This document shows positions 1-43,357 of a stretch of DNA of 43,357 nucleotides, in pieces. The notes below the pieces were generated by a model. It searched no databases and had not been told where the DNA came from. It was given only the letters and a program-made list of their open reading frames with translations. Each line of letters begins with the position of its first letter. Position 1 is the first letter of the stretch. The stretch covers positions 1 through 43,357 of the forward strand of contig JBQLZK010000063.1 in assembly GCA_052168235.1 (NCBI GenBank). The letters run 5' to 3'. This DNA is from Thainema sp. Its GTDB lineage: Bacteria; Cyanobacteriota; Cyanobacteriia; Phormidesmidales; Phormidesmidaceae. A program made the translations under genes and the position numbers.

Positions 1-3000
1 GGCAGGGGAAGAGGGGGAGAGGGGGGGAGTAGGGGAGTGAGAGGGTGGATGGGTGGATGGGTGGATGGGTGGATGGATAGGTGGGTTAATGGCAGAATTG
101 GGTTGGGTGGGGGAGGGGAGGAGTTCAGCGATGCAGGCGTAGTCCATTTGCAGGGCTTTGGTGAGGTAGCGCACGAGGGACTGGAAGAAGGCTGATCCGG
201 TTTCGGTGGAGACGCCTTTGGCAATGTTGCGCAGAATTTCTTCGGCCCGTCGCCGTTCGGTGACATCACGCCCGACGGACTGAATTTCGATCACCTGTCC
301 GGTTTCATCCACAATAATGCGATCGCTCCACTGATGCCAGCGGACTCGACCATCCGGCATCAGGACTCGATGCTCAATTGTGGCTACAGGCTGCTCTGGC
401 CCGAGGGTTGCGATATGCTGCTGCACCGTTTGCCATTCGCTGGCAGGCAGAATATGCAGAAAGCTCTTGCCTAACAAAGCTTCTCTAGGCTGACCAAAGT
501 AGCGACAGTAGGCATCGTTGACAAAGGTGAGTTTGCCGTTCAGGTTAAAGCGGCTAATTAGCTCAGTCTGGTCTTCCACAATGCCCCGATAGCGCGCTTC
601 GCTTTCCCGTAGCGCCTGTTCAGCCAGTTTCTGCTGGGTGATGTCCGTATGGGAGCCGACCATCCGTACAGGTTGCCCCGCTGCATCCCACTGGGCTTGA
701 CCTCGATCCAGAATCCAGCGGTAGGAGCCATCCTTACAGCGCATGCGGTATTCGGCAATAAAAAACGGCGTGCGCTGCTGGAAGTGATTCTCGATGAGAT
801 GCTTGACCCGTTGGCGATCCAGAGGATGCACTCGGCTGCGCCATTCCTCGATCCGGTTAGACAAATCCTGTTCTTCGTAGCCCAGCATAGTTGCCCAGCG
901 CGTCGAGTAAAACACCTTATTGGTCACTAAGTTCCAGTCCCAAATGCCGTCGTTGTTACCTCGCAGCGCCAGTTGCCAGCGCTCTTCGCTCTCCCGCAGC
1001 GCCTGCTCCATCTGTTTGCGATCGCGAATGTCCCGAATAATCGTCGAGAAAATATCAATCTTACCCTCAGCATTGGTATGACTAACAATCGTTTGAGAAA
1101 CCGGAATCTCTTCGCCATGCTGGTTGCGTAACGCAATTTCGCCCGACCACTTGCCCTGTTGCCGAGCCGTTGGTAAACCTTGATTGATGACGATTTCAGC
1201 CGCCCAGTCAGGACAGTAATCCGGCACCATCACCGTCGAGATCTCGACCATTTCATCAAATCCCATGATCTCGCGTCCGGCCCGATTGAGATACAGGGTG
1301 CGACCTTGGGCATCCGACATGCCGATAAAGTCTGCCGCCGCTTCCATCACGTCTACCAGTCGTCGCTGGGAGGCTTCTGACTGCTTGCGTTCGGTAATAT
1401 CGCTGCCAATGCCTAAGAAGCCTGCAATATTGCCCTGCTCATCCCACAGCGCCGTGACGGAGAGCAGCACCGGAAAGCGAGAGCCATCTTTGCGAATGTA
1501 CGTCCATTCCCGCTCTTCAACCTGTTCCAGCGTCGCCTTAGCCACAAACACGTCGAAACCCGGTTGGATCGGGTAGCCCAGTTCCTGCGACAGTTCAGCC
1601 GCTCGCTGCTCCACTTCTGCCCGATCATGAAGAATTTCCGGCGTCATCTGTCCCACAACTTCGGCGGCTTGATAGCCCAACATCCGCTCCGCCGCTGCGT
1701 TAAACGTCAGAATCATGCCCTGGACATCGGTGGAAATGATCGTGTAATTGGCGCTATCCAAAATTGCTCGCTGTAAGCGCGAGGTCGCCAGCAATTCAGT
1801 TTCCGCCTGCTTGCGCTGCGTAACGTCCTGAAAATAAACCGACAGCCCTTCCTCGGAGGGATAGGCATGGACGGAAAACCAAGACTGGAGCGGCGGATAA
1901 TATTCCTCAAAGATGACGCTGGTTTTCTCCTGCAGCGCCCGCTGGTATTCGTCGTAGAACTTAAGGCCCATAGCGGCTTCAAACTCTGTCCAAATTTGCT
2001 GACCGATTAAGTCTTCCCGCCGCCGCTGGAGCAGCACCTCAGCCTGTGAGTTGACATAGGTGAAGCGCCAGTCCCGATCCAGTGCAATGAAGCCGTCGGT
2101 AATACTTTCAAGAATACTCAAGATTCGCTCATGGGCTGCTTCTGAAGCACTGCGTGCCTGCTGTTCCCGCTGGAGCAGTTCCAATTTGGTTTGCTCAATT
2201 TGCTTTTGGGCTGTCACATCGCGTCCGACGCCATAAATTAGCCCCTTTTCCTGTATGGGATAGGCTGTCCAAGCAATCCAGCAGTAATGGCCTTTTTTAT
2301 GCCGATAGCGGTTTTCAAAATAAATCGTGGGAACACCCTGACCAAGGGCTTGCACCTCTTGAATCGTGGCGTCAATATCCTCTGGATGAACAAAGTCCAA
2401 AAACGGCTGATTGAGTAATTCACCGTCGCTATAGCCGAGAATTTGCTCAAAAGCCGGATTAATCCGTTTGAAATAGCCATCCGTTGATGAAATGCACATG
2501 ATATCGAGGGATAGCTCAAATAGCCGATCGCGTTCGGCTTCGACCTGCTTCAGATCGCTGACATCCATCATGCCGCCCATCATGCGCAATGCTTGGCCTT
2601 GCTCATTCCGCACAATGAAGCTCCGATCCACCACATTGGCGTAGCTGCCGTCTGCACAGCGATAGCGATATTCAGCCTGCCAGTGGTTAGTTTCTCGATG
2701 TGCGATCGCAGTTTGGATTTGAGCCTTCACCCGTTCTCGATCCTCCGGATGAATCTGGGCATACCACCAAGCTGAGGTCTGATCGACTTGTTCTACCTCA
2801 TAGCCAAACAGCGTCTGTAAGCCTTCGTTCCACCACACTCGATTGGTCGTTAAATCCCAATCCCAAACGGCATCATTGGTCGCTTGTGCAATCAGATAAA
2901 ACCGCTGCTCGCTGGCTCTCAGGGACAGCTCGGCCTGCTCGCGATCCACAATTTCCTGCTGCAAATCATGGTTGGAAACGGCTAATGCTGCCGTGCGCTC

Positions 3001-3696
3001 AGCCACCCGCTGTTCAAGCTGCTGATTCAGCCGATGGAGCAGCAGTTCTGCTTGCTGCTGGGTATGAACTTGATCTTCCAGATTTTGATTGGTGGCAGAG
3101 AGCTGCGACACATAGTGCAAAATTTCCTGCTCTAGCGTTTGCCGCGTTTCCTGCACCGCCGACATCGCTGCCCTGAGCTGCGCTGTCTGAGCCGTCAAAT
3201 TGACCAGTGTGCGCCGCAGTTCCAGTTGCGACATGACCTGACGGCTGAGCCGCTGGAGTGCGTCAATTTGCATTTGAGACAGCGATCGCACTTTTTGATC
3301 AATTACACAGAGCGTCCCCAGCCGCTGCCCTTCCGGCGTAATCAGCGGTGCTCCGGCATAAAACCGGATATAGGGCGCATCCGTCACCAGCCGATTATGG
3401 ACAAACCGTTCATCGTCCAGCGTGTTGGCCACGATCAGCACATCAGATTGCTGAATCGCGTGGGCACAAAATGCCAGTTCGCGCGGCGTTTCACACACAT
3501 CAATGCCGACTTTTGACTTGAACCACTGCCGCGTTTCGTCCACCAAGCTGATCAGTGCGATCGGCACGTCACAAATTTGCGCTGCCAGTTGGGTTAAATC
3601 GTCCAAAATTGGCTCTGGCTCGGTATCGAGAATCTGATACTGAGCCAAAATTTCTAACCGTAAGGCTTCCAAATCAGGTGTTGCGTCATTGGGCAT
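1..3696 (-). CDS. Multi-sensor signalling protein (GAF + about 7 PAS/PAC + second GAF), probably a histidine kinase; 3' end lies outside the window
   Basis: Segments translated by hand from the ATG at 3696 all lie in one frame. They give MPNDATPDLEALRLEILAQYQILDTEPEPILDDLTQLAAQICDVPIALISLVDETRQWFKS (GAF), repeated PAS starts (ATNDAVWDWD, ILESITDGFIALDRDWRFTYVN, GNNDGIWDWN, IVEDQTELISRF) and then KGVSTETGSAFFQSLVRYL (GAF). The frame is open at position 1, which explains its absence from the ORF track. The output domain is not visible. Confidence 0.88.
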   Translation of the reverse strand, partial: MPNDATPDLEALRLEILAQYQILDTEPEPILDDLTQLAAQICDVPIALISLVDETRQWFKSKVGIDVCETPRELAFCAHAIQQSDVLIVANTLDDERFVHNRLVTDAPYIRFYAGAPLITPEGQRLGTLCVIDQKVRSLSQMQIDALQRLSRQVMSQLELRRTLVNLTAQTAQLRAAMSAVQETRQTLEQEILHYVSQLSATNQNLEDQVHTQQQAELLLHRLNQQLEQRVAERTAALAVSNHDLQQEIVDREQAELSLRASEQRFYLIAQATNDAVWDWDLTTNRVWWNEGLQTLFGYEVEQVDQTSAWWYAQIHPEDRERVKAQIQTAIAHRETNHWQAEYRYRCADGSYANVVDRSFIVRNEQGQALRMMGGMMDVSDLKQVEAERDRLFELSLDIMCISSTDGYFKRINPAFEQILGYSDGELLNQPFLDFVHPEDIDATIQEVQALGQGVPTIYFENRYRHKKGHYCWIAWTAYPIQEKGLIYGVGRDVTAQKQIEQTKLELLQREQQARSASEAAHERILSILESITDGFIALDRDWRFTYVNSQAEVLLQRRREDLIGQQIWTEFEAAMGLKFYDEYQRALQEKTSVIFEEYYPPLQSWFSVHAYPSEEGLSVYFQDVTQRKQAETELLATSRLQRAILDSANYTIISTDVQGMILTFNAAAERMLGYQAAEVVGQMTPEILHDRAEVEQRAAELSQELGYPIQPGFDVFVAKATLEQVEEREWTYIRKDGSRFPVLLSVTALWDEQGNIAGFLGIGSDITERKQSEASQRRLVDVMEAAADFIGMSDAQGRTLYLNRAGREIMGFDEMVEISTVMVPDYCPDWAAEIVINQGLPTARQQGKWSGEIALRNQHGEEIPVSQTIVSHTNAEGKIDIFSTIIRDIRDRKQMEQALRESEERWQLALRGNNDGIWDWNLVTNKVFYSTRWATMLGYEEQDLSNRIEEWRSRVHPLDRQRVKHLIENHFQQRTPFFIAEYRMRCKDGSYRWILDRGQAQWDAAGQPVRMVGSHTDITQQKLAEQALRESEARYRGIVEDQTELISRFNLNGKLTFVNDAYCRYFGQPREALLGKSFLHILPASEWQTVQQHIATLGPEQPVATIEHRVLMPDGRVRWHQWSDRIIVDETGQVIEIQSVGRDVTERRRAEEILRNIAKGVSTETGSAFFQSLVRYLTKALQMDYACIAELLPSPTQPNSAINPPIHPPIHPSTHPPSHSPTPPLSPSSPA
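43..86. repeat. Short tandem octamer repeat (GGGTGGAT)n inside the sensor CDS
   Basis: Consecutive GGGTGGAT copies within a G-rich tract at 1-120. Related degenerate copies lie on the opposite strand at about 4970-5024. Confidence 0.85.
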
Positions 3697-3733
3697 AGCA
3701 AGAGTTAATCAAAATCAAGATGTAAAAAGAGCC

Positions 3734-3805
3734 GTAGGATGGGCAATACCCATCAACATTGCAAACCTAATCAGGTAGATGTAGGGTGAGCATTGCCAGT
3801 TCTAC
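3734..3805. repeat. Degenerate GTAG-type REP/REPIN-like element
   Basis: Begins GTAGGATGGGCAATACCCATC (hairpin) and ends GCATTGCCAGTTCTAC. Confidence 0.55.
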
Positions 3806-3970
3806 AAAAAATGCAGCAGCGTATTCAGGTATGCGATTTGGGGCTTGATTCAATATCGTAAATGCAGTTTCAAATTGTCCTTTGATAAAGTCTATGTCTC
3901 AGGATAGGATGAACCGTTGGCGAGATCGGGCCTCTCTTAAGCTTGGATTAATAAATGGAGCTGAATCATC

Positions 3971-4966
3971 ATGCCGACTTCACGGTGGACGCGCCACCAC
4001 GTCATTTCGTTACAAGACTTTACGACCGCTGAGTACGACACGGTTTTGCAAACCGCAATGGGTTTCCGCGAAGTGCTATCCAGCCGCACCAAAAAAGTGC
4101 CAGCCCTTCAGGGGAGCGTCGTCACCAATTTGTTTTTTGAACCCTCCACTCGTACCCGCAGCAGTTTTGAACTGGCGGCCAAGCGGCTCTCGGCAGATAC
4201 GCTCAACTTTGCGCCCGGTTCCTCTTCGCTGACCAAAGGCGAGACCATTCTCGATACGGCCAAAACCTATCTAGCGATGGGCACTAATCTGATGGTAATC
4301 CGCCATCGTGAAGCTGGAGTGCCAACTGAGATCGCACAGGAAATGGATCGCTTAAAAACGGGCGTCGGCGTCTTGAACGCGGGCGACGGGCAGCATGAGC
4401 ATCCCTCCCAAGCTCTGCTGGATTTGTTTACCATCTGTCGCAGCCTTGACCCCGATCAGCCCCGGATTGAGCTGCTGGCCAATAAGAAAATTGCCATCGT
4501 GGGCGATATTCTCCATTCTCGCGTAGCCCGCTCTAATTTGTGGAGTCTAACCGCCAGCGGCGCAGATGTTCATTTAGCCGCTCCCCCAACCCTGCTGCCG
4601 AAGCTGTTTCAGGTCTATGGCGAAAACCGTCCGGGTAATCTCACCCTTCACTGGCAGTTGGAGCCTGCCCTGAAAGATGCCGATTTTGTCATGACCCTGC
4701 GCCTGCAAAAAGAGCGCATGACCCAGCATCTGCTGCCCAGCCTGCGCGACTATCATCAGCAGTTTGGCATCACCCGCGATCGCATTCGCCACTGCCATCC
4801 CAATGTCAAAATCCTCCACCCCGGCCCCACCAATCGCGGCGTTGAAATTACCTCTGATGTAATGGACGACCCCTCCCTCAGCCTAATCTCCGAACAAGTC
4901 ACCAGCGGCGTCGCCATCCGCATGGCCCTCCTCTACCTGATGGGCGTCAGCAAAGACGAAGCATAA
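3971..4966 (+). CDS. pyrB: Aspartate carbamoyltransferase catalytic subunit
   Basis: Motifs [27 protein letters not shown] and HPGP. Confidence 0.97.
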
Positions 4967-5024
4967 TTCCTACCCATCCACCCGCCTACTCATCCACCCA
5001 TCTACCCGCTCACACCCTCTACCC

Positions 5025-5507
5025 ATGACCTTCACGCTCAACCCCACCCCCCAATCCACCCATCCCAACGATAGTTTTGCGATCGCATTTGCCCCACTGG
5101 ACTTAAACCAGGTGTATCAGCTGGCCGATGATCCCGCCAATGGTGCAGTCGTGATCATGAGCGGCACGGTACGCAATCAGACAGACGGCAAGCCCGTAGT
5201 CGCGCTGGAATATCAGGCCTACGAACCGATGGCGCTGCAAATTTTTCAGCAAATCGCTGCCGAAATCCGCCGCCAGTGGCCGGATGCCACCCGCGTGGTG
5301 ATTCATCACCGCACTGGCAAGCTACAGATCGGCGAAATCAGCGTTCTGGTTGCGGTCGGTTGTCCCCATCGCAGCGAGGCATTTGCAGCCTGTAAATTCG
5401 CCATTGATACGCTGAAGCACAATGCCCCGATTTGGAAAAAAGAACACTGGGCCGATGGTTCAACCTCTTGGGTGAGTATTGGGGCCTGTGAACAAGAGGA
5501 TGAGTAA
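5025..5507 (+). CDS. moaE: Molybdopterin synthase catalytic subunit
   Basis: Motifs GTVRN, LEYQAYEPMA, HRTGKL and LKHNAPIWKKE. Confidence 0.95.
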   Translation: MTFTLNPTPQSTHPNDSFAIAFAPLDLNQVYQLADDPANGAVVIMSGTVRNQTDGKPVVALEYQAYEPMALQIFQQIAAEIRRQWPDATRVVIHHRTGKLQIGEISVLVAVGCPHRSEAFAACKFAIDTLKHNAPIWKKEHWADGSTSWVSIGACEQEDE

Positions 5508-5616
5508 ATTCTGGCAGAACTGGTGAAAGTTTCCCAGGAATTGGGCAAACTGAAAACTGAAGCAGGTGGAAACACGGATGTGTTATTCCGCTTCAGTTAT
5601 GCCCCCAGGAGCCACC

Positions 5617-8454
5617 ATGCCAACCGTCTTCGTCCATCCCCACCCCTGTGCCTGGGTACGAAGCCAACTCTCTGATTTTGCCCTTCTGCGATCGCAAATC
5701 CCATCTCAGCAGCCCTATCAGGTAATCACGCCTAATCGGCTGACGGCTCGTACATTGGGCGTCCAGAAGCGAACGCTGGCCGATTTAGCGCTTCAGGTTC
5801 TTGCTGATCATCAGGTGCAGTTGGTGCCCCGCTTAAACGACCAGCGGCTGATGCGGGCAGCGATTCAGCAGACGGTGAATCCGACAGATTTAGATGGAAC
5901 AACTCGCGCCTGGTTGCCGACGATCAATTCGCTGCTAGCGGCTGGAGTAGGCAAGAAAAATACGTTTCAGGCTCCACCCAGTTCGCTCTCAATCCGGACT
6001 CAGCAGCTATTGCAGGTGGCACAAACCTATCAGCAACTCTTGCAGGAAAGGGGCTGGATCGATTTCAATCAGCTTTTGCATCATGCGGCACAGTTACAGA
6101 CAGAACCGTTGCCGCTATTGATTTACGGCTATTTTCAGCCCACAGCCGACGAGCTGAAATTGATAACTGAGATCGCAGATCCGGCTAGCATCATGGTGTT
6201 GCCCAGTACCGAGCATCCTGACTTTGCCGACGTGCAACAGGCGATTCAGCAGCTAGAGGCCAATGGCTGGCAAATTGAGTCAAGTGCAACCCTCAACTCG
6301 TCTACTCAACTATCAGCTAGTATCGGCGAAAGCTTATCGGATCAGTTTTTGGGGCAAGTTACTGCCAGTTCAGAGACCGATTTACCCGCAGTCTACGCGT
6401 ATGAAAATTTAGAGCAGGAAGTGCGGGGCACGCTGGCCCAGGTGAAGCAGCTTTTGCTCAGCAAGGTTCCAGTGCGAGAGATTGGTATTATCGCCAGAGA
6501 TGAAGCAGCCTACGGTGAAAAGCTGCTAGATATAGCCTGGGAATATGACGTGCCACTACGAGTGCTGTACGATATCCCGCTCAGTGCAAGCCGTTTGGGT
6601 GGTTGGCTGCTACTGCTACTGGATGTGATAGAACAGAGATTTCCGTTTGAGCCAACAGCAATGCTGCTGAGCCATCCGCTGTGCAGCAATCCCAGTGCTG
6701 AATTTTGGAGCAATGTGCGATCGCAGCGTCCCAGTAGTTTTCCAAGCTGGAATCAAGTCAGCCAGGAGAGCTTAGGCATTGACTTATCGGAGTTGAAGAC
6801 GCTACCGTCTCGCGCCAGTCGTGACCGATGGGTACAGCGTTTTCAAAACTTGCTGAAACTGTTTGACCTGCGCAAACGCTGTACTCGTTGGCCACGGGAG
6901 AGTTTGGCGTTCAACAAGCTGGACAAAGCATTGATTGCGCTGACAAAAATGGAGCCTGAGTCGCTCTCCCGCACCGAATTCTTCCAGGAGCTACGCGAAC
7001 TGATGGCAATGCTCCAGGTGTCTGTGCATCCGCGCAACGGTGGGGTTGAACTGCACAAGCCATCTTCCGTGATCGGTGCTCGCTACCGCTATCTGTTTGT
7101 AATTGGTATGGCCGAGGGCATGTTACCCGCACCTGTTCAAAACGATTGCGTGCTGGACTTCTTCGAGCGTAAGCAACTGCAAATAGTGGACGTATCTTTA
7201 CCGTCAGCAAGTGCTTTGGCGCGACAGGAAGCGCTCGCGTTTTATCACCTGCTGCAAACCGTGACGGAGCAGATCGTATTCTCGTACGCCAAGCTGAATG
7301 GGAAAGAGGAGCAGCTACCTAGCCCATATTTGGATCGTTTGGGGTTAAAGATAACCTCGCCTCCAATGCCAATTGCCAGTTTGGAAGAACGGCGTCAGGC
7401 GTTGCTGCTCAGTGAGTTGGCGATGACGAACACCATGATTGATGGGACTGACGATCATGATCCGGTGCTAGCTTATGCCCGCCATGCTTGGCAGATTGAG
7501 CAACAGCGGGAAAGCGATGTCGCTCCGAATGAATATGATGGTGTAACAGGTATCTCACTCGGTACGGCAGAAGATAACTGGGGCGATCGCACATTCAGCG
7601 TGTCGCAACTGACGAAGCTGGGACTTTGCCCATTTAGCTGGTTTGCCGATAAGGTGCTGAAACTGGGTGAGCTAGACGAAACTGAGGATGAGCTAAGCCC
7701 TAGCTTACAAGGTAGTTTGTACCACAAGACCTTGGAAATCCTGTTCAAAAACGCCAACTCAGATCGAGACCAGATCTCTAGTTCAGAGGCTCTGAGAGCA
7801 GCGTTTTTGGAGGCTGAACAACAGCTTCAAGCACCCGATTTCCCGGCCTGGGACGTACAAAGAGATGAACATCTGAAGCAGCTCCAGCTTACGATTCAGC
7901 AAGCCAGCTTTTATCCCGAAGATGCAACTGCGATCGCATTTGAGCAAAAGTTTAACGGCAATTGGCAGGGCTTCAGGATTACGGGGCAAATTGACCGCAT
8001 CGATCAGACAGACGATGGCTTGGTGCTGATTGACTACAAAACCAGTTCCAGCCCACCTAAAGGCGTCAAGAATGCTGAAGGCAAAGCAGATGTTGACTTG
8101 CAGCTCCCTATCTATCGAGAAGCTGCTGCACCCGAACTCTATCCTGATGCGTCCGTCACGGATGCTTACTACTATTCTCTGATCAAGGGGCAGAAGCTAA
8201 GCAAGAAACAGCCAACGGAAGCGGATTTAGCCCAGGTTGCTAATCGCTGCCAGCAGCATCTAGAACAGGGGCATTTTCCAGTCATGCCGGACAGCCCAGA
8301 AAAATCAGCAGACGACCGCCAAGCCTGTAAATACTGCGACTTTGACCTCGTGTGTCGTCAAGGCAATCGTCTCCGCCGCAAAACCATTGCCCAAGCCCAG
8401 CCGCAGTTAGCAGATACGGCCACAACGGTTACATCCGAGGAGCAAGCATCATGA
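5617..8454 (+). CDS. AddB/RexB-like subunit: degenerate helicase-like region + C-terminal PD-(D/E)XK nuclease with four-Cys motif
   Basis: No Walker A motif. Contains LFVIGMAEG, PSPYL, SVSQL..LGLCPF, FEQKF, GQIDRID, LIDYKT, QLPIY and CKYCDFDLVC. The ATG at 5617 follows AGGAG and is preferred to the 5566 start in the track. Confidence 0.88.
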   Translation: MPTVFVHPHPCAWVRSQLSDFALLRSQIPSQQPYQVITPNRLTARTLGVQKRTLADLALQVLADHQVQLVPRLNDQRLMRAAIQQTVNPTDLDGTTRAWLPTINSLLAAGVGKKNTFQAPPSSLSIRTQQLLQVAQTYQQLLQERGWIDFNQLLHHAAQLQTEPLPLLIYGYFQPTADELKLITEIADPASIMVLPSTEHPDFADVQQAIQQLEANGWQIESSATLNSSTQLSASIGESLSDQFLGQVTASSETDLPAVYAYENLEQEVRGTLAQVKQLLLSKVPVREIGIIARDEAAYGEKLLDIAWEYDVPLRVLYDIPLSASRLGGWLLLLLDVIEQRFPFEPTAMLLSHPLCSNPSAEFWSNVRSQRPSSFPSWNQVSQESLGIDLSELKTLPSRASRDRWVQRFQNLLKLFDLRKRCTRWPRESLAFNKLDKALIALTKMEPESLSRTEFFQELRELMAMLQVSVHPRNGGVELHKPSSVIGARYRYLFVIGMAEGMLPAPVQNDCVLDFFERKQLQIVDVSLPSASALARQEALAFYHLLQTVTEQIVFSYAKLNGKEEQLPSPYLDRLGLKITSPPMPIASLEERRQALLLSELAMTNTMIDGTDDHDPVLAYARHAWQIEQQRESDVAPNEYDGVTGISLGTAEDNWGDRTFSVSQLTKLGLCPFSWFADKVLKLGELDETEDELSPSLQGSLYHKTLEILFKNANSDRDQISSSEALRAAFLEAEQQLQAPDFPAWDVQRDEHLKQLQLTIQQASFYPEDATAIAFEQKFNGNWQGFRITGQIDRIDQTDDGLVLIDYKTSSSPPKGVKNAEGKADVDLQLPIYREAAAPELYPDASVTDAYYYSLIKGQKLSKKQPTEADLAQVANRCQQHLEQGHFPVMPDSPEKSADDRQACKYCDFDLVCRQGNRLRRKTIAQAQPQLADTATTVTSEEQAS

Positions 8455-11400
8455 AATTACAAACTCAATCCGTTACCTGGATAAACTCTGAACTGACCGA
8501 TCAGCAGCAGGCCGCAGCCTATGCCAGCCATAGCATTGCCGTCACGGCTGGAGCGGGTACGGGTAAGACTCACATGCTAGCCGAGCGCTATTTTCATCAC
8601 CTGATGTCCGGCCATTCGCCGCTGGAAATTGTTGCACTGACGTTTACCAATAAAGCCGCTGCTGAACTGCGATCGCGCATTCGCAAAACCATCCGCGATC
8701 GCACAACTAATTCAGCCATAGCCAATCAGTTAAAAGCCGATGGCACCAATGCATTCGAGATCTTAGCGGAACTAGAAGCCGCTCAAATCAGCACGTTTCA
8801 CGCGCTGGCCGAACGCATCTGTCGTGAACATCCTGAGGTGGCAGGTGTTCCGGCTGATTTTACGGTGCTGGATGAGCTAGAGGGCAGAATCTGGCAGGAT
8901 CAGGTGCTACTAGATGCGATCGCACATTTGCCGATTCACCTCTATGAAACAGTGCCCTATTCGCTGATGCAGTCAGCTATACAAGCGTTCATGAGCGACC
9001 CACTAACCGCAGAGGAGGCACTGGGCAAAGGTCGAGACGATTGGTTTCCTGTGGTTCAACAGTTGAGGCAGAATGCCCTGGATCAGTTAGTCAATCACGA
9101 ACAGTGGTTATCAGCCGCAGATGTGCTGCATGTTTATGCAGCTCCCGGTGACAAGCTTGATGCCATGCGAGAGAAAGCATTAGAGGCAATGGCTAGCCTA
9201 GAGCAGGGACATAATGTGGCTGAATCATTGGTCGCAATGGCAGCGCTCAAAATCAACTGTGGTGCTCAGAAGAACTGGGGCGGCAAGGAAACGCTGGATC
9301 TCGTTAAGCAGGCGATTAGAGAACTCAGAGATGATGTGGTCAAGCCTGTTCAGGAAGATGGCTTGATCACATTAGAGCCAAACCTTTGGGATGACCAGAC
9401 GGAGGCGATTCTGCCAGTGCTGCGGGAAGGATTTGAGCAAGTGCGATCGCACTTGGATCAAGCCAAACGTCAGCAGCGGGTGTTGAACTTTAATGACCTA
9501 GAAATTCATGCCCTCAGAGCGCTGGAAAGTGAGGCGATACGGGACTATTATGCCCAGCGCTGGCAGGTTTACTTAATCGACGAGTTTCAGGATACGAACC
9601 CGATTCAGGGACGGCTGCTGAATCTGCTAACTGATGGCAAGCTGCGAACAATTGTGGGTGATGTGAAGCAGTCTATCTACGGCTTTCGGCGAGCGGATGT
9701 CAGAGTGTTTCAGCACTGGTGTGAGCAGATCTCGCAGGACGTGAATCAGCAGGATGAGCTATTAAATAGCGATGTTAAATTGAATAACCACAAGCGTTCT
9801 GGACATGATCCGGCGGTTCAATCCTTGAGCCTGAGTTTTCGGACTCACCATGCCCTAGTGCAAAATATTAATACTGTGTTTCAGCCGATTCTGGCCGATT
9901 TACATCAGCCTTTGGCTGCTCATCGGCAGGCAGAACCTCATGCGGCTCCGCATTTGCAGGTTTATGCTGTTCAGCCTCCAGACGAAGTTAAGCCCAGCCT
10001 TGACGAGCGGCGGCGAGCGGAAGGCCAGCATATCGCCAACTTGATCAAAGGCTGGATTAGTGACGGCATCCAGGTTCATGACAAAGAAATGAAGCAGCTT
10101 CGACCGATCACCTACGGCGATATCGCCATCCTGGCGCGGACGTGGTCATCGCTAGAGCTGTACGGGGAAGTACTAGAAAGCCAAGGAATTCCGATGTTGC
10201 AAGCCGGAGGCGGTAATCTGCTGGATACCCGTGAGGCAAAGGATGCCTGGGCGATGCTGCGCTTTCTGACAAATCCCGCTGATGATTTGGCTCTAGTGGC
10301 TGTGCTGCGCAGTCCGTTTTTTGCAATTAGCGATCGCACATTGCAGCGCTTAGCTCAGACTCTGCCAGAGAAAACAGCTTGGTGGCAGCATCTCAAGGCA
10401 AATCAGGTGAACCATTCAGAACTTAATCATCCCGTTCAAACGCTGCAAACGTTGCTAAAAGAGCGGCGCAGTGACCCACCTGCGCGCCTACTGCAACGAG
10501 CTGATCGACTGACGGGCTATACGGCTGCGATCGCACATTTGCCCAATGCTCGGCGGCGCGAGGCAGACTGGCGCGGCTTCTTAGATTTTGTCAAAGCCCA
10601 GGAGCAGGGACGATTCGACGGTTTGAGCATCGTCAGAACGCTGCGGCGATTAATAGCGGCAGAGGTCAGCATTCCTCGTCCGCCGCTGGAAGCAGGCAAC
10701 GCAGTGAGCTTGATGACGATTCACGCCGCAAAGGGGCTAGAGTGGCCCATTGTCATCGTGCCGGATTTGAGCCGGAAAGAGTCATCTAGTTATCCGACTG
10801 TGCGATTTGATGCCGACTTGGGCGTGGCCCTCAAGCTACAGGATGAGCAGGGCGAAACGCAGAAATCGGCGCTTTATACGCTCCTGGAGCAGCAGCAAAA
10901 GCAGGCTGACGAGGCAGAAGCGAAGCGTTTGCTTTATGTGGCGCTGACGCGAAGCCGCGATCGCATTGTGTTGACGACGCCAGAGGAGAATCAGGGGCTA
11001 TTTAAGGTTCTGCAAGCGGGTTTAGGTGGACCAACTGATATTCAGCCGATCCCGTTTGATCCAGCACTGGCCTATTCTTCAGCCCATGACTTGCAAGTTG
11101 ATATCAATGAGCTATCACCAGTGCCGCCGCCAGCGGTTTTGACACAATCCTGTGGCTCCGGCCTGTCAGAATTGCCAGTTACAGCGCTAACCGACTATGC
11201 ACTGTGCCCCAAGCGCTTTGAGTACCGCCATATTGAAAATCACATCGGCTACTACGAGCTGGAAGATTACAGTGGTGAGCCGCCTGAGCTAGATGACGGC
11301 TTGAATGATGAACTTGAGGGCGCTATCCCGTTCGTCAGTGGGACGACGATTGGCACGTTAACCCATCTGGCGCTTCAGCATGGCATTCAAGATGCTGAAA

Positions 11401-11882
11401 CACTGGCTGAAAAGTACGGAGCCGATTTGCCAGCAGATGCGATCGCACATGCTCTAAAAGATGCTTTAGCTCTAGCGCAAAATTTTCGGACACGAGCGAT
11501 TTATCAGCCTTACCGAAATGCCACTGGTCACTACGAAAAGAGCATTCAATTTGCGTTTAACGGCTTAACGCTCAACGGCATTATCGATCTGCTTACCGAT
11601 GATTTTGTTCTAGATTTCAAAACCGATCGGCACATCCATCCCCATCATCACCGCTTGCAGCTTTGGGCCTATGCTCAGGCAACTCAGCGGCCATCGGCTC
11701 ACATTGCCTACTTACGCCATGATCATGTCCATACGTTTGATACCGCCGCACTTCAGGCGGTTGAAGAGGACGCGGTAATCGCGGTCAATCATATTCTACG
11801 CGGAGAATTTGTCCCCACTCCCTCTGAGGAAAGCTGTGGCATCTGTCCCTATGCCGTGATGTGCGATCGCAGCCTCAGATAA
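8451..11882 (+). CDS. AddA/RexA-like UvrD (SF1A) helicase with C-terminal PD-(D/E)XK nuclease and four-Cys motif
   Basis: Helicase motifs AGAGTGKT, FTNKAA, TFHAL, DEFQD, VGDVKQSIYGFR, MTIHAAKGLEW and LLYVALTR. Nuclease motifs GIIDLL, LDFKT and QLWAY. Cys motifs ALCPKR and CGICPYAVMC. The ATG at 8451 overlaps the upstream stop (ATGA), with GAGGAG before it. Confidence 0.9.
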   Translation: MKLQTQSVTWINSELTDQQQAAAYASHSIAVTAGAGTGKTHMLAERYFHHLMSGHSPLEIVALTFTNKAAAELRSRIRKTIRDRTTNSAIANQLKADGTNAFEILAELEAAQISTFHALAERICREHPEVAGVPADFTVLDELEGRIWQDQVLLDAIAHLPIHLYETVPYSLMQSAIQAFMSDPLTAEEALGKGRDDWFPVVQQLRQNALDQLVNHEQWLSAADVLHVYAAPGDKLDAMREKALEAMASLEQGHNVAESLVAMAALKINCGAQKNWGGKETLDLVKQAIRELRDDVVKPVQEDGLITLEPNLWDDQTEAILPVLREGFEQVRSHLDQAKRQQRVLNFNDLEIHALRALESEAIRDYYAQRWQVYLIDEFQDTNPIQGRLLNLLTDGKLRTIVGDVKQSIYGFRRADVRVFQHWCEQISQDVNQQDELLNSDVKLNNHKRSGHDPAVQSLSLSFRTHHALVQNINTVFQPILADLHQPLAAHRQAEPHAAPHLQVYAVQPPDEVKPSLDERRRAEGQHIANLIKGWISDGIQVHDKEMKQLRPITYGDIAILARTWSSLELYGEVLESQGIPMLQAGGGNLLDTREAKDAWAMLRFLTNPADDLALVAVLRSPFFAISDRTLQRLAQTLPEKTAWWQHLKANQVNHSELNHPVQTLQTLLKERRSDPPARLLQRADRLTGYTAAIAHLPNARRREADWRGFLDFVKAQEQGRFDGLSIVRTLRRLIAAEVSIPRPPLEAGNAVSLMTIHAAKGLEWPIVIVPDLSRKESSSYPTVRFDADLGVALKLQDEQGETQKSALYTLLEQQQKQADEAEAKRLLYVALTRSRDRIVLTTPEENQGLFKVLQAGLGGPTDIQPIPFDPALAYSSAHDLQVDINELSPVPPPAVLTQSCGSGLSELPVTALTDYALCPKRFEYRHIENHIGYYELEDYSGEPPELDDGLNDELEGAIPFVSGTTIGTLTHLALQHGIQDAETLAEKYGADLPADAIAHALKDALALAQNFRTRAIYQPYRNATGHYEKSIQFAFNGLTLNGIIDLLTDDFVLDFKTDRHIHPHHHRLQLWAYAQATQRPSAHIAYLRHDHVHTFDTAALQAVEEDAVIAVNHILRGEFVPTPSEESCGICPYAVMCDRSLR

Positions 11883-11913
11883 ATCCTAATTAGCCCCTAT
11901 CTCAAACCCTACT

Positions 11914-11980
11914 GTAGGGGCAGGTTTTGTTCATCAGTTTAAATTTGCAGCCATAACCTGTCGGCTAAACCTGCCCCTAC
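11914..11980. repeat. GTAG-type REP-like inverted repeat
   Basis: GTAGGGGCAGGTTT ... AAACCTGCCCCTAC, perfect 14-bp arms between convergent genes. Confidence 0.75.
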
Positions 11981-12007
11981 CCAATGTTGTGGTCGTTAGA
12001 GATTAGG

Positions 12008-12169
12008 TTAATCCAGCGGTTCAAAATCAGACTTTTCTGCCCCACACTGCGGACAGACCCAATCATCGGGAATGTCTTCAAAGGCTGTACCAGGCTCAAT
12101 CCCAGAATCTGGATCACCCTGTTCCGGGTCGTAGACGTAGCTGCACACGGTACACTGATACTTTTTCAT
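12008..12169 (-). CDS. Rubredoxin (53 aa, soluble type)
   Basis: Manual translation [53 protein letters not shown] with two CxxC knuckles; below the ORF-track length cutoff. Confidence 0.95.
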
Positions 12170-12276
12170 AGGGCAATACCTAGTCGCCGTATTAATGGCG
12201 CTAGTTTGTCACAATATCCGGCGCAAAACAGCATTCGGTAGCGGGATCTAGGTCATGATTTTGAGAAATCAACTAT

Positions 12277-12381
12277 TAAGGAACGCAGAATTAATCAGGT
12301 GAAATCTTTGAGGTAGGGACACGGCAATGCCGTGTCCCTACGGATAGAACGATTTACAGGCTATTTAATCCACAATCCTAA
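12277..12381. mobile_element. About 100-bp MITE-like element with internal REP-type palindrome, copy 1
   Basis: Near-identical to the reverse complement of 17571-17673. Core is GTAGGGACACGGCAATGCCGTGTCCCTAC; ends are TAAGGA...TCCTAA. Confidence 0.8.
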
Positions 12382-13205
12382 ACAGCAGATTTCGCTTCCA
12401 GCACTCGATTCAGCTTGCCGCTTTGGAACCCTTCTAAGTCGAGCGTGACAAAGTGAAAGCCAAACTTCTGAAACGCTTGCACAATCTGGGGCAGATCCAT
12501 TGTCAGGACGAATTCTTTAATCTGTTCAGGCGGAAGTTCAATCCGAGCCGTGTCGCCTTCGGAGCGCACCCGCAGATTTTGCAGGCCAAGCTGACGCAGA
12601 TAAACCTCGGCTCGGCCCACCCGCTGGAGCTTTTCAACCGTAATCAGCTCACCATAGGGAAAGCGGGAGCTGAGGCAGGGCTGGGAGGGCTTATCCCACC
12701 AGGGCAGGCTAAGCCGCTTGGATAACTGGCGCACTTCCAGCTTGGTAATGCCGACTTCGGCCAGCGGAGAGCGAGCGCCGCGCTCTTTGGCAGCTTGAAT
12801 GCCGGGGCGATAATCGTTCAGGTCATCAGCATTCACGCCATCGAGAACGTATGGATAGCCGCGCTCTTTGGCCATGGGCTTGAGCGTGTCGTGCAGTTCG
12901 CTTTTGCAGAAGTAGCAGCGGTTGACCGGATTTGACGCATAGTTCGGGTTGTCCATCTCGTGCGTGTGAACCAGCTCGTGGCGAATGCCAATCGTTGCCG
13001 CTTGGACTTTGGCGTCTTCCAAATCTTCGGGCAGCAGCGACGGGGAAACAGCCGTGATGGCCAATGCGCGATCGCACAGTACGTCATAAGCGACCTTTGC
13101 CACTAGAGTGCTATCAATGCCGCCAGAATAAGCCACAAGTGCCTGCTCCATCTCCGAAAATAGGGCAGTTAATTGATCTAGTTTTGCAGTTAGTGCGTCG
13201 CTCAT
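12378..13205 (-). CDS. larE: LarE-family ATP-dependent sulfur transferase (PP-loop)
   Basis: AYSGGIDS PP-loop, NRCYFCK, DYRPG, PCLSSR and TLDLEGFQSG. The ATG at 13205 is preferred; a TTG at 13244 is possible. Confidence 0.9.
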   Translation of the reverse strand: MSDALTAKLDQLTALFSEMEQALVAYSGGIDSTLVAKVAYDVLCDRALAITAVSPSLLPEDLEDAKVQAATIGIRHELVHTHEMDNPNYASNPVNRCYFCKSELHDTLKPMAKERGYPYVLDGVNADDLNDYRPGIQAAKERGARSPLAEVGITKLEVRQLSKRLSLPWWDKPSQPCLSSRFPYGELITVEKLQRVGRAEVYLRQLGLQNLRVRSEGDTARIELPPEQIKEFVLTMDLPQIVQAFQKFGFHFVTLDLEGFQSGKLNRVLEAKSAV

Positions 13206-13424
13206 TGAATCGTTCAGTAGTTGCGTCAGTGATAATTTTGTCAATCAGAAATCGAAAGTTGATCCACGTAAAGGAAGAGACGGCTTTAGAAATCTCTGTG
13301 AAATGATAGAAAGTAGGCCACATCTAACAGCGATACTGTATAGATAGCTATCCTCATACACTAGTTTAATAAGGTGAGGGCAGAATTGACTTGCTCTGAC
13401 TGTTATCTGTGACGCTGAACGTTC

Positions 13425-14585
13425 ATGCAAATTTATCTTGACTACAGTGCAACGACGCCACCTCGTCCAGAGGTGATTGCGACCATGCAGCAGGTTTTGA
13501 CCCAAACATGGGGCAATCCCTCCAGTCTGCATCAGTGGGGCGGACGGGCGGCAACCGTGTTAGAAACGGCGCGGTTTCAGGTGGCCGATTTGCTGAAGGC
13601 TCCCGTAGACAGCATGGTGTTTACAGCAGGAGGCACAGAGGCTGATAACCTCGCGGTGATGGGCATCGCGCAGCAGTATGCCCAGCCGCAGCATCTGGTC
13701 ATTTCCAGCGTGGAGCATTCTGCGATCGCAGAACCAGCTCGCCGACTAGAGCAGCAGGGCTGGCAAGTGACCCGACTCCCTGTGGATCAGCAAGGTCGTG
13801 TCACTGCGGCAGATTTACAGCGAGCGATTCAGCCCAATACAGTGCTGATTTCAGTAATTTACGGTCAAAGCGAAGTCGGGACGATCCAGCCAATTGAAGA
13901 ACTGGGCCAGATGGCACGGACGCACGGTATTCCCTTCCACACCGATGCGGTGCAGGTAGCAGGTCGCTTGCCGCTCGATCTGCGATCGCTGCCTGTAGAC
14001 CTCCTCTCCCTATCCAGCCATAAAATCTATGGCCCCCAGGGAGCCGGAGCACTCTACGTTCACCCCGATTTAAGGCTTTCACCCCTCTTACGCGGTGGCG
14101 GACAGGAGTTCAAGCTGAGATCGGGAACACAGGCACTGCCGAATATTGCCGGATTTGGCGTGGCGGCAGAGCTAGCGACACAGGAAATGGCGCACGAAAC
14201 ATTACGTTTAATCCAACTGCGCGATCGCTTATTCGAGCAGCTCAGCGATGTGCCGGAGCTGGTGCCTACCGGACATCGGCGACATCGGCTGCCCCACCAC
14301 GTCAGCTTCTACTTGAAAAACGGTGACGGGGAACGGCTCAGCGGCAAAACGATTGTGCGCCAGATGAATTTGGCCGGGATTGGCATCAGCGCTGGCTCAG
14401 CCTGCCACAGCGGCAAGCTATCGCCCAGTCCTGTCCTGTCAGCAATGGGATTAAACGACCGCGCCGCCAAATCGGGGATTCGCCTCACGCTAGGGCGAGA
14501 CACGACCCAGGCCGATGTGGACTGGACAGCAATGGTGCTGAAGCAAGTTTTAGTGCGATCGCAACCTGATCTCGTTCTGTCTTAA
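13425..14585 (+). CDS. Cysteine desulfurase (IscS/NifS group)
   Basis: YLDYSATT, GNPSSLH, HTDAVQ, SSHKIYGP (PLP Lys) and SAGSACHS (catalytic Cys). Confidence 0.95.
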   Translation: MQIYLDYSATTPPRPEVIATMQQVLTQTWGNPSSLHQWGGRAATVLETARFQVADLLKAPVDSMVFTAGGTEADNLAVMGIAQQYAQPQHLVISSVEHSAIAEPARRLEQQGWQVTRLPVDQQGRVTAADLQRAIQPNTVLISVIYGQSEVGTIQPIEELGQMARTHGIPFHTDAVQVAGRLPLDLRSLPVDLLSLSSHKIYGPQGAGALYVHPDLRLSPLLRGGGQEFKLRSGTQALPNIAGFGVAAELATQEMAHETLRLIQLRDRLFEQLSDVPELVPTGHRRHRLPHHVSFYLKNGDGERLSGKTIVRQMNLAGIGISAGSACHSGKLSPSPVLSAMGLNDRAAKSGIRLTLGRDTTQADVDWTAMVLKQVLVRSQPDLVLS

Positions 14586-14885
14586 TCTCTACCAAGAAGT
14601 GAGGCGTAAGGCGTAAGGCGTAGAGCCTGTAAATGGCTGTAAAGACCCAGCCCGCAGCACCCAAAACCCACCACTCACCCCTCAAACTATGTGTCACTTC
14701 ATTGCCGATCCGCTTCAATTCCAGAAATTGGGCGCACCATAGAAGTAGAAAGTCCATCGTTATTCAAGTCTGGTTAAATCCCATCGTAATTGTTTGTGAA
14801 AGGTTTGCAGATCAATCCTTTTCTTTCACAAACTATCACTGGGTTCTTACACATCGGCTTGATCTGGAAGATGGAGGAGGTAGGC

Positions 14886-14999
14886 ATGAAATATTCATCT
14901 TGGCTGCCCAATGAATTTCGCGATTTAATTATTGGCCTATTGGCGCTATTGCTCACGCTGCTAATTTGGGCTGCTGTTCTTACTCCGGTCGCTGTATAG
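14886..14999 (+). CDS. Putative 37-aa single-pass membrane protein
   Basis: GGAGGAGG precedes the ATG; product MKYSSWLPNEFRDLIIGLLALLLTLLIWAAVLTPVAV; followed by a hairpin. Confidence 0.55.
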   Translation: MKYSSWLPNEFRDLIIGLLALLLTLLIWAAVLTPVAV

Positions 15000-15016
15000 G
15001 AGCAAGTTTCTAACGA

Positions 15017-15062
15017 CACATTCCGGTAGAAAATGCGCCAGTGGGCTTTCTACCGGAATGTG
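15017..15062. terminator. Hairpin between the convergent small ORF and murE
   Basis: CACATTCCGGTAGAAA ... TTTCTACCGGAATGTG, 16-bp arms. Confidence 0.6.
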
Positions 15063-15064
15063 GC

Positions 15065-16588
15065 TTATCCGCGATAGCGCTGCTGTAGCGCCTCTCTTGC
15101 CTGTTCGCGATCGTCAAAGTGAACTTTCTCGGTGCCGAGGATTTGATAATCTTCGTGGCCTTTGCCAGCAATCAACACCCCATCTTCCGGCTTGGCATTG
15201 AGGATGGCGCGGCGAATGGCCTCAGCGCGATCGCAGATCACCAGCGGCTCTGTGCTGTCGGGAATGCCCTCTAAGATATCCTCTAAAATGCGCTCTGGGT
15301 CTTCGGTGCGGGGATTATCGGACGTGACGACTGCCAGATCAGCTTGCTCAGCGGCAATCTTGCCCATTTGAGGTCGCTTAGTGCGATCGCGATCGCCACC
15401 ACAGCCAAACACACAAATCATGTCGCCTTTAATAAAGGGCCGAGCAGCTTTCAGCAAGTTATCCAGACTATCCGGCGTATGGGCATAGTCCACAATCACG
15501 CTGACATCCTGGTCAGGCTGAATTTGCACTCGCTCCATCCGTCCAGGGACGCCCGTAAACTGAGGCAGACTTTGGGCAATCGTTTCGAGTTCAACGCCCA
15601 CATGCAGGGCCGCTCCGGTTGCCGCCAGTAAGTTTGCGAGATTAAACTGACCCACCAGTGGAGATCGGAAAGTAACCTCACCCTTCGGCGTGTGCAGCGT
15701 GCCTGAAACGCCATCTGCACCGTAGGTCAAATCACTTGTCCACAAATCTGCGGTTGAATCCTGCGTACTGTAGCTCCAAACTTGGTCAGACGATAAACGC
15801 TCAATTAAGCGACGTCCGTAGGCATCGTCTTGATTAATAACAGCGCGTCCCTGGAGATAATTCGAGTTAAACAGCAGCGCTTTGGCCTCGAAATAGTCAT
15901 CCAGATCATTGTGATAGTCCAGATGATCCTGAGTCAGGTTGGTAAACACGGCCACATCAAACGAGCAGCCTAGCACCCGTCCCTGGTGCAGCGCGTGAGA
16001 ACTAACCTCCATCACGCCGTACTGACAGCCTGCGCTGACGGCTTCCGCTAATTGAGCCTGCAAATCAACGGCAAAGGGAGTGGTGTGCAGCGCCGTTTGC
16101 TGATGACTGGGCCAGCGGGTGTAGAGCGTACCGAATAGCGCCGTCAGCTGCTGAGTCTGGTTGAGCAAGAACTCGATTAAATGGGTCGTGGTCGTTTTGC
16201 CGTTTGTACCCGTCACACCAACCAGCTTGAGCTGTTGGGCCGGATGACCATAGAATGCAGCGGCTAAATGAGCGCAGCTTGACGGTACATTGGCAATCGG
16301 GATCACGCAGGCGGCATCGTCATGGGGTACGGGACGAGTTTGCAGCGCACTATCCGACACGATAGCTGCGATCGCACCGGCTGCGATCGCACTCGGCCAA
16401 AACTCACCCCCATCGACACGGGTTCCTGGTAAACCGATGAACAAATCACCAGGCTGGCAGGAGTGGGAATTCGTGCTTAATCCCTTCACTTCAGCGTCTA
16501 GGGCGGCATGATGACTCAGGCCATTGAGGGACTGATTGAGATCAGGATTTAGATCCGGCAAGGTTGCCAAAAGCTCACGCAGTTTCAT
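15065..16588 (-). CDS. murE: UDP-MurNAc-dipeptide--meso-diaminopimelate ligase
   Basis: GVTGTNGKTT, MEVSSH, TNLTQDHLDYH, DYAHTPD, DNPR (DAP specificity) and AGKGHEDYQ. Confidence 0.97.
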   Translation of the reverse strand: MKLRELLATLPDLNPDLNQSLNGLSHHAALDAEVKGLSTNSHSCQPGDLFIGLPGTRVDGGEFWPSAIAAGAIAAIVSDSALQTRPVPHDDAACVIPIANVPSSCAHLAAAFYGHPAQQLKLVGVTGTNGKTTTTHLIEFLLNQTQQLTALFGTLYTRWPSHQQTALHTTPFAVDLQAQLAEAVSAGCQYGVMEVSSHALHQGRVLGCSFDVAVFTNLTQDHLDYHNDLDDYFEAKALLFNSNYLQGRAVINQDDAYGRRLIERLSSDQVWSYSTQDSTADLWTSDLTYGADGVSGTLHTPKGEVTFRSPLVGQFNLANLLAATGAALHVGVELETIAQSLPQFTGVPGRMERVQIQPDQDVSVIVDYAHTPDSLDNLLKAARPFIKGDMICVFGCGGDRDRTKRPQMGKIAAEQADLAVVTSDNPRTEDPERILEDILEGIPDSTEPLVICDRAEAIRRAILNAKPEDGVLIAGKGHEDYQILGTEKVHFDDREQAREALQQRYRG

Positions 16589-16618
16589 GTCAGCAAATCC
16601 TCACACACAAGGTCTCGC

Positions 16619-16912
16619 CTATTGTGCCTTATTTGTAGGCAAATATTTCTGTAACATTTGTGCCACTTGCGCCACCGATGCGCGGGGAGAAAATCGAGGC
16701 AGTGGACGTTCGACGAGCTGTTGGCTGTCTTCCGACTGCGTCACGACACAGAGCACCGGAATTTCATACTGATAGGCTTGAAACCAATCTTCACGCGTTG
16801 TAATATCGCGAATTTCTAAGCTAAAACCGGGATGCTCAATCTGAGCCAGCTTCTCTTCCAACCCCTCACAGAGATGACAACCCGGCTTGCTGTATAGAAT
16901 CAAATCAGTCAT
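16619..16912 (-). CDS. Glutaredoxin-like protein
   Basis: YSKPGCHLC and YQYEIPVL. Confidence 0.88.
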   Translation of the reverse strand: MTDLILYSKPGCHLCEGLEEKLAQIEHPGFSLEIRDITTREDWFQAYQYEIPVLCVVTQSEDSQQLVERPLPRFSPRASVAQVAQMLQKYLPTNKAQ

Positions 16913-16948
16913 GGATAAACCTGCAATAGGAAGGTTAACCCGACTAGC

Positions 16949-17389
16949 CTAACCGGAAATCAGCGACGTGTTGGGGCCTTGACGGTTAGCATCTTCCATC
17001 GCATCTAAAATTTGGTTAATATCCTGCTGTTCATACCGCTTTTGGGATAGGTTATTCCAGCAGTGGCCTTGAACCGCATCGGTCAGCGAGGGATTGCGCA
17101 ACTGAGCGAGAGCATTAAGGCATGGGGGACAATCACAGCCAAACAGCAGCACCGCTGCATCACTTTCGGCGGCAGTGAAGCTCATTGGGTCGTTGTTGCT
17201 GTCGGAGGCTGTGCTATTGGTACTAGCTGATGCAGTGGGCACACTACAGAACTCACCTTCGGCAGGAGCAGCGCTTTGAGCTTCCCAGGTGATTTCTCGG
17301 GCTTGAGCTGGGGCAACCATGAGCAGCAGTAGCGCCGAACCCAAGGCTGTTGGCATGGCCAGCAGTTTCAGAACCAAGTTATTACGCAT
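16949..17389 (-). CDS. Hypothetical exported Cys-motif protein
   Basis: Signal-peptide-like N-terminus ending APAQA; LFGCDCPPC motif; GGGAGAG upstream on the minus strand. Confidence 0.75.
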   Translation of the reverse strand: MRNNLVLKLLAMPTALGSALLLLMVAPAQAREITWEAQSAAPAEGEFCSVPTASASTNSTASDSNNDPMSFTAAESDAAVLLFGCDCPPCLNALAQLRNPSLTDAVQGHCWNNLSQKRYEQQDINQILDAMEDANRQGPNTSLISG

Positions 17390-17570
17390 ATTCTCTCCCT
17401 ATTTCGCTCCTTATATAGATTGAAGAATCAAATCGAAGAACCGATCTCAGAACAATTGCGATTAAGTTGGCCTTACTGTATCGAGAATTTAGATAATTGA
17501 CCAGTCCTATTCCTAAATTGGATGGATTGCTGATATTAATGATGCGGGTTGAGAGATTGCCGCAAAATCT

Positions 17571-17673
17571 TAAGGATTGTGAATTAAATAGCCTGTAAAT
17601 CGTTCCATCCGTAGGGACACGGCATGCCGTGTCCCTACCCCAAAGATTTCACCTGATTCAATCCACGTTCCTA
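17571..17673. mobile_element. About 100-bp MITE-like element, copy 2 (inverted relative to copy 1)
   Basis: Reverse complement aligns over its full length with 12277-12381. Confidence 0.8.
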
Positions 17674-17949
17674 TATATTGCAGCCGTAAATGCAGGGACG
17701 CCCAAAGCTGAACTATCGCCTCACTAATGGGTAGCGTTTGGGTAAACGTTACCAGATGACACAAATTGTACTTTGAGACACCGTATTACTGCTGAGAAAT
17801 AGACGATTCACATCGCTTCTGCCAGAAATCAACGCATTATTAGCCAATTCATCTCTTTCCAGCGTTCGACTCGCGATCAAAACGGGCACTCTTTGTATAA
17901 CAAAGAACGTTTATCAACCCTTCATCGGCACGTTAGGAAAGAGAGCATC

Positions 17950-19413
17950 ATGATCAGCCCTGAAATAAGATTGGCTTGTCGGATTGACGGTGCGCCCCAC
18001 ACAGAGCGGGAGCAGAAGCGCCTGGACAAATTAACCACTCTAAAACTGCTCAGTTCTGACAGCGTGCCGATCTTTGATGAGGCTACCCAGATGGCCGCTC
18101 GCTATCTGGAACTCCCTATCTGTACACTCAGCGTGATTGATCAAAAATTTGAGTGGCTCAAGTCTGCGATTGGCTTGTCTCGCTTGGGTTTGATGAATCA
18201 GTTGGCGGCTTCCAGACATCTGCTGCGGGAAGACTCTTTTGGTACGTATGTGGTTGATAGCCAGCAGGCGCTGGTCATTTCAGATGCGATCGCACATCCA
18301 GCCTTCCAGCACAGCACCTTGGTCGCAGAGTATGGTATCCGTTCTTACCTGGGCGTCCCGCTGCTTACGTCAGACGGTTACTGCTTAGGTGTTTTAGCGG
18401 TGATGGACTTGAAGCCTCACGCCTTCGGTTACAAAGATATTGAGTTCCTGGAATTAGAAGCTCGCTGGAGCATTTCTGAACTGGAGCGGTATCACCTCAA
18501 TCGTCTCAATCATCAACCATCCAGTGTGATAGAAGTGCCCCAGGTTGCCGCTGAGGCGTTACCAACGAATCTCCAAATTCCCAACCCGGTGCAGGTGGCA
18601 GAAGTGCCAGTTACGAACTCCATCCGAGTTGAACTCATTGCCCAACTTGCCCAAGAGCTGCGCACACCGCTCACCTCAATCATGGGGATGACCAGCGTTT
18701 TGGGTCGCAAAATCTATGGCCCACTGACGCAAAAGCAGCAGGAATACATTGACATCATGGGGGATAGCAGCCACTGCTTGCTGTCGCTAGTGGACGAAAT
18801 TACCGAACTCGGTCAGCTCGATGACCACAATCAGACGCTGAACCTGGCCCCTGTGGACATTGAAATGATTTGCCAGCAGGCGATTAAAACCCTAACTCAG
18901 TTCGCTCATCGGCAGGATCAGAAAATTCAGCTTTCGGTTGAACCGGGGCCGCGCATTTGGCTGTTGGATAAAGAGAAAGTACGGCAAATGCTGTATCACC
19001 TCACCTTCAGCATCATTCGCTGCTCTTGTGCGGGTAGTATTGTCCAAATCCATGTGTCCCGCAAACCCCAGCATCTCAATATTGCTGTTTGGGTTTCTAA
19101 TCCTTGGCTGTCGAATGGTTTCTCCTCAGTTGAAATTACGTCAAATCTTGCAGCGATGACTCAGACAAATTCCCGTAGCTCTATGCCCGCCTCAGGTCAG
19201 ACGATGGTTTTAGAAGAACAATCTACTGATGTTGCGGCTGAAGCAGAAGCGACCGACGCGAACCAGCAGTCCCGTGAAAACTTGGCGCTGCTGCTCAGCC
19301 GTCAACTGGCTGAACTGCACGGTGGCGAAATCCGCATTCAAGGTTCCCAGGAATCGGGCCTACGCTATGTGATTAGCCTACCGACCACCGCTGAAGTTGA
19401 TCCAGTCGCCTAG
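17950..19413 (+). CDS. GAF + HisKA/HATPase-like protein with degenerate catalytic motifs (pseudo-kinase)
   Basis: GAF motifs FDEATQMAA and IRSYLGVPL. The H-box reads AQELRTPL; the N and G boxes are degenerate. The ATG at 17950 is preferred. Confidence 0.85.
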   Translation: MISPEIRLACRIDGAPHTEREQKRLDKLTTLKLLSSDSVPIFDEATQMAARYLELPICTLSVIDQKFEWLKSAIGLSRLGLMNQLAASRHLLREDSFGTYVVDSQQALVISDAIAHPAFQHSTLVAEYGIRSYLGVPLLTSDGYCLGVLAVMDLKPHAFGYKDIEFLELEARWSISELERYHLNRLNHQPSSVIEVPQVAAEALPTNLQIPNPVQVAEVPVTNSIRVELIAQLAQELRTPLTSIMGMTSVLGRKIYGPLTQKQQEYIDIMGDSSHCLLSLVDEITELGQLDDHNQTLNLAPVDIEMICQQAIKTLTQFAHRQDQKIQLSVEPGPRIWLLDKEKVRQMLYHLTFSIIRCSCAGSIVQIHVSRKPQHLNIAVWVSNPWLSNGFSSVEITSNLAAMTQTNSRSSMPASGQTMVLEEQSTDVAAEAEATDANQQSRENLALLLSRQLAELHGGEIRIQGSQESGLRYVISLPTTAEVDPVA

Positions 19414-19497
19414 AGTTTTTGCTTGCACCCAAACTTCAGTCGGCGTAATTTCCATTCTTTGCAATCAAACTGCTCACTTCATTTAGATGATTTTTAG

Positions 19498-19556
19498 ATA
19501 AGTTTTGCGGGTTAATGTGCCGCGCGCCGCGCGGCACATTAACCCGCAAAACTTAT
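19498..19556. repeat. Perfect long palindrome (29-bp arms) between convergent genes
   Basis: ATAAGTTTTGCGGGTTAATGTGCCGCGCG-C-CGCGCGGCACATTAACCCGCAAAACTTAT. Confidence 0.9.
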
Positions 19557-19584
19557 TTCGCAGTACTTTCGCACTGTGCTTTCG

Positions 19585-20361
19585 CTATTGCATCTCCTGG
19601 TTCTGATCTGACTCTAGCGGTGGCTGCTGACTGTTGGGAATATTTGCATCTGTTGGATGGTCTTCATTTTTGGGGGCTAGTTTGTGCGGTTCTGTCTTCT
19701 CTCCTGTCGCCTCAGACTTTGCGGCAGTGTTTGACCTTCTCTGGCGCTTAAATCCCTGTACGCCTAGCTGCTCGGTCACCTGCTCGCTTTCCAAAAACCA
19801 CCATAGTCCTGCCAACAGCAGCCCATGCACAACAAGCATTAGTTGCGCGTAGGGCCAAATCGAGAAGTCATAAATCGTCAGCCAGTCACCCTGCACCGCA
19901 ACCCAGGAAAAGATCGGGTAGAACAGCAGCGCATGGATCAGCTCAAACAGTGCGAACAGGTAGAGCATTTCTTTGAGGATCTGCTTTCGGGTCAGGACAA
20001 TGCTCGGAATCGCAATTAGCCCCAATAGAATCGACACCAGATTGCCGCTAAAGGCAATCCACCAGATCTCAGGATCGGTAAACGAGCCGCGCGGGATGAT
20101 GTACCCCCAGAAAACTCGCCACTGAAACTCTACGACTTCGCCGCCGACCTGCCAGGTTGCCAAGCTATGGCCGATTTCGTGGAGCAGTACTCCTAGCGGC
20201 ACCAACAGAAATATGGCTACTCGCTGCGCTAAAAAATGGTCGTAGCGAGATACGCGATCGTCCCAGAAGGAGGGCCAGCTTTTCCAGAGCCGCCATAGGG
20301 TGTCTAAGCTGACGAATGTATACAGAATGGCTACGAAATCGAAGCTGCGGGAGTCAAACAT
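19585..20361 (-). CDS. M50-like membrane metalloprotease
   Basis: LLHEIGH within a hydrophobic segment, a later GDW and multiple TM stretches. Confidence 0.8.
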   Translation of the reverse strand: MFDSRSFDFVAILYTFVSLDTLWRLWKSWPSFWDDRVSRYDHFLAQRVAIFLLVPLGVLLHEIGHSLATWQVGGEVVEFQWRVFWGYIIPRGSFTDPEIWWIAFSGNLVSILLGLIAIPSIVLTRKQILKEMLYLFALFELIHALLFYPIFSWVAVQGDWLTIYDFSIWPYAQLMLVVHGLLLAGLWWFLESEQVTEQLGVQGFKRQRRSNTAAKSEATGEKTEPHKLAPKNEDHPTDANIPNSQQPPLESDQNQEMQ

Positions 20362-20487
20362 ACTTAATGCTCAAAAAATAGTTCATTTATACTATTCTTG
20401 TGCTATTCTAAGAACTAGGGAAAGTTCATGCTCCAGTCGGCAGTCCAGTGGGCTGCCGCTTTGCTTTGGCAGCAATTATCCAGTGCG

Positions 20488-20748
20488 CTACTCTGAGCGA
20501 TTGATTTCTTGTTGGAGCCATTCATCAACGGGCTGACCGTCATGGCGCTTTAGCTCGATTTCGATGACGCGCACTTTGCCAGAACCGGGTGGAGCGGGGC
20601 GCTCGTGGAAGATGATTTCGTAGTCGTTGGGGTCGTGTTGGTGCTCGCGGAGCCATGTTTGCACTTGGGACGTGGCAAAGAAGGATTGCCCCTGATCAAA
20701 CATGTTGGTGATTTCCATTTGCAGGCTGAACGGATTAATTCGTCCCAT
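20488..20748 (-). CDS. Conserved cyanobacterial hypothetical protein
   Basis: AGAGGT precedes the ATG; MGRINPFSLQMEIT..FDQGQSFFA resembles a small cyanobacterial family (from memory). Confidence 0.8.
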   Translation of the reverse strand: MGRINPFSLQMEITNMFDQGQSFFATSQVQTWLREHQHDPNDYEIIFHERPAPPGSGKVRVIEIELKRHDGQPVDEWLQQEINRSE

Positions 20749-20943
20749 CTGTCACCTCTTTAATGTCTAGTAGGACATTGCCTAACTATAGCGATATACG
20801 CTCCTTGGCTGTTTTGCAATTGATGAAGGTACATATTGGACGGGAGTCATGCGAGAGGGGATGTTTGAGATGCGGCACTGCAAAGGGAATTTTCTGTAAG
20901 GTGCGATCGCACTTCTACGTTTCAAAAAATAGGTGAGATCGCA

Positions 20944-23601
20944 CTAATTGCTATTGCTTTCATCATTGGAATTTCGTGATTGGCGGGAATCGCCTCGCAG
21001 CAGGGGTAAGCGCTTGTAGGATTCGATCATCAGCGTGAGGAAATTTTCTTGGGTTAAGCCTTCGGGTGGGCTGAGTTGGAAGGCACCAATTACGCCAACA
21101 GAGAGAATGGCCCCGATAATAATCACAGGCACCATGTACCAGGAAACTAAGCGGCTAACCACAACGAGCAAGATGGTAATTGCGAAATAGGACACCAGTG
21201 TAAACGCACCGGATGTATAGAAATTGCGGCGCGGTGGTTCTGAAGTTGGAGCAGGCATAGGCGGAAGTGGTTCCGGCTGATCCATTTGGGAAGCATCTTG
21301 ACGTTGGGCAGCGAGGCGATTCTGACGCACTTGACGCTCTTCGGGTGCTTCAATGCCGTCTAGCAATCGACGAACAGACACTTTTTCGCGCAAGCCAGGG
21401 GGCACAAATTCGGCTTCTCCTAGGGCTTCTAAATCGAGTAGATGTTTATAATCCACCAAAACCTCTGGGCGTTCTGGCAATGGCACCTTTTCTTCGGCTT
21501 CGATGCCGGGAATGGTGCTGTGGATGTAGTAGAACTGATCGCGGATGCTTTCTAGTAGAGAACGGCGACGGGCAGGATTGCCTTTAACCCAAATGAAGAT
21601 GATCTTTTCTTCACGATCCGCTTTGATTAAAGCTTTGTTGCTACTGCGTTCTAAAACAACACCACTACGCCAGTAGGTATATCTAGAAATGAGCTGATTC
21701 ATGCGGACAATGAAGCGAGAGATGACGCTGCTGGGCAAGACGTTATAGTGATATTGAAAGGGTAAAGCATCGCTCCATTCACCCGTTTCCGGTTCTTCTT
21801 TGCTAATTAGGTCGGGAATGAGAAATTTTTGGTCAGCGTATCCTTCAAGAGGAAAGCACAGCTCAAATTTTTTCATCATGTCAAGGATGAACAGGTGCTT
21901 ATCTGGTGGATACGTATTGGCATCAAGCATGTGATCTAGCATTTGCCGATCTAGGATGCCTTTGTGCTCTGTCATCAGGGGATTGTCATTGAGGATGCGA
22001 TATACGCCGTTTGTCACCCATTCGGGATTGAGCACTGCGCTCATTTGTAGACGTGGATCGTCCTGAAAGCTGAGGATCACACCTAGCCGATGTAGCAGTT
22101 TGATCAGCGTCGTTTGAGTGAGCTGATCGGTAATGTTTTCCTTCTGGCACAAATCGCGATATTCGCTGTATTCAATGTAGTCGCGCTGCATGTTTTCAAG
22201 GCAGCGTTTGACATTGAACCAAGACTGAGCCAGCGGATCAAAGACGTGATCGAGTTTGGCGATTTCTTTGCAGATGGTGGTTCGTAACTTTTCAATGCCG
22301 CGTCCATCAGCACAGCAGGTTTCGACAATGGCGACAATGGATGGATACTTGCGTCGCAGCCCCCGCTTGTCAATATCGAGCGGTTGCTGATCAATTTTGT
22401 TGCCTACGACGATGATGGGTGAATCGCTGCCAAAGCTTTGGATTATCTTGAGCCAATATTCCAGTCGGTTTTCGTCCTCACCCAGTCGAGCATCTAATAC
22501 CAAAACATACAAGCTGCGCTTGGTAAGGAAGAACTGATGGGTGGCGTGCATAATCTCTTGCCCACCAAAATCCCAGATATTGAGCTGAATCGTTTGTCCT
22601 TTGGCTTCAATGGGCCATTGCGTGATGTTGATCCCTTCGGTTTTGTTTTCGTGAGGATTAAACTGTTCACTGACTAAACGGCGCACCAGAGAGGTTTTGC
22701 CAACGCTGCCCTGGCCAACCAGCAGCACTTTAGCTTCATTGAGCGGCTGACGCTGCTCGGTGGTTTGCAAACTGAAGTAGTAGTTGAGGATTTCTGCTGG
22801 ATCGGCTGGTCGTTTATCGTCGAACAAAACTTCTAGCCATGTAGCTCCCAAAACTTCCGGTGCAATGAGTAGAGCAGGGTTGTCATGCAAAAATAGTTCT
22901 TCCAATTTTTGGAGCTGAGCGATTTCCGGCGGCAGCGTCGTCAACTGATTTCCGCTGAGGGAGAGTGATCGAAGAGATTGGAGCTGAGCGATTTCCGGCG
23001 GCAGCGTTGTCAGCTGATTTCTGCTGAGGTCGAGTGATTGAAGAGATTGGAGCTGGATAATTTCCGGCGGCAGCGTTGTCAGCTGATTTCCGCTGAGGTC
23101 GAGCAACTGAAGAGACTGGAGCTGAATGATTTCCGGCGGCAGCATTGTCAGCTGATTTCCGCTGAGGTCGAGCTGCTGAAGAGACTGGAGCTGAATAATT
23201 TCCGGCGGCAGCGTTGTCAGCTGATTTCCGCTGAGGGAGAGTGATCGAAGAGATTGGAGCTGAATAATTTCCGGCGGCAGCGTCGTCAACTGATTTCCGT
23301 TGAGGGAGAGTGATTGAAGAGATTGGAGCTGAATGATTTCCGGCGGCAGCGTCGTCAACTGATTTCCGCTGAGGGAGAGTGATCGAAGAGATTGGAGCTG
23401 AATAATTTCCGGCGGCAGCGTCGTCAACTGATTTCTGCTAAGGTCGAGCAACTGAAGAAATTGGAGCTGAGCAATTTCCGGCGGCAGCATCGTCAGCTGA
23501 TTTCCGCTGAGGTCGAGCTTTGTCCGGCGTCCTCTTGCAGCTTGATTAATTAGCTTGCGTAGTTCGTCTTCAGATAATGGTTGGGTCGAATCGATCGCCA
23601 T
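20944..23601 (-). CDS. Roco protein: LRRs + Roc GTPase + COR + two C-terminal TM helices
   Basis: 23-aa LRRs; P-loop GQGSVGKTS, KTEGI, WDFGGQE, HQFFLT and VGNKID; COR motif LNPEWVTNGVY; two hydrophobic helices near the C-terminus. Confidence 0.93.
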   Translation of the reverse strand: MAIDSTQPLSEDELRKLINQAARGRRTKLDLSGNQLTMLPPEIAQLQFLQLLDLSRNQLTTLPPEIIQLQSLRSLSLSGNQLTTLPPEIIQLQSLQSLSLNGNQLTTLPPEIIQLQSLRSLSLSGNQLTTLPPEIIQLQSLQQLDLSGNQLTMLPPEIIQLQSLQLLDLSGNQLTTLPPEIIQLQSLQSLDLSRNQLTTLPPEIAQLQSLRSLSLSGNQLTTLPPEIAQLQKLEELFLHDNPALLIAPEVLGATWLEVLFDDKRPADPAEILNYYFSLQTTEQRQPLNEAKVLLVGQGSVGKTSLVRRLVSEQFNPHENKTEGINITQWPIEAKGQTIQLNIWDFGGQEIMHATHQFFLTKRSLYVLVLDARLGEDENRLEYWLKIIQSFGSDSPIIVVGNKIDQQPLDIDKRGLRRKYPSIVAIVETCCADGRGIEKLRTTICKEIAKLDHVFDPLAQSWFNVKRCLENMQRDYIEYSEYRDLCQKENITDQLTQTTLIKLLHRLGVILSFQDDPRLQMSAVLNPEWVTNGVYRILNDNPLMTEHKGILDRQMLDHMLDANTYPPDKHLFILDMMKKFELCFPLEGYADQKFLIPDLISKEEPETGEWSDALPFQYHYNVLPSSVISRFIVRMNQLISRYTYWRSGVVLERSSNKALIKADREEKIIFIWVKGNPARRRSLLESIRDQFYYIHSTIPGIEAEEKVPLPERPEVLVDYKHLLDLEALGEAEFVPPGLREKVSVRRLLDGIEAPEERQVRQNRLAAQRQDASQMDQPEPLPPMPAPTSEPPRRNFYTSGAFTLVSYFAITILLVVVSRLVSWYMVPVIIIGAILSVGVIGAFQLSPPEGLTQENFLTLMIESYKRLPLLRGDSRQSRNSNDESNSN
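22897..23517 (-). repeat. Nine tandem 69-bp near-identical LRR-coding repeats
   Basis: ATTTCCGGCGGCAGC recurs at a 69-bp period; unit LxLSxNQLTxLPPEIxQLQxLxx. Confidence 0.95.
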
Positions 23602-23702
23602 ACGCTGCTCAAAATCAGATTGCCTATGCTTTATCTCTCCACACTTTAACCAGAGAATTCAGGAACAGCGAATATTCTACTCGAATTGGTATGCTTGCTT
23701 TT

Positions 23703-23746
23703 GTCAATAGGTCTATATTGACTCCACAGGCCAAATCCCGTACTGT
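23703..23746 (+). promoter_or_regulatory. Sigma70-type promoter with a palindromic operator overlapping the -35
   Basis: TTGACT (23718-23723), 17 nt, TACTGT (23741-23746); palindrome GTCAATA-N6-TATTGAC at 23703-23722. Confidence 0.65.
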
Positions 23747-23752
23747 GAAACG

Positions 23753-23978
23753 TTAAGTTGCCAAGACAACATCACCTGCACGGCAACTGGATACCAAAAA
23801 TCTAGTCAGCGCTATCCAGAGTTGGTGACGCAACCCTGGATAGCTAACCCCCGGTTGGTAACGGCAACGCGGAGGCTTGAGGGATCATAACCCAGAGCCA
23901 CCCTGCATTGCACTTCAAATTGCGGGCGTGGCTAGGTTTTTGGCTTTCCTCCCGAAAGTCAAAACCAAAGGAAACACA
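23753..23978 (+). ncRNA. Candidate structured leader RNA (five hairpins)
   Basis: Stems at 23756-23788, 23811-23844, 23848-23875, 23896-23933 and 23938-23964, lying between the promoter and the ATG at 23979. Confidence 0.5.
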
Positions 23979-24263
23979 ATGACATACTTCATCCTCGGTG
24001 CTGCCTCCAACGCAGCGCCACAGCCTGCTGCGACCAATCCCGAAATGTCACAGCGCAACGGTCGCCATCCCCTGCGAATTATTCTGCTCGGCTCCCGCTC
24101 CGACATCATCATCACGATCAAAAACCTGCACCGACGCGGTTTTGCCGAAGCCAACGAATGGAGCCAGCCCATCCCCTGCCCCAGTGCCGGAGATGTCGCC
24201 CGCATCTTGGCCCAGCGGCAACCGGATGATCAAATCAGCATCCTGACTCGCTACCTCAACTAA
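23979..24263 (+). CDS. Small conserved cyanobacterial hypothetical protein (94 aa)
   Basis: AAAGGA precedes the ATG; PLRIILLGS...LHRRGFAEANEWS..IP...ISILTRY resembles an uncharacterised multi-copy cyanobacterial family (from memory). Confidence 0.75.
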   Translation: MTYFILGAASNAAPQPAATNPEMSQRNGRHPLRIILLGSRSDIIITIKNLHRRGFAEANEWSQPIPCPSAGDVARILAQRQPDDQISILTRYLN

Positions 24264-24274
24264 GCGACTAAAGC

Positions 24275-24315
24275 CAAAAGGAAAGAGCCGCGCATTGCAC
24301 GACTCTTTCCTTTTG
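24275..24315. terminator. Bidirectional intrinsic terminator between the small gene and tRNA-Leu
   Basis: CAAAAGGAAAGAG ... CTCTTTCCTTTTG. Confidence 0.75.
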
Positions 24316-24323
24316 AACTTATA

Positions 24324-24405
24324 TGCGGATGAAAGGACTTGAACCTTCACTTCCGAAGAAACTAGAACCTAAATCTAGCGCGTCTACCAATTCCGCCACA
24401 TCCGC
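24324..24405 (-). tRNA. trnL: tRNA-Leu(UAG)
   Basis: GCGGATGTGGCGGAATTGGTAGACGCGCTAGATTTAGGTTCTAG...GGTTCAAGTCCTTTCATCCGCA; long variable arm; anticodon TAG. Confidence 0.97.
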
Positions 24406-24466
24406 GTGCTGTTTAACCCAGCGGTAAATAAGCATAGCAAACAAACTGGCGATCTGTCCACGAAAT

Positions 24467-25369
24467 TCAGCGATTTTTTCGCAGCAGCGGATTCACCAGC
24501 TCATTTAAGCCCTCGCCCACCAGCGATAAGCCCGTCACCATCAGCGTTAGCGTCAATCCAGGGAAAAACGCCGTCCACCAAATTCCGGTCGGCAGCGCAT
24601 CCAGCGCTTGGCGCAGATCAAAGCCCCACTCCGGCGTCTGTTCCGGCAAGCCCAAGCCCAAGAAGCCCAGACCACCGAGAATTAGCACCGCATCCGCCGC
24701 ATTCAGCGTAAACAGGACAGGTACACTCTGCATCACATTCATAAACAAATAGCGCGATAGCACCGTCCAGGTAGACGCGCCCATCGCCTGCGCCGCTTCG
24801 ATAAATAGCTCCGTCTTGATGCTGACCGTATGGTTACGCACCACCCGATAGTACTGCGGTACATAGGCAATGCTCAGTGCGATCGCAGCATTGATCACAC
24901 CCCGTCCCACCACAAAGGCCAGCGTCACCGACAGCAGAAACCCCGGCAGTGTATAGATCGTGTCCATGATAAACAGCAATACCCGGTCGAGCCGTCCGCC
25001 CAGATAGCCGCTTACCAGTCCCAAGGGAACGCCGACCACGACACTCAGCATTGTGGCTAGAATCACCACCTGCCAAGCCGCCTGAGCACCATACAGCGTC
25101 CGCGCCAATACGTCGTAGCCTTGGCGAGTGGTGCCAAACCAGTGGGCGAGGGATGGCGGTTCGTGAATCGGGTTAATCAGGGAAGCCGTCGGATCTTGAA
25201 TCCAGCCCCAGGTCTCAAACAGCGGCGCACCCAGAGCAATGATAATAAACCCAATCGTGATCACCAAGCCCACCCACATCAGCCACAGCGATACGCCAGG
25301 GGCTTTACCGGGCGCTGGAAATAGAGCCGTTTTCAAAAATTGCGGCACTCGAATCGAGCGAAGAATCAT
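24467..25369 (-). CDS. Peptide/nickel ABC transporter permease (DppC/OppC-like)
   Basis: HWFGTTRQGYDV, EAA loop FIEAAQAMGAS, LGFLGLG and PEWG. Confidence 0.92.
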   Translation of the reverse strand: MILRSIRVPQFLKTALFPAPGKAPGVSLWLMWVGLVITIGFIIIALGAPLFETWGWIQDPTASLINPIHEPPSLAHWFGTTRQGYDVLARTLYGAQAAWQVVILATMLSVVVGVPLGLVSGYLGGRLDRVLLFIMDTIYTLPGFLLSVTLAFVVGRGVINAAIALSIAYVPQYYRVVRNHTVSIKTELFIEAAQAMGASTWTVLSRYLFMNVMQSVPVLFTLNAADAVLILGGLGFLGLGLPEQTPEWGFDLRQALDALPTGIWWTAFFPGLTLTLMVTGLSLVGEGLNELVNPLLRKNR

Positions 25370-25456
25370 AGCGGGAACCGAGAAACTGGCAATTGAACTG
25401 AAGTGATCTTATAGCGCCGTTAATCATTTGTGGTGTCAAGTCCGTGGATCAAAAAC

Positions 25457-25511
25457 CAATTTGTTTTCGGTGGGAGGCTGGCCAAGCCAGCCTCCCACCG
25501 AAAACAAATTG
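25457..25511. repeat. Perfect palindrome, 26-bp arms
   Basis: CAATTTGTTTTCGGTGGGAGGCTGGC-CAA-GCCAGCCTCCCACCGAAAACAAATTG. Confidence 0.9.
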
Positions 25512-25544
25512 ATCAGGTTTTAACTGATCTGCGCATGAAAAACT

Positions 25545-25615
25545 GTAGGGGCGAATGGTATTCGCCCTCGGATAACCCCCAACACCTTGTCAGGGCGAAT
25601 GCCATTCGCCCCTAC
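25545..25615. repeat. REPIN-like doublet of GTAG-type REPs
   Basis: GTAGGGGCGAATGGTATTCGCCCT ... AGGGCGAATGCCATTCGCCCCTAC in inverted orientation. Confidence 0.8.
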
Positions 25616-25629
25616 GAGGGAATGAACAA

Positions 25630-26568
25630 TTATTTCGGCAAAACAGCCGTTTCACCGGCGGGAATGTGAACTACGTCGTGGAAACGCGTGTAGTCTACGA
25701 TCCGTCTGCCATCGGTAGCACGGGACAGCACATCGGCAAACCGAACGTTCCAGAGAATTTCGTCCGACAGGTAAGAATAACGAGCGTGGATCGTCTGTGA
25801 CAGCGTTTCGTCCAGCCCGGTCAGAATCACCACGATTTCAACTTCGTCTCGCTGAAGGCTGTCCGGCGTGGCTCCGTAGAGCGGGCTGGCCGGATCAATC
25901 GGGTGCATGGCCGTCCAGGTGAGGGCAAAAATGGGCGTGTGGCGGCGCACCAGCTCTAGATCGTAAAAGCGGCGCATATATTCGCCTTCCGCTGTGATTT
26001 CATTTCGCACCAGCGTTACCCAAAGCTGCGCCTCCAGGATTTGATTGCGTCGCTGGTTGCCCGCTCGCAGCAGCAGCGTCGGTACACCATTTTGCTCAGT
26101 AATGATCGCCACGTTAGAAAACATCACTCGTGCGGTTGGCCGCGAAAAGCGGGCAAACATCAGGCCAGTTGCGATCGCAATTCCCAATAAGCCCACCATC
26201 GACTCCAGCACCACCAGCATGTTGGCATACACGGTCGTGGGATGCATGGCCCCGTAGCCGATTGAGGCCATTGTCTGGACGCTGAAGAAAAAGGCATCGG
26301 CAAATGATCCGGGTTCGGCGTTGGCGATACAGTCACCGCCCAGCAGATATGCGATCGCAAACAGAGCATTGGTGGCCAGGTAAGACAGTCCCAGCAAGAA
26401 CAGCAGCCAGCCCCAGGAGATAACCAGCAGCGAGTGATATAGATCGTCCCAGCGGATAACGGCCATGCCTCTACGAATCACGTTGATGTGGCCATCCCGC
26501 CCGACAATGCGGTTGGGCCGAGTGACATGATTAGCACGAGCTGAACGAAACCGAGAGCGCTGAAACAT
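25630..26568 (-). CDS. Inward-rectifier potassium channel (KirBac)
   Basis: FFFSVQTMASIGYG selectivity filter, FARFSRP and HPIDPASPLYG. Start is the ATG at 26568, or a TTG at 26628 overlapping the upstream stop. Confidence 0.93.
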   Translation of the reverse strand: MFQRSRFRSARANHVTRPNRIVGRDGHINVIRRGMAVIRWDDLYHSLLVISWGWLLFLLGLSYLATNALFAIAYLLGGDCIANAEPGSFADAFFFSVQTMASIGYGAMHPTTVYANMLVVLESMVGLLGIAIATGLMFARFSRPTARVMFSNVAIITEQNGVPTLLLRAGNQRRNQILEAQLWVTLVRNEITAEGEYMRRFYDLELVRRHTPIFALTWTAMHPIDPASPLYGATPDSLQRDEVEIVVILTGLDETLSQTIHARYSYLSDEILWNVRFADVLSRATDGRRIVDYTRFHDVVHIPAGETAVLPK

Positions 26569-26624
26569 AAGACTGTAAATTGGGAGAAGGGCTGGAGGTG
26601 AGGGCAAATGCGCACGACGCCGCG

Positions 26625-29612
26625 TCAACCAACCGCTAGCGTCAATGGCAAAGTAACCCGAAACGTAACCGGATTAGCCATCGATTCTAGCTGAATCGTG
26701 CCGCCCAAATAGTGCACCATGCGTTTAATCAGCGCTAGCCCTAATCCCGTGCCGCCATGCTTCCAAGGGTCGTGATTGGGAATGCGGTAGAACTTATCAA
26801 AAATGCGATCGCGCTCAATGACCGGAATTTCAACCCCGGTATTAGAAACGCGAATCTGCAGTTGGTCAGTCCCTGGCGTCACGGTTAAGCGAATTTCTTC
26901 TCCGGCAGGGGTGTACTTACAGGCATTTTCGACGAGTTCTTCGACAATACGCTCTAGGTAGGAAAAATCGGTGGTCAGCGGCGGCAAATCGGCGGCAATA
27001 TCGAGCGTAAATTGCTGGTTGCGGATGCGGGTTTGATTAACGAAGGATTCCAGCACGTGGGGAATCCAGTGCTGCAGATTCATGGTCGTGGACTGGAGCG
27101 GTTCTGTCTCGGCTTCTAGACGCGACAAATCGAGCAGGTCATTAATCAGATTAGTTTCGCGGCGGCATTCTTCCCGCAGAATTGTTAAGTAGCGGTGAAT
27201 TGGATGATCGGCAGCGGCAAAGCTGGGTTCACGGCTGACCACAATTTCCAGCATTTGCGTAGCCATTTGAATGCTGGACATGGGGGTGCGTAATTCATGG
27301 GACACCGTGCTGAGAAAGTCGTCCTTCAGCAAATTGAGGCGCTCTAACTCATAGATTTGGGTGCGAGATGTTTCATACAGCCGTGCCTGACGCAGTGCGA
27401 TCGCACATTGGTTAGCCACCTGCTGCACCAGCCGGATTTCCGCCTCATTGAAGTAGGCATCCGCCTGCCGATGAATCCACAGATCCCCCACAATTGACTG
27501 CGCATCTTGGAGTGGACAGGCCAGCGTGGAAACCTGATGCGTTCCGGCTCGAAGCTGGCGGGTGGACTGTGTAGGGCAATAGTGGAGATACTCACCCCGT
27601 TGCAGTTGCCGATAGAGCTGGGGAAACAGGGACATATCGATCACCTGGCCCTGCAAATTTGGCATGTCCCGGCAGACATGGGCATAGCTCACGGTCGAGG
27701 TTTTCTGTTCCCAGTCATACAGTCCAGCATCGCAGGCACTAGCTGACAGTGCGATCGCAAGTTCCCGTACCGCCGTTTGCAAGATCTGCGCCTCATCCAG
27801 GCTGTCGCGCACCTTATCGGTAATTCGCTTCAGCGTTTCTTCAAACTGAGCGGCCTGCTGCAACTGAAGCGTCCGCTGATAGACCTGCTGCTCCAGCGTT
27901 GTGTTAAACTGCTGCACCTGCTGATAGAGTTCGGCCTGCTGAATCGCAATCGATAGCTGATTAGAAAGCTGTTGGAGGAGCTTAATTTCCCAGTCCTGCC
28001 AGTGGCGAGTGGCGGTACAGTGCTGGGCCGCTAGCAGTCCCCAAAGCTGATCCGATTCCAAAATCGGAATTACTAAATTGGCTTTTACCTGAAACTGGTT
28101 AAGCAAATCAACGTAACAGCTCGCTAGTCCAGCTTCATGGATATTGGCAATATTGCTAATTCGGCCTTGCTGATAGGGAATGATGCAGTCTTCCATTGAA
28201 AGACAGGGATCAACGATTTCCAGTCCTTTCATGACCATCCAGGGAGCTGTGACGGCCTCTGCGATGACAGTGCCGCTCCAGTCCAGATCAAATTGAAAAA
28301 TCACCACCCGATCAACATTCAAAATCTGCCGAATATCAGCAACCGTCGTGTCTAAAATCTCCTCTAGCTCGAGCGATTGACGAATGTGTTGTGAAATGCG
28401 GCTCAGCAGTTGCTCTTGTTCGACCTGCTGGCGAAACTGGGTTTCACTGGCACGCAGCGCTTCCAGCGCCTGCTTTTGCTCGGTGATATCTCGATTAACG
28501 CCCGCATAGCGATACATTGCTCCGGCCTTGTTGTAGATGGGAAATGCCCGATCCCAAATCCAGCGCACCGAGCCATCGGGGCGCACAATGCGATATTCCA
28601 TGTCGGCAAACTGACCCTGCTGCTGAGCCTGAGTCTGCTGCAAAACGAGATCGCGATCGTCGGCATGAACTCGATCCAGCCACAGTTGGGGATGATCGTA
28701 GAGTTCTTGAAACGAGTACTGAAACAGCTTTTCTGAGGCTGGATTAATGTAAATGAGTTTGCCTGAGTTCGCATCTTTGAGGAAAAAGGCGTCCTCAATG
28801 CCGTTGACGATCTGTCGCAGCTGTTCTTCGCTGTCGCGCAGCGCTTGTTCCGCCTGCTTGCGGGCCGTGATGTCCTGAAAGACCAAAACGCTACCGACAA
28901 TGACCTGATCGGGTGTTTGAATCGGAGTCGCTGAATCGCCAATGTACCGACGCGTGCCGTCCTTAGCAATCAGCAAGCAGTCATCGGCTAGAAAAACCTG
29001 CTTTCTCTGAGTAAGACACTGCCGCAATGGATTTTCGATGGGTTGACCAGTGGTGGCACTAACCAGTTGTAAAACAGATTCAACTGAGCGGCCAATGGCG
29101 GCTTGCTGCGTCCAGCCCGTGAGCGCTTCGGCTGCCGGATTCATAAAGATAATTCGTCCGACATCATCCACTGCGATCGTGCCATCGCCAATGCTGTTGA
29201 GCGTCGTAGCGAGCCACTGCTGAGTCGCTTCCAACTGCTGTTCAAGCTGATGGCGATGCAGCGCCATTTCAACTGTTGTGTGCAGCTCGGGTAAATGGAC
29301 GGGCTTGAGCAGATAGCCATAGGGATGAGTTGCGATCGCACGCTGGATCGTTTGGGGTTCAACGTGAGCCGTCAAGTAAACAATCGGCACACGCACCTGT
29401 TGCTGAATCGTCATGGCGGTTTGGATACCGTCTGCGTCACCATCCAGCCGCACATCCATCAGGATTAAATCGACATCTTCCTGCTGCACAAATTCGACCG
29501 CATCGGCTCCAGTCGCAATACAGCCGATCACTTCATGCCCCAACGTTTCCAGCGATTCCTGAATATTCCAAGCAATGATGCGATGATCTTCGACAACTAA
29601 AATTCTGGCCAT
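26625..29612 (-). CDS. Hybrid sensor kinase REC-PAS-PAS-CBCR GAF-GAF-HisKA-HATPase
   Basis: REC motifs VVEDH and LILMDV; PAS domains; bilin GAF DRVVIFQF..IVDPCL..LASCYVDLLNQFQVKANLVIPI..LWGLL; kinase motifs SHELRTP, ENACKYT and GGTGLGL. Confidence 0.93.
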   Translation of the reverse strand: MARILVVEDHRIIAWNIQESLETLGHEVIGCIATGADAVEFVQQEDVDLILMDVRLDGDADGIQTAMTIQQQVRVPIVYLTAHVEPQTIQRAIATHPYGYLLKPVHLPELHTTVEMALHRHQLEQQLEATQQWLATTLNSIGDGTIAVDDVGRIIFMNPAAEALTGWTQQAAIGRSVESVLQLVSATTGQPIENPLRQCLTQRKQVFLADDCLLIAKDGTRRYIGDSATPIQTPDQVIVGSVLVFQDITARKQAEQALRDSEEQLRQIVNGIEDAFFLKDANSGKLIYINPASEKLFQYSFQELYDHPQLWLDRVHADDRDLVLQQTQAQQQGQFADMEYRIVRPDGSVRWIWDRAFPIYNKAGAMYRYAGVNRDITEQKQALEALRASETQFRQQVEQEQLLSRISQHIRQSLELEEILDTTVADIRQILNVDRVVIFQFDLDWSGTVIAEAVTAPWMVMKGLEIVDPCLSMEDCIIPYQQGRISNIANIHEAGLASCYVDLLNQFQVKANLVIPILESDQLWGLLAAQHCTATRHWQDWEIKLLQQLSNQLSIAIQQAELYQQVQQFNTTLEQQVYQRTLQLQQAAQFEETLKRITDKVRDSLDEAQILQTAVRELAIALSASACDAGLYDWEQKTSTVSYAHVCRDMPNLQGQVIDMSLFPQLYRQLQRGEYLHYCPTQSTRQLRAGTHQVSTLACPLQDAQSIVGDLWIHRQADAYFNEAEIRLVQQVANQCAIALRQARLYETSRTQIYELERLNLLKDDFLSTVSHELRTPMSSIQMATQMLEIVVSREPSFAAADHPIHRYLTILREECRRETNLINDLLDLSRLEAETEPLQSTTMNLQHWIPHVLESFVNQTRIRNQQFTLDIAADLPPLTTDFSYLERIVEELVENACKYTPAGEEIRLTVTPGTDQLQIRVSNTGVEIPVIERDRIFDKFYRIPNHDPWKHGGTGLGLALIKRMVHYLGGTIQLESMANPVTFRVTLPLTLAVG

Positions 29613-29974
29613 TTTGTATTGGGCTTCTTAGACCAAAAGTCAACCACACGTTAGATATTCGACTGTTGTTAGGGTAGATGTCCTCACCAAGATGGCGAAT
29701 ACAGCGCTGATTTTGCATTTACTTGCATTTTTAAAAATAAACCTCTAAATGCTTGTCTCGTGCTGTATTGCAATTTTGATATCTGGCTTTGATATCTTTA
29801 GGTATCTTAGATATCTTTGAATATCAATGGTTTCAACCCCATAGCTATCGTGATCCTAATCCAGATTTACCAGCAGATAGACTGATCGCGATCAAGAACG
29901 TATCTGACCTACATCATGCTTAATGTTTCAATACCTGTTCAATATTTTCAATCAAATTCTGATCCCGTCCGGTC

Positions 29975-31450
29975 TCAATCCTGATGGGCCAGCAGCAGCT
30001 CAAGTTGCGTCTCGCTGATCCGCCCAGCTTCACAGAGAATATCGCCAATTTCAGACAGTGTCAGCACTGAATAGGGTTTGTATCCCTGCTGGCGAATGCG
30101 GTCTTTCACACCTTTTTCGTGATCAATAAACACGACGATATCCTGTACCTGTAGCCCCACGGATTCCAGCTTGCGTGCACCCTCAATGGCGCTGCTACCC
30201 GAGATCAGAATGTCATCCACCAGTACCGCTGTTTCGCCCGGATTGAAGTGACCTTCCACCAAGCGCTTTGCGCCGTGGGCTTTCACTTCTTTACGGGGAA
30301 AAATCATCGGCGTGTTGAGCCGCAGCGATAGGCCCGTGGCGGTGGGTAGCGATCCGTAAGGAATGCCCGCAACCCGATCAAAGGTTAGTCCTCGTAAAAT
30401 ACCGCTGTAGGCACTGATCACGGCATCAAAAACCTGGGGATTGGAGATAATGACGCGTAAATCAACGTAGTAAGGGAAGACGGCACCAGAGGCCTGGACA
30501 AATTCGCCAAACCGCAGGCAGCCAATGTCATACAGCTGCAGGACTAAATCTTCGTAGGGGTGGTGATTGAGCAAACAGACATCTGGCACCCAAACCTGGC
30601 AGGTGGAGGGATCAACGATGAGCGACTGCCGCGCTTGGTAAATGCGATCGCGCAATTCTCGGATCAGTATCCCACCTGCGGGATCGGTCAGATAGTCGGC
30701 GGGGACGGCAAAGAGTAAACCACTTTCGCTGCCGTTCATTCCCGCTATCAGCAGCTCGTCCCAGTTGGTGTCGTGCTGCCAGCGACCGTTCAGCCAAATT
30801 GTCCGCTCCGGTGCGATCGCACGCACAGATTGTAGCGTTGCTGGTGATACGGTGCCCAACTCGAAACAGACCTGCTCCGGCGTCCCCCAGGTTTTTGCTT
30901 CTGAGGCCAACTGCTGGTAAAACGGGGTCTCTGGCGTGGGAAACTGCTGTAACACTGCCGCTGTGGGATTGCCCGTGGCCGTCAGCACAAAAATGGTCTT
31001 ATTGGCATCGACTAAAAACGGAGCTGCCTGATCCTGCCCTGTATAGGGCGATAGGGTAATGGCATCGACCTGCCACAGCTCAAACGCTAGTTCGGCCAGA
31101 ATCGTGCTCGTATCCGGATCGCTGTGCTTAGCGTCAAGAATGACGGGCAAATACGGCGGGACGGCGGCCAGCACCGTTTCGAGCAGGGTTAAACCGGGCG
31201 CACCCAACACCCGAAAGGCTTCTAACCGCAGCGTATAAGCACAAACGCAGTCAGTCGTTGTCTGTATCAAACTAAGCAAGCGCTGCTTGGCGTCTTGGAG
31301 CAAAAGCTCTAGCTGATTGTGCGATCGCAGTACCTCTACTAAACCAAGTGCCTTGCCGATACGGGCAATCTCCAAATCAGGAGAAAGGTCAACTGTCAGT
31401 AACGAGTGATGTTGGGCAATAGCCGCATTCAGCTTGTCGGAAAAGCTCAT
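29975..31450 (-). CDS. pyrFE: Bifunctional OMP decarboxylase / orotate phosphoribosyltransferase (PyrF-PyrE fusion)
   Basis: ILDAKHSD in the N-domain; PYYVDLR, RKEVKAHG and VLVDDILISG in the C-domain. The ATG at 31450 is preferred. Confidence 0.88.
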   Translation of the reverse strand: MSFSDKLNAAIAQHHSLLTVDLSPDLEIARIGKALGLVEVLRSHNQLELLLQDAKQRLLSLIQTTTDCVCAYTLRLEAFRVLGAPGLTLLETVLAAVPPYLPVILDAKHSDPDTSTILAELAFELWQVDAITLSPYTGQDQAAPFLVDANKTIFVLTATGNPTAAVLQQFPTPETPFYQQLASEAKTWGTPEQVCFELGTVSPATLQSVRAIAPERTIWLNGRWQHDTNWDELLIAGMNGSESGLLFAVPADYLTDPAGGILIRELRDRIYQARQSLIVDPSTCQVWVPDVCLLNHHPYEDLVLQLYDIGCLRFGEFVQASGAVFPYYVDLRVIISNPQVFDAVISAYSGILRGLTFDRVAGIPYGSLPTATGLSLRLNTPMIFPRKEVKAHGAKRLVEGHFNPGETAVLVDDILISGSSAIEGARKLESVGLQVQDIVVFIDHEKGVKDRIRQQGYKPYSVLTLSEIGDILCEAGRISETQLELLLAHQD

Positions 31451-31699
31451 AAAACCTTTTCGACTTACTCTATCCCAAGTTTGCAAGTAAAAACTAGCGT
31501 TTCTGGCGATGAAAACGAGAGACGAGAGGGATGAGGGAGGTGAGGGGTATAAAGTTCAAAACCCAGCATCCAGCACCCAGTCCTCCGTCCTCTCCCCCAC
31601 AGCTCACGTCTCATTCTCAAGAAAAAAGGGACAGCTTGTGTCCCCTTTCAACCATTCACCGCACGCTAAACTCTGCTAATCTACCCGCTTGTCATTTTC

Positions 31700-31930
31700 T
31701 TAGTCTTCGTAAATACGGCATTCCGGTGCGTCGGGATTGTCATCACAATAAACCTGTAGAGAATTGCGAGACTTTTCCGGTTGATACCGTTTGTGAGAAG
31801 CTTCTGCCTGGAGTTCTTCTACTGTATCCCAAGCAACAGCGCATTCTGAGGAGCTATCGCCGCTGGTTGAACAGGTAACCCGTGCTTCTTCAAGTGCTTG
31901 CGTGATTTGATCTTGAATGCTTGAAGACAT
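31700..31930 (-). CDS. cp12: Calvin cycle protein CP12 (copy 2)
   Basis: C..C pair, AWDTVEEL and YCDDNPDAPECRIYED; probable start at MSSSIQ (31930). Confidence 0.93.
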   Translation of the reverse strand: MSSSIQDQITQALEEARVTCSTSGDSSSECAVAWDTVEELQAEASHKRYQPEKSRNSLQVYCDDNPDAPECRIYED

Positions 31931-32062
31931 AGAGACAATCATTTCTGCTAGACATAACATCCCCAGTTTAGAAACCGAATGGGAGTTGAAAATGTGTTCT
32001 AAGGATCTTTGAAGGTTAGACTTAACGTTTCTTTGTATCCTGTAACACCCTATGCTGAGAGC

Positions 32063-32102
32063 AAAAAGCGAGTGGGGGGCAACTGCCCCCCACTCGCTTT
32101 TT
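32063..32102. terminator. Intrinsic terminator after the first cp12
   Basis: AAAAAGCGAGTGGGGGGCA..TGCCCCCCACTCGCTTTTT. Confidence 0.8.
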
Positions 32103-32112
32103 GTCTTAAATC

Positions 32113-32355
32113 TTAGTCTTCGTAGATGCGGCACTCTGGCGCGTCAGGATTGTCGTCACAGTAGACTTGCAAAGAATTCGGCGCGTCTTGAGCTTTAACA
32201 CGTTCATGGGAAAACTCAGCTTGTAATTCTTCTACAACATCCCAAGCGGCAGCACATTCGGGTGATTCTGCACCCTTTTCAGCGCAAATGGCATGAGCCT
32301 GTTCACGCGCTTCCTCAATCCGATCTTCAATGCTGCTGGTGTTGGCGGTGGTCAT
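32113..32355 (-). CDS. cp12: Calvin cycle protein CP12 (copy 1)
   Basis: AWDVVEEL, both Cys pairs and an AGGAGG RBS. Confidence 0.95.
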   Translation of the reverse strand: MTTANTSSIEDRIEEAREQAHAICAEKGAESPECAAAWDVVEELQAEFSHERVKAQDAPNSLQVYCDDNPDAPECRIYED

Positions 32356-32990
32356 TTATACCTCCTGTATAACTTCGTCTTAAATCTTTACTTTACAGGA
32401 GTTTTTTGGTTTACGTTGTGTCATAACCATCTTTCTGCAGGGAATGGACGCTGATTAGGACAGATGATGAGCTGCGATCGCACTTGTTCTAACCGCCGTT
32501 TGTATCTGCTCAGCGCTCTCTCAAAGCGAGCTATTGCCACTGGTGTAGGTTAATGAGAACAGCTCTATTGTGGCGTTACTTAACCACTGAGCTGACAAGC
32601 ATGTTGATGCTGTTCACAAACGATAATTTGTTCTTATAACTTTATACAAGAAATTTAATCAGATCTTTGCCACAAGCCTACTAGAAGAATTCCGGACAAG
32701 TCCGAGACTGCAAGCGATAGCAGGGTATAAAGAAAACCCAACTTGTCAACTTACCAGAAAATGCTGGAACTTTTTGAGGCTTAATTGCTTCTTTTTATAA
32801 AGCCTTAGTACCAATGCAAATCGATTTGTGGTTGGCTAAATAGTCGCGACGATAGGCACAACCCGTTAATAAGTTTTAACACCAAATCCGCGAACGGGCA
32901 CTGTTTGAACGCTGTTTAAACACGTTCCAACCGGATTTCGTACAAATCCATCATTGGGTTCATTTTTGGTTTTTGGAGATTCTGACTTTT

Positions 32991-34259
32991 ATGGCTAACT
33001 TCAAATCTTGGCAGTCTGGCACATCTTTGTTTCTTGCTTTAGGCATGGCCGCCGGTGCAGCCGCACCCATCGTTATGCAGGCACCTGTTCAAGCGCAGAC
33101 TACCTTCTCAGACGTATCATCTAGCTACTGGGCCTACGGTTACATCCAGGCTCTATCTTCTCGGGGTGTGATCAGCGGCTTCCCCGATGGTACATTTCGT
33201 CCAGATGCTCCGGTAACACGGGCACAATTTGCAGCAATGATTCGCAGTGCCTTCGATGCACCATCCACTCGCAGTGCGATTAATTTTGTGGATGTCTCTT
33301 CCAACTATTGGGCATACAGCGCAATTCGTGAAGCTTACACCACTGGCTTTTTGTCAGGATATCCGGGAAATGTGTTCAATCCAGAGCAAAATATTCCTCG
33401 GGTTCAGGTTTTAGTATCACTGGCAAATGGTTTAGACTACACGGCTAGCAACGTTCAATCAACGCTCAGCTACTACACGGATGCCAGCGGTATTCCTGAC
33501 TACGCTCGCGCCAGCGTAGCTGCTGCAACTGAAGAAATGATTGTAGTCAACTATCCGACGTTGAATCGGCTCAATCCCAACCGCAATGCAACACGGGCCG
33601 AAGTAGCGGCCTTTATCTATCAAGCGCTCGTGAGTGCCGGTGAGGCTCCTGCAATCAACTCTCCCTATGTCGTAGGTGGGGATCAGGATGATGATGATGA
33701 CACAACATCGGTGGTCATTCCTGAGGGAACAACTCTGCCGATTCGTTATGACGGTGCAGAGCGGATTCTAATTTCGCCAGAGGAACCCGATCCTGTGCCT
33801 GTAACGTTGATCATTTCGCAAAATGTGACCGACCAAAACGGTGCGCTGCTGATTCCGGTCGGTAGCCAGGTGGAAGGTGAATTGCGAATTGTGGAAGAGA
33901 ATGGCGAAGAAGGTACAAAATTCTATGCCGAAACGCTAAGAGTACCTAGCACGTCCACCAATCCCAGCTATACGGTTGATCTAGAAGCCGAGTCTGAGTT
34001 GATCACCGACACGGAAACAATCACAGAAGATACAGATGTCGGTACGGTAATTCGGGATGCTGCATTGGGTGCAGCAGCAGCGGCTGCGATCGCAGAAATT
34101 ACTGGCGAAATCGACGTCGAGGAAGTTCTTGGTGGAGCGGGCATCGGTACGCTGATCGGCCTCTTCTTGGATCGAGATGAAGCTGAACTGCTCGTAGTTG
34201 ATCCCGATCGGGATTTGAACTTGACCTTGACTGAGTCGTTGACCGTTCAACTCAACTAG
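32991..34259 (+). CDS. S-layer homology (SLH) domain protein
   Basis: Signal peptide; FSDVSSSYWA, GFPDGTFRP, TRAQFA and ATRAEVAA; acidic C-terminal half. Confidence 0.92.
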   Translation: MANFKSWQSGTSLFLALGMAAGAAAPIVMQAPVQAQTTFSDVSSSYWAYGYIQALSSRGVISGFPDGTFRPDAPVTRAQFAAMIRSAFDAPSTRSAINFVDVSSNYWAYSAIREAYTTGFLSGYPGNVFNPEQNIPRVQVLVSLANGLDYTASNVQSTLSYYTDASGIPDYARASVAAATEEMIVVNYPTLNRLNPNRNATRAEVAAFIYQALVSAGEAPAINSPYVVGGDQDDDDDTTSVVIPEGTTLPIRYDGAERILISPEEPDPVPVTLIISQNVTDQNGALLIPVGSQVEGELRIVEENGEEGTKFYAETLRVPSTSTNPSYTVDLEAESELITDTETITEDTDVGTVIRDAALGAAAAAAIAEITGEIDVEEVLGGAGIGTLIGLFLDRDEAELLVVDPDRDLNLTLTESLTVQLN

Positions 34260-34314
34260 ATAACTGTTAGTTAGCTAACGGTCTGTCTGGTTCTAAGCGC
34301 GTAGCGCTATACAT

Positions 34315-34355
34315 AGCGAAAGCGGGACAGTGTTTAACACTGTCCCGCTTTCGCT
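34315..34355. terminator. Perfect palindrome (20-bp arms) between convergent genes
   Basis: AGCGAAAGCGGGACAGTGTT-T-AACACTGTCCCGCTTTCGCT. Confidence 0.7.
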
Positions 34356-34378
34356 TAGGCTGGGATTAATACCGGCTT

Positions 34379-35047
34379 TTAACAAGCTCCTTTGCGAGCT
34401 AGAACCACCCAGACTGTTTTCCAAATGAGCTGTAAATCATACAACACTGACCAGCGCTGCTGGTAGGCCAAATCCATATCAACAATGTCTTCAAAGTCCA
34501 AAACTTGGGAACGACCATTTGCCTGCCATTCGCCGGTTATACCGGGTTTAACCTCTAGTCGCTGCCAGTGGCGAGGGGTATAGTGCCGAACTTCATCAAC
34601 CGTGGGTGGGCGAGTCCCAACCAAGCTCATTGAACCGACTAGAACATTCCAAAACTGGGGAAATTCGTCCAAGCTGGTTTTGCGCAGGAATTTGCCGACT
34701 TGCGTCACGCGTGGATCATCATCGTTTTTGAAAATATGGCCACTGGCCTGATTTTGAATCAGATGCTTAATTTGTTCAGCATTAGTCACCATTGAGCGAA
34801 ACTTCCAAATACGGAAAGTCTGCCCGCGATGTCCACAGCGGAGCTGGCTATACAAAATTGGGCCGGGGCTATCTAACTTAATTGCGATCGCAATTGGCAA
34901 CCATAAAATAGCCACAACGGCTAAACCGACAAGCGCACCGACGATATCGATGAAACGCTTCAGTCCGCTGTCAACGGCGGGATGGACAGCCTGGCACTGA
35001 AACAAGCGATGATTCTCAGGGGGAAAGGATGTACTGGTTGAAATCAT
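34379..35047 (-). CDS. Bacterial sugar transferase (priming phosphoglycosyl transferase)
   Basis: [31 protein letters not shown] and KPGITG. Confidence 0.93.
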
Positions 35048-35921
35048 CAAACTGCCACTGGAAGGATAAGGTTGACAAGTGAGAACAGAACGTTTGAATT
35101 GTTCTGTGATGCTCTAAAGAGTTCTAAAGAGTTCTAAAGAGTCAATCAAACTGTGCGATCGCATTCAGGAAAATTGGCTAATTCCCATATGTCTCTACAC
35201 AAAACATCGGCTGAAGATGAAAGAACCATCAAGCTGATAGGTATAGGATTGGCTATTTGATGGCATAAATCGCAATTTTGAACAGGTTTAATACAACCTT
35301 TAAATTGCCTATTCCGCACAGATGTTTTGGCGGAATATGCTGATATAACGACTATTTAGAAGCCAATATCAATCAATTTCAACATCCGTAAAGTCGCTGA
35401 AGCCAGCACTAAATATGCTGAACTCAATTCATGATTCAACTGGAGTTTGCAACGTTATGTCCGTGGATTTGCGCGATCGCACCGTAGCGTGAGGTCACAC
35501 AACTGGAACCACTGCCTTATTATTCAGCAAAAAAAATAAGGATTTTGTTTAAATACCCAATGAATGGCCAAGTTGGGAAGTCAATCAGCTCACTAAGAAC
35601 CTATCCGAATACCCCAATTTGGTCACGACTTACTAGGAGTTTGAGAGGGTTTCCGGATAAGCCCTCAGTAATTGCTGTAGAGTATCCATTCCCGATCGTA
35701 ATCCGTTGGCAAAACCAGCTTTATTTTTTACTGAAAGACAGATGGTGCTTGACTTTCGCCAAAAATAATTCGAGCTTATTTAGCCAATTTTTTGCGGGGA
35801 TGAGGCAATCAAGCAGAAATAAATAGACGGTTGGGCAATTGCTCAAAAAGGCCAAAAACCGCACCTAGTCAGTCGAACATTGCAGATCCCGCCTTAAACC
35901 TAGCTAGCTTTCCTGGAAAAA

Positions 35922-35963
35922 GTATCAGCCGATACAAAATATCCGAATCCCTATCTTTAGGAT
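35922..35963 (+). promoter_or_regulatory. Canonical NtcA-activated promoter of glnA
   Basis: GTA-TCAGCCGA-TAC (35922-35935), a 22-nt spacer and TAGGAT (TAN3T, 35958-35963). Confidence 0.9.
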
Positions 35964-36178
35964 GAGTCAGATGTGGCAGGGCTTCGGTACGGGTCCTGCC
36001 TAGCTCCGCAGGGTTTGCATAGCTAATGTTTTAACAGCAGATCGCCGTTAAGCAGTGCTAGCTATTAGGAGTTTGTTGCGATCGCAGTTGATGGCTCATA
36101 TCCACACCCCTATGTGGTGTAGCAATCTGTCCCTGTCCCGGCACTACAGATAGCCTAGAAGTTGTTAAGGAGTAGTTC

Positions 36179-37600
36179 ATGACCCAAACGCCTCAAGACG
36201 TCTTGAATCTGATTAAAGAGCAAGACATCAAGATGATCGATCTGAAGTTTATCGATTTGCCTGGAACATGGCAGCACCTGACGGTTTTCCACGATCAGAT
36301 CGATGAAAGCAGCTTTACCGATGGAGTTCCATTCGATGGCTCCAGTATCCGTGGTTGGAAAGCCATCAACGAATCGGACATGGCGATGGTACCTGATCCC
36401 AACACAGCCTGGATCGATCCGTTCATGAAAGAACCGACCCTCAGCCTGATCTGTTCTATTCAAGAACCACGAACGGGTGAACCCTATGAGCGCTGCCCCC
36501 GTGTCATCGCCCAAAAGGCCGTTGACTATCTAAACGCATCAGGGATTGGTGATACCGCGTTTTTTGGCCCAGAAGCAGAATTCTTCGTTTTTGAAGATGT
36601 GCGGTTCGACCAAACCGAAAACAAAAGCTTCTACTATGTCGATACCGTAGAAGGTCGCTGGAACTCCGGGAAAGAAGAAGAAGGTGGCAACCTGGGCTAT
36701 AAGCCTCGCTATAAGGAAGGCTATTTCCCCGTTTCCCCAACAGATACGTTGCAAGACATCCGCACCGAGATGCTGCTGACAATGGCAGAACTGGGCGTTC
36801 CCATTGAAAAGCACCACCATGAGGTAGCAACGGGTGGTCAGTGCGAACTCGGCTTCCGCTTCGGTCGGCTGATTGAAGCCGCCGACTGGCTGATGATCTA
36901 CAAGTACGTCATCAAAAATGTCGGGAAGAAGTACGGTAAGTCCGTCACCTTTATGCCCAAACCGCTGTTTAATGACAACGGTTCTGGTATGCACACTCAC
37001 CAGTCCATCTGGAAGGATGGACAGCCCTTGTTTGCTGGTGATGGCTACGCTGGTCTCAGCAAGATGGCGCTCAACTACATTGGCGGTATCTTGAAGCACG
37101 CTCCAGCCCTGCTGGCGTTCACAAACCCCACAACCAACTCCTATAAGCGGCTGGTTCCAGGGTTTGAGGCTCCGGTGAACCTGGCTTATTCCCAAGGCAA
37201 CCGTTCAGCTTCTGTACGGATTCCGCTCTCTGGCGATAATCCCAAGGCAAAGCGACTAGAGTTCCGCTGTCCCGATGCGACCTCCAATCCTTACCTAGCC
37301 TTTGCGGCCATGCTCTGTGCTGGTATTGATGGCATCAAGAACGAAATCGATCCAGGCGATCCGCTGGATGTAGACATCTACGATCTGAGCCCTGAGGAAT
37401 TGGCCAAGATTCCATCTACTCCGGGTTCCCTCCTCGATGCTTTAAAGGCGTTAGAAGCGGATCATGAGTTCTTGATTGCTGGTGGCGTATTCAACGAAGA
37501 CTTTATTTCCAATTGGATTGAATACAAGTTGGATAACGAAGTCAACCCCATGCGTCTGCGTCCTCATCCTTACGAGTTCGCACTCTACTACGATGTCTAA
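36179..37600 (+). CDS. glnA: Glutamine synthetase type I
   Basis: [40 protein letters not shown] and EFRCPD; AAGGAG RBS. Confidence 0.98.
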
Positions 37601-37628
37601 TACTGAATCCGCTTATACGAACTAGACT

Positions 37629-37675
37629 TGATTTGGAATGAGAAGTCCGCATCACGGACTTCTCATTCCAAATCA
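37629..37675. terminator. Long hairpin after glnA (21-bp arms)
   Basis: TGATTTGGAATGAGAAGTCCG-CATCA-CGGACTTCTCATTCCAAATCA. Confidence 0.65.
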
Positions 37676-37851
37676 GTATTGAAGTTTGTAGGCTGAATTT
37701 TGAATAACAGACAGCTTCTCGGTTAGCCGGATGAGGTCATAACCAGATCCAAAAAGGGCATTGGTTGTCGAGGCTGATAACCAGTGCCTTTTAATTTTGG
37801 CGGAAAACAGGTTCAGAAAATGAATAAACCTGTGCTAGCCTAGATAAGCAA

Positions 37852-37925
37852 CGGGATGTAGCGCAGCTTGGTAGCGCACTTCGTTCGGGACGAAGGGGCC
37901 GCTGGTTCGAATCCAGTCATCCCGA
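37852..37925 (+). tRNA. trnP: tRNA-Pro(CGG)
   Basis: CGGGATGTAGCGCAGCTTGGTAGCGCACTTCGTTCGGGACGAAG...GGTTCGAATCCAGTCATCCCGA; anticodon CGG. Confidence 0.97.
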
Positions 37926-38301
37926 TTTTACTCAAGCCTGCTGTAGAAATACTTTTTAGCTTACGCATTAACCTTTTGATGCTTTTTATTTTGATGCTTC
38001 TTATATTGGTAGTGGTATTCAGATAATAATTTTTTAGGGCACCACACACACACCTAAAAATCATTACCCTTTGAGGACTGCCAAAAATTCAACATGTAGA
38101 AGATAAAGTGCGATCGCAATGAGTCAAAAGATTCATAGACGGCGGTAAACAGTTCTAGGTAATTGACCATTGGCTAGACGGAGGGCTGCACAGGTTTCAT
38201 AGCTCTCTACAGTCTGTACCTATCGATGGAACGCAATATGGCACTACGCGCTGTGAATGGCTTAAGACTTACGCACTTTACGGTTCAAAGCGCTGGTTTT
38301 A

Positions 38302-38338
38302 GATGATTGTGGGGGTGCCTAGCACCCCCACAATCATC
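38302..38338. repeat. Palindrome (17-bp arms), possibly the core of a decayed MITE
   Basis: GATGATTGTGGGGGTGC-CTA-GCACCCCCACAATCATC. Confidence 0.75.
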
Positions 38339-38391
38339 CAAGTGCTTCAGTCCTGTGACTTTGCCTGGGACGAAGTATGACGCACTGTCTT

Positions 38392-38420
38392 TTGACAAGT
38401 CTTGATGAATCGTTTAGATT
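38392..38420 (+). promoter_or_regulatory. Sigma70-type promoter of mbnP-mbnH
   Basis: TTGACA, 17 nt, TAGATT; ends 54 nt upstream of the ATG. Confidence 0.65.
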
Positions 38421-38474
38421 GCGGTGTTGTGCTTGCTTGAACCCGTTTAAGCAGTTAAAACGGTTCTTTGACTT

Positions 38475-39446
38475 ATGATCCATTCCAATCTGTTTACACC
38501 AGCCGCATTAGCTTTCTCCGGCGTCGTGCTGCTTGCTCAACCGATCGGCCTTGAGCACTCGGTTAGTGCTGCTGACACTCAACCCGTAACCATCCGTTTT
38601 CAAGCTAAGGTTGGCGATCAACCATTTAGCTGTGGTCAAAGCTACACGCTCGGCACAACTGCAAGCAGCGTCACTCCACTGGACTTCCGTTTTTATGTAT
38701 CTGACGTTGCGTTAGTCGATGCGGATGGGAATACCGTGCCGCTGACGTTAGAGCAAGATGGTCGATGGCAGTACGAATCGGTGGCGCTGCTTGACTTTGA
38801 AGACAAGTCTGGTGGATGTGCCAATGGCACCGTGGAAACGAACGATCGGATTGTTGGCACCGTTCCCGCTGGAGACTACACGGGGCTACAGTTCACGGTC
38901 GGTGTCCCGTTTGAGTTGAATCACGCGGATGCAACCCTAGCGGCTTCGCCACTCAACCTCACCTCGCTCTGGTGGAACTGGCAGTTAGGCTATAAGTTTG
39001 CCCGAATCGACCTCAGCAACCAGATCCAAACTGGCATGCTCCCTAACGCCTCTGCTAAGCACGAAGGCAGCCATCAATCGCCCGGTGACGGACACAGCCA
39101 AGAGCAGCACTCGCCGCATGGGGAAGAATCCAGCATGCAGGCATTCTTCATCCATCTGGGCAGCACTGGCTGCGAGAGTGCAGAGGGCACTCAACGTCCA
39201 CTCAGTTGCAGCAATCCGAATCGATCAACGATCACTCTGACCGGATTTGATCCCAGTCAGAATGTGATTGTGGCGGATTTAGCCTCGCTGGTTGCAGATA
39301 CAGATCTCAGTATGAATCAACCGAACACAGCTCCTGGCTGCATGTCTGAACCCAATGACAGCGATTGCAGCGGCATTATGGATGCGCTTGGGTTAGCCTT
39401 TAATGGCACAGCCGCTCAGCAGCAGACCTTCTTCAACGTGGAATGA
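38475..39446 (+). CDS. mbnP: MbnP-family metal-binding protein
   Basis: Signal peptide; DFRFYVS, LLDFED, GVPFELNH, WWNWQLGYKF (WxW), IHLGSTGC, CSNPNR and PGCMS. Confidence 0.88.
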   Translation: MIHSNLFTPAALAFSGVVLLAQPIGLEHSVSAADTQPVTIRFQAKVGDQPFSCGQSYTLGTTASSVTPLDFRFYVSDVALVDADGNTVPLTLEQDGRWQYESVALLDFEDKSGGCANGTVETNDRIVGTVPAGDYTGLQFTVGVPFELNHADATLAASPLNLTSLWWNWQLGYKFARIDLSNQIQTGMLPNASAKHEGSHQSPGDGHSQEQHSPHGEESSMQAFFIHLGSTGCESAEGTQRPLSCSNPNRSTITLTGFDPSQNVIVADLASLVADTDLSMNQPNTAPGCMSEPNDSDCSGIMDALGLAFNGTAAQQQTFFNVE

Positions 39447-40603
39447 TGCGTCGGTTTTCAGCTTTTGCGATCGCATGTTTCGCTTCATTTCTAATCTCGA
39501 TTGGGTTCAGCTCTGTCTTAGCTGCATCACCATCTGAGGTGGCTAGCTATCAGTGGAATCTGCCCGATTGGACGCCTAGACCCGTCGTGCCTGAGGACAA
39601 TCCCATGAGTCAGGCAAAGGTTGAGCTAGGCAGGCATTTGTTCTATGAAAAGCGTCTCTCGGTGACCGGAGATTTTTCCTGCGGTTCCTGCCATCTACAA
39701 TCACGGGCGTTTACTGATGGCAAACTCGTTGGCGTGGGGGCAACAGGAGAATCACATCCCCGCAACTCCATGAGCCTGACCAATGTGGCCTACAGCTCTG
39801 TGCTGACGTGGGCCAATCCGCTGATGACCACGCTGGAGCAGCAGGGGTTAGTGCCGTTGTTTGGTGAGCATCCAGTCGAGCTGGGCATGGTGGGCCGAGA
39901 AACTGAAATCCTGACCATGCTGCGGGATGATCCCCACTATCGGCAGATGTTTGCCGCCGCCTTTGGCGAAGGCGATCAGAATATTAATGTGAATCATTTG
40001 ATGAAAGCGATCGCATCGTTTGAGCGGGCGCTCGTTTCCTTCAATTCGCCCTACGATCGCTATCGTTACAACGGTGAGGCAAACGCGATTTCCGAGTCTG
40101 CCAAACGCGGTGAAGACCTATTTCACAGCGAACGGTTGGAGTGTTTTCACTGTCATGGTGGCTTAAACTTTAGTGACTCCATTCAGCACGAACGGCTGGC
40201 TTTTCAGGAAATTGCCTTTCACAACACCGGACTCTACAACATTGACGGCAAGGGAGCCTATCCACCCAACAACCCAGGGGTGTATGAAATTACCCATGAT
40301 CCAGCCGATATGGGTCGCTTCAAAGCGCCGACGCTGCGGAATATTGAGCTGACCGCTCCCTACATGCACGATGGCAGCGTGGCGACGCTAGAAGATGCGA
40401 TCGCACATTATCAAGCCGGTGGCAGAACGATTGATTCCGGCCCCTATGCTGGCAAGGGCAGCAGCAATCCGCTCAAGAGTCAGTTTATTGCTGGGTTTGA
40501 ATTAACTGAGCAAGAGAAACAAGATTTGCTAGCTTTTCTGCGCAGCTTAACGGATGAAACATTCATCCATAATCCAGCTTTTAGCGACCCATACGATGAG
40601 TGA
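39443..40603 (+). CDS. mbnH: MbnH-family di-heme cytochrome c peroxidase-like enzyme
   Basis: CGSCH and CFHCH heme motifs, LGRHLFYE and FKAPTLRNIELTAPYMHDGS; ATGA overlap with mbnP. Confidence 0.9.
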   Translation: MMRRFSAFAIACFASFLISIGFSSVLAASPSEVASYQWNLPDWTPRPVVPEDNPMSQAKVELGRHLFYEKRLSVTGDFSCGSCHLQSRAFTDGKLVGVGATGESHPRNSMSLTNVAYSSVLTWANPLMTTLEQQGLVPLFGEHPVELGMVGRETEILTMLRDDPHYRQMFAAAFGEGDQNINVNHLMKAIASFERALVSFNSPYDRYRYNGEANAISESAKRGEDLFHSERLECFHCHGGLNFSDSIQHERLAFQEIAFHNTGLYNIDGKGAYPPNNPGVYEITHDPADMGRFKAPTLRNIELTAPYMHDGSVATLEDAIAHYQAGGRTIDSGPYAGKGSSNPLKSQFIAGFELTEQEKQDLLAFLRSLTDETFIHNPAFSDPYDE

Positions 40604-40762
40604 GATCTATTCAGATAATCAGATAGTCTGCCTAAAGCATAACCATTGTAACCGTCGGCCATAACACAACTGTTCTTCAAGCTTTGACATTCCGTCTTTT
40701 GACTCACACAGGCTTCTCGCTGAAAATAAACAGTGGCTAGATTTCATATCAGATCCGTGTAT

Positions 40763-40820
40763 CTCATATCTTGCACCAAAACCCAGAAGGGTTATCAAAG
40801 CGCAAGGTGCAAGATGTGAG
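40763..40820. mobile_element. 58-bp MITE with 15-bp TIRs and a 5-bp target-site duplication
   Basis: TGTAT-[CTCATATCTTGCACC ... GGTGCAAGATGTGAG]-TGTAT; the TIRs have one mismatch. Confidence 0.85.
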
Positions 40821-40960
40821 TGTATAAGAACCTAATTTTTTATGAAATGCTGGCTCCGCCAGCATTTCATAAAAAATAAATGATGGGTTTTCAACCGGAT
40901 TTGATGTAACTTCGAAAGGAACAAAGCCATGTTAATTCTTGCAGATCGCAGTCAGCTCGA

Positions 40961-42172
40961 ATGCTAGACCTTCTACTGATAACTGGACTGGGATTTTTAG
41001 GCAGTTTTGGTCACTGTTTGGGCATGTGTGGCCCTATTACTGTTGCTCTTTCCCTGTCTAACGCCTCTGAATCATCCAGCCGCTGGCATCAGCTGCGCTT
41101 TCATCTGCTGCTGAATCTGGGGCGGATTGTGAGTTATGCCCTGGTGGGAGCGGGCATTGGTGCGCTGGGATCGGTGTTGGTTGCGGGCGGACAAATAGCA
41201 GGCGTCGGTAGCCCATTGCGGCGGGGGATTGCGATCGCAGCTGGCTTGTTGCTGATCTGGTTCGGCCTAGCGCAAATTAGTCCTCAACGGATTCCCAAGG
41301 TGCCATTCCTCAATCCAATGGCTCAGTCGGGACTGCACGATCGGCTTAATCGAGCTATGCAGTCTCTCTCCCTCAACCCTCAATCCTGGACACCGCTGTT
41401 GCTGGGGCTAGCTTGGGGACTGATTCCCTGTGGCTTTTTGTATGCCGCGCAGCTGAAGGCTGCCGAAACGACTAGTCTGTGGACGGGTGGGGCAACGATG
41501 CTGGCTTTTGGGCTTGGCACTCTGCCGATGATGTTGGGGGTGGGGTTGTCTACGTCATTGGTCAGTGCTGACCGACGCGGACAGCTCTTTCGGCTTGGTG
41601 GCTGGATTACAGTAATTATTGGCGTACTGACGGTTGTTCGCAGTGGTGACATGGTGGATTTCACGGGCCATGCCTCGCTGATTTGCCTCATGCTGGCTTT
41701 GATTGCCCGTCCAATCAGTCGTCTATGGCCGCCGCTGTTGCGATATCGGCGCATTTTGGGAGTTGGAGCAGTCCTGCTGGCTGTGGCTCATGTTGCTCAC
41801 ATGCTGGCGATGGGCTGGAATCTAGCAGCACTACCGTTTTTGCTGCCCTATCTACAGGTGGGGGGCTGGGCTGGCATCCTGGCCATCGGGCTGATGCTGC
41901 CGTTGGCACTGACGAGCTTTGACCAGGCTCAAATATGGCTGGCTCATCGCTGGCGACAGTTACATCTGCTCAGCATACCCGCTTTTGGACTAGCGGTACT
42001 GCACGCAATTCTGCTGGGATCGAGCTACCTGGGCGGTTTTGAAGCTGTCAGCTCAAACTATTTGGCCACAATTGGATTGAGCGGCGTAGCGATCGCAACT
42101 TTGCTGATCCGGTGGCGTTTCATTTGGTCGTTATTGTCATTGGGAAAGTTGTATGCACCTTCGAAACATTAA
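40961..42172 (+). CDS. Membrane protein: DsbD/TauE-like N-domain fused to a ferric-reductase-like TM domain
   Basis: GSFGHCLGMCGP, LGRIVSY and GLIPCGFLY; C-part RYRRILGV..H..LALTS..WRQLH..H. Confidence 0.82.
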   Translation: MLDLLLITGLGFLGSFGHCLGMCGPITVALSLSNASESSSRWHQLRFHLLLNLGRIVSYALVGAGIGALGSVLVAGGQIAGVGSPLRRGIAIAAGLLLIWFGLAQISPQRIPKVPFLNPMAQSGLHDRLNRAMQSLSLNPQSWTPLLLGLAWGLIPCGFLYAAQLKAAETTSLWTGGATMLAFGLGTLPMMLGVGLSTSLVSADRRGQLFRLGGWITVIIGVLTVVRSGDMVDFTGHASLICLMLALIARPISRLWPPLLRYRRILGVGAVLLAVAHVAHMLAMGWNLAALPFLLPYLQVGGWAGILAIGLMLPLALTSFDQAQIWLAHRWRQLHLLSIPAFGLAVLHAILLGSSYLGGFEAVSSNYLATIGLSGVAIATLLIRWRFIWSLLSLGKLYAPSKH

Positions 42173-42851
42173 CGTCATGGTCAGGGCGGGTGGCGGAGCC
42201 TTAGCCTGGGTAGCAATCCTGATGGGACAATCGGCTCAGGCGCACAAAACAGAGGTATCAGGGGACGTAGCTGGTACGTGGCACATCGAGCCTAATCACA
42301 GCCCCAAGGCTGGCGAACCGGCCCGAGTTTGGATAGCGCTGACCCAGCAGGGTGGGCAGATAATTCCCCTGGAGCAGTGCGATTGTCAGCTCACTATCTA
42401 TCGGAATACCAGCTCAAGTGCCGACTCTGCCCCCGTGCTGAAACCTTCTCTAGAGGCGGTTTCGCCGGAAAACTATCAAAGTATTCCCGGTGCTGATGTG
42501 GTCTTTCCTGAGGTGGGCGAATATCGGATAGAACTGACGGGGAGTCCCCAAGCTGGAGCAACTTTTACACCGTTTGAGCTGAGCTATACCACGGTGGTTG
42601 CCGCTGGCAGAGCGCCTCAGACGACCGCGTCATCGGCAGAAACTTCTCCGACAGGCGGTTCTCAGGCTGAAGCTCCTGCCGATGGCTCGTCAACTGCTAC
42701 GCTTCAGGCTGATGCCCCTTCTGATCGCCCATTATCAAATCCCACTGGTTTACCTAGCTCTGGCTGGCTAATCGGCGCGGGGATTGGAGTTGCGATCGCA
42801 CTCATTATTTTCGCTGCTTTCTTCCTGCGGCATCACCAGGTTTCTAAATAA
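42153..42851 (+). CDS. Hypothetical exported protein with a C-terminal membrane anchor
   Basis: Signal ending AQA followed by His; WHIEPNHSP; CDC; Ser/Ala/Pro linker; terminal TM helix. Confidence 0.8.
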   Translation: MHLRNINVMVRAGGGALAWVAILMGQSAQAHKTEVSGDVAGTWHIEPNHSPKAGEPARVWIALTQQGGQIIPLEQCDCQLTIYRNTSSSADSAPVLKPSLEAVSPENYQSIPGADVVFPEVGEYRIELTGSPQAGATFTPFELSYTTVVAAGRAPQTTASSAETSPTGGSQAEAPADGSSTATLQADAPSDRPLSNPTGLPSSGWLIGAGIGVAIALIIFAAFFLRHHQVSK

Positions 42852-42992
42852 AACGATGGTGGGGTTGGCTATGAATTCAACAATTCAGGCGTCTAACCTA
42901 TTCGCCGAGTTTCTATCGCAAAGCCGTCGAATCACTCAACTTTTAGATTTGTAGAGCGCTCTCTGCTATCAACTGTGCTATCGTTAGCAGAG

Positions 42993-43170
42993 TATCGGTT
43001 CTGGTGGAAATCAGCCATCAGACGCAAGGGGGAAAGTGCAGTGCGAATCTGCCGCTGTCCCGCAGCTGTAAGCCAATTTTAGATTGTCGATTTTAGATTT
43101 TAGATTGAGTCATTAATCTCCATTCCGAATCCAAAATCCAAAATTGCGTAAGTCAGAATGCCCGCCGATT
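42993..43170 (+). promoter_or_regulatory. Cobalamin riboswitch
   Basis: ATCGGTTCT..AAGGGGGAAAGTGCAGTGCGAATCTGCCGCTGTCCCGCAGCTGTAA..TAAGTCAGAATGCCCGCCGAT (B12-box); the regulated gene lies beyond the window. Confidence 0.88.
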
Positions 43171-43357
43171 TGTAAACCCGTTACATAACCATCTGCGAGG
43201 TACGGATGATGTCTGCTTTAAGTTTTTTACGTTTAATTCGCTTCAGGTATTTGTTATTAAATCCCAGGTTGTAGCATCCTGGCTGATTAACTTATTTCAT
43301 TAAGAACCTATCCGAAAACCGATGTTGTTCGGGAGATGAGTGCGTAAAGTGAAGGTG

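Follow-up and report, generated by a model that had tools for sequence, protein, structure and literature searches.

Results

Layout of the unit

In the window (the whole 43,357-nucleotide stretch of Thainema sp. DNA analysed here), a unit of 560 bases lies between a Roco gene and a tRNA-Leu gene and consists of a sense promoter, a leader of about 225 nt, a ribosome-binding site (RBS) and an open reading frame (ORF). The features at this level are:

20944..23601, minus strand: LRR-Roc-COR (Roco) gene, accessory cargo on the promoter side (Pfam, synteny)
23703..23722, no strand: inverted repeat over the -35, arms 23703-23709 and 23716-23722; left edge of the copy-to-copy homology
23718..23746, plus strand: sense sigma70-type promoter, TTGACT (23718-23723), 17 nt, TACTGT (23741-23746); kept in homologues
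23968-23972, plus strand: RBS, AAGGA; in many homologues enclosed by the P7 stem
23979-24263, plus strand: ORF of 94 aa, with about 25 low-confidence N-terminal residues and a beta-alpha-beta core
24275..24315, no strand: hairpin of the tRNA-Leu locus, outside the repeated unit
24324..24405, minus strand: tRNA-Leu(TAG), neighbour only (tRNA call)

An earlier note on this DNA, made from the sequence of the single copy, had described the palindrome, the promoter with its 17-nt spacer, the RBS and the ORF, and all four are confirmed. TTGAC..TANNNT occurs at the same place upstream of ca. 95 of 100 homologues, a count from a best-site search and hence biased toward the consensus; sense transcription would start at about 23753-23755. 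A promoter and terminator scanner run over the unit listed no terminator and neither this promoter nor the minus-strand promoter described below. The palindrome keeps its 6-8-6 form in 11 of the 12 own-genome copies that have a promoter. Most copies of the sister genome (G001) have a degenerate or unscored version, and inspection of distant family members by eye revealed no such repeat. It is a possible operator limited to this subfamily, and a family-wide operator was rejected. Translation from a TTG at 23877, raised before as an alternative, can be dismissed because homology begins at the ATG at 23979 and the open frame upstream of it varies from 107 to 166 aa among the full-length copies of this genome.

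Copies resemble one another at the nucleotide level from the palindrome through the stop codon and no further. The hairpin at 24275-24315, previously read as the terminator of the unit, also adjoins tRNA-Leu in G001, where no unit sits, and therefore belongs to the tRNA locus; it may also terminate the unit transcript. The picture of a self-contained unit beside tRNA-Leu accordingly had to be given up, since other copies lie at unrelated sites, and the tRNA was rejected as an integration site. Rfam matches in the whole window are confined to two tRNAs and one cobalamin riboswitch (RF00174, 56.5 bits, 42979-43183).

A covarying leader upstream of a small-gene family

The leader comprises the following elements:

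23756..23788, plus strand: P1, 5' hairpin whose length varies and whose base is conserved (6 of 6 pairs doubly changed in set A4)
23794-23808, plus strand: box A', long-range partner of box A and predicted anti-anti-RBS or antiterminator (15-nt complementarity, repeat finder)
23811..23844, plus strand: P3 hairpin, hypervariable loop 23825-23830 (covariation, loop comparison)
23843..23849, plus strand: single-stranded conserved linker between P3 and P4 (leader alignment)
23851..23872, plus strand: P4 hairpin, hypervariable loop 23858-23864 (covariation, loop comparison)
23896..23933, plus strand: P6 hairpin followed by a T-run, possible attenuator terminator (covariation)
23929-23943, plus strand: box A, pairing partner of box A'; shares sequence with P6 (3' arm) and P7 (5' arm)
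23938..23975, plus strand: P7 stem and RBS (fold; in many homologues the stem includes the RBS)

The leader, with the five local stems reported before, folds at -83.2 kcal (z -4.09), and none of 200 shuffles was as stable. We built an RNA model, R1, from 23 leaders and assessed the stems in A4, a set of 100 leaders outside the training set that are the top-scoring matches fitted to the model. In this model-fitted alignment, 92.2% of stem cells are paired and 28 of 31 pairs show double changes; slid controls reach 32-45%, and 0 of 500 shuffles attain the pairing score. A plain MAFFT alignment of the leaders gives 88.5% paired and double changes in 26 of 31 pairs. Hairpins P1, P3, P4 and P6 covary, with G-U pairs common in the stems, and a short stem that closes P3/P4 is conserved without covariation. 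Covarying structure, which the earlier note had proposed to look for upstream of homologues, is thus present, and strongly so in copies that the model had not seen.

A gene of the same small-protein family follows within 240 nt in 96 of the 100 leaders. Among the remaining four, one leader is cut off by the contig edge, another stands before a different gene family, and no family gene shows for two. Rfam (15) returned nothing over the unit at gathering score and only chance-level matches at E up to 10. With covariation, no Rfam family and this consistent gene partner, the earlier proposal of a previously undescribed RNA switch that governs a family of uncharacterised small proteins finds support.

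The mechanism then imagined finds none. Pairing of the 5' segment GTTGCCAA amounts to -7.5 and -8.4 kcal here and to -6.2 and -5.3 kcal in one other copy; in the other nine of 11 parsed copies it is -4.1 kcal or weaker, and it is not conserved. The repeated apex of the hairpins then numbered 2 and 3 does occur in the window copy, but carries no meaning, as the loops differ in every copy. Both features were rejected as a mechanism, being peculiar to this copy. Absent from the earlier note is a 15-nt pairing of 23794-23808 with 23929-23943, that is, of box A' with box A. Among 94 leaders with an assignable start, the median A'/A duplex is -21 kcal versus -7.5 kcal for shuffled sequences, and the duplex beats all 30 shuffles in 88 of the 94. 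Covariation of this helix is modest (85.2% paired versus 82.6% shuffled; 13 double-change pairs versus 9.4 in shuffles, 5/500). Short arms repeated at 23794-23807, 23874-23877, 23896-23899 and 23930-23933 permit two interchangeable four-way-junction folds, between which the leader could switch by branch migration.

A conserved promoter consensus on the opposite strand

The P5 loop contains a conserved minus-strand hexamer that had gone unnoticed:

23884..23889, minus strand: antisense -10 hexamer, TATGAT on the minus strand, in the P5 loop (Y-A-N-N-N-T in 100 of 100 leaders)
23908..23913, minus strand: possible antisense -35-like hexamer, GTGCAA, with an 18-nt spacer (spaced-hexamer search)
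23794..23877, minus strand: putative cis-antisense RNA, about 84 nt long, forming two stem-loops (predicted; fold -38.6 kcal)

In the 100 non-training leaders, the columns of the hexamer read T85/C15, A100, A49/C32/T17, A78, A73 and T100 on the minus strand, which is the profile of a sigma70 -10 element; the R1 training sequences already contained the hexamer. Elsewhere in the leader, the pattern Y-A-N-N-N-T reaches 48% in the next-best minus-strand window and 59% in the best plus-strand window. A T that would provide an A, and hence a purine start, on the minus strand is conserved in 99 of 100 leaders and lies 6-8 nt from the hexamer in 97; in the window copy it is at 23877. An nTGCAA hexamer is found 16-18 nt upstream of the -10 in 70 of 100 leaders and is missing in 18. 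An antisense RNA starting at 23877 would copy P4, P3 and box A'. Its 3' end is uncertain: the A-run of box A' is a U-run on the minus strand and lies near the predicted end, and an A4 run able to end the RNA occurs in only 49 of 100 leaders. The RNA data used, four of the 20 runs listed, are all contigs, from which strand, ends and level are unreadable; related copies appear in three metatranscriptomes, all from one study. Among these contigs, two places where part of the leader seems skipped may be divergent paralogues and were not used as evidence.

Taken together, the sequence points to a separate antisense RNA from the opposite strand and not to a same-strand RNA of the C4/CI type. A same-strand account would treat the minus-strand hexamer as only a conserved loop motif and would have the leader act either through a C4/CI-like processed trans RNA, made of box A' and two hairpins, or by sensing a ligand or protein. 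There is indeed a cloverleaf-like domain whose linker is conserved, and a box on the same strand is complementary to a downstream target; the product might also bind its own leader. However, only on the minus strand does the hexamer fit the -10 profile, and there a start base at a set distance and a -35-like site go with it. Conservation within the leader is lowest in the loops, the opposite of what an aptamer would show; A'/A pairing is predicted to expose the RBS and not to block it; and searches at E up to 10 gave no Rfam match to C4 or another family beyond chance level. We regard this account as quite improbable; cis-antisense control is most probably how the RNA family works.

A predicted folding switch with proposed antisense control

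The elements visible in the sequence—two convergent promoter consensus sites, the covarying hairpins P1, P3, P4 and P6, the A'/A complementarity and the P7 stem—suggest how such control might operate. Folding predictions indicate that the growing transcript pairs A' with A and leaves the RBS exposed (ON), whereas the full-length RNA relaxes to P6 and P7 (OFF), so that the ON state would be transient. The antisense RNA would kiss loops 3 and 4 of the nascent leader and zip over box A'; with A' occupied, P6 and P7 would form at once and block translation and, in many copies, transcription would probably be ended too. Because P6 is followed by a run of at least four T within 12 nt in 66 of 100 leaders, termination may add to the translation block; P6 of the window copy was not called by the terminator scan.

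We modelled the effect of the antisense RNA by blocking its footprint in silico in 94 homologues. The median cost of opening the RBS rose from 7.85 to 11.9 kcal; the RBS became harder to open by more than 1 kcal in 65 of the 94 and easier in 2, with a change below 1 kcal in 27. P7 forms in 93 of 94 leaders with the footprint blocked, compared with 71 of 94 unblocked. As P7 thus already dominates at equilibrium without antisense RNA in those 71, the model needs a kinetic ON state. In growing-transcript folds of the window copy, A' and A are paired at transcript ends 23935-23966, and P6 and P7 have formed at 23985; ON is predicted to be transient because A'/A pairing persists until the RBS region emerges and gives way to P6 and P7 at full length, which would parallel antisense attenuators (PMC2879508). 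In most responding copies of the same genus, blocking A' alone produces a similar rise in opening cost, and blocking the hairpins alone does not. For the window copy, the equilibrium effect is small (4.6 to 5.9 kcal), with none from blocking A' alone.

Copy-specific loops

The 13 copies in the Thainema genome have 13 distinct loop-3 and 12 distinct loop-4 sequences on conserved stems. All 13 loop pairs are distinct, so that copy-specific recognition loops are present among the paralogues, and single loops recur in new pairings in G001. Among 11 copies, only 1 of 110 non-cognate pairs could form at least five base pairs at both loops, and 10 of 110 could form at least six at one loop. Within a copy, the likeness of loop 3 to loop 4 is 0.71 in the window copy versus 0.14-0.57 in the other 12. 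Through this divergence each copy would obey its own antisense RNA, and 13-50 switches could coexist per cell. We consider the folding switch, antisense kissing and cognate-only loops likely as a joint proposition.

Copies and taxonomic range

That the unit is multicopy had been missed. Its own genome (G000) contains 13 full-length ORFs of 79-100% identity, one 5'-truncated ORF and seven distant paralogues, and R1 detects 13 leaders. Of these copies, 11 are intact. Two others, judging by eye and from a presumed pairing of contigs, seem split across contig pairs by IS-like insertions with short target duplications. The first (C145/C4; L066, L059) is split between RBS and gene, at the start codon, and its G001 counterpart is intact; the second (C10/C153; L068, L063) is split inside P1. 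In both, the gene is cut from its promoter or RBS and the antisense part is spared. A decayed copy at about 52400-52500 of contig C42 (L069) retains the promoter and the antisense hexamer region and has lost most of the leader and the gene. Near-identical distant paralogues at about 75350-75900 of C8 and 127420-127950 of C3 share a different leader that R1 does not match.

The protein family occurs in 31 of 41 related genomes and 46 of 121 genomes sampled across the class. R1 matches 44 of 61 family genomes and 33 of the 121 class genomes, from nine families; all 33 also carry the gene family. Leader copies, counted among the candidates scored, number at least 51 in the top genome. A pattern scan of named genomes found at least 117 stretches, of which 80 were tested with the model: all 60 cyanobacterial matches pass and none of the 20 others does. 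By title, the passing genomes include Nodosilinea, Phormidium, Leptolyngbya and Tildeniella; cultured strains named in the scan include Nodosilinea nodulosa PCC 7104 and Phormidium tenue FACHB-1052. The gene occurs in six plasmid records, in one of them upstream of a replication gene; at two plasmid loci with the gene the leader is absent. On plasmid D of Trichormus variabilis (L083), a leaderless member is flanked by a parG-type gene on one side and a replication-related gene on the other. The gene had no match in 50,697 phage records, and none was confirmed in viral contigs, where 4 pattern matches failed the model.

In two more distant families, the same leader precedes two unrelated small-protein families, neither of which has a match in Pfam or PHROGs:

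L332:1773-2141 (G104) and L189 (G086): leader with a 123-aa family (hexamer by eye)
L322:905-1117, L334, L338 and L342 (G085): leader with a 71-72-aa family (hexamer by eye)

G104 has at least 51 RNA matches and 10 matches to the main gene family.

By eye, many copies are directly flanked by REP-like palindromes, either past the stop codon or ahead of the promoter. Together with the sharp ends, the many dispersed copies and presence or absence between sister genomes, such palindromes could mark a non-autonomous mobile repeat, whose folding would serve movement at the DNA level and whose promoter- and RBS-like features would be by-products. The ends of the unit, however, are a promoter and a stop codon, and no terminal repeats or target duplications were seen by eye in the aligned copies. 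Orthologous copies remain in place at 89-95% identity, a level that their flanks share, the ORF core is under strong purifying selection, G-U pairs are common and both promoters are conserved. A mobile repeat is thus a very improbable explanation indeed.

A soluble small protein with a conserved core

The core of the protein (residues 29-94) has a dN/dS of 0.07, a figure taken over 8 copies of equal length, versus 0.54 for the N-terminus. AlphaFold gives a strand-helix-loop-strand (beta-alpha-beta) core and a low-confidence N-terminus. Modelling supports a predicted homodimer, with an ipSAE of 0.55 versus 0.00 for the best control, contacts that agree to at least 89% and pLDDT of at least 72; the mark used for homodimers was reached by 20 of 30 solved homodimers and by 1 of 23 single chains. 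One family member, P0056, is a natural tandem duplication of the domain in a single 163-aa chain, which fits a dimeric unit.

Searches of Pfam, NCBIfam and PHROGs gave no match at curated or meaningful E-values, and the ESM Atlas yielded only unnamed cyanobacterial clusters, with no named match. Fold searches with two models produced no Foldseek hit at E < 0.001 and best VIA Z scores of 4.4 and 4.9; the best matches are generic ferredoxin-like halves (PII, E2, MinE, S10), from which we draw no function. As a soluble protein with no match to a toxin family, the product differs from most type I toxins.

Leaderless members and cargo islets

Some members of the gene family lack the leader. An HTH_3 gene adjoins 14 of the 19 leaderless loci examined, 9 as divergent genes and 5 as DUF7662-HTH fusions upstream; the 14 neighbours were chosen by eye and all 14 proved HTH_3, and the neighbours of the other five loci lay outside the scan. 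At L005, L015, L022, L025 and L030, the DUF7662-HTH_3 fusion stands just upstream of the leaderless member with a promoter-like site between them, an arrangement that is a second repressor-type arrangement. Five leaderless paralogues in the Thainema genome, one of which is an orthologue of the scanned L040, have divergent small ORFs that by eye resemble HTH or RHH repressors.

On the promoter side, the units border variable genes. The islet at about 20760-24283, which holds the Roco gene and the unit, has no orthologous match in G001 and lies at a synteny break; the Roco gene itself has no orthologue there. Five of seven G001 units followed upstream have a counterpart in G000 with a common flank and, towards the promoter, different cargo of about 2-8 kb. 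Genes found upstream of units in the two genomes are, among others, Roco (twice), KAP NTPase, DUF4238, DUF3800, PIN and TerB genes. The two Roco genes stand in opposite orientations, divergent from the window copy (20944-23601) and in the same direction as the C145 leader (L066:364-2577), and no other copy has one upstream, so that the suggested co-regulation with Roco finds no backing. In other genera, accessory genes occur on both sides; by crude ORF calls, 32 of 58 nearest upstream and 20 of 58 nearest downstream ORFs have no Pfam match, and an integrase is nearest upstream in 2 of 58 loci. Uma2, DUF559 and Y1 transposase genes lie downstream of some copies.

Two readings of the protein meet at this point. 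It most resembles an addiction toxin in that a dedicated RNA or protein repressor so often accompanies it, insertions appear to silence some copies and it stands at cargo junctions. Moreover, the HTH_3 neighbours, the IS-split copies that spare the antisense part and the cargo differences tentatively point to a costly product. Toxicity is a serious candidate that falls somewhat short of probable. The leader is not tied to one toxin, as it also precedes the two unrelated gene families.

Alternatively, the same antisense switch could govern a non-toxic regulator of mobile elements, such as an antirepressor, a recombination directionality factor or an early protein, which would be held off by antisense RNA or repressor like P22 ant and would act on the gain, loss or expression of islets. 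The predicted homodimer is consistent with such a role, as are the positions of the units at variable cargo and synteny breaks, the six plasmid records, one with the gene ahead of a replication gene, and the exchange of RNA control for HTH- or RHH-like repressor control, which recalls the immI region of P22 (PMC2629481). Against it, there is no PHROG match, no hit in the 50,697 phage records, none confirmed in viral contigs, and an integrase nearest upstream in just those 2 of 58 loci. We regard a regulator of this kind as the chief competing reading, though an unlikely one, and prefer to treat the protein as a possible toxin.

Discussion

On balance we favour the reading that the unit is an antisense switch with convergent promoters that likely keeps a possibly growth-inhibiting protein off, as type I toxin-antitoxin modules do. 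Its weakest step is the last: that the unrepressed protein would be harmful, and that the module would thereby stabilise the adjoining accessory islet. A more ambitious version is somewhat doubtful. It would make the units a large undescribed family of mutually independent antisense switches, up to about 50 per chromosome, each recognised through two variable loops that are recombined among copies, and gating at least three unrelated small-protein families, the commonest being a new soluble toxin that locks in its cargo islet and whose RNA antitoxin can be traded for a repressor. If true, the phylum's principal type I toxin-antitoxin family would be found here, together with a naturally occurring library of orthogonal riboregulators.

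The RNA family is real, widespread and, as far as the literature and database searches reach, undescribed. For the RNA family, the protein families and the copy numbers, Rfam 15, Pfam, NCBIfam and PHROGs offer no counterpart. A literature search that covered few subscription journals found no description of the element.

Antisense control of small genes is textbook knowledge. Dozens of paralogous switches with unique loops offer a direct test of how RNA-RNA specificity diversifies, and the replacement of RNA regulation by an HTH repressor before one gene family makes a clean evolutionary comparison. The switches may explain why variable accessory islets are retained in filamentous cyanobacteria, and they would be ready-made orthogonal regulators for cyanobacterial engineering.

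Comparison with known systems

The unit would work like toxin-antitoxin systems of type I or a pT181-type leader and cannot be filed under either class, for it shows neither the typical toxin form nor a Rep target. The typical toxin is a short hydrophobic peptide with a transmembrane helix; the present protein has 94 aa and a beta-alpha-beta fold. SymE and RalR are exceptions to the transmembrane form, and Hok/Sok, Ibs/Sib and Ldr/Rdl are other type I systems. C4 of P1 and CI of P4 (RF01695) share with the unit a structured leader, a box complementary to a downstream target and a small gene after it. Both are processed by RNase P out of the transcript on the same strand, and they repress by pairing. 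The unit differs in its minus-strand promoter, in an internal pairing that is predicted to be activating, and in having no Rfam match to C4. Phage, viral and neighbour-gene searches revealed no phage or satellite immunity setting ahead of icd, kil or ant. C4 is listed in PMC2864571.

In antisense attenuators, pairing of the RNA with the leader while this is still being made drives it into a terminator or an RBS-hiding fold (PMC2879508). Those of pT181, pIP501, pAMbeta1 and Shigella RnaG/icsA resemble the unit in convergent promoters and in the leader refolding predicted for it. The pT181/pIP501 type controls a replication initiator, whereas the units are chromosomal, occur in 13-51 copies per genome and precede small unassigned genes; no Rep match was found, and the downstream gene belongs to the small family in 96 of 100 cases. 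The P22 immI region (Sar RNA, Arc, Mnt, ant) likewise places a small gene under an antisense RNA and small repressors (PMC2629481). There, RNA and repressors are layered at one locus; here they would be alternatives in different copies, the protein has no likeness to Ant, and no phage context was found.

Type I systems were described in 2025 as previously unknown in cyanobacteria, with Microcystis MsoT1/MsoA1 as the one, first candidate (PMC12390103). It shares with the unit the phylum and, as proposed here, antisense control of a small gene. By its description there, MsoT1 has two predicted transmembrane helices and comes from one genome, whereas the protein here is soluble, a form from which most type I toxins differ according to the same source (PMC12390103). 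Helicobacter pylori AapA1 is a 30-aa membrane peptide, in contrast to the soluble 94-aa beta-alpha-beta domain studied here; AapA1/IsoA1 is activated by 3' processing and not, as predicted here, by pairing within the leader, and has no sequence or Rfam likeness to the unit. The likeness lies in the design proposed for the unit: there are multiple paralogous loci, the antisense RNA is made across the 5' leader from a promoter of its own, the mRNA fold hides the RBS, and two complementary stem-loops meet in kissing loops that give cognate-only repression (PMC5416894).
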